A stretch of 64,000 nucleotides of DNA, from NCBI RefSeq assembly GCF_006345805.1, contig NC_043005.1, positions 2,542,001 through 2,606,000 on the forward strand, written 5' to 3'. Source of the DNA: Octopus sinensis. Lineage: Eukaryota. Below, one piece after another: positions 1 to 64,000 of the stretch. Every line of letters begins with the position of its first letter. Position 1 is the stretch's first letter. The notes below the pieces were generated by a model. The model did no database searches and was not told the origin of the DNA. It saw nothing but the letters and a program-made list of their open reading frames with translations. A program made the position numbers and the translations under genes.

Positions 1-844
1 GTCACTCTTGTCCTGGAGAGTGCGGATGCTCTTAGGTCCCGAAAGTGAACGGTTGTGAAACAAAGGATTTAGTAGTCGATGATGGATGAGTAGAAGTAGA
101 GCTCCGACCGCTGAGTGGGAGGTCCGCCAGCCGCGGTATGCTGGCCAGATCGAGTTGCCGTGTCCGATGTTTACCCCACCTTTCCTAGGGCCTCCCCCCC
201 CCGTTAAGGAGTGGGCTGCGGTAATCCTAAAGAGGCCAGCCCAGTCACGAGTCCAGCTGCCGAACTCCAATGTCACTGCTATTCATTGGGGAGCAACCAT
301 CTAAGATTCGCCACCAATGTGTGGTCAGGGACTAGAAGCTTACAGCTTCCTAGACTTGACTCCGGCGCCCACGATACCATCGGCATTAGCCTTTTTGTTT
401 TTTTTTGTTTTCAATTTTGAGACTCAAAGAGTAGAAGGACAAAGCCAGTCGCTGAGTAAATTGTTTGAGATGATTGTGGCCAAGCGACGACAATGCACGC
501 GCACTTGACCACGAACTTGTCCGCTGCGGCCTAAGAATTGATATGTGCAGTCTTGTTGAGGCTGGTTGCAGCGAGATGCCGGAGTCTATCCGCCTTTATC
601 ATGCCTGCCGGCAAGCATTGCCCTCTTCCGCCGGAGTCAATCCTTGGGGGTTTGAGATTGCTCTCCTCTGCTTGCTTCGCCATTGGAGTTTTGATGCTGG
701 TGTTTGGTTATGTTTAGTCTGAGGCCTCATCCTTAACCTTGCCGCCATGGGTGGCCCTACCAGGAGTTTAAAACCCTAGATGGCATCGCTCCCGAAATCA
801 TTGGAACGCACAAGCTCTTCCACCACGGCAAGGGACGACCATCG

Positions 845-845
<1 letters not shown>
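1..845 (-). mobile_element. 5' UTR and start of the endonuclease of an RTE-clade LINE (continues off the window)
   Basis: The minus strand begins CCTTGCCGTGGTGGAAGAGCTTGTGCGTTCCAATGA...CCTGGTAGGGCCACCCATGG, resembling Rex3/BovB-type RTE 5' ends. Near position 50-1 it reads FTFGT(frameshift)SIRTLQDKSD, a decayed GTWNVRTL APE motif. Confidence 0.7.
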
Positions 846-882
<37 letters not shown>

Positions 883-1068
883 TAATACATAAACGTAAAT
901 TATATTATGTGTAAAGAAGAGATAAAGTTGTCACTTGAGTGAGTGTAGAATATTTTAGAATTGCTTGAATGGTTGTATAAGTCCCGAAACAATCAAAGGC
1001 AGAAAATATACCAATTGTATTTGAAACCAGGAACTAAATGAATAAAGCAGTTAATGCCAAAATCTTAT

Positions 1069-1790
1069 CTATTTGTAGAACTTTCTCCGGAAGAGAAGTA
1101 TTATCTGCAGAAAAGTGAGTAGTTTCAATGGGGTTGGCAGAGGGAAATGTCTCTCGTTGGAAAAATTCTTGTCTTCGGTGCTCGTCCGTAGCATCTTAAA
1201 AATGATCACTTTTCTTCTTACTCTACATAAGGTGCTACAGTTATAGGAAAACGTAAATAAGGTGGTGCGCCGTTTATCGAGACCGGTAATGTCAACCATA
1301 AACACTGTCTCCAGACAAGGATCGAAACCGGTTCGTGTACACGACCAAACAGAGGTTACTTTTTACATGAAACTCATCATTATTTGCATTGTTGTAAAGA
1401 CAAAATAATAATTAGGTGCAAAGCGACATGGATTTTGGCGAAGGACCTGTTAATTGAATACGGTTCTTTATTTTTTACGATTTCGAAATGAAGAAAGGCA
1501 ACTGGAATTAAGTAGTTTAGTGAAATTCTTGAACCCAAAAAGAAGGTGCGATCTTTCAACGTGGCGGTTTTATTTTTTCAATGTGTTGGAAAGAAGACTG
1601 ATGGCTTTTAAGATTGCCTCCACATAAGCCAACGTCGTTTTTGTCCGATTACGTGGTCTTGGAGCATTTCTGTAACTTCGGCTTCATAACTGAGTTTATC
1701 AAACACGCCTGACCAAGCAGGCAAGCTTCGGGGTCTCGGCAGTTACAACTGTGAGTGGAATCTTTTCTAAATTGTGTATATCTAATATTT
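1069..1790 (-). mobile_element. Degraded Penelope-like element, Cys-rich linker/GIY-YIG region
   Basis: The minus strand at ~1750-1670 reads SCNCRDPEACLLGQACLINSV/YEAEVT, matching the CNCR-x4-CPL-x2-CL-x3-VxYxAxV motif of Penelope-like elements. A weaker CxxLC..KVII motif lies downstream. Heavily frameshifted. Confidence 0.5.
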
Positions 1791-1837
1791 ATCTCTCACT
1801 GGATTGAGTACGTATTTTTATTCTATCCATAATTGAC

Positions 1838-1919
<82 letters not shown>

Positions 1920-1920
1920 T

Positions 1921-1954
<34 letters not shown>

Positions 1955-1971
1955 ATATATATATATATATA

Positions 1972-3255
1972 CAGGGTAGGGAAGCAAAATTTACAATGAA
2001 CGTTAAGTAGTCTTTTCTCAGCAGGCACTAAGCCAATTGTTTTGAAACCTAGCATATATTGACGTCATAATCATACCTGACACTATTATCCTTACCTTTT
2101 CAGAAACTTTTGCCCATATGAGTAATCAGGAAAGCAAATGTCAAAGAGTGTGTGATTTGCTGAATGCACTCGCCACACCAAAGGAGATTTCAAGAATAGT
2201 TGGAATGTCCATAAAGACTGTTTATAATGTAAAGAATAGAATGACTATGAGCAAAACTATTACGAGGATGTCTGGAAGAGGAAGAATAAAAAAACACACC
2301 AAAGCTTTTATTACAGCTCCCAAATCCAAAATCCTAAAGGATCCAACCAAATCCATGAGAAAAATGGCAATTGAACTTGAGGTAGACAACAAGACCATTA
2401 CAAATGCAGTAAGATATGATTTGAGGTTAAAATCTTACACGAGAACACCAAAACACTTGTTGACGACAGCTATGAAGGAAAAGAGATTGGAAAGGGGCAA
2501 GAAAATTATTACATGGTTCAAGAAAAATTCCTCCATTGTAACAATCTTTTCAGATGAGAAGATCTTCACTGTCGATGCTGTTCTGAACCGCAGAAATGAC
2601 AGATTTATTGCAAAATCGACAGCTGAGGTTAAGAGGACATTTCAAAACAAAACATCCTGCTCAAGTTATGGCTTTTGATGTTGTGGCTTCCGATGGAAAG
2701 AAAATGCCTATATAATTCTACAAAGCTGGTGAAAAGATCAATGTTAATGCTTACTACAAGACTCTCAGATACCAGGTATTGCCATGGTTTAAAGCAAGCT
2801 ATTCAGATGGTAATTATGTATGGACACAGGATGGTGCTCCAGCCCACACAGCAAGAAAAATACAAGATTTCTGCAAATCCAACTTTAGCGATTTTGGGGA
2901 ATCATGTTTATGACCGCCTTCTAGACCAGATCTAAACCCTCTGGATTATGCTATTTGGGGTGTTTTAGAACATGCTACCAATAGAACATCACACATCAAT
3001 GTCGACTCTCTTAAAGATACTATTACAGAAGAATGGGAGAAGTTGTCTCCCGAATATTTGAGGAACACTTGTGCAAGTTTCAAGAAGCGTGTGAAGGCAG
3101 TTATTGAGAAAGAAGGACACATAAAATAAAAGCATTTTCTATTATGTAAATTTTCTTGTGGCAAATACATTCTCATGACCTTCAATAAACTAATTGGTCA
3201 TACACTGTCTTTCAATCGTGCCTCAAAATATTGTAAATTTTTCTTCTCCACCCTG
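1972..3255 (+). mobile_element. Full-length Tc1/mariner-superfamily transposon, maT (DD37D) family
   Basis: Imperfect 26-bp TIRs (CAGGGTAGGGAAGCAAAATTTACAAT / reverse complement CAGGGTGGAGAAGAAAAATTTACAAT), TA on both flanks, 1284 bp, adjacent to a (TA)n tract. Confidence 0.92.
2118..3129 (+). pseudogene. DD37D transposase pseudogene
   Basis: HTH N-terminus, IFSDEKIF, then WTQDGAPAH...PPSRPDLNPLDY with 37 residues between the 2nd and 3rd Asp. One frameshift near 2640 and an in-frame TGA at 2911. Confidence 0.9.
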
Positions 3256-3259
3256 TATA

Positions 3260-3476
3260 CGAGGGGTGCTGAAAAGTAGCTGACTTTAGGTAAAAGAAAA
3301 TACAAGCGGATCAGTTAATAATGATTTTATTCAACATATTCCCCTCTCAGGTTCACGCACTTATTCCAGCAGTCCTTCAGTTTTTCTAAGTCCTGCAAAA
3401 GAACTTGGAAGGTTGGGCTTCCAACCAGATCTTTCACTAGACCCTTAAAGCCGGGAACTTTTTGGCACTTCCTTGA
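3260..3476 (-). mobile_element. Mariner-derived MITE
   Basis: Imperfect TIRs CGAGGGGTGCTGAAAAGT...CTTT / AAAGCCGGGAACTTTTTGGCAC. The interior reverse complement encodes a mariner C-terminus (KCVNLRGEYVE*). Confidence 0.75.
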
Positions 3477-4917
3477 ATACGTGTGTGTGCATGTGTGTGC
3501 GTGTGTGTGCGTCTGTGTGCGTGTGTGTATAGACCTGTTTAGCGGATATATAACAAGGAATTTTTAACTCTTTCTCCGCAGATTGAAAGAAAATGATGAA
3601 CAGACGAAATCGATTTTCAAACCTCATTGAGTTCTCATCAGAAATGTTTACATAGATTTCACCAATTCCAGAGAGACGAGCAGTCAATCTGTTTATATAC
3701 TCAACAATTCCAGTAGGTACGAAGAAGTGGAGCTACTAATTCGCATGCCGTACTTTATTTGATATCAGGGGACACTCAAAGGGGATCTCACTCCACACAG
3801 TATTAAGATATATAATATATGTAACCTCTAAGATAGACATATAAGCAGGGAAAATTTAACTAATTCTCCACAGACTGAAATAAATTAACAACCTTAATCG
3901 ATTTTCGAACCATTTGTACGTATATGCTGCTGCTGTTGTTGTTGTTGCTGTTGTTGTTGTTATTGTTGTTGTTTATTCCCGAAAATAAGGTGTAAAATGA
4001 AAAATAATACTGCTTTGGGTCATTCAGCCAATGGCGGAATCGTCAGTCATACTAAATACAATGTTTGGGCAGATTATAGCGGAGATGATGAGAGAGAAAG
4101 AGATGACCTGCATTTCGAAAAAAACTTTAAAGTAATTATAAGTTTTTGTTAATGAACTTCAATAAGAAAGAAATGTCAATTGAAATGACATTTTCCTATT
4201 GAAATGTTTAGTCGGAGAACACACGACTCTGAGCAATATTTATTTCTTAGAAGTAAGAGATGCATAAGTGTTGAGAATAAATGCTATCGTCACCAAAATA
4301 GTTAAGACAAACGGAGACTAGACTGCGTCATAACGTAAATCATTAAATATTCCCATAAATTATGATAATTACAAATCGGATATCACCGTTACGGAAGTCT
4401 AAGTTCTGAAGGTGCTTACGGTTTTTGGTAACTGTTGTGAAATACGATTTTATTCAGCAAAGGTTTGCATATTGTGTACAATGTGTGTGGGAGAATAAGA
4501 GAAGAAAAAAAGCTAGTGGATTTCATGCGCCGAACAGATCGAGTTTGTTTCCCAAAGTATGACATCTTGTAAACTGAATCTCCATATTGACGGGATCGCA
4601 TAATACACGAGTTAGAAATAATATTTGAATAATTCTATCTCAACGATATAAATGAGATACAAATATAAATGCATTCATGGAAACAGTGATAGAATATTTA
4701 TAATAATAGACAATAATATCATAATTGGTTACATTGTAAAATGTTTGTTCGTTCTTTGGGAGAATGAAATTTTCTCCTCCAAGAAAGAAACCTCTGATCT
4801 CAGTCTTGAGTCGATATTTGATCACTGATTGAAAACTAATTCAAATATACAATAAGATGCAACAGATTAGAAGAGAATTATCAATAATTATCAATAATAT
4901 TAAAACTTTTCGAAATC

Positions 4918-5133
4918 GATGAGCTGGCAGAATCGTTAGCATGCCAGACAAAGTGCTTAGTTGCATTCCTTACGTTCTGAGTTCAAATTCCACCGAGGTC
5001 GACTTTGCTTTTCATTTTTTCGAAGTCGAGAAAACAATCGCTGAATTAGCATTAGGGTTGATGTAATCGCCAAGCCATCTCCCCCCTCCCAACATTTCAG
5101 GCCTTGTGCCTATTGTAGAATAGAATATTATTA
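4918..5133 (+). mobile_element. tRNA-derived SINE (family S1), decayed
   Basis: A box-like TGGCAGAATCGTTAG, B box-like GAGTTCAAATTCC, central GTCGACTTTGC..TTCAT, ATT tail. Same family as 7459. Confidence 0.75.
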
Positions 5134-5856
5134 CTTTTTGTGTTTCTGAAAACGAAATTTCGTTTATTATTTGGTCGCCATGGTACATTTACAGAGTTTT
5201 ATCATCAAGTTTCTTTAGATTCTTTCAAAGGTGGAAGTCAGAAGTTAACTGAGCCTCTTTAAATTCAAGAGCGAATTGCAAATAGATGAGAAACTATAAG
5301 GACATATCTGTGGTGAGGAAAAGAATAAATTATTTTTATTATCATTACTGCCTGAAAATACATACAACACCATTTTCACTTCTGATATTCGATTCAAAAC
5401 CAAAAATACTTCTCAATCAATAAATAAGTTCATTCCGAACCATTCCACTTCCTTTTAAATGCGGAAGAGAATTACGTTTTCTTTCCATCAAGCTGACTTC
5501 TGTGTGAGGTTTGTGTATTTCTTTTATATACTCCGCACGCATCTATATATGGGTGATAGACGTATGTTAATTGTTGCCGTTGGCGCATCTTTGATCGTTG
5601 CATGTTAGATCGGGGTTCAAACAGTGCCAGCTTAAAGCTCAAATACAAACAACTGAAGACATGGGTCTTCACGCAACTGAATTTGAAAAGTAAACGAAGG
5701 ATCAGAGCTGTGACTTCTTTCATCGAAGGTCACAGAGGTCAGAGCTTACTTGGAGGTAGAGTAACAACAACAACAATAATAGTATATCCATGCGTGAGTT
5801 GTATGTATAAATGTATTGACCCGACACACTCTGGTGTAAATGTTGCGAGTTATATG

Positions 5857-6179
5857 TAGAAGCATGTGGCTTAGTGGTTAGGTTATTCGGTTCACAATCG
5901 TAGGATCATGAGTTCGATTCCTGGCGGCGAGTTGTGTCCTTGAGCAAGACACTTTATTTCACATTGCTCCAGTTCACTGAACTGACCAAAATAAGTAGAA
6001 ACTGTTTTTCAAAAAGGCCAGCCTTGTCCCATTCTGTGTCACACTGAATCTCCCTGAAAACTACGTTAAAGGTACGCGTGTCTGTGGAGTACTCAGCCAC
6101 TTGCTTGTTAATTTCATGAGCAGGTTGTTCCGTCGGTTGAATCAACTGGAACACTCGTCGTTGTAACTGACGGAGTACC
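5857..6179 (+). mobile_element. tRNA-derived SINE (family S2)
   Basis: A box TGGCTTAGTGG, B box GAGTTCGATTCC, GTGTCCTTGAGCAAGACAC core. Second copy at 22245. Confidence 0.8.
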
Positions 6180-6920
6180 AGATGTTTTTATAATCTCCCC
6201 CCAGCACATGACTGATAGATCATCGATGATCACTAATCCGCTAGCGCTATTGACGGCCAGGTTATTCCAGGTTATTCCCAAATAAAGTCATCCGACTTCA
6301 CTTCCATCTTTGCGACCAGAAACAACTCAAGGGACCAAAATAGGAATCAAATGATAAAATTTAATTTAAACTATTTGGTCACGTGGAAGGTTACTTGCTT
6401 CGGACACGTGGAAGATCCTTGTTTTAATTTTTTGTTTTTGTGTGTGTGTTTTGGTGCATAAACGTATTGATCTCCATAATATTGTTTGATTAATTTAAAG
6501 GTATCAATCATGTCTTCGATTTTTCCCTAGTTAAGGCTGATTACGGCGTAACACTCGAACACACAAACGCCGTGAGAAGCGGGACAATATTATTGATATT
6601 AAAATATTTTAACTACTAGATCGAGTCCTTAAAATCAATACAGGTAATCGATAATTTCGTTTCTTGGGTTCTTTCTCGCCCAAAGCATTGAAGTTCGGCC
6701 ATCTCACTACGTAGAACAATTAGCTTTCCATTTCACCCTCCAAGCTCTTAACTCCTCCGATTCTTACTTACATCGGCTTCAACTGCGCCATTCTTTCTGT
6801 TGTGGAAATAGACACAAACACTGAGAACACGATTGTTCTCTGTAATCACATCACCAGGATCTTTATCTGGGATACAATCCAAGCCATCGTTGTTTTACCA
6901 GCCTCCTCATTCCCTGACTT

Positions 6921-6954
<34 letters not shown>

Positions 6955-7278
6955 ACCTCACCCTCTCTCTTTAATATTCCCAAGATTTCTCATAATCTTA
7001 CTTTTTATTACACTTCCATATCATCCAAACTTACAGAAATATTTAATCTCTCCTCTGATTGCTTCTTCAATCAATATTTCTTAATAGTTCAATATATTAT
7101 ATTATTCCCAATAAACACCGCAACAAACCATAAATGACTCCGTACTTATTCGTTCGCGAAACTTCCTCTCATTTGCAGTTAATAACTTCTATTGCTTTCT
7201 TTTAATATTCTTTTACATTTTAGATCTACAAGTTTATTCTCCCCAATGTTTTTAACTCGGATTCCATTATTAATGGAG

Positions 7279-7281
<3 letters not shown>

Positions 7282-7311
<30 letters not shown>

Positions 7312-7345
7312 GTTGTTGTTGTTATTATTATTATTATTATTATTA

Positions 7346-7379
<34 letters not shown>

Positions 7380-7392
7380 GTTGTTGTTGTTG

Positions 7393-7458
<66 letters not shown>
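7282..7458. repeat. (TTA)n/(TTG)n microsatellite
   Basis: Direct reading. Confidence 0.95.
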
Positions 7459-7670
7459 GGCGGTGAGCTGGCAGAGTCGTTAGCACGCCGAGCAAAATGC
7501 TTAGCGACATTTCGTCTGTCGCTACGCTCTGAGTTCAAATTTCGCCGAAGTCGACTTTGCCTTTCATCCATTTAGGGTCGATAAATTAAGTCCCAGTGAA
7601 ACACTGGGGTCAGTGTAATCGACTAGTCCTCTTTCCTCAAATTTCAGGATTTGTGTCTTTAGTAGAAAGG

Positions 7671-7672
<2 letters not shown>
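7459..7672 (+). mobile_element. tRNA-derived SINE (family S1) with (ATT)n tail
   Basis: GGCGGTGAGCTGGCAGAGTCGTTAG head, GAGTTCAAATT B box, GTCGACTTTGCCTTTCATCC core, embedded in (TTA)n. Confidence 0.85.
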
Positions 7673-7724
<52 letters not shown>

Positions 7725-7727
<3 letters not shown>

Positions 7728-7921
7728 TAGTTTTATTTTTATAGCGTGCTTTCACTTCACTACCGAGCGCAGCTCTGTGTGCCTTGGGTATGTGCTGTGA
7801 TTTGTTGTGATGCTCTGATGGTTATTGTATGGAAAGTGTTCTGCGTAGGATGTGTGCAGTGCCTAGTAGTGCAATTTTCTGTATGTTATATGTGTTTGTA
7901 AGTCCTGGTGTTTTTGTTATG
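7725..7921 (-). mobile_element. R4/Dong LINE family A, 3' end fragment
   Basis: Encodes IQKIALLGTAHILRRTLSIQ* plus a 3' UTR near-identical to 56938-57037. Flanked by (TTA)n. Confidence 0.9.
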
Positions 7922-7932
7922 TTTGTTATGTT

Positions 7933-7982
<50 letters not shown>

Positions 7983-7984
<2 letters not shown>

Positions 7985-8262
7985 GTTTAACTTTTGCTTT
8001 ATGTCTGTACAAGTTGGCTCCAAGTCTCAACCAGAGACCTCAAGAGACAACAGGCTGGAAGTTCACGTTGTTGTTATGCCTAGTGTGCCATATATTTGGG
8101 GGGTTTTTTGGTGTTGTACTAGTGAATGTCTAATAAATAAATTAGAAAAAAAGTTTGTTTTAAACCTTGGGATTACATAGAGAGTATTTTGCGTAGGATA
8201 TGAGCAGTTCCCATGAGCAGTATCTTTTGAATTTCTGCCATTTTGGGGTTTCCTGGTATCTA
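7983..8262 (-). mobile_element. R4/Dong LINE family C, 3' end fragment
   Basis: Encodes PKMAEIQKILLMGTAHILRKILSM*. 3' UTR shared with 57090-57260 and 61395-61560. Confidence 0.85.
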
Positions 8263-8889
8263 TGTCAATGGTTCCTTTCAGAAGGTCGTCCCACATTTGA
8301 CGACCATCAATAACCGTCCGTCCATTCTCACTCAACTAGTTTACAAATTGAATCGTTGTAAGCTTTCCGAATCGAAAGTGTGGCCCCTCCCTTTGAATTG
8401 TATTTAAGTTAAACAGGAAAATCACAAACTTGTGGTTTATGGGGCCGAAATTGTGTACACCTTACGCTATACTTATCGGCTGAGTTAATAGATATTATTT
8501 GCCCACATACGATCTGGATGACCTGATATAGTTTGTTTAAGTCCAATGTGGGACATGTTAAACGGCTGTATGTAATTTCCTGGGGATTTGACTGCTATTT
8601 CTTGAGGGCTTACAACAGAAAGAACCAGTAGTCATAACGTGAACGTTGTATGACAGACACTCCACTGTAAACCATTTATAGAGTGGCCTATTACACTAGA
8701 GGCTTTGTAAGAGGCAGGCTTCCCATACCACGTGACTTGGGGAACCCTGTTAAGTGTTGCAGTCGCCATTAAACTGTCCACGTTGTCAGGTTTTTAAGAA
8801 GTTTGACGAAGAAGAGTTGAAGAAGAAGACAGAGAATGAGAAGGGGAGTGGAATACGCAGACGATGGGGTGGGGTAGGGCATAACGATG

Positions 8890-9028
8890 AGAAAGAAAGA
8901 AAGAAAGAAAGAAGTGAATAAATAATAAGAGGAAGACGTGGTGAAAGAAAGAAAATAAAGAAAAGACAAGAAACAGAAACAAGTGGTGAGCAGGAGAGCG
9001 ATGAAAAGGGAGAAAGGAACAGAGAAAG

Positions 9029-9062
<34 letters not shown>

Positions 9063-9077
9063 GGAGAAAGGGAGAAA

Positions 9078-9138
<61 letters not shown>

Positions 9139-9615
9139 GGAGAAAGGAAGAAAGAAAAAAGAAAGAAAGAAGACAGGAGTATGAAAAGGAAGCAAAGAAA
9201 TAAGAGAAAAAGAGAAAGAAAAAATTAGAGCCCGAGCAGAGAAGGAAAGAGTAAGAAATGAAAGAGAAGAGAAGGAAAGAGTAAGAAATGAAAGAGAAGA
9301 GAAGGAAAGAGAAGGAAAGAGTAAGAAATGAAAGAGAAGGAAAGAGTAAGAAATGAAAGAGAAGAGAAGGAAGGAGTAAGAAATGAAAGAGAAGAGAAGG
9401 AAAGAGTAAGAAATGAAAGAGAAGAGAAGGAAAGAGAAGGAAAGAGTAAGAAATGAAAGAGAAGGAAAGAGTAAGAAATGAAAGAGAAGAGAAGGAAGGA
9501 GTAAGAAATGAAAGAGAAGAGAAGGAAAGAGTAAGAAATGAAAGAGAAGAGAAGGAAAGAGAAGGAAAGAGTAAGAAATGAAAGAGAAGAGAAGGAAGGA
9601 GTAAGAAATGAAAGA
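8890..9615. repeat. (GAAA)n tract followed by a ~29-bp purine minisatellite
   Basis: Unit AGAGAAGGAAAGAGTAAGAAATGAAAGAG with variants repeated over 9238-9615. Confidence 0.9.
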
Positions 9616-10519
9616 GCGCTGGTCTAACATTTTGTTCGATGTTTTGTTGTTCTTCTTCGAGTAAATCTACGTCTGATGATGTGCTCAGGTGTATTTGCGC
9701 GTCGATGTGTGGATGAGAGTGTAATTGTGTTTACATACATACATGCCCCTGTGTATGCGTGCAGACGTGTATGTGTGCACATGCGCACAAGTGCATGTGT
9801 GAATGTATGTCTGTGACTTTCCAATTACCAATTAGAATTTTGTTTTTTCTTTCACATTTTTTGTTGTTTCAATTTTATTTTTATTTTTATTTTTATTTTT
9901 GTATAATTTAATTACTTCAATTTCATTTCAAAAATTACATTTCCGCCTCCTGTAATCCGACACCTTCCTCTACGGATCCTGACACCCCCACCCCCACCAC
10001 ATCACTGCTCCTCCATCCTTTTGCGCCCCCTTACAGTCTCAGTTTCAGTTAAACAGACCGACAGACAGTCCGACAAACAGACACAGACGAACAGACAGAT
10101 GACGGGTATGACATAACAACAACAACAAAATCTACGACAATTGCTTAACCATTAACGTCGCCTCCACCGCTTCGTCTCCTACCACCACCACCACCACCAC
10201 CATACACGAAACAATGAGAGGAGCGAACCTGTGGCCTGTTAGAAACAGAAACCAAATCTTCCTCAAATTACATCCCACCTAAAAGCAAGACACCGAACAT
10301 AATGTCGTCCTAGATACACTTTACCTGAAAACAAGACGATGTGCTTTCACCTGAAAGACTTTTGGTCAGGTCCATCCTTCCTTCTTTCCTTCCTTCATTT
10401 CTTCTTTTCTTTCATTCATTCATTCCATCATCCTTCATTCTTCTTTCCGTTTCTGAACCACACCAACGAATAACTTGCATTAAACGGATGTGAGTCCTAT
10501 CTATTCTATTGTATATAAC

Positions 10520-10584
<65 letters not shown>

Positions 10585-13139
10585 CTACCTCTCTGTCTCT
10601 CGCTTTCCCTCCCTCCCCATAGCCACTCCAGAAGTAATACTTCTGCAATTTGCAGCAATGGATTAAAGCCGCCCAGTTTTCCTTGACTTACGGTGGGAGC
10701 TTATTTGAGATAGCAGAAGGATAATAACAATAAATATTGTGAAATACTTATTTCTAACATCTCATCATCATAAAAAGGAAAATTACATCAAATAATATAG
10801 TTCGAGATACTCTTAACCACTTGAACAGTTCTACCTTAGACGTCTCTGGAAAAACGTGGAAGGACACGATATATTCCACAACTGTACTTGACAGGGGCCA
10901 GCTGTGGTTGGTTGTATCCAGTGTTTGAAAATAGAGCAGCTGAAGATCTCACTCTCTCTATTTTATAAGGAGTTAACCCAAAGCCAAGTCAGTACTCGTT
11001 CTATAAGATATATTAATCAAAGGGTTATGCCGAAATTAGTTCCTTTTGGTTGCCACCAATAAAGTGCATCTGTTTATCTGTCGGTGTTGATGTCATTCGC
11101 GAATTTTCTGGGGCCATCGCAAACATCGCCACATCAGACAAATAGAAACAGAATAATTGGTAAAATCACGATGCTCCAACCGATCCACATCAGAGGTTCT
11201 CAGTTTCTTACAGCTCAATGATCGCCTTTTATGGACTTTATGGAGTTTACGAACGTACCCTCGCCATGCTTTTCACGTGTCGCCAAAATAAAAAAAAATG
11301 GCAGCAGATTATTCTAACGGTTGAATTCCAAGTAAATAAAGTTGTAGATAACAGCGTGTACATATTGGGTAAAAAAAAATCTTCGAATGGATAAAAGTCG
11401 AAGGCTGCTCATGAGACTCAAACCTACATCTTCTGAAATCACAGTATTTAAACTATATTTTTTTATAGCTTATTTAATTTGAGTAAAACCGTTTTAAAAA
11501 AATATTTTACGTTCTCTCAAAGTTTCTAAATTCTAATTTTGCGCAATGGCATTATTCCTTCCACCATGGGCCTCTTTTCAGATATTTGAGTGGACTAAAG
11601 CTACCCACCACCCATCAATGTTCAATTTTTATATGAATTTCTAAAGGTGAAGATTTCTCTAATGAAATTATATTGGACCTTGCTACATCTCCAAAGTCAC
11701 GTTTTCTCTCCTACACATAAACATATGCGTGGATTAGTGCCTTCTATGTTAAATTACTAACGCTGAGGACGTCTAGAATCGGGTCAACACAACCGAAGTC
11801 GTGTTTCTTCTCTTGGAATACAGATTGTTTTATTCGTATTCAAATCTTGACAAAGATTTTTATTTATTCTTATTTTTTGAAAATATGTTTAAGATGTAAA
11901 ATTGTTGTACTTGACTTAAATATTTCATTTCTAAGAAAAATCAGAAGCCTTCTAAATTTTCAGCGCCCTCCTTGGCACTTTCACTGAGTTCCCAAGGGCC
12001 TCGGGGTGGCACTCCTTTTCGGGATGAAGCCTTTGGTATGTTCAGACTGAGAAGAATCGGGTCCTTCTTTTGGATCTTTACCGTCTAAACAATATTGCGT
12101 TGCTGGCAGGAGATGAACTTCCGACATCATTGTTCAGAATCAACTAATCTTAACTACTAGCACATTTACCATTGTAATAAGCCAATAATCAAAGCCGCTT
12201 CCTCGTGAAGTGCCTGAATTAGTCCTTTTTTTCTGCAATACTGAGGTTTCAGTATTTGCTGCCCTTTATATAATGCCTTCATTTTTCAATGATTCGATTT
12301 ATCTGATCTCTCTTTTATCTTTTTATCATTTGTTTTATCTTAGACTGCATTATCAAATTGTACCCTATGACCACATTTCCCTTTACTTTCTGATCTTTTT
12401 TAAATAAATACATTGCTCCGGCATGACCACGGCCGCATGGCTGAAACGAGTAAAAGAGTGTGTCAACTATCTAAACACTTCACTTGTGGATAATTCACAA
12501 ATTATACAATTCTAACCACCTTTTGTGGTTTAAGATTTGGAAAATGGAAAGAAAGAACATCTTCCCCCAAATGCTCAGTGCACAGACGGAAGAAAGGGTT
12601 ACTGTCTTTGAACTGTGAATAACACAAGTGGCATAAGTCACCTACGCCCGACGATAAGTACTCAATCACTTGGATTGTTTTTGACATTATTGTTAACAAG
12701 GATTGACAAGTTTCTACAATTCTATTACATATGTGTTGGCGTTTGTAGATGTATTTCAAATGGTTTCGTATGATCAGGCGCATGACTATATGCATGCGTG
12801 TGTGTGCGAGACCTTGTTGTTGTTGTTGTCGTTGTTGTTGCTGTTGTTGTTTTTGTTTCTGTTCTACGTTAGCCCTGGCGTTGAGGTAATTGACGTTGTC
12901 TTGTAGTTGCCCACCTAAAGCTTCTCTGTTAGGATATAACTTAAAGTGGCAGAATGGCTTCAATTCGAAATCACTTCTGACTTTGAAATCTCTGAGGGAG
13001 AACTTGATCACGAACGCTGTTTGGTGGATTAATTTTCTCTCCATTATGTAGAGAGTTCCTCGTTGAAAACGCTGCTCTGTCGGAACCGTATAATTGTTGT
13101 TAATAGTGTTGTCAGTGCAATTTGGAGTTGTCATTGATG

Positions 13140-13801
13140 AAATGGTGGCTGTCGGGGGTGACGGTGGGGATGGTGGGAAGGTGGTAGAGGAGGCGGCGTG
13201 TGTGTATGAGGGGGTGTCGTGATGGTAAGGATGAAGGTAGCCGCTATAGTGGTATTGGGGGTAACGGTGGCGGCGTTGGCAGCAGTGGTGATTGAAGCAA
13301 TGATAATGGTGGTGGTGGTGGTGGTGGAGGAGGAGGAAACAGTGATGGTACTGGTGATGGTGGTGGTGGCGCTAGGAGGCGGGGGTAGGGACGATGGAAA
13401 GGGAATTGGTTTCATAATTGTAAGAGGAAACATTCCAGTTAAATGAAACCTTACTAAGTGGTACGGTGACGTCACTCTTAATTAGAAGAACACCGTGACG
13501 ACGGCCATGACGATGATAATGGTTATGACCACAACCATGATGACGACGACGACGAGAGGACAACTACCACCATGACGGCGACGACGACGACGACGGCGAC
13601 GACAATGGTGATGATGATGATGATGATGATGATGATGTTGGTGTGGTAGTGGGGTGGTGGTGGTGGTGGTTGTGGTGTGGGTGGTGACATCATCGAGTAT
13701 AATTTAAAGGTAGTTATGACAACTGTTTTCATGACGACAACGATGATCAAAGCGTTGGTAATAAGTTCAGTCATAATCACCATCGTCTTCATCGTCGTTA
13801 T

Positions 13802-13842
<41 letters not shown>

Positions 13843-13975
13843 TTATCGTCACCATCGTCATTATTGTCATAATCATCATCATCATCATCCCCATCACCAT
13901 CATCATCATTAACATCATCACCGTCATCATCATCATCCCCATCACCATCATCATCATCCCCATCACCATCGCCTG
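13140..13975. repeat. Mixed trinucleotide low-complexity region (GGT/GAT, then CAT/CAG)
   Basis: Direct reading. Produces homopolymeric pseudo-ORFs. Confidence 0.85.
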
Positions 13976-14139
13976 ACACTTTTCTTTGATTTTGTTTTCG
14001 CTGGTCCTTCAGTTCATTCCTTCTTCTTCCCCTCTGCTCCTTATCAACGGTTATACAGACATTTCAAGGGAAATAGTTTTCTCTTTGATATATGGCTGTA
14101 GAATTGTGTAGGTCAGTACGAGTGTCTGAAAAATAAATA

Positions 14140-14538
14140 CATATTATTTCCACAAGTTGACTCCCATTCTCACCCAGAGACCTCAAGAGACAACAAGTTA
14201 GAAGGTCAAGTTGGTGTTGAGACAAGGGTGCCACATATTTGGTTTTGCACACGGTATTGTTCTAGAGAATGTCTGTCAAAACATAAATGAATTAGAAGTT
14301 TGTTTTAAAAGTAATTTGATTAGAAGAAATAATGTGATGTTAAGACGACATTAAAAGATATTTGTTGTTTTGTACATTTAAAAGTATTTTGACACTGTTT
14401 ACGGATTAAAATATTTTGAGGATTACATGGACAATATTTTACGTAGGATATGGGCAGTTCCCATGAGCACTATTTTTTAAATTTCTTCCATTTCCGGATT
14501 TCTTGGTATCTGAGCTACGTAGCAATCAGCCCCTTATT
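14140..14538 (-). mobile_element. R4/Dong LINE family C variant, 3' end fragment
   Basis: GADCYVAQIP...MGTAHILRKILSM* plus a 3' UTR with the GTCTCTTGAGGTCTCTGGGTGAGA motif. Confidence 0.8.
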
Positions 14539-14980
14539 GTTATTATTGAATGAGAGAGCAGTGAATGCCATCACAGTGACAGGGGTAAAATATACGAAGC
14601 CCAGTATACCCATCATGACTACCCGTCTGATAAGGGTACACTAGGCACATGCATAACCATATGTGCGCGACATGGTGATCTCATATCAAGATAAAGAGCA
14701 CATGACCATGCAGGTGGGGCCTAGTAATAATTTTCTTCTGGTCGAGTAACCCATCCCGCTCAAGAGGTCCTTGAATAAGGGTTGTTTAAGGATGTTGAAT
14801 GAAACACCCATGTTTCCAGAGGTGAATTATTCAAACCCCAAGGAATCCCTCTCAACACATGGCTATGATGCTCGCCCACTACTTCTGCTCGTGATCAGAG
14901 ATGCACATATCGTCAGCCACTAAGGGATACTTCCAATCAGTTAAGATCACAAGCCACGAGAGCCACTGCCTGGTACTGCA
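14539..14980 (-). mobile_element. SINE-like insertion with (AAT)n tail and 38-bp flanking direct repeats
   Basis: Direct repeats at 14501-14538 and 14981-15018 (2 mismatches). Non-coding 442-bp interior; the minus strand ends CTCTCTCATTCAATAATAA. Confidence 0.7.
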
Positions 14981-15013
14981 TCTTGGTATCTGAGCTACGT
15001 GGCAGTCAGCCCC

Positions 15014-15080
<67 letters not shown>

Positions 15081-15100
15081 CATCATCATCATCATCATCA

Positions 15101-15152
<52 letters not shown>

Positions 15153-15204
15153 CATCATCATCATCATCATCATCATCATTATTATTATTATTATTATTAT
15201 TATT

Positions 15205-17957
<2,753 letters not shown>

Positions 17958-18004
17958 ATTATGATTATTATTATTATTATTATTTTTATTACCATTATTA
18001 TTAT

Positions 18005-18185
18005 TGCCTTTGCACAGCTTCTAACGCTGGAGATGTACTACGGTGTCAGTTGTTCACTACCAGTGAACTAAGGTAACACCCCTTATTTTTCGAGCACCTT
18101 CCGGAGTATTCGAGCGGTTCCAAGCAATGCTGTTTTCTGCAAGTGCTCCACCCTTATTGCAGCCCCTATTTGTTCCATGTACTTT
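18005..18185 (-). mobile_element. R4/Dong family B, 3' end fragment
   Basis: Encodes VEHLQKTALLGTARILRKVLEK* plus a 3' UTR shared with 61112-61173. (TAA)n tail. Confidence 0.85.
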
Positions 18186-19349
18186 AAGACAGATATTAGT
18201 GTTTTATACATTGTTGTCAAGCTAGTTATGGGTCTATAATTTTTTGGTTCATTTGTTTCTTCATATTATTAACTAACCAAGGGGGAACCATACTAAGTTG
18301 TTGCAAAACATTGTTGTAAAGATTTGTTAGCAGTTCATGGTTCTCTGGGAAGGTCTTCAACCAGAAGTTAGGAATTTTATCCTTTCCTGGAGACTTCCAT
18401 TTGCTTGATTTCTTGAAAGCAGATCTCACATCCTCTACCTTGATACCCCTCCCCCCACTTTCACTCTTCTAAGAAGTCTAAGTCAATAGATATTCGATCA
18501 ATCCAAGGGGCCTTTTCGTTGTATGTTTTTTCTTCAGCCCATATTTTATTCCAAGATTCCTGCACTTCATCTTTTGATGGGACACACTTTGCTGTAACTG
18601 GTATTTTCCCTTTCTTCCTGTAAAAAATGTTTGGGGTTATTTTTGAATATGTTGTTGTCCTTGAAGAATCTAACGCGCTTTTCATACCTTGCTATGCGGA
18701 CAGCTTTAACACATACCTTTTGCTTGATGGTTTCTATGGTGGTTTCGATATCAAGTATGGTTTTCATATACTTTTTCTTTGATTTTCAGATTTTTGTTGG
18801 TTTGATAGTTTTGTCAAGCTTAAGGTTTTTTAAATATTCTATGTCAGACCGAAGTAGCTGAATTCTTGCCAAATGGGTTTTTTTGTGGGAATGTTGTCGT
18901 TTTCTAATCTTTTCACCACATAGAATTGTTGAGATTTTCGCGGATGCATAGTACAAGTGGTTGAGATCTGTGATATCAACATCATTAGCTGAAAATATAT
19001 CCTTAAGTGCAAAGCGGATTTTACCAATTACTTTCAGGTTTTGGTTAGAATTGCGGATTTTAGGAAGTGTATCGCGTTCATCCATTCTGGTTTCTTTAAT
19101 TTTCAGCCATTCAAGCATGATTTGATTTTTTAGATCATGTAGTTCAGTTGGATCAATTTCTGTGTGAGTTTCTTCATCTATTTGATTTTCATCTGCCTTA
19201 GTGTTTATGGTTGGTTCAGAGAGTATTTCACTTTACTTATCAGTTATATTAACTCTTTCAGTCATTATTTCATTCTCATCAGACTTGGGTTGGTCTGTAA
19301 TTATTTCCTCTGTAGTATCTTCTTGAGCTGCAGCTTCGTTCCTTTTATC

Positions 19350-19350
<1 letters not shown>
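18186..19350 (-). mobile_element. R4/Dong-like LINE, N-terminal/pre-RT part of another family
   Basis: LYYASA, RIARYEKR, WNKIW, KWKSPGKDKIPNFWLK, NYRPITSL motifs. Divergent from the family A and B copies. Confidence 0.8.
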
Positions 19351-19387
<37 letters not shown>

Positions 19388-19443
19388 TAGTTTCAGCTCA
19401 GAGCTGCGGCCATGCTGATGCACCGCCATATATATATATATAT

Positions 19444-19953
19444 TGTAGTGGTCTATGTAGCTAAATAGTTGAATGATCTCCCTTGCAAGAAGGATTAAAG
19501 AGTAACCTTTCTTTTTTAGTTTCTCGAAACATCTGTGTCATGAGACGTGATTCTTAATTATTCAAGAAGCTTAGCGTTTCTCTTGGAAGTTTCTAGAATG
19601 TCTAGCGTTCCATTAATAAAAGCAGCTTGCTAATCCAGCTCTTTGCTTCTTAGTCGATTAGACTCAGAGCCATTCACGTCATTGCTATGTCCGTCGATTT
19701 CTCTACGCCACACGACTGAAAGCCACAACTTAGCTGTTATTTCTACATTTTCTATCTCTGAACTTTCCTGCATAGATTACTTCTTTCAGCTGGATGCTAC
19801 ATATTGATTATGTATCATCATCGACCAGTGAATAAAATATATTTTTATGTAGTAAATATATAGATCTTGAATTTATTCTTTCATCTCTATATGAACTCCT
19901 ATAATAATATACACGCAGCCATATCAACACCTGTAATATATATAATCACTACA
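19444..19953. mobile_element. Probable solo LTR
   Basis: 510 bp bounded by TGTAGTG...CACTACA, with internal TAATAAAA and AATAAA. Flanks ATAT/ACGT give no clean TSD. Confidence 0.5.
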
Positions 19954-20071
19954 ACGTGTGTGTGTGTGTGTACAGATGAGTACGTAAGTGCAAAACAGGA
20001 AGGAAAAAACAGTACTCGAATACCGAGGGTGGAGTAATATGCTTTTATTAAAGCTGCAGGATTATCACAAA

Positions 20072-20111
20072 ACTGTTACTCAGAGTTTCACGTTTCCGTT
20101 CCTCGGACAGT
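20072..20111 (-). ncRNA. Degenerate minimal type I hammerhead ribozyme
   Basis: Minus strand: ACUGU-CCGAGGA-ACG GAAA CGU-GAAA-C UCUGA GUA-ACAGU. The CUGANGA core carries one U>C change. Confidence 0.65.
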
Positions 20112-20174
20112 TGTTTCACGGGAACGTGAAACTCTGAGTAACGGTCATGTGATAATTTTTCAGTTTTAATAAAA

Positions 20175-20218
<44 letters not shown>

Positions 20219-20227
20219 ATATATATA

Positions 20228-20267
<40 letters not shown>

Positions 20268-20302
20268 ATATATATATATATATATAATATATATATATAT
20301 AT

Positions 20303-20359
<57 letters not shown>

Positions 20360-20377
20360 TATACAGATAGATAGACA

Positions 20378-20525
20378 ACAGGCTTCTTTCAGTTTCCGTC
20401 TACCAAATCTTCTCACAGGCTTTGGTTGGCCCGAGGCTATAGCAGAAGAAATACATCCTGACGCCACGCAGTGGGACTGAACCCAGAACCATGTAGCTGG
20501 CAAGCAAACCCCTTACCACACAACT
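20378..20525 (-). mobile_element. tRNA-derived SINE (family S3), partial
   Basis: Reverse complement TGTGGTAAG...GGTTCAGTCCCACTGCGTGGC...GACGGAAACTGAAAGAAGCC matches 35075 and 37115. Confidence 0.75.
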
Positions 20526-20580
20526 AACTAAATAATGATATTACTTTTTAGTTTTACACACACACACACACACACACACA

Positions 20581-21703
20581 CCTATGTTGTATATGTGTGT
20601 ATGTATTTACATTATGTATGAATGTGTGTGTCTGCATGTATGTATGAGCATGCGTGTGCATTTATGCAAGCGATTGTTGCGCCTATCACCATTCCAGTTT
20701 CTCCAATACTGGGAATGGGAACACATTCCTGATACTCCATAGTGATGTCTAATATTCTGGATCAGCCAATGCAGAGTTACACGACTTTGTGGCTCGTCTC
20801 ATTGCACACAGCATCATGGCCGCTTATACCAAAGTCGATGAATGGCTGCCATTAAGACGACAGAAACGCTTCGGATGAAGGCACGAATGAACAATCGTGA
20901 TATTTACAAAAAGCATTAAACGGCAAAAGTGAAGTTCGTTGATATTGTTATAGTTAATGTAAAGGCGGTGCGATGGCAGAGCCGTTAGCAGGCCGATTCG
21001 ATTTGAACACAGAAACTCAACGGCTTGGACTAAATGCCACCGCATGATTCCATGTTTTCGATTCTCCTTTTCACAACCTTTCAAACAAAGTATCTTACTG
21101 ACTCCTTAACTTTAGCTCACACACACACACACACCACACACACACCTATGTTGTATATGTGTGTATGTATTTACATTATGTATGAATGTGTGTGCCTGCA
21201 TGTATGTATGAGCATGCGTGTGCATTTATGCAAGCGATTGTTGCGCCTATCACCATTCCAGTTTCTCCAATACTGGGAATGGGAACACATTCCTGATACT
21301 CCATAGTGATGTCTAATATTCTGGATCAGCCAATGCAGAGTTACACGACTTTGTGGCTCGTCTCATTGCACACAGCATCATGGCCGCTTATACCAAAGTC
21401 GATGAATGGCTGCCATTAAGACGACAGAAACGCTTCGGATGAAGGCACGAATGAACAATCGTGATATTTAACAAAAAGCATTAAACGGCAAAAGTGAAGT
21501 TCGTTGATATTGTTATAGTTAATGTAAAGGCGGTGCGATGGCAGAGCCGTTAGCAGGCCGATTCGATTTGAACACAGAAACTCAACGGCTTGGACTAAAT
21601 GCCACCGCATGATTCCATGTTTTCGATTCTCCTTTTCACAACCTTTCAAACAAAGTATCTTACTGACTCCTTAACTTTAGCTCACACACACACACACACA
21701 CAC
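20581..21703. repeat. Near-perfect tandem duplication, unit ~564 bp
   Basis: CCTATGTTG... starts at 20581 and 21145. Units are delimited by (CA)n. Confidence 0.95.
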
Positions 21704-22244
21704 ATGTTGCTGTTGCTGCTGTTGTTGTTGTTTAGTACCAGGTCAGACTTGGTTAAACACACCTATAATCATAAGCATTCTAGCCGTGGCCATCCTGCCT
21801 CTTTCCTTGTCTATGCAGGGAACTCAGCACCACGAACCCGTTTGTTAACACGGTGAGCTAGTTGTGATTCGAGGGAGAGTTAGCTGTTATGTCGAGTATA
21901 AAGACCTCGTATTTTACTGGTACTTACTCTATTGACCCAACAGATATAAATGCAAACGCCTAAACTTCTACCACCCCAACAACTTTCACTCATTTATACT
22001 AATTAGCAACAATTAAATATTTGTTGCACAAATGAAAAAAAAAGTCATTAAACTAGGAAAAACCACACAAATCATAATTTCACCAGATTTTTTTTTTGTT
22101 TTTTGTTTTTTCTAAAAGATTGAATTCTTTCTTTTTTCTGTTTGTTACGATCGGAAGTGATTTACAAAAGCATTCTGTATGTGTGTGTATGTGTGTGTGA
22201 GAGAGAGAGAGAGTGTGTGTGTGTATGTGTGTGTGTCTGTGAAG

Positions 22245-22560
22245 ACCAGTGGCTTAGTGGTTAAGGTATTCGATTCACAATCGTAAGGTCGTGAGTTCGA
22301 TTTCTAACAGTGCATTGTGTCCTTGAGGAAGACACTTTATTTCCAGCTGCTCAGTCCACTCAGCTGGCAAAACTGAGTAGTACCTGTAATTCAAAGGGCC
22401 AGCCGTGTCACATTCTGTGACATGCTGAGTCTCCCTGAGAACCGTGTTCTTATCTAATGTCCGGCTTTAATACTCAACAGATATATTTTGGGGTCGATTC
22501 AATCGACCAGCCCCTTCTTCCCCAAATGTCAGGCCTCCTGCCTGTAACAGAAAGGATTGT
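22245..22560 (+). mobile_element. SINE S2 5' part followed by an S1 3' tail
   Basis: TGGCTTAGTGG, GAGTTCGATT and GTGTCCTTGAGGAAGACAC, then GGGGTCGATTCAATCGAC...AGAAAGGATT. Confidence 0.7.
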
Positions 22561-22964
22561 GTGTGATTATGACGCGTCTCTTGATGTCTGTTACGCTTTG
22601 TGTCATTATGCATTCCAGTCCTTCGATCCATTGTTGCGTTGCTGTCTGTTCATTGAATTGTGAATGACTGAGTATTCCGCAGACTCTTGTGTCCTTAGCG
22701 TAAAGCTCACTCAGAATCAGTTTAATACAGTTTGTGACATGACTGGTCGTTCGAATCCCAGGCACCGTCCAGTGGGCTTCGGAACAGTTTCTGTCACTGC
22801 AACGTGTCACTCAGGCAGACGATGAGAAAAACACATCTGTCGAAGTTGTCACTCAACAGGATTGAACCTGCGACGTGAAGACTCCCGACATTCTCTATAC
22901 TAGACACAGTTTCTTTACAGGTGTTCATGTTTAGGATTCAATTTCTTGGTTTTTATAGATTGTA

Positions 22965-23475
22965 GAGTAGTGGTGGTCGTGGCGGCGGCGATAGTGGTGG
23001 TTGTCATCGTCCTCTTCGGCGGCGGTGGTGGTGGTGGTGGTGGTGGTCGTCGTCGTCCTCTTCGACGACATCGGCAGCAGTGGTGATGCTGGTGGTGGTG
23101 GTGGTGCTGGTGCTGGTGGAGGCAGCGGCAGCGGCGAACAGTGGCATTCGTAGTGGTGACAGTGACGACGATGTTGATATGGTGGCGGTGGTTGTTATGG
23201 TGATGGTAGTGGTGGTAGTAGTTGTGGTAATGATGATGATGGGGGCGGTGATAATGATAATTGTGTTCGGTCGTGGTGGAGGTGATGATTGTTGTGGTTG
23301 TGGTGGTCGTAACAGTGGTGGTAGTAGTGGTGGTGGTGGTGGTGGTGGTAAAAGTGCTGGTGGTGGAGGCGGCGGTTGTAGTGGTGGTGGTGGTTGTGGT
23401 GGTGGTGGTCGTTGTGGTGGCGGTGGTGCTTGTGGTGGTGGTGGTGCTGATAGCAGCGATGGTAGTGGTGATGCT
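22965..23475. repeat. (GGT)n-rich low-complexity tract
   Basis: Direct reading. Confidence 0.9.
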
Positions 23476-23807
23476 AAAAGTTATTGTTTCCCCCAACAAA
23501 CCGTTACAATATGCAGATGAATAGCATATCTTGAGGGAGAAGCATCTATATTGAAAGTGAGAAAAGAGCTTTCACGAGCGGGAGACATCTTTGACAAACG
23601 TTGATGACATGCTGGTGGGGTGGGGGAAGGAGTTAAGGGGCCTCGAAATTGTGTAGAACTTTCTACTGTGCTCTACATATAAACGTAGACCACGTTTATA
23701 TGACTCCAGTCGTTCTTACCGCTTTTGTTTCTGGACATAAAGCTAAGAGAATAGAGTGTCGGAAAGAATTTAGGGCAGTTCACGATAGCTGCAGCCAATA
23801 ATAATTG

Positions 23808-23868
<61 letters not shown>

Positions 23869-24094
23869 GATGATGATGTATTTCACAAGGTCCTAGGCAT
23901 TAGGCATGTGGCTAGAGTCGAACGCAACAGGGCCAACGGTTTACGAGTATTTTTATATTTATTTTATCGATTCTTCAGAGATTAACAAATGAGATGTGCT
24001 CAGTAGTGCTGATTATTATCATTATTATTATCATTATTATTATTATTTTTATTATTGTTGTTGTTGTTGTTGTTGTTGTTATTGTTATTATTAT

Positions 24095-24843
24095 TCAATA
24101 GTCTTATTTTTATCACGTGCTTTCACTTCACTACCGAGCGCAGCTGTGTGTGCCTTGGGTATGTGCTGTGATTTGTTGTGATGCTCTGATGGTTACTGTA
24201 TTGAAATTGTTTTGCGTAGGATGTGTGCAGTGCCTAGTAGTGCAATTTTCTGTGTGTTATATGTGTTTGTAAGTCCTGGTGTTTTTGTTATGTATTTGTC
24301 TGAATATTTTTTATCATGCCTAATGCACCTAATATGATAGGAATTGTTTCTGTTTTTAGATTCCACATTCTGGTTACCTCTATTTCCAGGTCTTTGTATT
24401 TTGTTAGTTTCCCCGTTTCTTTTACAGATACATTGTCATCTGTTTGGTATCGATACATCGATTAGAAGGCATTTTTCCTGGGTAATCTCTGACAACTATA
24501 TCCAGTCTATTATCCATGATTTCTCTATCTGTGAGTATTGGTATATCCCAGGGTATGGTTGCTTTCTCATTTTCTGTGACCTTTTCTGGTGTGTGTCTAT
24601 ACCATCTTTTTTCTGTTGTTATTCCATAATGTTGGCATAGCTTCCAGTGTATGTAGGTCCCAACTCTGTCGTGTCTGTGAATATATTCCTTCTTAGCCAG
24701 GACTGGGCAGCCAGAGATAATATGATTTATTGTTTCTTGTCCATCTCTACATATTCTGCAGTTATAATACTTGTATTCTTTCATTGTATTTTTGGTAGTT
24801 TCTGGTGGTAAGGCTTTGATCTTTAGCTGCAATTAAAAATCCT
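24095..24843 (-). mobile_element. R4/Dong family A, 5'-truncated (CCHC + RLE)
   Basis: CRICRDGQETINHIISGCPVLAKKEYIHRHD, family A 3' UTR, degenerate (TTA)n flanks. Confidence 0.9.
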
Positions 24844-24879
24844 ATTACTATTATTATTTCATAAAAACTCACAGCTTAT

Positions 24880-25890
24880 GTTGCTGGGTATGATGGAAAG
24901 CTGGGTAAAACAGAGACTGAGAGGTAGCATTTGGAAAATGGAATGTCTTCACGCGTTCATAGGCCGCAGACAATCGGACAGCTCGATAGGTGGAACGTCC
25001 ACTTTAGCATTTCATAGAGGATGGGAAAGTGAGACGACGTTCTTGGGGAGTCGAAGAAGATCAGATAGTCGCTCTTTTCCGGAGAACTTTCGAACCGGCA
25101 TAGATGGATAATTTCCAAAAATCTCTGACCTGACAGAGCTACTGGGTAGCTTTGCCTGTTCGGGATAAACTTTACAGGCACGGAAGTGCCGTCAGCCGAG
25201 CATGTCCGAGATGCATGCAGGACGACGAGAAAGTCCTGCATGCAGTCGTCCAGTGCCCGAGCATTGCTGTCCTCTGGGTTTATGTCGAACACCTGCTGTC
25301 GCGTGTGGGACGGATCCGGCTGTCAACTGAATCCATTGCGAAGATCACCCTGCCGCCTTCCCTTAGCCGGGAAGGAAAGGCTGTTTTTATATGTCCGGTG
25401 GCCATGGCGAAAGAGGTTGTATGGTGGACGAGATTGAGGGCGCTGAAGACAAACACTTTTCTCTTTGGCCAATCCCTTCTTCCGGTTGAACTTCTTCCGG
25501 TTTGAAAAGGAAAATAAAGGTCGAGAGGGAAGTGTTGTCTTCTAACCAGTTTGCTGAAAGGTGGATGAAAGTGGCGCGAATGGTGCGAGTGAACAGGCCT
25601 GACCTGAGCATTCACCTATAGTTGGAAAAAAGGAAAGGAAAAGTCAGGGTACCCATGGTCTTTATGGGGTTTTTTCATGAGCATCCGTCGAACGTCTTCT
25701 CCCTATTGAGGATCACACATTGTTGATTTCCGTTCTTCTTTCTTTCTTTCTTTAAAAATTTTGTTAAACTTGTTTACACGCGAAATGCTTGCAACACACA
25801 CACACACATACACACTCATTCTTTGTTTTGTCCTGACCTGTCAATAATGTTTTTCTTAATATAAACCCTTGTGGTTAATAAAGAAATTAT
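24880..25890 (+). mobile_element. L1/Tx1-clade LINE 3' end
   Basis: LPVRDKLYRHG...CPRC...EKVLHAVVQC, the C-terminal zinc knuckle typical of L1/Tx1. T-rich 3' UTR ending AATAAAG. Confidence 0.75.
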
Positions 25891-25894
25891 TATA

Positions 25895-26520
25895 TATATT
25901 TGGTTTTGCACACGGTATTGTTCTAGAGAATGACTAAGTAAATTAAAAGTTTGTTTTAAAAGTAATTTGATTAGAAGATGATTGTCTGATGTTAAGATGA
26001 CAGTAAAAGATGTTTTCTATTCTGTATATTTAAAAGTATTCTGACACTGTTTACGGATTAAGATGTTTGGGGGATTACATGGACAATATTTTACGTAGGA
26101 TATGAGCAGTTCCCATGAGCACTATTTATTGAGTTTCTTCCATTTGGGGATTTCCGGATATCTGAGCTAGGTAGCAATCAGCCCCTTTTGCTATCATTCC
26201 TAGGGCACCTATGACAACAGGTATTGTTTTAGTCTTGATTTTCCACACTTTGCCAATTTCTATTTCAAGATGGTTCAGATCCACGTCTTTGTAAATTAGC
26301 CAGTGAATATATATATATATATATATATATTGTGCTGCTCTATCATGCCTGTTGAGATACTCTGTAGGCTCAAGAAGACTGCACATGGAGACAACATGAT
26401 CAATGGTTTCATTTTATATACACGACATGTTGGGCTACTGCCGTTCTTTAATATGTTGGCCTGGTAGCACTTTATAGATAGGCATCGATCTTCGGCTGCT
26501 ATGATAAACCCTTCTTTTTC
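25895..26520 (-). mobile_element. R4/Dong family C, decayed 3' part
   Basis: EGFIIAAED, EYLNRHD, KTKTIPVVIGALGMIAKGADCYLAQ. Confidence 0.85.
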
Positions 26521-26542
26521 TGAAGGGTTTATCATAGATGTA

Positions 26543-29500
26543 CTAACGCTGGAGATGTACTACAGTGTCAGCTGTTCGCTACCAGTGAACTAAGGTAACA
26601 CCTCTTATTTTGCGAGCACCTTCCGGAGTATTCGAGCGGTTCCAAGCAGTGCTGTTTTCTGCAAGTGTTCCACCCTTATTGCAGTCCCTATTTGTTCCAC
26701 GTACTTCTCGAGATTTTTGCTCACTGTACCCAAGGCTCCAACAATTATTGGTACTACTGCTACCTTTCTCATCGACCACAACTGCTTAACTTCCCAAGCT
26801 AACCTGTCATATCTCTCGACTTTTCTTTCTTCCTTATCGCATACCTTGTTGTCAGCTGGGCATGCTATATCTATGATAGTTTGTTTTCTTTCTTAATTAA
26901 GACTATGTCCGGCCTCCTATTCTCTATCTCATGGTCGCACTGAATCATAAAATCCCATAGGATCTCTACATTTCTATTTTCTAGGATGCCTTCAGGTTAG
27001 TGGTCGTACGAATTTTTTGCTCTTTCAAGTCCATACTTGTTGCAGAGTGTCCAATGGACAAGCCTGGCTATATTGTCGTGGTGTCTCTTATATTCCTTCT
27101 GGGTTTGTGGCGTACATTGGCTGCTAATATGCCATACGGTTTCACTGTTTTGGCCACAGATTCTACACTTATCACTTTCTGCTGTGTTGTCTATTCTGTA
27201 TTTGATGTAATTTGTTCTTAGTGCTTGCTTTGGGGCAGCACAGATTAGAGCCTCCATTTCCGGTTTTAAATCCATTTTAGTCATCCACAACCATCTTTTT
27301 TCTCTATCTGTCTTATCTTCAACATGCCTATGAAATTGACCATGCATTCTTTTCTTTACCCACCTATTTTCAGTTCCATTCGTTTTCAATTTCTTGTATA
27401 GTACTTTATCTTTGCTATCTTTCATCCTACCCAAGCCTGACCTTCCTACTTCTAATAATAGCGGTTCTGTGGCATTTTTTAAATACCATGCTATGTTGTC
27501 TTCTTCTGCTCTAATGCTGTGTTCGCATCCAATAAGTCCTCTTCCCCCTCTTTTTCTTGGTACATATAGTCTGTCTGTGTCACTTTTTGGGTGGAGTGAC
27601 CCATATCTAGTTAGCAACTTCCTTGTATTTCTGTCTAAGCTGTTTAGTTCGTCTACTGTCCATGCGATTATACCTGCTCCATATCTAAGGAGTGAAACCG
27701 CCCAGGTGCTATTAGCTTCGATCTTATTCCATCCGTTTAATTTCGACTTAAGGATCAATCTCAGTCTGCGTAAGAACACCTCCTTAAATTTTCTGTCATT
27801 TCTTTCTCCATTAATTTATCCATTTTCAAAACCCCCAAGTACTTCTAAGCCGATCACTTCTATTTGCTTCATAACCTCCATCGACGGTATCGATAGCCCG
27901 TCCATACATTTGATTTTACCTCTCTTCAAGACTAATATACCACACTTTCTCAGTCCAAACTCCATTCTGATATCAGCACTGAAGGTATACACCGTATCAA
28001 CGAGGGAACTGACTTGGGCTTCATCTTTACCATAAAGTCTGAGGTCATCCATGAATAACAAATGGTTGACTTTTTCTTGGCGGCTTTTGAATACGTACCC
28101 ACCCTTTGCTTTCCTCAGAATCAGTGTTAGTGGTATCAAGCACAGTACAAAGATCAGTGTGGACATGCAGTCCCCTTGGAAGATGCCCCTCCTGATTTCT
28201 ACTGTCCCTAAACTTCTTCCGTATGCTGTCAGGTCCGTCCTCCAATTCGCCATACTTTTTCCAAGCAATCGCTCAACATTCGATGCAATACCAAATAGGT
28301 TCATACACTCTATAATCCATGAATGTGGGATCATATCGTACACCTTACGATAGCCGATCCATGACATGGCTAAGTTAATTTTCCTCCTCTTGCGGTCTCT
28401 AAGTACAGTTTTGTCTACCAGGAGATGATCCTTGGTACCTCTGCACTTACGCTTGCAACCCTTCTGCTCATGTGATGACATCTCTATTTTTTGCCAGATG
28501 TCCGTACATTGACTCTGCGACTATTCCAACCAACAATTTCCACGTAAGTGGCAAACAGGATATCAGCCTGTAATTGTTTACCGTATTGTCTTTCCCGATG
28601 TTTTTCAGGCACAGCACAGTCCTACCCAATGTCCCACCCTCTCTGGTGTTGCTTGGTCGGCATTTAACAAGGTGTTGAGTTGCGCAGTTATTCATGTATG
28701 ACATTCACCAAATCTTTTGATCCAGTAGCCTTGAACGTATTTTGGTCCCGGGGGCCTTCCAGTTGCTCTAGTCCAGTTGAAATGACTAGTTCTGTCTGTT
28801 TTAGACAGTTTTGGAACAGTTTTGAAACTGTTTGTTTCAGTTCTTGCAACCATTCAGCATCCTTCTTGTGCTCCTTGTCTTTGCTCCAGATGTCATTCCA
28901 AAACCTTTGACTTTCAATGTTATCTAGCATCAACTTTTCATCTGTACATCCTCCATTTATTTCTTTATAGGATCTCTTCTGATCTACTCTGAACAACCTA
29001 TTCTGGTGGTAACCCTTCATACTTTTGTCGTATTTTACCATCTTTGCTTTCTTTGCAACGAGGCGCTGTTTCAGTTCCTTCACTACTACTTTCAGGCCCT
29101 TTCTTTCAATATTATACTTCCTTTTCAGCGCCCTGTATTTTTGTTCGCTTTTAAGTTCCCCCTTCTCTTTTCGGTCTGACACAGAAATTTCCTTCATGAA
29201 CATATCTAACCCCACTCATGTTCTTCTTTTCCACCATAGATCTTTTCTTTTGTCACTCCCATTATGCTTCTTTTTCTTGACATCGACACCACATTTTCTG
29301 CTACAACAATACTTGCTGCTTTGATCAAATTATTTGTTTCTGTGATGTTGTTTGTTCTGATGTATTTCAGAATTTCATTGATATTTTTCGTTTCTTGGTT
29401 CAATTTCCATCGATCAACCTGTTTAAGGTTGTAAATAGTGTCGCTATATCATTCTTCTGTAGTCTTACCTTTATTCTGTCGTAGATTTGTTCATCTGTAA

Positions 29501-30030
29501 TGTCACCATTAGTTTTATTGTCTTCTTTTAGATCATCAATATGTCTCTCATCAAGTAAACTACCGCTGCTCCTTTCCTCTGCTATGGGATTACTCTTATT
29601 AGTAAGAACTGTATTTTCATTGTTATCTCTGCTGCTATTTTCCATGACCAGCCTTTTGATTGCTTCGAGCTCTACTTCTGTGAACCAACAATTTTTCCTA
29701 TTGCTCTAGCTCGATCACATAGTCTCTGTTCCGTGAGTTGAAACAATCCCTTTTTTTTTTCCAATGATCATGCATACGTTGTCGGTAACCCCTAATTTGA
29801 GCGCCATTTTCATCTAATCGGTTGCTCAGGTTGCTCATATTAATGACCACAGCATTAATTTGTCTGCTCCATCAACGCCGTGTGTGGTGGTCCCTTTCTG
29901 GATGTCGACAGGCTGGAGCCGGACCAGAATCTCTGAGCCTACCGGGTGTAACACTGTCACCATCATTGGCTTCAGTTTCGTTACCACCGTTATTCACAAT
30001 ATTTTGTTTTTTCATTGTCACTCATATGAG
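26543..30030 (-). mobile_element. R4/Dong family B, near full-length but decayed
   Basis: N-terminal GYRQRM..W..TEQRL motif, FWNDIWS, RT ([14 protein letters not shown]), GGRGLI, CRIC..ETVWH, RLE PDIV, family B 3' UTR. Confidence 0.92.
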
Positions 30031-30164
30031 GTAGCGATTGGTGGTGGTGGTGGTGGTGGTGGTGGTGGTGGTGGTGGTGGTAGGTTGGGGAACAATTGAA
30101 ATGAATAGGTTTTCCATTTTTTATAAATACAGAACCGTATTTTCGAAATACATTTCATGTATTC

Positions 30165-31040
30165 ACACATACACACATACACATACATCCATCCATACAT
30201 ACATACATACATACATACATACACACACGCACCCATCCATAAATACATACATACATGCATACATACATACATACATACATACACACACACACATACATAC
30301 ATGCATACACCTATAAATACATACATACATGCACCCATACATACATACATACATGCACCCATACATACATACATACATGCACCCATACATACATACATAC
30401 ATACACCTATACATACATACATACATGCACCCATACATACATACATACATACATACATACATACATACATGCATACATACATACATACACACATACATAC
30501 ACACATACATACATACATACATGCACCCATACATACATACATACATGCATACATACATACACCTATACATACATACATACATACATACATGCACCCATAC
30601 ATACATACATGCACCTATACATACATACATACATACATACATGCACCCATACATACATACATACATACATAGATACATGCACCCATACATAAATACATAC
30701 ATACATACACACATACATACATACATGCACCCATACATACATACATACATACATACACCTATACATACATACATGCACCCATACATACATACATACATGC
30801 ACCCATACATACATACATACATGCATACATACATACATACACGCATACATACATACATGCACCTATACATACATACATGCATACATACATACATACATTC
30901 ATACATACACACATACATACATACATACAAACATACATACATACATACATATATACCCCTATACATGCATACATACATACATGCACCCATACATACATAC
31001 ACACACACACATTCATACATACATATATACATACACGCAT
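30165..31040. repeat. (CATA)n array with recurrent CATGCACC interruptions
   Basis: Direct reading. Confidence 0.95.
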
Positions 31041-32900
31041 ACATTATATAATTTCCCTCTCTCATACAAAACCCTATTGATTTGTTGTTTTGGCCTATTT
31101 TCCTTAAATTGTTGCTTTTGGTTATCGGATATTGTTGTTGTTGTTGTTATATTTCGGGGTGCGAAGAATCACATCGTATCGCTGTTGGTGTGGGTGTTGG
31201 ATGTCTTCTTGCGGCAGCAATTGGCGAGTTCACGAAGGTAAGAAAAAAAAAATGTTCAAACACTGACGTCAAGACGAACCGATACGATCTTCCATCAAGC
31301 CTTCCTCTTTTCCTTTCCTATTCTCATATATTTATATATTTTATCGTCAAATATTAAAGGAGGGCGGTTTAAAGATTTTTGACACGTTTGCTTCATGTTT
31401 ACAGCGAATCTAGAATGTAAGTTCTACTTTCCAAAAGATAGATGTTCAATTTATTGGAGAATATTGTATATGGCCGTGTGTGAGGTGTGTGTGTGCGCAG
31501 ATATTGAGTGTTTACGCAGACGCGGTCTGATTGGATCCAAATGTGCATACATAAGAATAACAGTCGCCCTTCGACGCACAGACACACTCAGCAACAGGCG
31601 CACAGCAATGGCGCTTTACATAATTATAAAATCTTACACATGCATATCAATATCCAGATCTATTAGTCTATATTTATCTATCTACGTTTTGTGCCCGCGC
31701 TCACACACAACACTTTTATACAGAAGATAAACATTCATACATACGTATGTACATACATACATACATATACATACATACATGCACCCATACATACATACAT
31801 ACATACATACTACATACATGCACCCATACATAAATACATACATACATACACACATACATACATACATGCACCCATACATACATACATACATACATACACC
31901 TATACATACATACATGCACCCATACATACATACATACATGCACCCATACATACATACATACATGCATACATACATACATACACGCATACATACATACATG
32001 CACCTATACATACATACATGCATACTACATACATACATTCATACATACACACATACATACATACATACAACATACATACATACATACATATATACCCCTA
32101 TACATGCATACATACATACATGCACCCATACATACATACCACACACACACATTCATACATACATATACATACACGCATACATTATATAATTTCCCTCTCT
32201 CATACAAAACCCTATTGATTTGTTGTTTTGGCCTATTTTCCTTAAATTGTTGCTTTTGGTTATCGGATATTGTTGTTGTTGTTGTTATATTTCGGGGTGC
32301 GAAGAATCACATCGTATCGCTGTTGGTGTGGGTGTTGGATGTCTTCTTGCGGCAGCAATTGGCGAGTTCACGAAGGTAAGAAAAAAAAAATGTTCAAACA
32401 CTGACGTCAAGACGAACCGATACGATCTTCCATCAAGCCTTCCTCTTTTCCTTTCCTATTCTCATATATTTATATATTTTATCGTCAAATATTAAAGGAG
32501 GGCGGTTTAAAGATTTTTGACACGTTTGCTTCATGTTTACAGCGAATCTAGAATGTAAGTTCTACTTTCCAAAAGATAGATGTTCAATTTATTGGAGAAT
32601 ATTGTATATGGCCGTGTGTGAGGTGTGTGTGTGTGTGCGCAGATATTGAGTGTTTACGCAGACGCGGTCTGATTGGATCCAAATGTGCATACATAAGAAT
32701 AACAGTCGCCCTTCGACGCACAGACACACTCAGCAACAGGCGCACAGCAATGGCGCTTTACATAATTATAAAATCTTACACATGCATATCAATATCCAGA
32801 TCTATTAGTCTATATTTATCTATCTACGTTTTGTGCCCGCGCTCACACACAACACTTTTATACAGAAGATAAACATTCATACATACGTATGTACATACAT
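30640..32900. repeat. Tandem duplication, unit ~1.14 kb
   Basis: 31040-31750 is repeated at 32178-32892 almost identically, together with part of the (CATA)n array. Confidence 0.95.
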
Positions 32901-33334
32901 ACATACATATATACATACATACATACACAAACACAGACATACACATGTACATACATACATACATACATTCATACATACATACATGCACCTATACATATAT
33001 ACATATATTTATATATACATATATACATATAAGCATAGAAACCATAGAGAAGAGACGTAATGAAATTTTATTTACTTGATCGAAGTTATGCCTTTATTCC
33101 ATCCCCCTTTCAAGCGTTATATAGATAGATAAAAAAAAAGAGAGAGAGAGAGAGAAATAAAGAGACAGACAAACAGACAGACAGAGCGGGGGTGGGCACT
33201 AGCGCTAACCCGCTATCTGAAAAATAGCATATTAGCAGTCACTTAGAGTCTAACAGATAGAGATTATTTACTCTCTCTTTCTCTTTCTTTCCCTCCCTCT
33301 CCTTCTATCTCTCTCACGCTATTTATTTCCCTCC

Positions 33335-33375
<41 letters not shown>

Positions 33376-33514
33376 GTCATTTGTACTTTCCAAAGTACAA
33401 GTAAGACGCTCTAATACTGCATGGCCTCAATGTTGTAACACACCAACTCAGACCGTAAAGAGACAGAAATTGTGCCGTAAAGCAGTATTAGCAAGCTGCT
33501 GAGTCTCTTTCGGC

Positions 33515-33738
33515 GGGCCGCATTGCTCACGTACATGCTGCTATGGGGGCTGCACAGCTCACATGCTTGCTGTTATGGGGGCCGCATTGCTCACATACAT
33601 GCTGCTATAGGGGCCGCATTGCTCACATACATGCTGCCATGCGGGCCGCATTGCTCACATACTTGCTGCTTTGGAGGCCGCACTGCTCACATACATGCTG
33701 CCAAGGGGGCCGCGCTGTCTATATACATGCTGCTATGG
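33515..33738. repeat. 32-bp minisatellite, ~7 copies
   Basis: Unit GGGCCGCATTGCTCACATACATGCTGCTATGG with variants. Confidence 0.9.
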
Positions 33739-34228
33739 AGACCCGTAAAATACCTGCCAAAAGGTCGCACCATCAACGCTGAATACTGCATGTCGCTGTT
33801 GGATGAACTGCGCCAAGGTTTGAAGCAGAAACACTGTGGGAAGCTGAGGGGTGGTGTCCTGTTTTTGCAGGGCAATGCACCAGCACACACAACACCTGAA
33901 ACTCTACGGAAAACACACAACTTTGGCTTCGAATTGGTAAACCTTACTCTCCTTACTCTCCTGACTTGGCCCCCTCCCACTATCCTCTCTTTCCACAGTT
34001 GAAGAAACATCTCAGGGGAACGAAATTTCACTCCGATTCGGAAGTGATCGCTGCTACAGGGGCCTTGTTGAAGGCCCAACCTTCCGAATTCTTTTTACAG
34101 GGTTTAGGAAAACTAAGGGCCGTGTAAGTCTGAGAGGGGAATATGCTGAATAAACTCACAATCAACGGGTCCTCCTCCTCTATTTCCTTCTTTTACCCAA
34201 AGCCAGCATCTTTTCAACGTCCCCCCGC
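33739..34228 (+). mobile_element. Mariner transposase 3' half plus right TIR, decayed
   Basis: YLPKGRTINAEY, VLFLQGNAPAH, PYSPDLAP, FPQLKKHLRG, RGEYAE*. TIR-like AAAGCCAGCATCTTTTCAACGTCCCCC. Confidence 0.85.
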
Positions 34229-34314
34229 CCCCACCACCACCACCCCCACCACCACCTCGTATGTTACAAGAGCACCAGGTTGGGAAATCATATTAACAAT
34301 TTTAATGTTGTCTT

Positions 34315-34530
<216 letters not shown>

Positions 34531-35074
34531 TTTCTTTGTAATTGTAACTCGAAAGTAACTAAATTTTATATTTTATAATTTAAAATTGTAATTCAAGATA
34601 ATTGATATTTAGCATTTCCGATTAATGTGGTGAAACTATAACATGCGCACACACACACACACACACAACACTCACACACCACACACACACACACCTACAT
34701 TCATACTCACACACCTTCACGCAGATTCATAGACATCGTTAAATTAAAACGTAAAGATGGCTTTCCGTCGCTTTCGACGATGTCTACTCTGTTTGTTGGG
34801 GGCTCGATTCTGTTTGTTCGATCGATTGAATGTCCTACTCATTACGATATAGCGTTAGTGGCTGAATATTCCACAGAGATTTTTCCCTTCGGATCAAGTT
34901 TGCATAGAAGAGATTTTGCAAGCCTGAATATCCAATATAATTACAAAAGACAAATAAAGTTCGGTATTTCACCAGAAATGATATCTTTTACGGATTTACT
35001 CGGTTCAAAAATGAATATCTATCATTCACACACAAAATCGTCCAGGATTTTAATCTAATCTATTTTAATGTAAA

Positions 35075-35495
35075 GGTGCAGGCGTGATTGTGTGGTAAGA
35101 AACTTGCTTCCCAACTACGTAGTTCCGAGTTCAGTCCCACAGCGTGGCACCTTGGGCAAGTGTTTCCTTCTACAGACTCGGGCAAACAACCTTGTGAGAG
35201 GATTTGTCATGTGGAAACTGAAAGAATCCCGTCGTATATATGTATGTATTTGTGTGTTGATGTGTGTGTGTGTGTGTGTATGTGTGTGTGTGTGTGTGTG
35301 ACTTTGTCTCTATATGTGTGTGTGATTTTGTGCTTCTGTTTGTCCCCTGCCCATTGCTTGACAACCGATCTTGTGACGTTTGAGTCCCCATAACTTGGCT
35401 GTTCTGCCAAAGAAGTAGACCGTCCATTCACCTAAAGACTTCTTGAAGGTGATGCTCCAGCATGGCTGCAGTCTGATGACTGACACAAGTAAAAT
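35075..35495 (+). mobile_element. tRNA-derived SINE (family S3) with internal (GT)n
   Basis: GTGTGGTAAG head, GTTCAGTCCC B box-like motif, GGCACCTTGGGCAAGTG core, 3' CCAGCATGG..CAGTC..GACTG stem-loop. Confidence 0.8.
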
Positions 35496-35929
35496 TTTAA
35501 AAAGAGGATAAAACAAAATTGCTTCTGTTGCATAAGACGGATTTAGATTCAGCGCGCCGGTTGACTGCAACCCCATTGATTGTTCAATCGCTGAGTCCCT
35601 ATATCAGTAACGAAGGGTTTTTTTTTAAATCTTGGCCTGCGCTCGAAAAGCTTTACATGTTACTGACAAAACACAAGGACGAAGAAATGCTCACTTAGTA
35701 TTCTCCTCGCCGTTGATGGACGATTTCCCTCTGCTACCGAAATATTTTGTGTTTTCAAATATTGTAAGTTCATAAGATATATTATCTCTGCAGGAGTATC
35801 ACATTTAACTTTCCTTTTGTGATGTATTTGCTTTAAGTATGATACACAGGTGGCTATTTTAACCTAACACTGCTAAGGCTGCACACTGAGAATATATATA
35901 TACATATATACTCTCACACACACACACAC

Positions 35930-35971
<42 letters not shown>

Positions 35972-36463
35972 TTGGGTCATTCAGTAATGAGGAAAAACCA
36001 GCTGCGAATAGTCCATGTATTGTGTCTTTGCCTAAATTTCCCGTCCGTTAAAATTTTGTCTAGTTTTCCGTTTGCTCTACTTTCGTTTAACTTTTTCTCC
36101 TTGTGTTCTTTCTGTTCAACCCTTCATACATACACACAGACAATACACACACATAAAAACATACATACATGTTTGTGCGTGCGTGTGTGTGTAAATCAAA
36201 AGTCGGTTTATGGAATGTTTGATTACGTAATGTTACGCGTGTTTCAGTGCAGACAATCGTCGATTTACGCAATTCAGCTCAGGCAGGTTTCCTACTCTTT
36301 GTCAGAGACTTGTTCTATGAATACTGCTTCGCTTTTATAATTATGGAGACAAATGGAAGGAAACGTTGTCTATAACACATCATTCTTTTCTTTCGACTTA
36401 TAAGGAACTACACACAGTGCAAAATACCAGCTATATTTTATGCAATTTAAATTAAAATCACAC

Positions 36464-36499
<36 letters not shown>

Positions 36500-37114
36500 A
36501 CAGATGTTTGCAATGTATGTACACGCATGTCTGAATCAATTGATATTTCCAGGTGACAATAGCAATGGAAAGAAAACAAAACACCTCTTTTATTTCTTTT
36601 GTTTTTAAGTGATAAAATAAGTTTTAATTTGAATTAAATGATCCAAACAAAATCAATAATTTCATTTTTCGATAAAAACATTGTTGTCACAGTAAATATT
36701 GTTATTTACCATGTTCTGTATTCTCATGTCGTTTTTTTGCAGTGAATATTTAGATTTTAAAAGAAACACACCTTCAATATGCATTTATTTATTTCTCTAT
36801 TTTAAACTTTCCATTTCAAATATCGATCTATCGTTTTAGACTAAAACAAAAGAAAGTTAGAAACATTTGGTGGTGTGTGGCAGAGTAGACATGAAAAATG
36901 CTCAAAACAGTCAAATGCATGCGTAGAGAATCGCTAAAAGTCCTTGAAAGACGAAAATATTACTTTTAAAAAGAATCAAAACAACAATTCTATAAGGCTT
37001 TCGATGTCTTTATTCTGGCGGAGGCGGGTGTGTTGGTGCGATAATGCTTCACTGATAATGTGTCGGCATTGTGGAATATTGGTTCTCCCGGTTCTTTGGA
37101 AATGATTTCATAGA

Positions 37115-37500
37115 CAAAGACGTGGTTGTATGGTAAGTGTTTGGTCCTCAACCACATGGATCCGGGTTCAGTTCCATTGCTTGACATCTTGGGCTTCTAC
37201 TATAGCTTCAGATTGACCAAAATATTGTGAGGGAATTTAGTAGCCGGAAACTGAAAGAAGCCCATCATACATGTGTGGGAGTGAGTGAGTTAGTGTCTTT
37301 GTCTGTGTGTTTGACTCCCATCGCCTCATGACAATCGGCATTGGAGTGTTTACGTCCCTTAATTTAGCGGTTCGGCAAAAACGACTGACAGAATAAGTTC
37401 TAGGCTTTAGAAAATAAGATCTGTGGTTGATTTTTGATAGATTAGAATTCCTCAAGGCGGTGCCCCAGCACGGCCACAGTCCAATGGCTAAAACGAGTAT
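37115..37500 (+). mobile_element. tRNA-derived SINE (family S3), decayed
   Basis: Colinear similarity to 35075-35495. Confidence 0.75.
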
Positions 37501-38574
37501 CAGATAAAAGATCTCTTGCAATTGTTTAAGGCTGTAACTTAGCATAGTGGTTAGGATGTTGAGCAGAATACGATGTGGAATTCGTTCGGTTTTCTGAGTT
37601 CAAGTCTTCCCAAGGTCAACTTTTGTTTCTTTTCTTTTATTCTTTGAGAGTAGATAAAAGATCTACCAATCCAAGGCAGTGACATGAAGCAACTGTTCTC
37701 GCTAACTGCCCAACTTCCTTGCGTTCTAACAGCAACGCCTGCAACAACACTGCCACCTCACTCACCAACCTTCTCCTCCTGTCGTCTGCATATGAAGGCT
37801 CAAGTTGTCTTGCCTTCAGCATCGGTTGTAACCAGTTGTTCTTAATATAAAGAAAGTTAAACTCTGCTGTCTTTCTTTCTTTTTTCATTTGCCTCCTGCT
37901 AACTTTTCTCTGAAGAAGATTTTTATATAAATGTGTGTGTGTGTGCGTGTGTGTGTGTTTATAAATAAACTCACGGAGATTGATATCGCGCGGTTTCTGT
38001 GCTAGGGATGGCTCTTTTGAATATTTTTCTCTTTTTCTTTTTTCTTTTTTCTTCTTCTTATTTTTGCTGCCTTGGTCTTTCTTTTTCAATTCTTTGAAGA
38101 AGAATTTTATCCGAAATTTTAGGACCATCAACTTTTTTCCTTTCCTTCCAGCGTCAAGCTAATAACACTCTACGTTCGTTCTTGAAAGAAAAATAGGCCG
38201 TATGTGTAGGGAGAATTTATTGATACGATTTCGAATCTCAGGTAGGAGCAAGCGAGGTCTGTACAGAACTTATCAGTAACTTAAATTCCGGATATACGAA
38301 ATGTAACGTCAGGCAGTTGCTGGCGGAGACGATGAGGCGTCCAGGATTGTTGAGCTTGTGGATTTGGGGAAGGAAGTAAATAGTGGGGGTGCGTGGGGAG
38401 CGGTTTTAGTTCCAGCTAAATCACCTGTTACAGGTAAAAATTCAACAACGTCTTGTCTGATGTTAACAATCAGATAAAACCAGATTTAATAAATGAGCAA
38501 TATTTAGTGAGACAGGAAATATTAACTGGATGGAGAAAATAAATATATTAAGAGAGAGAACGGGCAGACAGAAA

Positions 38575-39110
38575 GAGAGGAAAAAAGAAAGGAAGAAAGA
38601 AAGAATGAAAGAAAGAAGGAAAGAATGAAAGAAAGAAAGAATGAAAGAAAGAAAGATAGAAAGAAATAACGAACGAAAGAAAGAACGAAAGAAAGAATGA
38701 GAGAAAGAAAGAAAGAATGAAAGAATGAAAGAAAGAACAAAAGAAAAAAGAAAGAAAGAAAGAAAGAAAGAAAGAATGAAAGACGGAAGAAAGAATCAAA
38801 GAAAGACAAAATGAGAGAACGAAAGAAAGAATGAAAGAAAGAAAGAAGAAAAGAAACAAACAAACAAACAAAGAGTGAAAGAAAGAAAGAACAAAAGTAA
38901 GAATGAAAGAACGAAAGAAAGAATGAAAGAAAGAAAGAAAGAAAGAGAGAATGAAAGGACGAAAGTAAGAATAAAAGAAAGAAAGAATATAGAAGAAAGA
39001 AAAGAAGAGAAAAGAATAAGCAAAGAATAATAAGAAAAGAACGAGAGAAAGAATGAATGATGGAAAGAAAGAAGAAAAGAACGAGAGAAAGAATGAAAGA
39101 ACGAAAGAAA

Positions 39111-39150
<40 letters not shown>

Positions 39151-42100
39151 TAACAACGAAAGAAAGAAAGAATGAAAAAAAGTAACAACGAAAGAAAGAA
39201 TGAAAGAATGAAAGAAAGAAAGAAAGAAAGAAAGAAAGTAAGAAAGAAAAAACGAAAGAAAGAAACAAACAAAGAAAATAAGAAAGAAAATAAGAAAGAA
39301 TGAAAGAAAGAATGAAAGAAGGAAAGAAAGTATGAAAGAAAGAATGAAAGAACGAAAGAAAGAATAAAAGAGAGAAAAAATGAAAGAGAGAAAGAATGAA
39401 AGTATGAAAGAAAGAATGAAAGAACGAAAGAAAGAAAGAAAGAAAGAAAAGAAGAAAGAAGAAAAGAACGAGAGAAAGAATGAAAGAGAGAAAGAAAGAA
39501 AAAACGCAAGAACAAAAGAAAGAATGAAAAAGTGATTGAAAGAAAGAGTGAAAGAAAGAGAGAACAAAAGAAAGAATGAAAGAATGAAAGAACGAAAGAG
39601 AGAATGAAAGAAAGAAAGAATGAATGAATGAATGAAAGAAAGAAAAAAGAAAAAAGTAAAGAACGAGAGAAAGAAAGAAGAAAGAAAGAATAACAACGAA
39701 AGAAAGAATGAACGAAAGAAAGTAACAACGAAAGAAAGAATGAAAGAATGAAAGAAAGAAAGAAAGAAAGAAAGAAGGTAAGAAAGAAAGAACGAAAGAA
39801 GGAACGAAACAAAGAAAATAAGAAAGTAATAAAGAAAGAATGAAAGAAAGAATGAAAGAAAGAAAGTACGAAAGAAAGAATGAAAGAACGAAAGAAAGAA
39901 TGAAAGAGAGAAAGCATGGAAGAAAGAATGAAAGAACGAAAGAAAGAAAGAAAGAAAGAAAAGAACAAGAAAAAGTAAGAAAGAAAGACAGAAAGAAAGA
40001 AAGAAAGAAAGAAGAAAAGAACGAACGAAAAAAAGAAAGAAAGCGAGAAAGAACGAAAGAAAGAAAGAAAGGAGAAAAGAACGAAAGAAAGAAAGAAAGT
40101 ATAAAAGAAAGAATGAAAGAACGAAAGAAAGAATGAAACAAGGAATGAAAGAAAGTATGAAAGAAAGAATGAATGAACGAAAGAAAGACTGAAAGAAAGA
40201 AAGAAAGAAAGAAGAGAACGAACGAAAGAAAGAAAGTATGAAACAAAGAATGAAAGAACGAAAGAAAGAATGAAAGAAAGAATGAAAGAATGAAAGAAAG
40301 AATGAAAGAAAGAATGAAAGAACAAAAGAAAGTATGAAAGAAAGAATGAAAGAAAGAAAAAAAGAATAACAGAAAGAACGAAAGAAAGAAAAAACGAAAG
40401 AGAAAAAGAAAGAAAGAATGAATGAAAGAAAGAAAAGAAAGAAAAAGAAGAACCAAAGAATGAATGAAAAACGAAAGAAAGAATGAAAGATAGAAAGAAA
40501 GAAAGAAACGAAGTATGAAAGAAAGAATGAAAGAAAGAATGAAAGAAAGAAAGAAGGAAAGAAGAAAGAATGAGAGAAAGAAAGACAGTAGAAGGAAAGA
40601 TAGAAAGAAAGAAAGAAAGAAAGTATGAAAGAAAGAATGAAAGAAAGAAAGAAAGTATGAAAGAAAGAATGAAAGAAGGAAAGAAAGAATGAAAGAAAGT
40701 AAGAAAGAAAGAAGAAAGAAAGAAAGAAAGAACGAAGCAAGGAAAATAAGAAAATAAGAAAGAATGAAAGAAAGAATGAAAGAAAGAAAGAAAGTATGAA
40801 AGAAAGAATGAAAGAACGAAAGAAAGAATGAAAGAACAAGAAAAAGTAAGAAAGAAAGAAAGAAGGAAAGAAAGAAAGAAAGATAGAAGAAAAGAACGAA
40901 CGAAAGAAAGAAAGAAAGAAAGAAAGAAGAAAAAAACGAAAGAGAGAAAGAAAGTATGAAAGAAAGAATGAAAGAACGAAAGAAAGAATGAAAGAAAGAA
41001 TGAAAGAAAGAAAGAAAGTATGAATGAAAGAATGAAAGAACAAACGAAAGTATGAAAGAAAGAATGAAAGAACGAAAGAAAGACTGAAAGAAAGAAAGAA
41101 AGAAAGAAAGAAAGAAGAAGAGAACGAACAAAAGAAAGAAAGTATGAAACAAAGAATGAAAGAACGAAAGAAAGAATGAAAGAAAGAATGAAAGAATGAA
41201 AGAAAGTATGAAAGAAAGTATGAAAGAACAAAAGAAGGTACGAAAGAAAGAATAAAAGAACGAAAGAAAGAATGAAAGAAAGAAAGAAAGAAAGAAAGAA
41301 AGAAAAAACGAAAGTAAGAATAAAGGAAAGAATAAAAGAAAGAAAAAACGAAAGAGAGAAAGAAAGAAAGAATGAATGAAAGAAATAAAGAAAGAAAGAA
41401 CCAAAGAATGAATGAAACGAAAGAAAGAATGAAAGAAAGAAAGAAAGAAAGAAAGAAAGAATGAAAGAAAGAATGAAAGAAATAAGAAAGAAAGAAGAAA
41501 GAACGAGAGAAAGAAAGACAGAAGAAGGAAAGAAAGAAAGAAAGAAAGAAAGAAACTATGAAAGAATGAATGAAAGAAAGAAAGAAAGAAAGAAAGAAGA
41601 AATGAACGAGAGAAAGAGATAAAGACAGAAGAAAGAAAGAAAGAAAGAAAGAAAGTATGAAGGAAAGAACGAAAGAAAGAAAGAAAGTATGAAAGAAAGA
41701 ATGAAAGAACGAAAGAATGAATGAAAGAAAGAATGAAAGAAAGAAAGTAATTATGAAAGAAAGAATGAAGGAAGAAAAGAAAGTATGAAAGAAAGAATGA
41801 AAGAATGAAAGAAAGAATGAAAGACAGAAAGAAAGTAAGAAAGAAAAAAGAAAAAACGAAAGAAAGAATAAGAGAAAGAATGAAAGAAAGAAAGAACGAA
41901 AGAGAGAAAGAAAGCAAGAAAGAAAGAATGAAAGAAAGAATGAAAGAATGAAAAAAACAAAGAAACCAAGAAGAAAAGAACGAGAGAAAGAAAGAAAGAA
42001 GAAAAGAACGAACGAAAGAAAGAAAGAAAGAAAGAATGAAAAACAGAAAGAAAGAAAGAAAGAATTAATGAATGAATGAATGAATGAAAGAAAAATGAAT

Positions 42101-45100
42101 GAAGAAAAAAACAGAGAAAGAAAGAATGAATGAAAGAAAGAAAGAAAGAAAGACGGAAAGAAAAAAAGAAAGAAAGAAGAAAAGAAAGAAAGAAGATATG
42201 AAAGAATAAAGAATGAAAGAACGAAAGAAAGAGAAATAAAGAAATAAAGAAGAAAAGAACGAGGAAAGAATAAAGATAAAAGAAAAAGAATGAATGAAAT
42301 AATGAAATTAAATAAAACCAAATAAGGAATGAAAGAATGAAAGAACTAAAGAACAAAGAAAAAAAAACAGAAAGAAAGAATAAATAAGAAAAAAAAAAGA
42401 CGAAAGAAGAATAAAAGAAAGAATGAAGAAATAAAGAACGAAAGAGAGAAGAAGAAAGAAAGAATGGAAGAAAGAAAGAAAGGAAGAAGAAAAGAACGAG
42501 AGAAAGAAAGAATGAAAGAGAGAAAGAAAGAAAAAACTAAAATATGAATAAAAAAACTAAAGAAATAATGAAAGACAGAAAGAAAGAAAGAAAGACAGAA
42601 AGAAAGAAAGAAAGAAAGAAAGACAGAAGAATGACAGAAGGATAGAAAGTATGAAAGAAAGAAAAAAGAAAGAAGAAAAGAACGAGAGAAAGAAAGAATG
42701 AAAGTATGAAAAAAGAAAGAAAATAGATCAAGACAAAGAAGCAAGAAAGAAAGAAGAAAAGAACGAACGAAGAAAGAAAAAAGAAAAAGAAGAAAGAAAT
42801 AAAGACAGACAGAAAAAATAAAGAAATAATGAAATAATGAAAAAAAGAAATAAAGAATAAAAGAAAGCAGAAGAAAGAATTACGAAAGAAAGAACAAAGA
42901 AATAAGCAAATAACAAGAAAAAGTAAGAAATAAGAAAGAAGAATAATAGATACGAACGAAAGAAAGAAAGAAAGCGAGAAAGACGAAAGAAAGAATGAAG
43001 AAAGAAAGAAAGAAAGAAAGAAAGAACGAAAGAAAGAAAGAAATTGTGAAAGAAATAATGAAAGAACGAAAGAATGAATGAAAGAAAGAATGAAAGAAAG
43101 AAAGACAGAAAGTATGAAAGAAAGAATGAAGGAAGAAAAGAACGTATGAAAGAATGAATGAAAGAACGAAAGAAAGAATGAAAGACAGAAAAAAAGAATG
43201 AAAGACAGAAAGAAAGTAAGAAAGAAAAAAGAAAAAACGGAAGAAAGAACAAGAGAAAGAATGAAAGAAAGAAAGAACGAAAGATAGAAAGAAAGCAAGA
43301 AAGAAAGAATGAATGAAATAAAGAAACAAAGAAACAATAAAGAAGAACGTTAAAGACAGAAAGAAGAAAAGAAAACTAACGAAATAAAAGAAGAATAAAG
43401 ACAGAATGAGAAAGAAGAATTATTGAATGAATGAATGATGAATGAATAAGAAATAAAATGAATAAAGAAGAAAGAAAGAAGAAGTATTTAAGAAAAAAAG
43501 AATGAAAGAACGAAAGAAGAATGAAAGACGAAATAAGAAAGAATAAAGATGAAGTAACGAAGAAAGAATAAGATATAAAGATAAAGATAAAATAACGAGC
43601 GAAAGAATTAAAGATAGAAGAAAGAAAGAATGAAAGAAGAATTAAGAAATAAAGAACAAAATATGGAATGAAAGAAGAAAAAACTAAGTAAAGAATGAAA
43701 ACAAAATAAAGAAATAAAATAAATAAAAATAAAAACTTACGTACGAAATAATTAAATAAAGAATTAAATAAATAACAACTAAATAAAATCATAAAGAAAG
43801 AATTAAGAAAGAAGAAATTAATGAGAAATAACTATAGAAATAAAGAAAAAACGAAATAAATAATGAATAAAGAAATAAGGAAATAAGAATAAGAAATTAT
43901 GAAATAAATAATGAAAGAAAGAATGAATTATTAAGGAATAAGAAATACATAAGAAAGACGATAGAAAGAAGAAATACAGAATAATTACAGAAAGATAAAA
44001 TATGAATAAAAAAGAAAGAATAAAGAAACGAGAAAGAAAGAATGAAATATGAAAAAAGAAAGAAGAATAGATCAAGAAAAGTAGCAAGATAGAAAGGAAC
44101 AAGAAGAAAGAAAGAATGAAGAAAGAAAGAACTAAGAAAGAAAGAAAGAAAGAAAGAAAGACAGACATAAAGAAAGAAAGAATAAATGACAGAAGAAAGA
44201 ATGAAATAAATAAAGAAAAAGAATGAAAGTAAAAATTATAAAGAATGAATAATGAATGAATTAATAAAGAAAGAAAAAGGAATGAAGAAAAAAACAAGAG
44301 AAACAGAACGATAGAAAGAAAGAAAAGAATGAAGAAATAATAAAAGACGGAGAGAAAGAAGAAGTAAGAAAGAAATAAGGATAAAAGAAAGAAAGATAGA
44401 ATAAATAAAGAAAGAAATGAATATTTAAGAAATAATAAGAAAGAAATAAAGTATGAAGGAAAGAATGATTGAAGAACAAAGAAAGATGAAAAGACAGAAA
44501 GATATAAAGAAGAAAAGAACGAGAGAAAGATTGAAAGATAAAAACAAAGAAAGAATGAGAGAGAGAATGAAAAAAGAATGAAATATAGAAAGACAAAGAA
44601 AGATAAAGTAAAAGAAGAATGAAGGATTAATAACGAAAAAAGGAAAACAAAAGAATGAGAGAAAGAAAGAAAAAACGAAAGTAAGAACGAAAAAAAGAAT
44701 AAAAGAATGAAAGAAAGAAAAAAGAAAGGAAGAAGGAATAAAAGAACAAAAAAAGAATGACGAGAGAAAGAAGAAATAAAGAAAGAAGGAAAGAAGACAG
44801 AAAAAGTATAAGAAAAAAAAGAAGAAAAAAAAAGTATGAAAGAAAGAATGAAAGAACGAAAGAAAGAATGAAAGAATGAAAGAAAGAAAGAAAGAAAGAA
44901 AAGAACAAGGAAAAGTAAGAAAGAAAGAAAGAAAGAAAGAAAGCGAGAAAAAACGAAAGAAAGAATGAAAGAAAGAAAGAGAGTAAGAAAAAAAGAAAGA
45001 ACGAAAGAACGAAAGAAAGAAAGAAAGTATGAAAGAAAGAATGAAAGAACGAAAGAAAGAATGAAATAAAGAATGAAAGAAAGAAAGAAAGTATGAAAGA

Positions 45101-47312
45101 AAGAATGAAAGAACAAAAGAAAGTATGAAAGAAAGAATGAAAGAAAGAAACAATGAAAGACAGAAACAATAAAAGAAAGAAAGAAAAAAGAAAAAACGAA
45201 TGAAAGAATAAAAGAAAGAATGAAAGTGAGAAAGAACGAACGATAGAAAGAAAGAAAGCAAGAACGAAAGAAAGAAAAAAGAAAGAAGAAAAGAACGAGA
45301 GAAAGAAAGAATGAAAGAAAGAAAGGAAGAAAGAAAGAAAGAAGGAAAGAAGAAAAGAAGGAAAAAAGAATGAAAGAAAGAAAGAAAGAAGGAAAGAAGA
45401 AAAGAACGAAAAAAAGAAAGAAAGACCGAAGAAAGAAAGAAAGAAAGAAAGAAAGTATGAAAGAAAGAAAAAAGATGAAGAAAAGATCAAGAAAAAGTAA
45501 TAAAGAAAGAAACAAACAAAGAAAGTAAGAAAAAAAGGTAAGAAAAAAGAAAACAACGAAAGAAAGACAGAAAGAAGGTAAGAATGAATTAAAGACAGAA
45601 AGAAAGAATGAAAGAAAGAAAGAAAGAGTTAATGAAATAATGAATGAATGAATGAAAGAAAAAGGAATGAAGAAAAAAACAAGAGAAAGAAAGAACGAGA
45701 AAATTAAAGAAAGAATGAATGAAAGAAAGAAAGAAAGAAAGACAGAAATAAAGAAAGAAAGAAGAAAACAAAGAAATAAAGTATGAAAGAAAGAAAGAAT
45801 GAAAGAACGAAAGAAAGAATGAAAGACAGAAAGAAAGAAAGAAGAAAAGAACGAGAGAAAGAATGAAAGATAGAAAGAAGAAAAGTACGAGCGAAAGAAT
45901 GAAAGATAGAAAGAAAGAAAGAATGAAAGAGAGAATGAAAGAAAGCATGAAAGAAAGAAAGAACAAAAGAAAGAATGAAAGAATGAAAAACGAAAGAAAG
46001 AATGAAAAGACAGAATGAAAGAAAGAAAGAAAGAAAGAAAGAAAAAAGAAAAACGAAAGAAAGAATAAAAGAAAGAATGAAAGAAAGATAGAACGAAAGA
46101 GAGAAAGAAAGAAAGAAAGAATGAAAGAAAGGAAGAAGAAAAGAACGAGAGAAAGAATGAATGAAAGAACGAAAGAAAGAATGAAAGAAAGAAAGAAAGA
46201 AAGAAAGTATGAAAGAAAGAATGAAAGAAAGAATGAAAGAAAGAAAGAAAGAAAGAAAGAAAGAAAAAAGAAGAAAAGAACGAGAGAAAGAAAGAAAGAT
46301 AGAAGAATGACAGAAATAAAGAAAGAAAGTATGAAAGAAAGAATGAAAGAAAGAAAAAAGAAAGAAGAAAAGATCAAGAAAAAGTAAGAAAGAAAGAAGA
46401 AAAGAACGAACGAAAGAAGAAATAAACTGAAAGAAGAATTAAAGACAGAAAGAAAAGAGAAAGAAAGAAAGAATGAAAGAAAGGAAGAAGAAAAGAACGA
46501 GAGAAGAATGAATGAAAGAACGAAAGAAAGAATGAAAGAAAGAAAGAAAGAAAGAAAGTATGAAAGAAAGAATGAAAGAAAGAATGAAAGAAAGAAAGAA
46601 AGAAAGAAAGAAAGAAAAAAGAAGAAAAGAACGAGAGAAAGAAAGAAAGATAGAAGAATGACAGAAAGAAAAGAAAGTATGAAAGAAAGAATGAAAGAAA
46701 GAAAAAAGAAAGAAGAAAAGATCAAGAAAAAGTAAGAAAGAAAGAAGAAAAGAACGAACGAAAGAAAGAAAGAAAGACTGAAAGAAAGAATGAAAGACAG
46801 AAAGAAAGAGAGAAAGAATGAAAGAAAGAAAGAATGAATGAAATGAATGAATGAATGAATGAATGAATAATGAAAGAAAGAAAAAGGAATGAAGAAAAAA
46901 CAAGAGAAAGAAAGAACGATAGAAAGAAAGAAAGAATGAATGAAAGAAAGAAAGAAAGAAAGACAGAAAGAAAGAAAGAAAGAAAGAAAGAAGAAAAGGA
47001 AGAAAGATAGAAAGAATGAAAGAAAGTAAGAAGAAAGAAAGAAAGTAAGAAGGTATGAAAGAAAGAAAGAATGAAAGAACGAAAGAAAGAATGGAAGAGA
47101 AAAGAACAAAAGAAAGAATGAAAGAATGAAATAACGAAAGAAAAATGAAAGAAAGAATGAATGAATGAATGAATAAATGAATGAAAGAAGGAAAAAGGAA
47201 AAAAAAGAACGTGAGAAAGAAAGAAAGAACGAAAGTAAGAACGAAAAAAGAATGAAAGAATGAAAGAAAGAAAGAAAGGAAGAAGGAATGAATGAGCAAA
47301 AGAAAGAATGAC

Positions 47313-47351
<39 letters not shown>

Positions 47352-47533
47352 AGAAAGAAAGAAGTAAAGAATGAAAGAAAGAAAGAAAGAAAAAAGTAAG
47401 AAAGAAAGATAGAAAGAAAGAAAGAAAGAACGAAAGAAAGAAAGAAAGAACGAAAGAATGAAAGAATGAAAGAATGAAAGAAAGAAAGAAAGAAAGGAAA
47501 TATGAAAGAAAGAATAAAAGAAAGTAAGAATGA

Positions 47534-47569
<36 letters not shown>

Positions 47570-47770
47570 CAGAAAGAAAGAAAGAAGGAATGAAAGAACG
47601 AAAGAAAGAATAAAAGAAAGAAAGAATGAAAGAGAAAGAAAGAAAGTAGAAAAGAACGAGAGAAAGTAAGAAAGAAAGAAAGAAAAAGAATGGAAGAAAG
47701 GAAGAAGAAAGAAAGAAACAAGGAAAGAATGAAGAAAGGCAGAAGGAAAGAGAAATGAAAAAAAGAACAA
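38575..47770. repeat. ~9.2 kb (GAAA)n-based polypurine array
   Basis: GAAA with GAAT/GAAC/GTAT variants throughout. Source of the F/S/L-rich giant pseudo-ORFs. Confidence 0.97.
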
Positions 47771-48132
47771 AGAGGGGAGAAAGGATGGAATCAAAGAAAC
47801 CCGCAAAATCGGAAATGAAAGGAATAAGTTGTGTCTGCCAACCGACTTCTTTATTTTTGGAAATGTGACGTTTTTAAAGAAATCCGTTGTTGGAGATTTG
47901 TTTAGTTTCAGTAGTGGCGGTGGTGGTGGTGGTGGGGATAATGGTGGGGAGGAGTGATTGGTTCTGTTGTCGTCGAGCTTTAGCTGCATCTCTACCACTA
48001 ATGCTCTTACCATCGCTGCTGTAGACTGGCCACTACCAGCTGTTGTCATTCACAGAAGCTGTTTACCATTTGTTGCTACCATTTTTTCTGATTCTGTTAC
48101 TACATCGACACCACCACAGCCACCACTACTAT

Positions 48133-48725
48133 CCTCCTTTAAGAAACAGATTGGGTTTATTTACATTTGTGAAGAAAAAAGATACCCTTCCCCCACCCCT
48201 AACCCTAACTTACCCTAAATCTAAAATAGATTGAAATGCAATAGATCTAGGGTTATAATTATGGGTGACAATTTCATACGACACCGCTACGGAAAATGGG
48301 ATTTTTTCTAGCGGTGTCAAATAAAAATGTCACCCATAATTATGGCCCTAGTATCGATCTATTGCATTTCAATCTATTTTAGATTTAGGGTTAGAGTTAG
48401 GGTTAGTTAAGGTTAGTTAGGGTTAGGGGTTGGGGAAGGCTATCTTTTTTTCTTCACAAATGTAAATAAACCCAATCTGTTTCTTAAAGGAGGGACATAT
48501 TCATTATGCACAGAATGTTATTTACTTAAATGGAGGCCAGCGATTGGTTAAAATTGCCGAAATGCTCGAAATTAAAGACGAAATATGTTACAACCTATAG
48601 AATTTTCTCAATATAGACAAGAGAAAATGATGTTTTATAAACACATTCTACCAGTATACGAAGTTTAAAACTTTTTAGTGACCTAGAAATTATGTTACCA
48701 AGTGCCGTTCAAAAGGAAAAGATCC
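48133..48725. mobile_element. Fold-back (palindromic) non-autonomous element containing TTAGGG-like repeats
   Basis: 48133-48290 is the inverted complement of 48308-48493. Sequence beyond 48493 has no left-arm partner, so the right boundary is tentative. Confidence 0.7.
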
Positions 48726-48828
48726 CATATCATCCTTTCTGTATTTTTGTTATATGTACCCCATGTCCTGTATTGTATTTTTATGTCCCCTCTTCATTCG
48801 GGCCATTGTGCTTATAATAAAGATTTTA

Positions 48829-48910
48829 GCTAGCAGGGCTCACTATCCTGGACTGATAACGGGTAAATACCCAGAAACATGCATGTCTTCAGGTGTGAAT
48901 CCTAGCTGGT
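48829..48910 (+). ncRNA. Degenerate type I hammerhead ribozyme (Penelope-like type)
   Basis: CCUGGA-CUGAUAA-CGGGUA AA UACCCA-GAAA-C AUGCAU GUC-UUCAGG, with extended bulged stem I and palindromic ACATGCATGT. Confidence 0.75.
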
Positions 48911-49056
48911 GGGGATGCTTGCCTCCCCTTCGCAAATATAAGGACACAGGAATGTGTCAAAGCCGACAGGAAGCGTCAATGCTTCCTAGGGCTAAACAAC
49001 GGTGGTATAATTCCCTTACGGGACTGTCACGTTATGTTGACAGTATACAACCACTC

Positions 49057-49095
<39 letters not shown>

Positions 49096-49115
49096 ATATG
49101 TGTATATATATGTGT

Positions 49116-49159
<44 letters not shown>

Positions 49160-49669
49160 AAGCGTGATTGCGTGTGGTGTGTGTGTGTGTGTGCGTGTGC
49201 GTGTGTATTCAATTCCGATTCCTACCAGGGCCATCTCTACGGTTTATAAGAATATGTGGCACTTTACTGACCAAGGAAAGATAAAATTCGTTAAGATCTG
49301 AACTAAAAACCTAAAGGGCTGTAAGAACATGCTGCAAGACAATTTGATCTTCGCGTTCTAGATTTTGCCATCATGCTGTCACATGATGAATATAAGAAAC
49401 AGGCATTAGTAATTGTGAGTGCGCATGCACATGGATAGGTAAAAGTGCGCGCGCGCGCCCTATTGCGTCTCAGAAATTCTTTATTCAATAAAACGTGTTT
49501 TGATTTTAAAAAATTAATTCCATTTACTGATTACATTTGATTCGATGTTGAGGTGCCGGAGGTTATATTTCTCAAGATATAATTAAGGGATTATTTCGTT
49601 CATGTGAACTTTTTCAAATGAAATATCAAAAGACCTTTACGCATAAACACAACTCGCCAAACCACAGCT

Positions 49670-49822
49670 ATGTATAAGTATGTATGTATTTATAATATAT
49701 ATTATATATATATTATACATATATTTATAAATGTATATATATATATATATATATACAAATATATTTATAATATGTATTATATATATATATACATATACAT
49801 ACACACACACACTCATATATAC

Positions 49823-49853
<31 letters not shown>

Positions 49854-49866
49854 TTACTATATATAC

Positions 49867-49930
<64 letters not shown>

Positions 49931-49993
49931 CGTTATATAATTAGGGCTTAGTAAAATAAATTACTTTGCCACATACATTCAGTATATATTTCA

Positions 49994-50033
<40 letters not shown>

Positions 50034-50035
50034 GC
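49670..50035. repeat. (TA)n-rich microsatellites
   Basis: Direct reading. Confidence 0.9.
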
Positions 50036-50296
50036 ACAACACATATACATACATACATACACAAACACATCCGTACGTAGACACATAAAAAGAAATCAAC
50101 CAACTGATTCGCACGTTACAAATACAATCTATAAGTGGAACAGTAAAAATATGCAAGACTTTTCCCAAGTTTAAAGTGTGATATTGTTTCTGTCATCTTC
50201 ACTTCCAAGGTGGAACTTTGTATCTTTGCTAGAAACCGGTTCCTTTCTCGTAGGAAGAATTTAAATGATTAAAAACAGGAGAGAACGTACGTACGT

Positions 50297-50327
<31 letters not shown>

Positions 50328-50424
50328 GATACAGATATGCGCGCGCTTACACAGGCACACACACACATACATGCATACACACATACATACATGCATACAC
50401 ACATACATGCATACATATATACAT

Positions 50425-50660
50425 ACAGCTGCCCTGTGGACACCAATGAGGTTGGGAAAATACAGGAGAAAGAGCGCAGCTATGCACCATTGATAAGGAA
50501 TTTGCAAATACAGTTCTAAAAATAGACTTTCAGCATCATACCTAATAATATTGGAGCAACAGGATACTTCACAACCCGTTTGGAGCAAAGTATGGCTGAA
50601 CTGGGGACCCCGAGGTCCCATACCAATACTAGCGATCCCCTTGAAGACTATGTCTAAAAG
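50425..50660 (+). mobile_element. RLE C-terminal fragment of a further R4-like LINE family
   Basis: SCPVDTN..KIQEKERSYAPLIRNLQ, then FSIIP/IIGATGY. Parallels the SIP..N....EK..KY..L...IPIIVGALG pattern of the other families. Confidence 0.55.
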
Positions 50661-51033
50661 AAACCTTCCAAATATTAATATATAATTCGCCGCAATTACT
50701 AAATAAACAAAACGAAGCGTTTTCTATATGTTGTTATAGGTCCTATCTATTTCTATTTCTTTATTGCCCAAAAGAGGGTTTAACATAGAGGGGACAAACA
50801 AGGACAGACAAACAGATTATATATATGTATATATATATACAAAGAGGGAGAGAGAGAGAGTTGAAATTTATAGAGAGTGGACAAACGAAAGAAGGGCTCA
50901 CAACAAATTTATTAGCAGTTACATGCATGGATCAAAACAGTCGTCAGCCATTTTGATTCAAAGTGACTGACCGACTAGCATTACGCCTGAAACTCAAGAG
51001 TACCGACGAATGTGAATCAAATTGCTTTGATCC

Positions 51034-51114
<81 letters not shown>

Positions 51115-51121
51115 GTGAGTG

Positions 51122-51765
51122 CACGATCTGATCAATAAGTATGCCGATTCTTTCCATAGTAGAATGAAGGCGCTTGGCAAAGATTGACCTTAAACTCTGC
51201 CGTGCATGTGCAATAAGTTTTAACAGCTCACTTCCGCTGTTTACAGTAGTGTTTGGAAGGAAGGTGTGTTGCATGTGATCGTCGCATTGACAATGACAGA
51301 GAAAACTGTCATGGTGATACTTGCTCAGAAAGTGTATGGAGAGGAGTGTTTGAGCTTCACACAAGTGTACGCGTGGTTCAGACGTTTCCAAATTGGCCGA
51401 GCAAATGTCGATATTGACGAACGTTCTGAGAGGCCAGCAATCAGCAGAACTGAGAAAAACATCGCAGTTGCAAAAGATCTCCTTGATTGTGTCGAGAACG
51501 ATGAAAAAGTTTGAAAACTTTGCGCAGGCCTCTAAGCAAGTATCACCAAGATTTTGGCAAAATTTGATGCAGATTCTCTGCTCACCTTTCTCTGTGATGG
51601 TCAATGCGACAACCACACGTTACACACCTTCCTACCGAGCACTGCTGTAAACAACAGAACAGGGCTGGAGCGTTAAGACTTAGTGTGCATTCACATCAGA
51701 GTTTAAGCTTAATCTGTGCCCAGCAGCTTTGTTACTGTGGCAACAGCAGCTTTGTTACTATGGCA
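51122..51765. mobile_element. Non-autonomous mariner built from two inverted 5' ends
   Basis: + strand encodes VYGEECLSFTQVYAWFRRF..GR...DERSERP; - strand encodes EQRICIKFC. 51150-51305 is an inverted match to 51585-51765. Confidence 0.8.
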
Positions 51766-51865
51766 ANNNNNNNNNNNNNNNNNNNNNNNNNNNNNNNNNN
51801 NNNNNNNNNNNNNNNNNNNNNNNNNNNNNNNNNNNNNNNNNNNNNNNNNNNNNNNNNNNNNNNNN
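51766..51865. other. Assembly gap (100 N)
   Basis: Run of N. Confidence 1.
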
Positions 51866-52063
51866 NAGCAAACCGATAGAATTTCTAAAAAATTCCGTTA
51901 TTACCGTATTGGTCCTAATTTCAGAGTTAATTCATAAGAATTTTCTCCTCCTCAGCGATAAATACGTAAGACATAAGTGAAATACTTACTCAAACCGATG
52001 GAAAAAGCAAGCACCAAGTACCCCAAATATATCCAAAATAGAAAATCTTCAGCACGTCTCGAG

Positions 52064-52117
<54 letters not shown>

Positions 52118-52127
52118 GTAATAATAA

Positions 52128-54673
52128 CCCCAAAAAGTTCTACCAAGAACTGGGAAAAAATAAAATAGAAGTCACTGCAGCACCAACGGCAGAAGAATTG
52201 GAAGAATTCTGGAGAGAAATATGGTCGGCGAACGAACAGCCAAAAAAAGGAGTATCAAAATAACAAACTCGGCATCTGAACACTTTGGACCCCATAACAA
52301 CTGAAGAGGTCACCCAGGCACTGCAAAAACTAAGCAACTTGAAGGCACCTGGGCATGACAAGATCCCCAACTTCTGGTTGAAATATCTAACGGAATGCAC
52401 AAAAAGCTGGCTGAAAACTTTAACAGCATACTAGCAGAGCCAGAGACAATGCCTGAATAGCTCACAAGGGAAAAACCATCTTAATTCCCAAATCAAATGA
52501 AACAGCAAAACCAGAAAACTACAGACCAATAACCTGCCTCCCTACTATGTTCAAGGCATTTACTGCAGTTATATCGCAAAGGCTGAACAAGCACCTGGAC
52601 GAAAACAAACTGTTCCCAGAAGAGCAGAAAGGATGCCGCAAAGGCTCATATAGCTGTAAAGATCAACTAATGATTAATAAAGCCGTAACTGAAGACAGCC
52701 ACAGAAAGAAGAAAGGCCTCAGTATGGCCTGGATTGACTACAAAAAGGCGTTTGATAGCATCCCCCACACATGGATCCTCGAAACACTAGCCATTAACAA
52801 AGTAGCACCAACAATCATAAAATTCATAGAGCACTCTATGAATAAATAGCAAACAGTCCTACACCTCCAAACAAAAGAGGGACTCATGAAAACCAAAGAC
52901 ATCCCCATTAGAAGAGGAATATTCCATGGAGACAGCGCTCTCCCACTCCTTTTCTGCTTGGCACTGTCACCTCTATCTGATATGCTAAGTAGAACTGGAT
53001 GCGGATATAAATGTTACGGCAAATGATCAGCCACCTTTTATATATGGATGACCTAACTATACGCTGCAAATGACAAACAGCTGAAACACTATTAAAGACA
53101 GTTCATGGATTTACCAAAGAAATAGATATGAAATTTGGATTAGAAAAATGCGCCAAAGTAACCATGAAAAGAGGAAAACTAGTTAAGAGTAACAACATCA
53201 CACTAGATAAAACCAATGAATAAAAGAATTAGACCAAAGCCAAACTTACAAATACTTAGGAATCCATGAACTAGATAAGACACAACACACACAAATGAAA
53301 GAGAAAATAAAAAGAATATTATAGACGAGTTGATCAATACTAAAAACAGGCTCAATGCTAAAAACAAGATAATAGGTATCAACACTTTAGCTGTCCCAGT
53401 TATAAGTTACAGCTACAATATCCTTAACTGGACACGAAATGAACTGTCCAAAATAGATAGGAAAACAAAAAAATACTGACAGGATCTAGATGCATCACCC
53501 AAAATCTGACATAGAAAGACTATATACAACGTATAGAAGGTGGTAGAGGCCTTATACAGCTGGAAAACTACTATAAAATAACCACCATAGGACTGCAAAA
53601 ATACTCTACTCAGAAGGAAGGAAAACTGATCCAGATAGCAGCAAAACACGAGCAAACAAAAACTGTTCTCAGTATTTAAGGAAGCTTACAAATACAAACA
53701 AGAAATCATACCACCTAATAAACACGAAGAAGAAGAAGATGATGATGAAGAAACACAAAAGCTATAAACAAATGAAATCCAAACTAAAATAGAACAGCAA
53801 CGAACCATGATAAAACGATGGCAAGAAAAGCCCCTTCATTGTCAATACTGCACTAAACTAAACGCAAAAGAAATAGACAAAGAAAAATCTCAACAATGGT
53901 TGAGAAGCTCAGGACTCAAAGCAGAGACAGAGGGATTTTTAATTGCAGCACAAGACCAAAGCCTCCCCACCAGAATTACCAAAAACATGTAATGAAAAGA
54001 AATATTACAAGTAACTGCAGAATATGCAGATGGACAAGAAACAATAAATCATATTATCTCTAGCTGCCCAGTCCTGGCTAAGAAGGAATATTCACAGACA
54101 TGACAGAGTTGGAACCTACATACATTGGAAGCTATGCCAACATTATGGAATAACAACAGAAAAAAGATGGTATAGGCACACACCATAAAAGGTCCAGAAA
54201 CCGAGAAAGCAACCATACTCTGGATATGCCGATACACACAGATAGAGAAATTAAGGCCAACAGACCAGATATAGTTGTCAGAGATCATGAAGAAAAAAAT
54301 GCTTTCTAATTGATGTATCAATACCGGCAGATGACAACGTGTCTCTAAAAGAAATGGAGAAACTCTCAAAACCAAAGACCTGGAAATAGAGGTAACTAGA
54401 ATGTGGAATCTGAAAACAGAAACAATTCCTATCATAGTAGGTGCATTAGGCATGATAAAAAAATATTCAGACTAATACATAACAAAAACACCAGGACTTA
54501 CAACACATATAACATACAGAAAATTGCACTACTAGGCACTGCACACATCCTACGCAGAACACTTTCCATACAATAACCATCAGAGCATCACACAAATCAC
54601 AGCACATACCCAAGGCACACAGAGCTGCGCTTGGTAGTGAAGTGAAAGCACGCTATAAAAATAAAACTACTGA

Positions 54674-54675
<2 letters not shown>
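52128..54675 (+). mobile_element. R4/Dong family A, 5'-truncated, 2.5 kb
   Basis: FWREIWS, APGHDKIPNFWLK, RT, CCHC, RLE, 3' UTR. (TAA)n on both sides; many 1-bp deletions. Confidence 0.95.
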
Positions 54676-54705
<30 letters not shown>

Positions 54706-54902
54706 TAATAATATAATAATATAATAAAATAATAATTATAATAATAATATAATAATAATAATATAATAATAATAATAATAATGATAATGATGATGATGTT
54801 GATGATATGATGATGATGATGATGGATGATGATGATGATGATGATGATGATAATAATAATAATAATAATAATATAATAAAATAATAATAATAATACTATA
54901 AT

Positions 54903-55295
54903 AAATATCTAACAGAATGCACAAAAAGCTGGCTGAAAACTTTAACAACATACTGGCAGAGCCAGAGACAATGCCTGAATGGCTCACGAAGGGGAAAACC
55001 ATCTTAATTCCCAAATCCAATGAGACAGCAAAACCAGAAAACTACAGACCTTTAACCTGTCTCCCAACAATATACAAAGTTTTTACTGCAGTAATATCAC
55101 AAAGATTGAACAAGCACCTGGAGGAAAACAACCTGTTTCCAGAAGAGCAGAAAGGATGCCGCAAAGGCTCATATGGCTGTAAATGAACAATCTGGGGTAT
55201 TTATTCTAATGGCCTACCAATGTATACAATGAGTTTCTCTGCCCTATGTGCCAGGAAGACACCCGGCAAGAAATTGGGACAGAACTGAAAAAAGA
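54903..55295 (+). mobile_element. Family A RT fragment fused to a family D-type 3' UTR
   Basis: PEWLTKGKTILIPK...GSYGCK to 55183, then GGCCTACCAAT...GGAAGACACCCGGCAAG matching 59750-59815. Confidence 0.8.
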
Positions 55296-55303
55296 TAATA
55301 ATA

Positions 55304-55360
<57 letters not shown>

Positions 55361-55366
55361 ATTATT

Positions 55367-57032
55367 AAAGGTATTAACACTTTAGCCGTCCCAGTTATAA
55401 GTTACAGCTACAATATCCTTAACTGGACACTAATGAACTAAGCAAAATAGATAGGAAAACAAGAAAAATAATGACAGGATCTAGGATGCACCGCCCCAAA
55501 TCTGACATTGAAAGGCTATATATACAACGTATAGAAGGTGGTAGAGGCCTTATAAAGCTGGAAAACTATTATAAAATAACCACCATCGGACTGCAAAAAC
55601 ACCTACTTCAGAAGCAAGGAAAACTGATACAAATAGCGGCAAAACACGAGCAAAACAAAAAACTGTTCTCAGTATTTAAGGAAGCTGACAATACAAACAA
55701 GAAATCATACCTCCTAACAATATGAAGAGGAAGAAGAAGAAAAAGAAGAAGAAAAGAAGAAGAAGAAGAAGAAGAGAAGAAGAGAAGAAGAAGAAGAAGG
55801 AAGAGAAGAAAAAAGAGGAAGAAAAGAAGAAGAAGAAGAAGAAGAAGAAAAGAAGAGGAAGAAAAGAAGAGGAAGAAAAAGAAGAAGAAGAAGAAAAGAA
55901 GAAGAGGAGAAAAGAAGAAGAAGAAGAAGAAGAAGAGGAAGAAAAAGAAGGAAGAAAAGACGAAGAAGAAGAAGAAGAAGAAGAGGAAGAAAAAGAAGAG
56001 GAAGAAAAAGAAGAAGAGAGAAGAAGAAGAGGAAGAAAAAGAAGAGGAAGAAGAAGAGAAGAAGAAGAAGAAGAAGAAGAAGAAGAAGAAGAAGAAGAAG
56101 AAGAAGAAGAAGAAGAAGAAGAAGAAGAAGAAGATACAACAAAAGCTATAAAACAAATGAAATCCAAACTAGAACAGCAACGGACCATGATAAAACGATG
56201 GCAAGAAAAACTAAATGCAAAAGAAATAGACAATGAAAAATCCCAGCAATGGTTGAGAAACTCAGGACTCAAAGCAGAGACGGAAGGATTTTTAATTGCA
56301 GCACAAGACCAAAGCCTCCCCACCAGAAATTACTAAAAACATGTAATGAAAAGAAATATAACAAGTAACTGCAGAATATGTGCAGATGGACAAGAAACAA
56401 TAAATCATATTATCTCTGGCTGCCCAGTCCTGGCTAAGAAGGAATATATTCACAGACACGACAGAGTTGACACCTATATACACTGGAAGCTATGCCAACA
56501 TTATAGAATAACAACAGAAAAAAGATGGTATAGGCACACGCCTGAAAAGGTCACAGAAAACGAGAAAGCAACCATACTGTGGGATATGCCGATACACACA
56601 GATAGAGAAATTAAGGCCAATAGGCCAGATATAGTTGTCAGAGATCATGAAGAAAAAAATGCTTTCTAATTGATGTATCAATACCGGCAGATGACAACGT
56701 GTCTCTAAAAGAAATGGAGAAACTCTCAAAATACAAAGACCTGGAAATAGAGGTAACTAGAATGTGGAATCTGAAAACAGAAACAATTCCTATCATAGTA
56801 GGTGCATTAGGCATGATAAAAAAATATTCAGACAAATACATAACAAAAACACCAGGACTTACAAACACATATAACATACAGAAAATTGCACTACTAGGCA
56901 CTGCACACATCCTACGCAGAACACTTTCCATACAATAACCATCAGAGCATCACAACAAATCACAGCACATACCCAAGGCATACAGAGCTGCGCTCGGTAG
57001 TGAAGTGAAAGCACGCTATAAAAATAAAACTA

Positions 57033-57037
<5 letters not shown>
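55367..57037 (+). mobile_element. R4/Dong family A 3' half with expanded (GAA)n
   Basis: INTLAVPV, GGRGLI, CCHC, RLE, 3' UTR, (TAA)n tail. Confidence 0.95.
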
Positions 57038-57087
<50 letters not shown>

Positions 57088-59200
57088 TAATTTTCTTATG
57101 GTTTCTTAAATATTCTCTAGAACAACACTGTACAAAACCAAATATATGCCACCCTAGGCATAATACCAACATGAACTTCCAACTTGTTGTCTCTTGAGGT
57201 CTCTGGGTGAGACTTGGAGCCAACTTGTACAAATGTAAAGCAAAAGTAAAACATAAAATAATAAATATATCTGAGTAAGTATAAAGATCTTGAAATAGAA
57301 ATCGGCAAAATGTGGAACCTCAAGTTTGAAACAATACTTGTTGTCATAGGAATGATTGGAAAAGGGGTTAATTGCTATTGTAGCAAGCAAGTTGTAAACG
57401 GCCGTAATATGACGTGATGGTCACGTTGCCCGAACAAGTATAATTCTTAGATTCCGATTGGTTAAAATTATTGCCCATATTTGAATTCTAAACTTTCGTC
57501 AAAGAGAAATCTTTCACGAAATACGTTTCTTAGTATTCAGGTCTGAGTAGTTATAAAAACCCTGATTTTGGGGAAATTAATCTGTCCGTTGGTTGTCACT
57601 CATCTCCACGACACTTCTTTGAGATATTGGCTATTTTTATGCTATGTCTATAACTTAAATCCAACAAGACTTATTTGAATTGTTGTGTAAACTCGAGTAG
57701 TTTAGTATGAAAGAATTAGCTAGTATAAATTTTATGTCATAATTCTCTACGACAAATTTCTTTGACTTCTAAATGTACTGTAAATATTAAATGCACGTAA
57801 CTAAACTAATGTAGTAAATATTTTCTCTGCCTTCACTTTTTTCAATCTGTTAATGAAATTTATTTCTGCAATTATGAAACTATGTGTTCTTTTTATATCG
57901 GTTAAAAGAACACGAATTTATTTATCTTCAACATACATGCACGTTCAATATGTCCGTTAAGTGTCATGACATATATATTTCTCTTCGGCGTTTATGTAAC
58001 TTGAGTTAGGATCTATGTATAGTGATAATACTAATAATTAAGTTATAAGTGGCGGGTTTATCAATATAGTTTCTCACTCAGGAAATAAAATATATTTATT
58101 ATCTATTCCAAGTCGAAACCACATAAATAAGATAAAATATACCCTTACAAAAGTGGTATCCAGTTACCGTTATAAAAGTGGTGACGCTTGTGAAAAATAT
58201 ACAAAATTTCAAATAGAAAATAGACGACAGTTTCATTACACAAAATTTTATTAACGGAAATATTTTATATTAAAAGTTGAAGGGAAAAAAAAGAAATAAA
58301 CAATAATAGTTGTAAGAAGTTTTAACTGCACTTTCAAGCAAACTAGATTTATACTTCATAGTTGTTGAAAGTATTATTTCACCAAGTGAAAAATTTTTTT
58401 TTTTGAAAATTTTAATAAATTTGAATGGAAGAAAATATTAAAGAGTTTGAAATGTCTTATTTCGATAAAGGATATAGGCAAGCTTCTACGACAGTTTTAT
58501 CTCCTGCTTGGATGGGAGATGCCATTATCTGGTTTGCTCACTTAGAAGCAAGTTTTGCAGTAAACAGAATAACAACAGAGGCACAAAAATATAACATTGT
58601 CAAGTAACTTACCACCAGCTATGAGCAATGAAATTAGGGACTTATTAATAGATCCTACCGAACGATTTTCCTATTCTTCCGTAAAGGAATGGATACCAAA
58701 AGAGGACTTCCAACTCCAAACAAAAACAATTTGCTAAACTGTTCAATAACGAACAACTGGGCGACATGAAACCTACTCGACTTCTTCGTAGAATGAAAGG
58801 TTTCTCTTTCCCGAAAGTTTAGAATTCAAATATGGGCAGTGATTTTAACCAATGGGAAACTAAAAATTACACTTGTTCGGACAACATGACCATCACGTCA
58901 TATTACCGCCGTTTGCGACTTACTTGCTACACTATCTAGCTCAGATGCCAGGAAATCCCAAAATGGCAGAAATTCAAAAAATATTGCTCGTGGGAACTGC
59001 ACATATCTTACGTAAAGTACTGTCTATGTAATCTCAAATTTTAATACAAACTCATAATAATTTTCTTAAACATTCACTAGAACAATACTATGTTCAAAAC
59101 CAAATATATGACACCCTAGGCATAACACCAATATGAACTTCTAACTTGTCTCTGGATGAGACTTGGAGTCAACTTGTACAAATACAAAGTAAAAGTCAAA
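57088..59200 (+). mobile_element. R4/Dong family C 3' fragments, the second interrupted at 57379-58931
   Basis: 3' UTR at 57088-57260, then SKYKDLEIEIGKMW...KGVNCY | insertion | LAQMPGNPKMAEIQK...LSM* and a 3' UTR. Confidence 0.85.
57379..58931 (+). mobile_element. Gypsy-like LTR + gag fragment bounded by 138-bp inverted repeats, 4-bp TSD
   Basis: TGTAGCAAG...CTTGCTACA termini with CTAT on both sides. Putative LTR end TTACA at 58149 followed by TGG PBS-like motifs. Gag-like PAW..D..IWFAHLEASF...IT....KY, EIRDLL, EQLGDMKPTRLLRRM. Confidence 0.8.
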
Positions 59201-59201
59201 A

Positions 59202-59276
<75 letters not shown>

Positions 59277-59278
<2 letters not shown>

Positions 59279-59840
59279 TTTTCTAACTGAAGGAGAAAAT
59301 GTAACCATTCTGTGGGACTTTCCAGTACATACAGACCGAACCATCAAGGCCAATAAACCAGATATTGTTGTGAAAGACCAAAACAATAAAGTTTGCTTAT
59401 TGATCGACATGAGCATCCCCTGTGATCATAATATCTCAGCGAAAGAGTTTGACAAGCTCAGAAAGTATAAAGACCTACTCATTGAAATTGAGAAAATGTG
59501 GCATCTCAAGGCGGTTACAATACCAGTGATCGTAGGAGCACTAGGAATGATCAAGAAGGGAACCGAAAATTATATGAGAATGATCCCTGGCTTACCATCC
59601 CTGCAAGAAGTGCAAAAGATTGTCTTAACTGGTACATCACACGTATTGAGAAGAGCATTGTCGATGTGAGAACTGTTGCTGCTCATGTATTTTAATTTAA
59701 CTTTAAAAAAAAAAATTAAAAAAATGAACGAACTACTGAGTTTGGTTTAATGGCCTACCAATATACACTATGAGTTTCTTTGCCCTAGGAGTCGGGAAGA
59801 CACTCGGCAAGAGATGGAAGAAAATTTGAAAGAAGAAGAA
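59277..59840 (+). mobile_element. R4/Dong family D, 3' end (RLE)
   Basis: ILWDFPVHTDRTIKANKPDIVV...IDMSIP...KLRKYKDL...LRRALSM*. (TAA)n flanks. Confidence 0.9.
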
Positions 59841-59865
59841 AAATAATAATAATAATAATAATAAT

Positions 59866-61173
59866 AGAGAAAGAAATGACAGAAAAATTGAAGGTGGAGT
59901 ACTTGCGCAGACTACTGAGACTGATCCTTAAGTCGAAATTAAACGACCGAAATAAGATTGAACCTGGGCGGTTTCACTCCTCAGATATGGAGCAGGAGTA
60001 ATCGCATGGACAGTAGAAGAACTAAACAGCTTAGACAGAAAGACAAGGAAGTTGCTAACTAGATATGGGATACTCCACCCAAAAGGTGACACAGACAGAC
60101 TGCATGTACCAAGAAAAAGAGGGGGAAGAGGGCTGATTGGATGCGAACACAGCATTAGAGCAGAAGAAAACAACATAGCACGGTATCTAGAAAATGCCAC
60201 AGAACCGCTATTATTGGAAGTAGGAAGGTCAGGTTTGTGTAGGATGAAAGATAGCAAAGATAAAGTACTATACAAGAAATTGAAAACGAATGAAACTGAA
60301 AATAGGTGGGTAAAGAAAAGAATGCATGGTCAATTTCATAGGGATGTTGAAGATAAGACAGACAGAGAAAAAAGATGGTTGTGGATGACTAAAATGGATT
60401 TAAAACCGGAAACGGAGGCTCTAATCTGTGCTGCCCAAGAGCAAGCACTAAAAACAAACTACATAAAATACAGAATAGACAACACAGCAGAAAGTGATAA
60501 GTGTAGAATCTGTGGACAAACCGGTGAAGCCATATGGCGTATTAGCAGCCAATGTACGCCACAAACCAAGAAGGAATATAAGAGACACCACGACAATATA
60601 GCCAGGCTTTTCCATTGGACACTTTGCAACAAGTATGGACTTGAAAGAGCAAAAAATCCGTACGACCACAAACCTGAAGGCATCTTTGAAAAATGGAAAT
60701 GTAGAGATCCTATGGGATTTTATGATACAGTGTGACCATGAGATTGAGAATAGGAAACCGGACATAGTGTTAATTGAGAAAGAAAAGAAACTATGCTGGA
60801 TCATAGATATTGCATGCCCAGCTGACAACAAGGTATGCGATAAAGAAGAAAGAAAAGTCAAGAGATTTGACAGGTTAGCTTGGGAAGTTAAGCAGTTGTG
60901 GTCGATGAGAAAGGTAGCAGTAGTACCAATGCAGTTGTGGTCGATGAGAAAGGTAGCATTAGTACCAATAATTGTCGGAGCCCTGGGAACAGTGAGCAAA
61001 AATCACGTGAAGTATGTGGAACGAAAAGGGGCTGCAATACGGGTGGAGCACTTGCAGAAAACAGAACTGCTTGGAACCGCTCGAATACTCCGGAAGGTGC
61101 TCGAAAAATAAGAGGTGTTACCATAGTTCACTGGTAGTGAACAGCTGACACTGTAGTACATCTCCAGCGTTAG
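59866..61173 (+). mobile_element. R4/Dong family B, 3' 1.3 kb
   Basis: GGRGLIG, MHGQF, CRIC, KPDIV, IDIACP, LRKVLEK*. Internal 39-bp tandem duplication near 60891-60970. Confidence 0.92.
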
Positions 61174-61261
61174 ATGATGACGATGATGACAATAACAACA
61201 ACAACAAAACAATAATAATAATAATTATTATTATTATTATAATAGTAGTAGTAATAATAAT

Positions 61262-61343
<82 letters not shown>

Positions 61344-61355
61344 GTAATAATAATA

Positions 61356-61394
<39 letters not shown>

Positions 61395-61560
61395 TAATTT
61401 TGTTTTTTTTTAGACATTCACTAGTACAACACCAAAAAAAAAACAAATATATGGCACACTTGGCATAACAACAACATGAACTTCCAACCTGTTGTCTCTT
61501 GAGGTCTCTGGGTGAGACTTGGAGCCAACTTGTACAGACATAAAGCAAAAGTCAAACATA
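61395..61560 (+). mobile_element. R4/Dong family C, 3' UTR only
   Basis: Matches 7983-8140 (reverse) and 57090-57260. Lies between long (TAA)n tracts. Confidence 0.85.
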
Positions 61561-61616
<56 letters not shown>

Positions 61617-61648
61617 TAATAATAATAATAATTATAATAATAGTAGTA

Positions 61649-61686
<38 letters not shown>

Positions 61687-61702
61687 TATAATAATAGTAG
61701 TA

Positions 61703-61787
<85 letters not shown>

Positions 61788-61806
61788 TATAGTAATAGTA
61801 GTAGTA

Positions 61807-61890
<84 letters not shown>
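61561..61890. repeat. (TAA)n microsatellite
   Basis: Direct reading. Confidence 0.95.
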
Positions 61891-61891
<1 letters not shown>

Positions 61892-62359
61892 AAAAAGAAA
61901 GAAAAACAATAAATCGATGTGTAAGTAAATAAGTTATTGATAAAATATTGAATATCGGAGTTTTCTTCCAAATTCCAGAAATTTGCCATTCTACCCACAA
62001 TGCAGCGGGGTTGGGGTTCTGAAGAGTGTATAAAGAGAATTGATTCTCTCACCTTGTTGTTTAAACACACCTGATCATACTTCATCTCTTTCGTTCTTTA
62101 TTTGATTTCGTTTTCCTTTCTCTTCATTCTCCCTCCTCTTCCTTCCCCTATCCTATTCTTCCCCTATCCTCCATATTCTATTTTCTGTCCTTGTTATTCC
62201 TGCCATTCTTAGTCAGCCAATTCCGAACTCCTTTAATTTTTTTCCTTTTCATTTCTTCTTTTTCCAGTTTCTTTTCTTCTTTTTTTAAAAATTTCTTTCT
62301 TTCTTTCTTTCAATCGCCGGTTGATTCTTTATATTTCTTTTCATTCTTATTTTTTTATT

Positions 62360-62685
62360 GCATGTATGTATGTGTATATGTGTATGTGTATGTGGATATA
62401 TGCCTGTATGTATGATTGTATGTTTGTATGTATGTACATAGGTATGTATGTATGTATGTATGTATGTATGTATGAATGAATGTGTATATATGTATGTGTG
62501 TATGCTTGTATGTATGTACGTACGTACGTATGTATGTATGTATGTATGTATATATGTATGTATGTATGTGTGTGTATGTACGTATTTATATATGTACGTA
62601 CGTACATGTATGTATGTATGTATGAATGTATGTAAGTATGTATGTATGTATGTATGTATGTATGTATATATGTATGTATGTATGT
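62360..62685. repeat. (TATG)n array
   Basis: Direct reading. Confidence 0.95.
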
Positions 62686-62689
62686 GTGT

Positions 62690-63150
62690 TGTGTCAGGTC
62701 ACTTTCGAGTGCTACTGGTAAGATGTAATCCAGTACGACTTGTTGCATGGTCTGGTCGTTGGCGACTAAACTGGCAACCCCACCAAGCTTGCTTGGTGAA
62801 GAGGGTGTTTATTGGACACCCTGCGGGATGAAAAACAAAACCCGTCAGAGGGCGGAGGAACTCTTGAGAGTCAACGGCCATCCAATAAATGTCTTAAGGC
62901 TGTATCATGCGCGGAGACATAGAAATAATCGGACTGAATACCCGATCACGCGGTTAAACCATTGGGAGTGAAGGACTCCTAGCTTTTGTTAGGGCATCCT
63001 TCTAGGAGAAGATAACTCAGGTAACTGGGATAACTCCGACATAAAACCTGCGGCTCAGTGGTTACCGATGATGTTGACTTGTTCTTCTTTTCGGATTATG
63101 GCTGCTGTTGCTTAGTGAGTGGTATTGACTCAGTGCACAGCCTTTCCTCA
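62690..63150 (+). mobile_element. Probable RTE-type 5' UTR-derived repeat
   Basis: GC-richer non-coding block containing TAGGGCATCCTTCTAGGAGAAGATAACTC, resembling the GGGCAACCAGTCTAGGAGAAGG..AACTC motif of RTE 5' UTRs (recalled, not aligned). Confidence 0.45.
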
Positions 63151-63639
63151 CTTTAAAAAAAAAATCTTCTTGCACAGGCATTGCACGATAACAACATTGA
63201 TTAAGCTTCGTGCAATGGTCATACTCGATAACGAGGGGGAAGCCACCATGTATGTATGTATGTATGTATGTATGTATGTATCTATGTGTGTATGTATGTA
63301 TGTGCAGAATTTGTATGTTTTATGTATGTATTCTCGTGCATATAGTTGCATATCTAGACATGCTCATATATATTTAAATGATAAACGTCTGGAAAGTTTT
63401 ACAGATTTTAAATATTTTTAGAATAAATTTTGACCGGCCAAAACTTGGCAACAAGAAAACATCTTGGTTTGTTCGTCATCCTTTAAATCTTAAAAAGGTC
63501 TTACAGCTTTTTATGGTCCCAGACATTGTAATCATTTGTATGAATTAAGGATTTGCGTTCTCTCCCCAAGAACCCGAATTCAACCATACTTTGCACCAAA
63601 TGGATCGGCATGTATCCTGTTGCTCCGATAATAATGAGC

Positions 63640-63878
63640 TGAAATACAGACTAGACATCACAGCAGAAAGTGATAAGTGTAGAATCTGTGGACAAAACAG
63701 TGAATCCATATGGCGTATTAGCAGCCAATGTACGCCACAAACCCAGAAGGGATTGAGAAAGAAAACAAACTATGCTGGATCACAGATATTGCACGCCCAG
63801 CTGACATCAAGGTGTGCGATAAAGAAGAAAGAAAAGTCGAGAGATATGACAGGTTAGCTTGGGAAGTTAAGCAGTTGT
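63640..63878 (+). mobile_element. R4/Dong family B fragment with internal deletion
   Basis: AESDKCRICGQ...QCTPQTQK joined directly to IEKENKLCWI.DIA.PAD. Confidence 0.85.
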
Positions 63879-64000
63879 ATTGATAGTCTGTATAATGAGC
63901 TGAAAGTCTTATCTTGGATAATGGATTTACAAATTACTTATTAATGGTCCACGAATGCACTCTTTCTATTGCATTTTTCTAATGAAGACTATATATGTAT

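What the first reader, a model, noticed from the sequence alone, without database searches (positions are those of the whole stretch)
57379..58931. Gypsy LTR-gag element with INVERTED terminal repeats and a clean 4-bp TSD
Seen: a 1553-bp insert splits a Dong C coding sequence. It starts TGTAGCAAG, ends CTTGCTACA, and is flanked by CTAT on both sides. The first and last 138 bp (57379-57516 / 58794-58931) are gap-free inverted repeats with 15 mismatches. Inside lie an LTR-like block ending TTACA, TGG PBS-like motifs and a decayed Ty3/Gypsy-type gag that runs into the right repeat at a TGAAA overlap. LTR retrotransposons normally have direct repeats, whereas TGT..ACA TIRs with 4-bp TSDs are the hallmark of Ginger DNA transposons. 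Inference: either a one-off integration of a cDNA with two U3 ends, or a non-autonomous TIR family derived from an LTR retrotransposon and moved by a Gypsy/Ginger-type integrase, i.e. a retro-to-DNA-transposon intermediate.
Basis: partly seen in the sequence, partly recalled or inferred. Interest (0 to 1): 0.75.

Follow-up and report, generated by a model that had tools for sequence, protein, structure and literature searches.

The report
Gypsy copies with two front ends
This insert is a dead piece of a Gypsy-type jumping gene with the front end of its terminal repeat at both ends; it was likely made by a strand jump during copying and then inserted in one piece, and the same family left at least four more such copies, so retrotransposons can give rise to ends shaped like those of DNA transposons.

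Summary
In detail: 1553 bp, 138-bp inverted arms (15 mismatches) and a CTAT duplication, splitting a non-LTR element's frame. The parent is an ordinary CsRn1-like Gypsy family with gag-pro-RT-RH-IN copies and many solo LTRs; both arms are the first 138 bp of its LTR. The gag/arm junction occurs once in the genome, so this is not a TIR family. The architecture does recur, though. Of 7 loci with two intact U3 termini, 4 have an exact 4-bp duplication and 1 a 3/4 match, each with its own junction and target. Four inverted arms break at LTR position ~133-138, inside a U3 hairpin, and two U3-only stubs ending there carry their own duplications. The family's normal U5 end reads TA, not CA. Best reading (0.75): a strand paused in U3 switches template by microhomology before integration, and integrase inserts the two-U3 product. 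No copy holds an integrase and none was re-mobilised. It is a recurrent by-product, and a plausible but unproven route to Ginger-like ends.

The parts
57271..57378 (+). Left part of the interrupted non-LTR (Dong/R4-like, label recalled) endonuclease tail
   Evidence: family D17; frame continues across the empty site
57375..57378 (.). Left copy of the 4-bp target-site duplication CTAT
57379..58174 (+). Complete 5' LTR, 796 bp, TGTAGC...CCGTTATA; TATA-like box at 57552-57559
   Evidence: ends fixed by solo LTRs with duplications
57379..57516 (+). Left arm = first 138 bp of the LTR (U3 side)
57468..57551 (.). Imperfect palindrome (hairpin) in U3 that contains the breakpoint; decayed in this copy
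   Evidence: z -1.28 here; z -2.27 in L009
58179..58187 (+). Primer-binding site TGGTGACGC (TGGTGACC in other copies; tRNA-Trp type by recall and PMC2582038)
58425..58799 (+). 5' part of gag, broken by a stop and frameshifts, cut at parent internal position ~679
58794..58799 (.). Junction microhomology TGAAAG, shared by gag and antisense U3
   Evidence: junction bridged by contigs of 6 of 6 runs laid
58794..58931 (-). Right arm = inverted copy of LTR positions 1-138, ending CTTGCTACA
58932..58935 (.). Right copy of the target-site duplication CTAT
58936..59031 (+). Right part of the interrupted non-LTR endonuclease tail, to its stop

Best explanation
The insert is a dead piece of a CsRn1-like Gypsy retrotransposon with a U3 end on both sides; it was likely formed by a microhomology template switch before integration and likely inserted in one step by the family's integrase. 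Shown: the anatomy, the parent family, the 4-bp duplication, the unique junction, and recurrence at other loci. Inferred: plus-strand synthesis, primed at the polypurine tract, would pause at the hairpin around LTR position 130-170. The paused end (...CTTTCA) would pair with TGAAAG on the opposite strand in gag (equivalently, the strand running through gag jumps onto U3), and copying would run off at the U3 start, giving a linear DNA with two U3 attachment ends. Reverse transcriptase in the particle is the likelier polymerase, but host end-joining of free cDNA pieces cannot be told apart here. Speculative: because the normal U5 end reads TA rather than CA, a two-U3 DNA may compete well as an integrase substrate. 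The product lacks PPT, pol and a 3' LTR and cannot retrotranspose.
For: (1) Recurrence. Seven loci have two intact U3 termini. L001 CTAT, L032 GTAC, L040 GTAT and L177 GCAG have exact duplications, L044 CCAT/TCAT matches 3 of 4, and L083 and L087 have none. Chance of 4 or more exact of 7 is about 4e-8. (2) All five junctions differ: gag; RT; protease via a short LTR piece; the U3 hairpin; RT/RNase H in three hops. (3) The right ends read ...CTACA, the U3 form, not the family's U5 form ...TATA(AAA). The flank offers no homology for a later switch in 4 of 5. (4) Arms belong to the same LTR subfamily: own left arm ranks 5 of 146 (L001), 6 of 143, 5 of 149, 2 of 147 and 23 of 147. Arm identity of 89% matches the LTR pairs of ordinary copies, 83-94% in 4 of 4. 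(5) L001, L031, L040 and L083 break at ruler position 132-135 (4 of 15 hand-listed breakpoints; P about 4e-4, post hoc). The 76-180 region is among the three most stable 90-nt windows on the minus strand in 7 of 7 copies. (6) U3-only stubs L107 and L116 end at the same spot and have exact duplications (2 of the 5 positives among 36 truncated LTRs), suggesting a discrete DNA end there. (7) In the pieces traced, the jumps land on family sequence.
Against: No intermediate was observed; the copies are about 10% decayed. Microhomology is clear in some junctions (6-13 bp in L001, L031, L040, L177, L083, L111, L157) but weak or absent in others (L032, L045, L047, L105), and chained templated pieces also fit host end-joining. 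L032's duplication is palindromic with 7 bp of flank symmetry, so a later switch is possible there. Sixteen other inversion-bearing loci lack a second free U3 end, and L083 has no duplication. L001's arms share only one rare allele, which 27 of 149 other arms equal. About 2 chance positives are expected among the 36 truncated LTRs. No control family with a CA U5 end was surveyed, and the same architecture is noted in fish, fungi and an alga by other agents (unchecked), so the TA end is probably not required.
Confidence: 0.75

Rival explanations
1. A normal element inserted first; a later replication template switch replaced its right part with an inverted copy of its own U3 and kept the old duplication.
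For: The LTR ends are near-inverted (TGTAGC / GCTATA); junctions show microhomology; L032's flank is palindromic over 7 bp.
Against: The switch would have to fall exactly on the element boundary. All five right ends have the U3 form CTACA, with no retained TATA or extra As, and four have no flank homology. U3-only stubs with duplications point to free DNA ends.
Confidence: 0.1
2. Integrase joined only the good U3 end; a host polymerase extended the free end by copying element DNA and host repair closed the site, as for ASLV or HIV with one bad end.
For: The family's U5 end lacks CA (36 of 38 ends). PMC5041404 (Discussion) describes copying from either viral strand with several hops. It may explain the inversion loci without a second U3 end, and L083.
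Against: That route gives large duplications or deletions of host DNA. Here the duplication is exactly 4 bp, the family's normal length, in 4 of 7, and the interrupted frame is in register.
Confidence: 0.07
3. A non-autonomous TIR family derived from the LTR element and moved as DNA by a Gypsy or Ginger integrase.
For: TGT...ACA inverted ends of 138 bp and a 4-bp duplication fit the Ginger1 outline (PMC2836005 passages).
Against: The junction is single-copy. The five duplication-bearing elements all differ. The only repeated rearrangement (L105, L154, L155, L156) shares one flank, so it is segmental duplication. Targets are not CCGG/CCGT. None holds an integrase.
Confidence: 0.03
4. An assembly artefact, or a separate TIR element that captured a Gypsy piece.
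For: No listed contig spans the whole insert; the left outer junction is not bridged in the listed pieces; contigs of 4 of 4 runs leave the window at 58907-58910.
Against: The inner junction is bridged with 0-1 differences in 6 of 6 runs from 5 studies. One X3 contig covers 58878-59000 with 5 differences. The contigs that leave continue into the U3 end of L146, which shares a 32-nt exact word with the arm, as a short-read graph crossover would. The arms are 11% apart, and the 138 bp is the LTR's own start.
Confidence: 0.03

Closest known systems
CsRn1-clade Ty3/Gypsy retrotransposons (CsRn1, PwRn1, AgCR; PMC2582038, passages read)
   Same: The parent has gag with CX2HX9CX3C, pol order protease-RT-RNase H-integrase, a TGGTGACC primer site and 4-bp duplications.
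   Different: The normal U5 end is TA or TAAAA, not ACA; this copy has inverted U3 ends, no PPT and no pol.
Complex LTR insertions made by template switching (Sabot and Schulman 2007, PMC1950507, passages read)
   Same: Aberrant switch in reverse transcription, product inserted as a unit with a target duplication.
   Different: Those are larger fusions with three LTRs; the word 'inverted' does not occur in that paper. Here the switch changes strand and yields two U3 ends.
Ginger1 DNA transposons (Bao et al. 2010, PMC2836005, passages read)
   Same: TGT...ACA inverted termini within 40-270 bp; 4-bp duplication.
   Different: No transposase, no CCGG/CCGT target, no copies sharing a structure. 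The paper calls the LTR-to-TIR step unclear and suggests two separate LTR insertions; here one event appears to give both arms.
Aberrant ASLV/HIV proviruses with one poor end (PMC5041404, passages and Discussion read)
   Same: One non-CA end; rearranged copies with short homologies and several hops.
   Different: There the second end is host-joined with large flank changes; here both ends look integrase-joined.
DIRS-1 retrotransposons (search listing only)
   Same: Inverted long terminal repeats on a gag-bearing retroelement.
   Different: DIRS uses a tyrosine recombinase; this parent encodes an rve integrase and normally has direct LTRs.

Membership tests
Ty3/Gypsy LTR retrotransposon (parent family) | pol order protease-RT-RNase H-integrase | tested here: met
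   L034: RVT_1, RT_RNaseH, Integrase_H2C2 and rve in that order; protease placed by eye from the LVDTGA motif, no Pfam hit
Ty3/Gypsy LTR retrotransposon (parent family) | direct LTRs, PBS and PPT | tested here: met
   L034, L035, L036, L123 have two direct LTRs or LTR pieces; PBS and purine tract
Ty3/Gypsy LTR retrotransposon (this insert as a unit) | direct LTRs and PPT | tested here: not met
   one LTR plus an inverted 138-bp arm; no PPT
CsRn1 clade | Gag CX2HX9CX3C signature | tested here: met
   found in 4 of 6 copies scanned, one with a stop inside; definition from PMC2582038
CsRn1 clade | 4-bp target duplication | tested here: met
   38 of 130 LTR starts with distinct flanks gave an exact 4-bp match; other lengths were not scanned
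CsRn1 clade | tRNA-Trp primer site | tested here: inconclusive
   TGGTGACC seen; match to tRNA-Trp is recalled, host tRNA not compared
CsRn1 clade | RT tree placement | not tested
   no named reference sequences on hand
Ginger1 | TIRs of 40-270 bp starting TGTNR, 4-bp duplication | tested here: met
   138 bp, TGTAG, CTAT
Ginger1 | CCGG/CCGT target | tested here: not met
   CTAT, GTAC, GTAT, GCAG, CCAT
Ginger1 | integrase-like transposase between the TIRs, or copies sharing both ends and inside | tested here: not met
   no integrase in any of the 7 two-U3 loci; junction single-copy
DIRS | tyrosine recombinase instead of DDE integrase | tested here: not met
   the parent encodes an rve integrase

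The most novel reading that the evidence does not exclude
Gypsy elements routinely produce, in one step, integrase-inserted units with TGT...ACA inverted ends from a U3 pause site, at a few percent of surviving insertions. This is the missing route by which Ginger1-type DNA transposons arose from LTR retrotransposons: a switch falling downstream of the integrase gene would give an integrase under the LTR promoter between two good attachment ends. A weak TA-type U5 end would favour such products.
Probability: 0.2. Interest if true: 0.8.

Novelty: new variant of a known kind. Interest (0 to 1): 0.5.

Why it matters
Bao et al. (PMC2836005) left open how an LTR retrotransposon could acquire terminal inverted repeats. 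This family shows such ends arising repeatedly, with normal target duplications, so the structural step is common rather than a coincidence of two insertions. The breakpoints also map a likely pause in plus-strand synthesis to a U3 hairpin, which can be tested in yeast Ty elements. In practice such copies would be missed by LTR finders or misfiled as MITEs or Ginger. The limit: every copy found is dead and single, so nothing here shows a new mobile element.

Tried and rejected
Family of identical TIR units: rejected. LTR end at TTACA 58149: rejected. Breakpoint as the U3/R boundary: unlikely, because a TATA-like box lies at LTR position ~174, downstream of 138; no transcript start was mapped. 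Splicing: the junction has no GT-AG. Simple autointegration: it would join a CA end to internal sequence, whereas the junction is inside U3; only L031 shows such a joint. A second locus identical to the right arm: none. Extending 18 rearranged or partial loci and L034 to 10 kb found no further U3 terminus; the stretches for L158 and L034 missed the intended part. No RNA holder listed. Pfam and PDB gave nothing for the host non-LTR tail. No tRNA gene in the window. Paper searches for this architecture found none: 0 papers; 3 DIRS papers; no 'U3-U3' in the 20 listed of 25. The library lacks most subscription journals, and no supplements were read. Earlier-findings look-ups gave nothing on this family.

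Full report
Observation. The insert 57379-58931 is as described: 1553 bp, 138-bp ungapped inverted arms with 15 mismatches, CTAT on both sides. It interrupts the C-terminal tail of a non-LTR element, and the empty site reads in one frame with the same length as an intact tail nearby, which fixes the duplication at 4 bp. The window lies at G000:C9:2542001-2606000 in a 2.7-Gb genome. The gag/arm junction is bridged by contigs of 6 of 6 public runs laid, from 5 studies, with 0-1 differences. The right outer junction is covered by one contig with 5 differences. The left outer junction is not bridged among the listed pieces. Contigs that leave at 58907-58910 run into the U3 end of locus L146, which shares a 32-nt exact word with the arm; I read this as a short-read graph crossover.

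Parent. A search of the own genome gave 87 matches from 40 of 633 candidates scored. Most are solo LTRs; several continue past the junction into gag, protease and RT. L034 carries DUF7041 gag, RVT_1, RNase H and rve integrase in Gypsy order, then a purine tract and a 3' LTR. Gag has CX2HX9CX3C in 4 of 6 copies scanned. With the TGGTGACC primer site and 4-bp duplications this fits the CsRn1 clade as described in PMC2582038 (passages); no tree was built. The LTR in the window is 57379-58174. Among 130 LTR starts with distinct flanks, 38 had an exact duplication at a U5-like end: TATA 22, TATA plus 1-3 As 14, CA-type 2. One of the 38 (L177) is spurious and a few more may be chance; a stricter pass gave 33 of 103. 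The normal U5 end therefore lacks the canonical CA, while the U3 end has it.

Survey. Five short patterns gave 186 U3 copies in 174 groups (lists were cut at 100 rows), and a sixth added 7 candidates, 5 of them real. All 174 groups were held or fetched: 140, 9 from the window, and 17 with 1.5-kb flanks, 3 of which were refetched longer. Six fetched groups had no LTR. Twenty-three distinct loci hold a strand inversion of family sequence. Seven have two intact U3 termini. L001 (CTAT, junction in gag), L032 (GTAC, in RT), L040 (GTAT, in protease via a short LTR piece) and L177 (GCAG, a fold-back of about 280 bp split by a later insertion) have exact duplications. L044 has CCAT/TCAT. L083 has none, and L087 lies in microsatellite. 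Four or more exact of seven has a chance of about 4e-8. The L001 junction has one exact match in the genome. A pattern for other breaks at this position returned only L031 and L040. The one rearrangement seen four times shares one flank and is a segmental duplication. No two-U3 locus holds integrase.

Where they break. L001, L031, L040 and L083 leave U3 at the same TCTTTCA (ruler 132-135); 4 of 15 hand-listed breakpoints within 4 nt has P about 4e-4, a post-hoc figure. L177, L056, L061 and L127 turn round on the stem of an imperfect palindrome at about 90-170. That region is among the three most stable 90-nt windows on the minus strand in 7 of 7 copies; the U3 fold has z -2.27 in L009 but only -1.28 in the decayed window copy. 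L107 and L116 are U3-only stubs of 134-140 bp that end there, each with an exact duplication (5 positives of 36, about 2 expected by chance overall, but both stubs that end at this spot are positive). Junction microhomology is 6 bp in L001, 8 in L031 and 9 in L177, and weak in L032, L045, L047 and L105.

Mechanism. Shown: two U3 ends, exact duplications, independent junctions, arms of one subfamily, and arm divergence like that of ordinary LTR pairs. Inferred: the two-U3 DNA existed before insertion, because a later rearrangement would have to hit the boundary exactly and would tend to keep the U5 form TATA(AAA). Inferred further: a plus strand paused at the hairpin folds back, jumps to a short match on the opposite strand, or stays as a stub; copying that runs off at the U3 start makes the second attachment end, and integrase inserts the product. 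Host end-joining of free cDNA pieces could make the same junctions. The sixteen inversion loci without a second free U3 end may be one-end integrations finished by the host, as for ASLV and HIV with one bad end (PMC5041404, Discussion read whole), or later damage. A role for the TA end is untested; other agents' unchecked notes report the same shape in fish, fungi and an alga, which argues that it is general.

Comparison and verdict. It works like an aberrant reverse-transcription product inserted whole (PMC1950507, passages; those are not inverted). It looks like Ginger1 in outline but fails on target, transposase and copy number (PMC2836005, passages). That paper leaves the LTR-to-TIR step open, and this family offers a one-step route for it. 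My searches found no paper on this architecture; subscription journals are largely missing and no supplements were read. Novelty: new variant of a known kind. Interest 0.5. The Ginger-origin reading has probability about 0.2.

Noticed in passing
solo LTRs, e.g. L009, L018, L019, L020, L027: The family's U5 end is TATA in some copies and TATAAAA in others, which suggests two processing registers of an end without CA.
   Followed up: partly
window 58140-58187 and many loci: The U5/PBS border carries variable tandem copies of a TTATA-AAAG-TGG unit, as if the LTR end had repeatedly moved past an old primer site.
   Followed up: no
L107 501-634; L116 490-629: U3-only stubs of 134-140 bp with exact 4-bp duplications, ending at the breakpoint hotspot.
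   Followed up: yes
L031 2047-5050: LTR-gag, inverted U3 whose CA end joins gag again, then an inverted LTR: partly like an autointegration joint.
   Followed up: partly
L056 2363-2638; L061 2097-2904: Fold-back U3 ends on LTRs that keep the purine tract on their left; no 5' LTR within 9 kb upstream.
   Followed up: partly
L045, L143, L147, L158: A second cluster of breakpoints near LTR 228-250, in a short tandem repeat and second hairpin.
   Followed up: partly
flanks of 38 insertions: Weak target preference: A or T at -3 (69 of 76 half-sites) and at -2 (64 of 76) outside the duplication; not compared with background.
   Followed up: partly
L105, L154, L155, L156; L029, L210-L212; L065-L067: Same-flank copies, marking segmental duplications, some between chromosomes.
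   Followed up: partly
window 52457-61111: Cluster of decayed non-LTR RT and endonuclease pieces lying between AAT and GAA microsatellites.
   Followed up: no
window 51224-51514: Open frame that resembles a mariner transposase N-terminus (recalled, not tested), near 81-bp inverted repeats at 51224-51304 and 51587-51667 and a run of N.
   Followed up: no
window 38001-48000: 10-kb tract of extreme strand skew (GC skew 0.55-0.78, AT skew 0.62-0.83), probably a purine-rich simple repeat.
   Followed up: no
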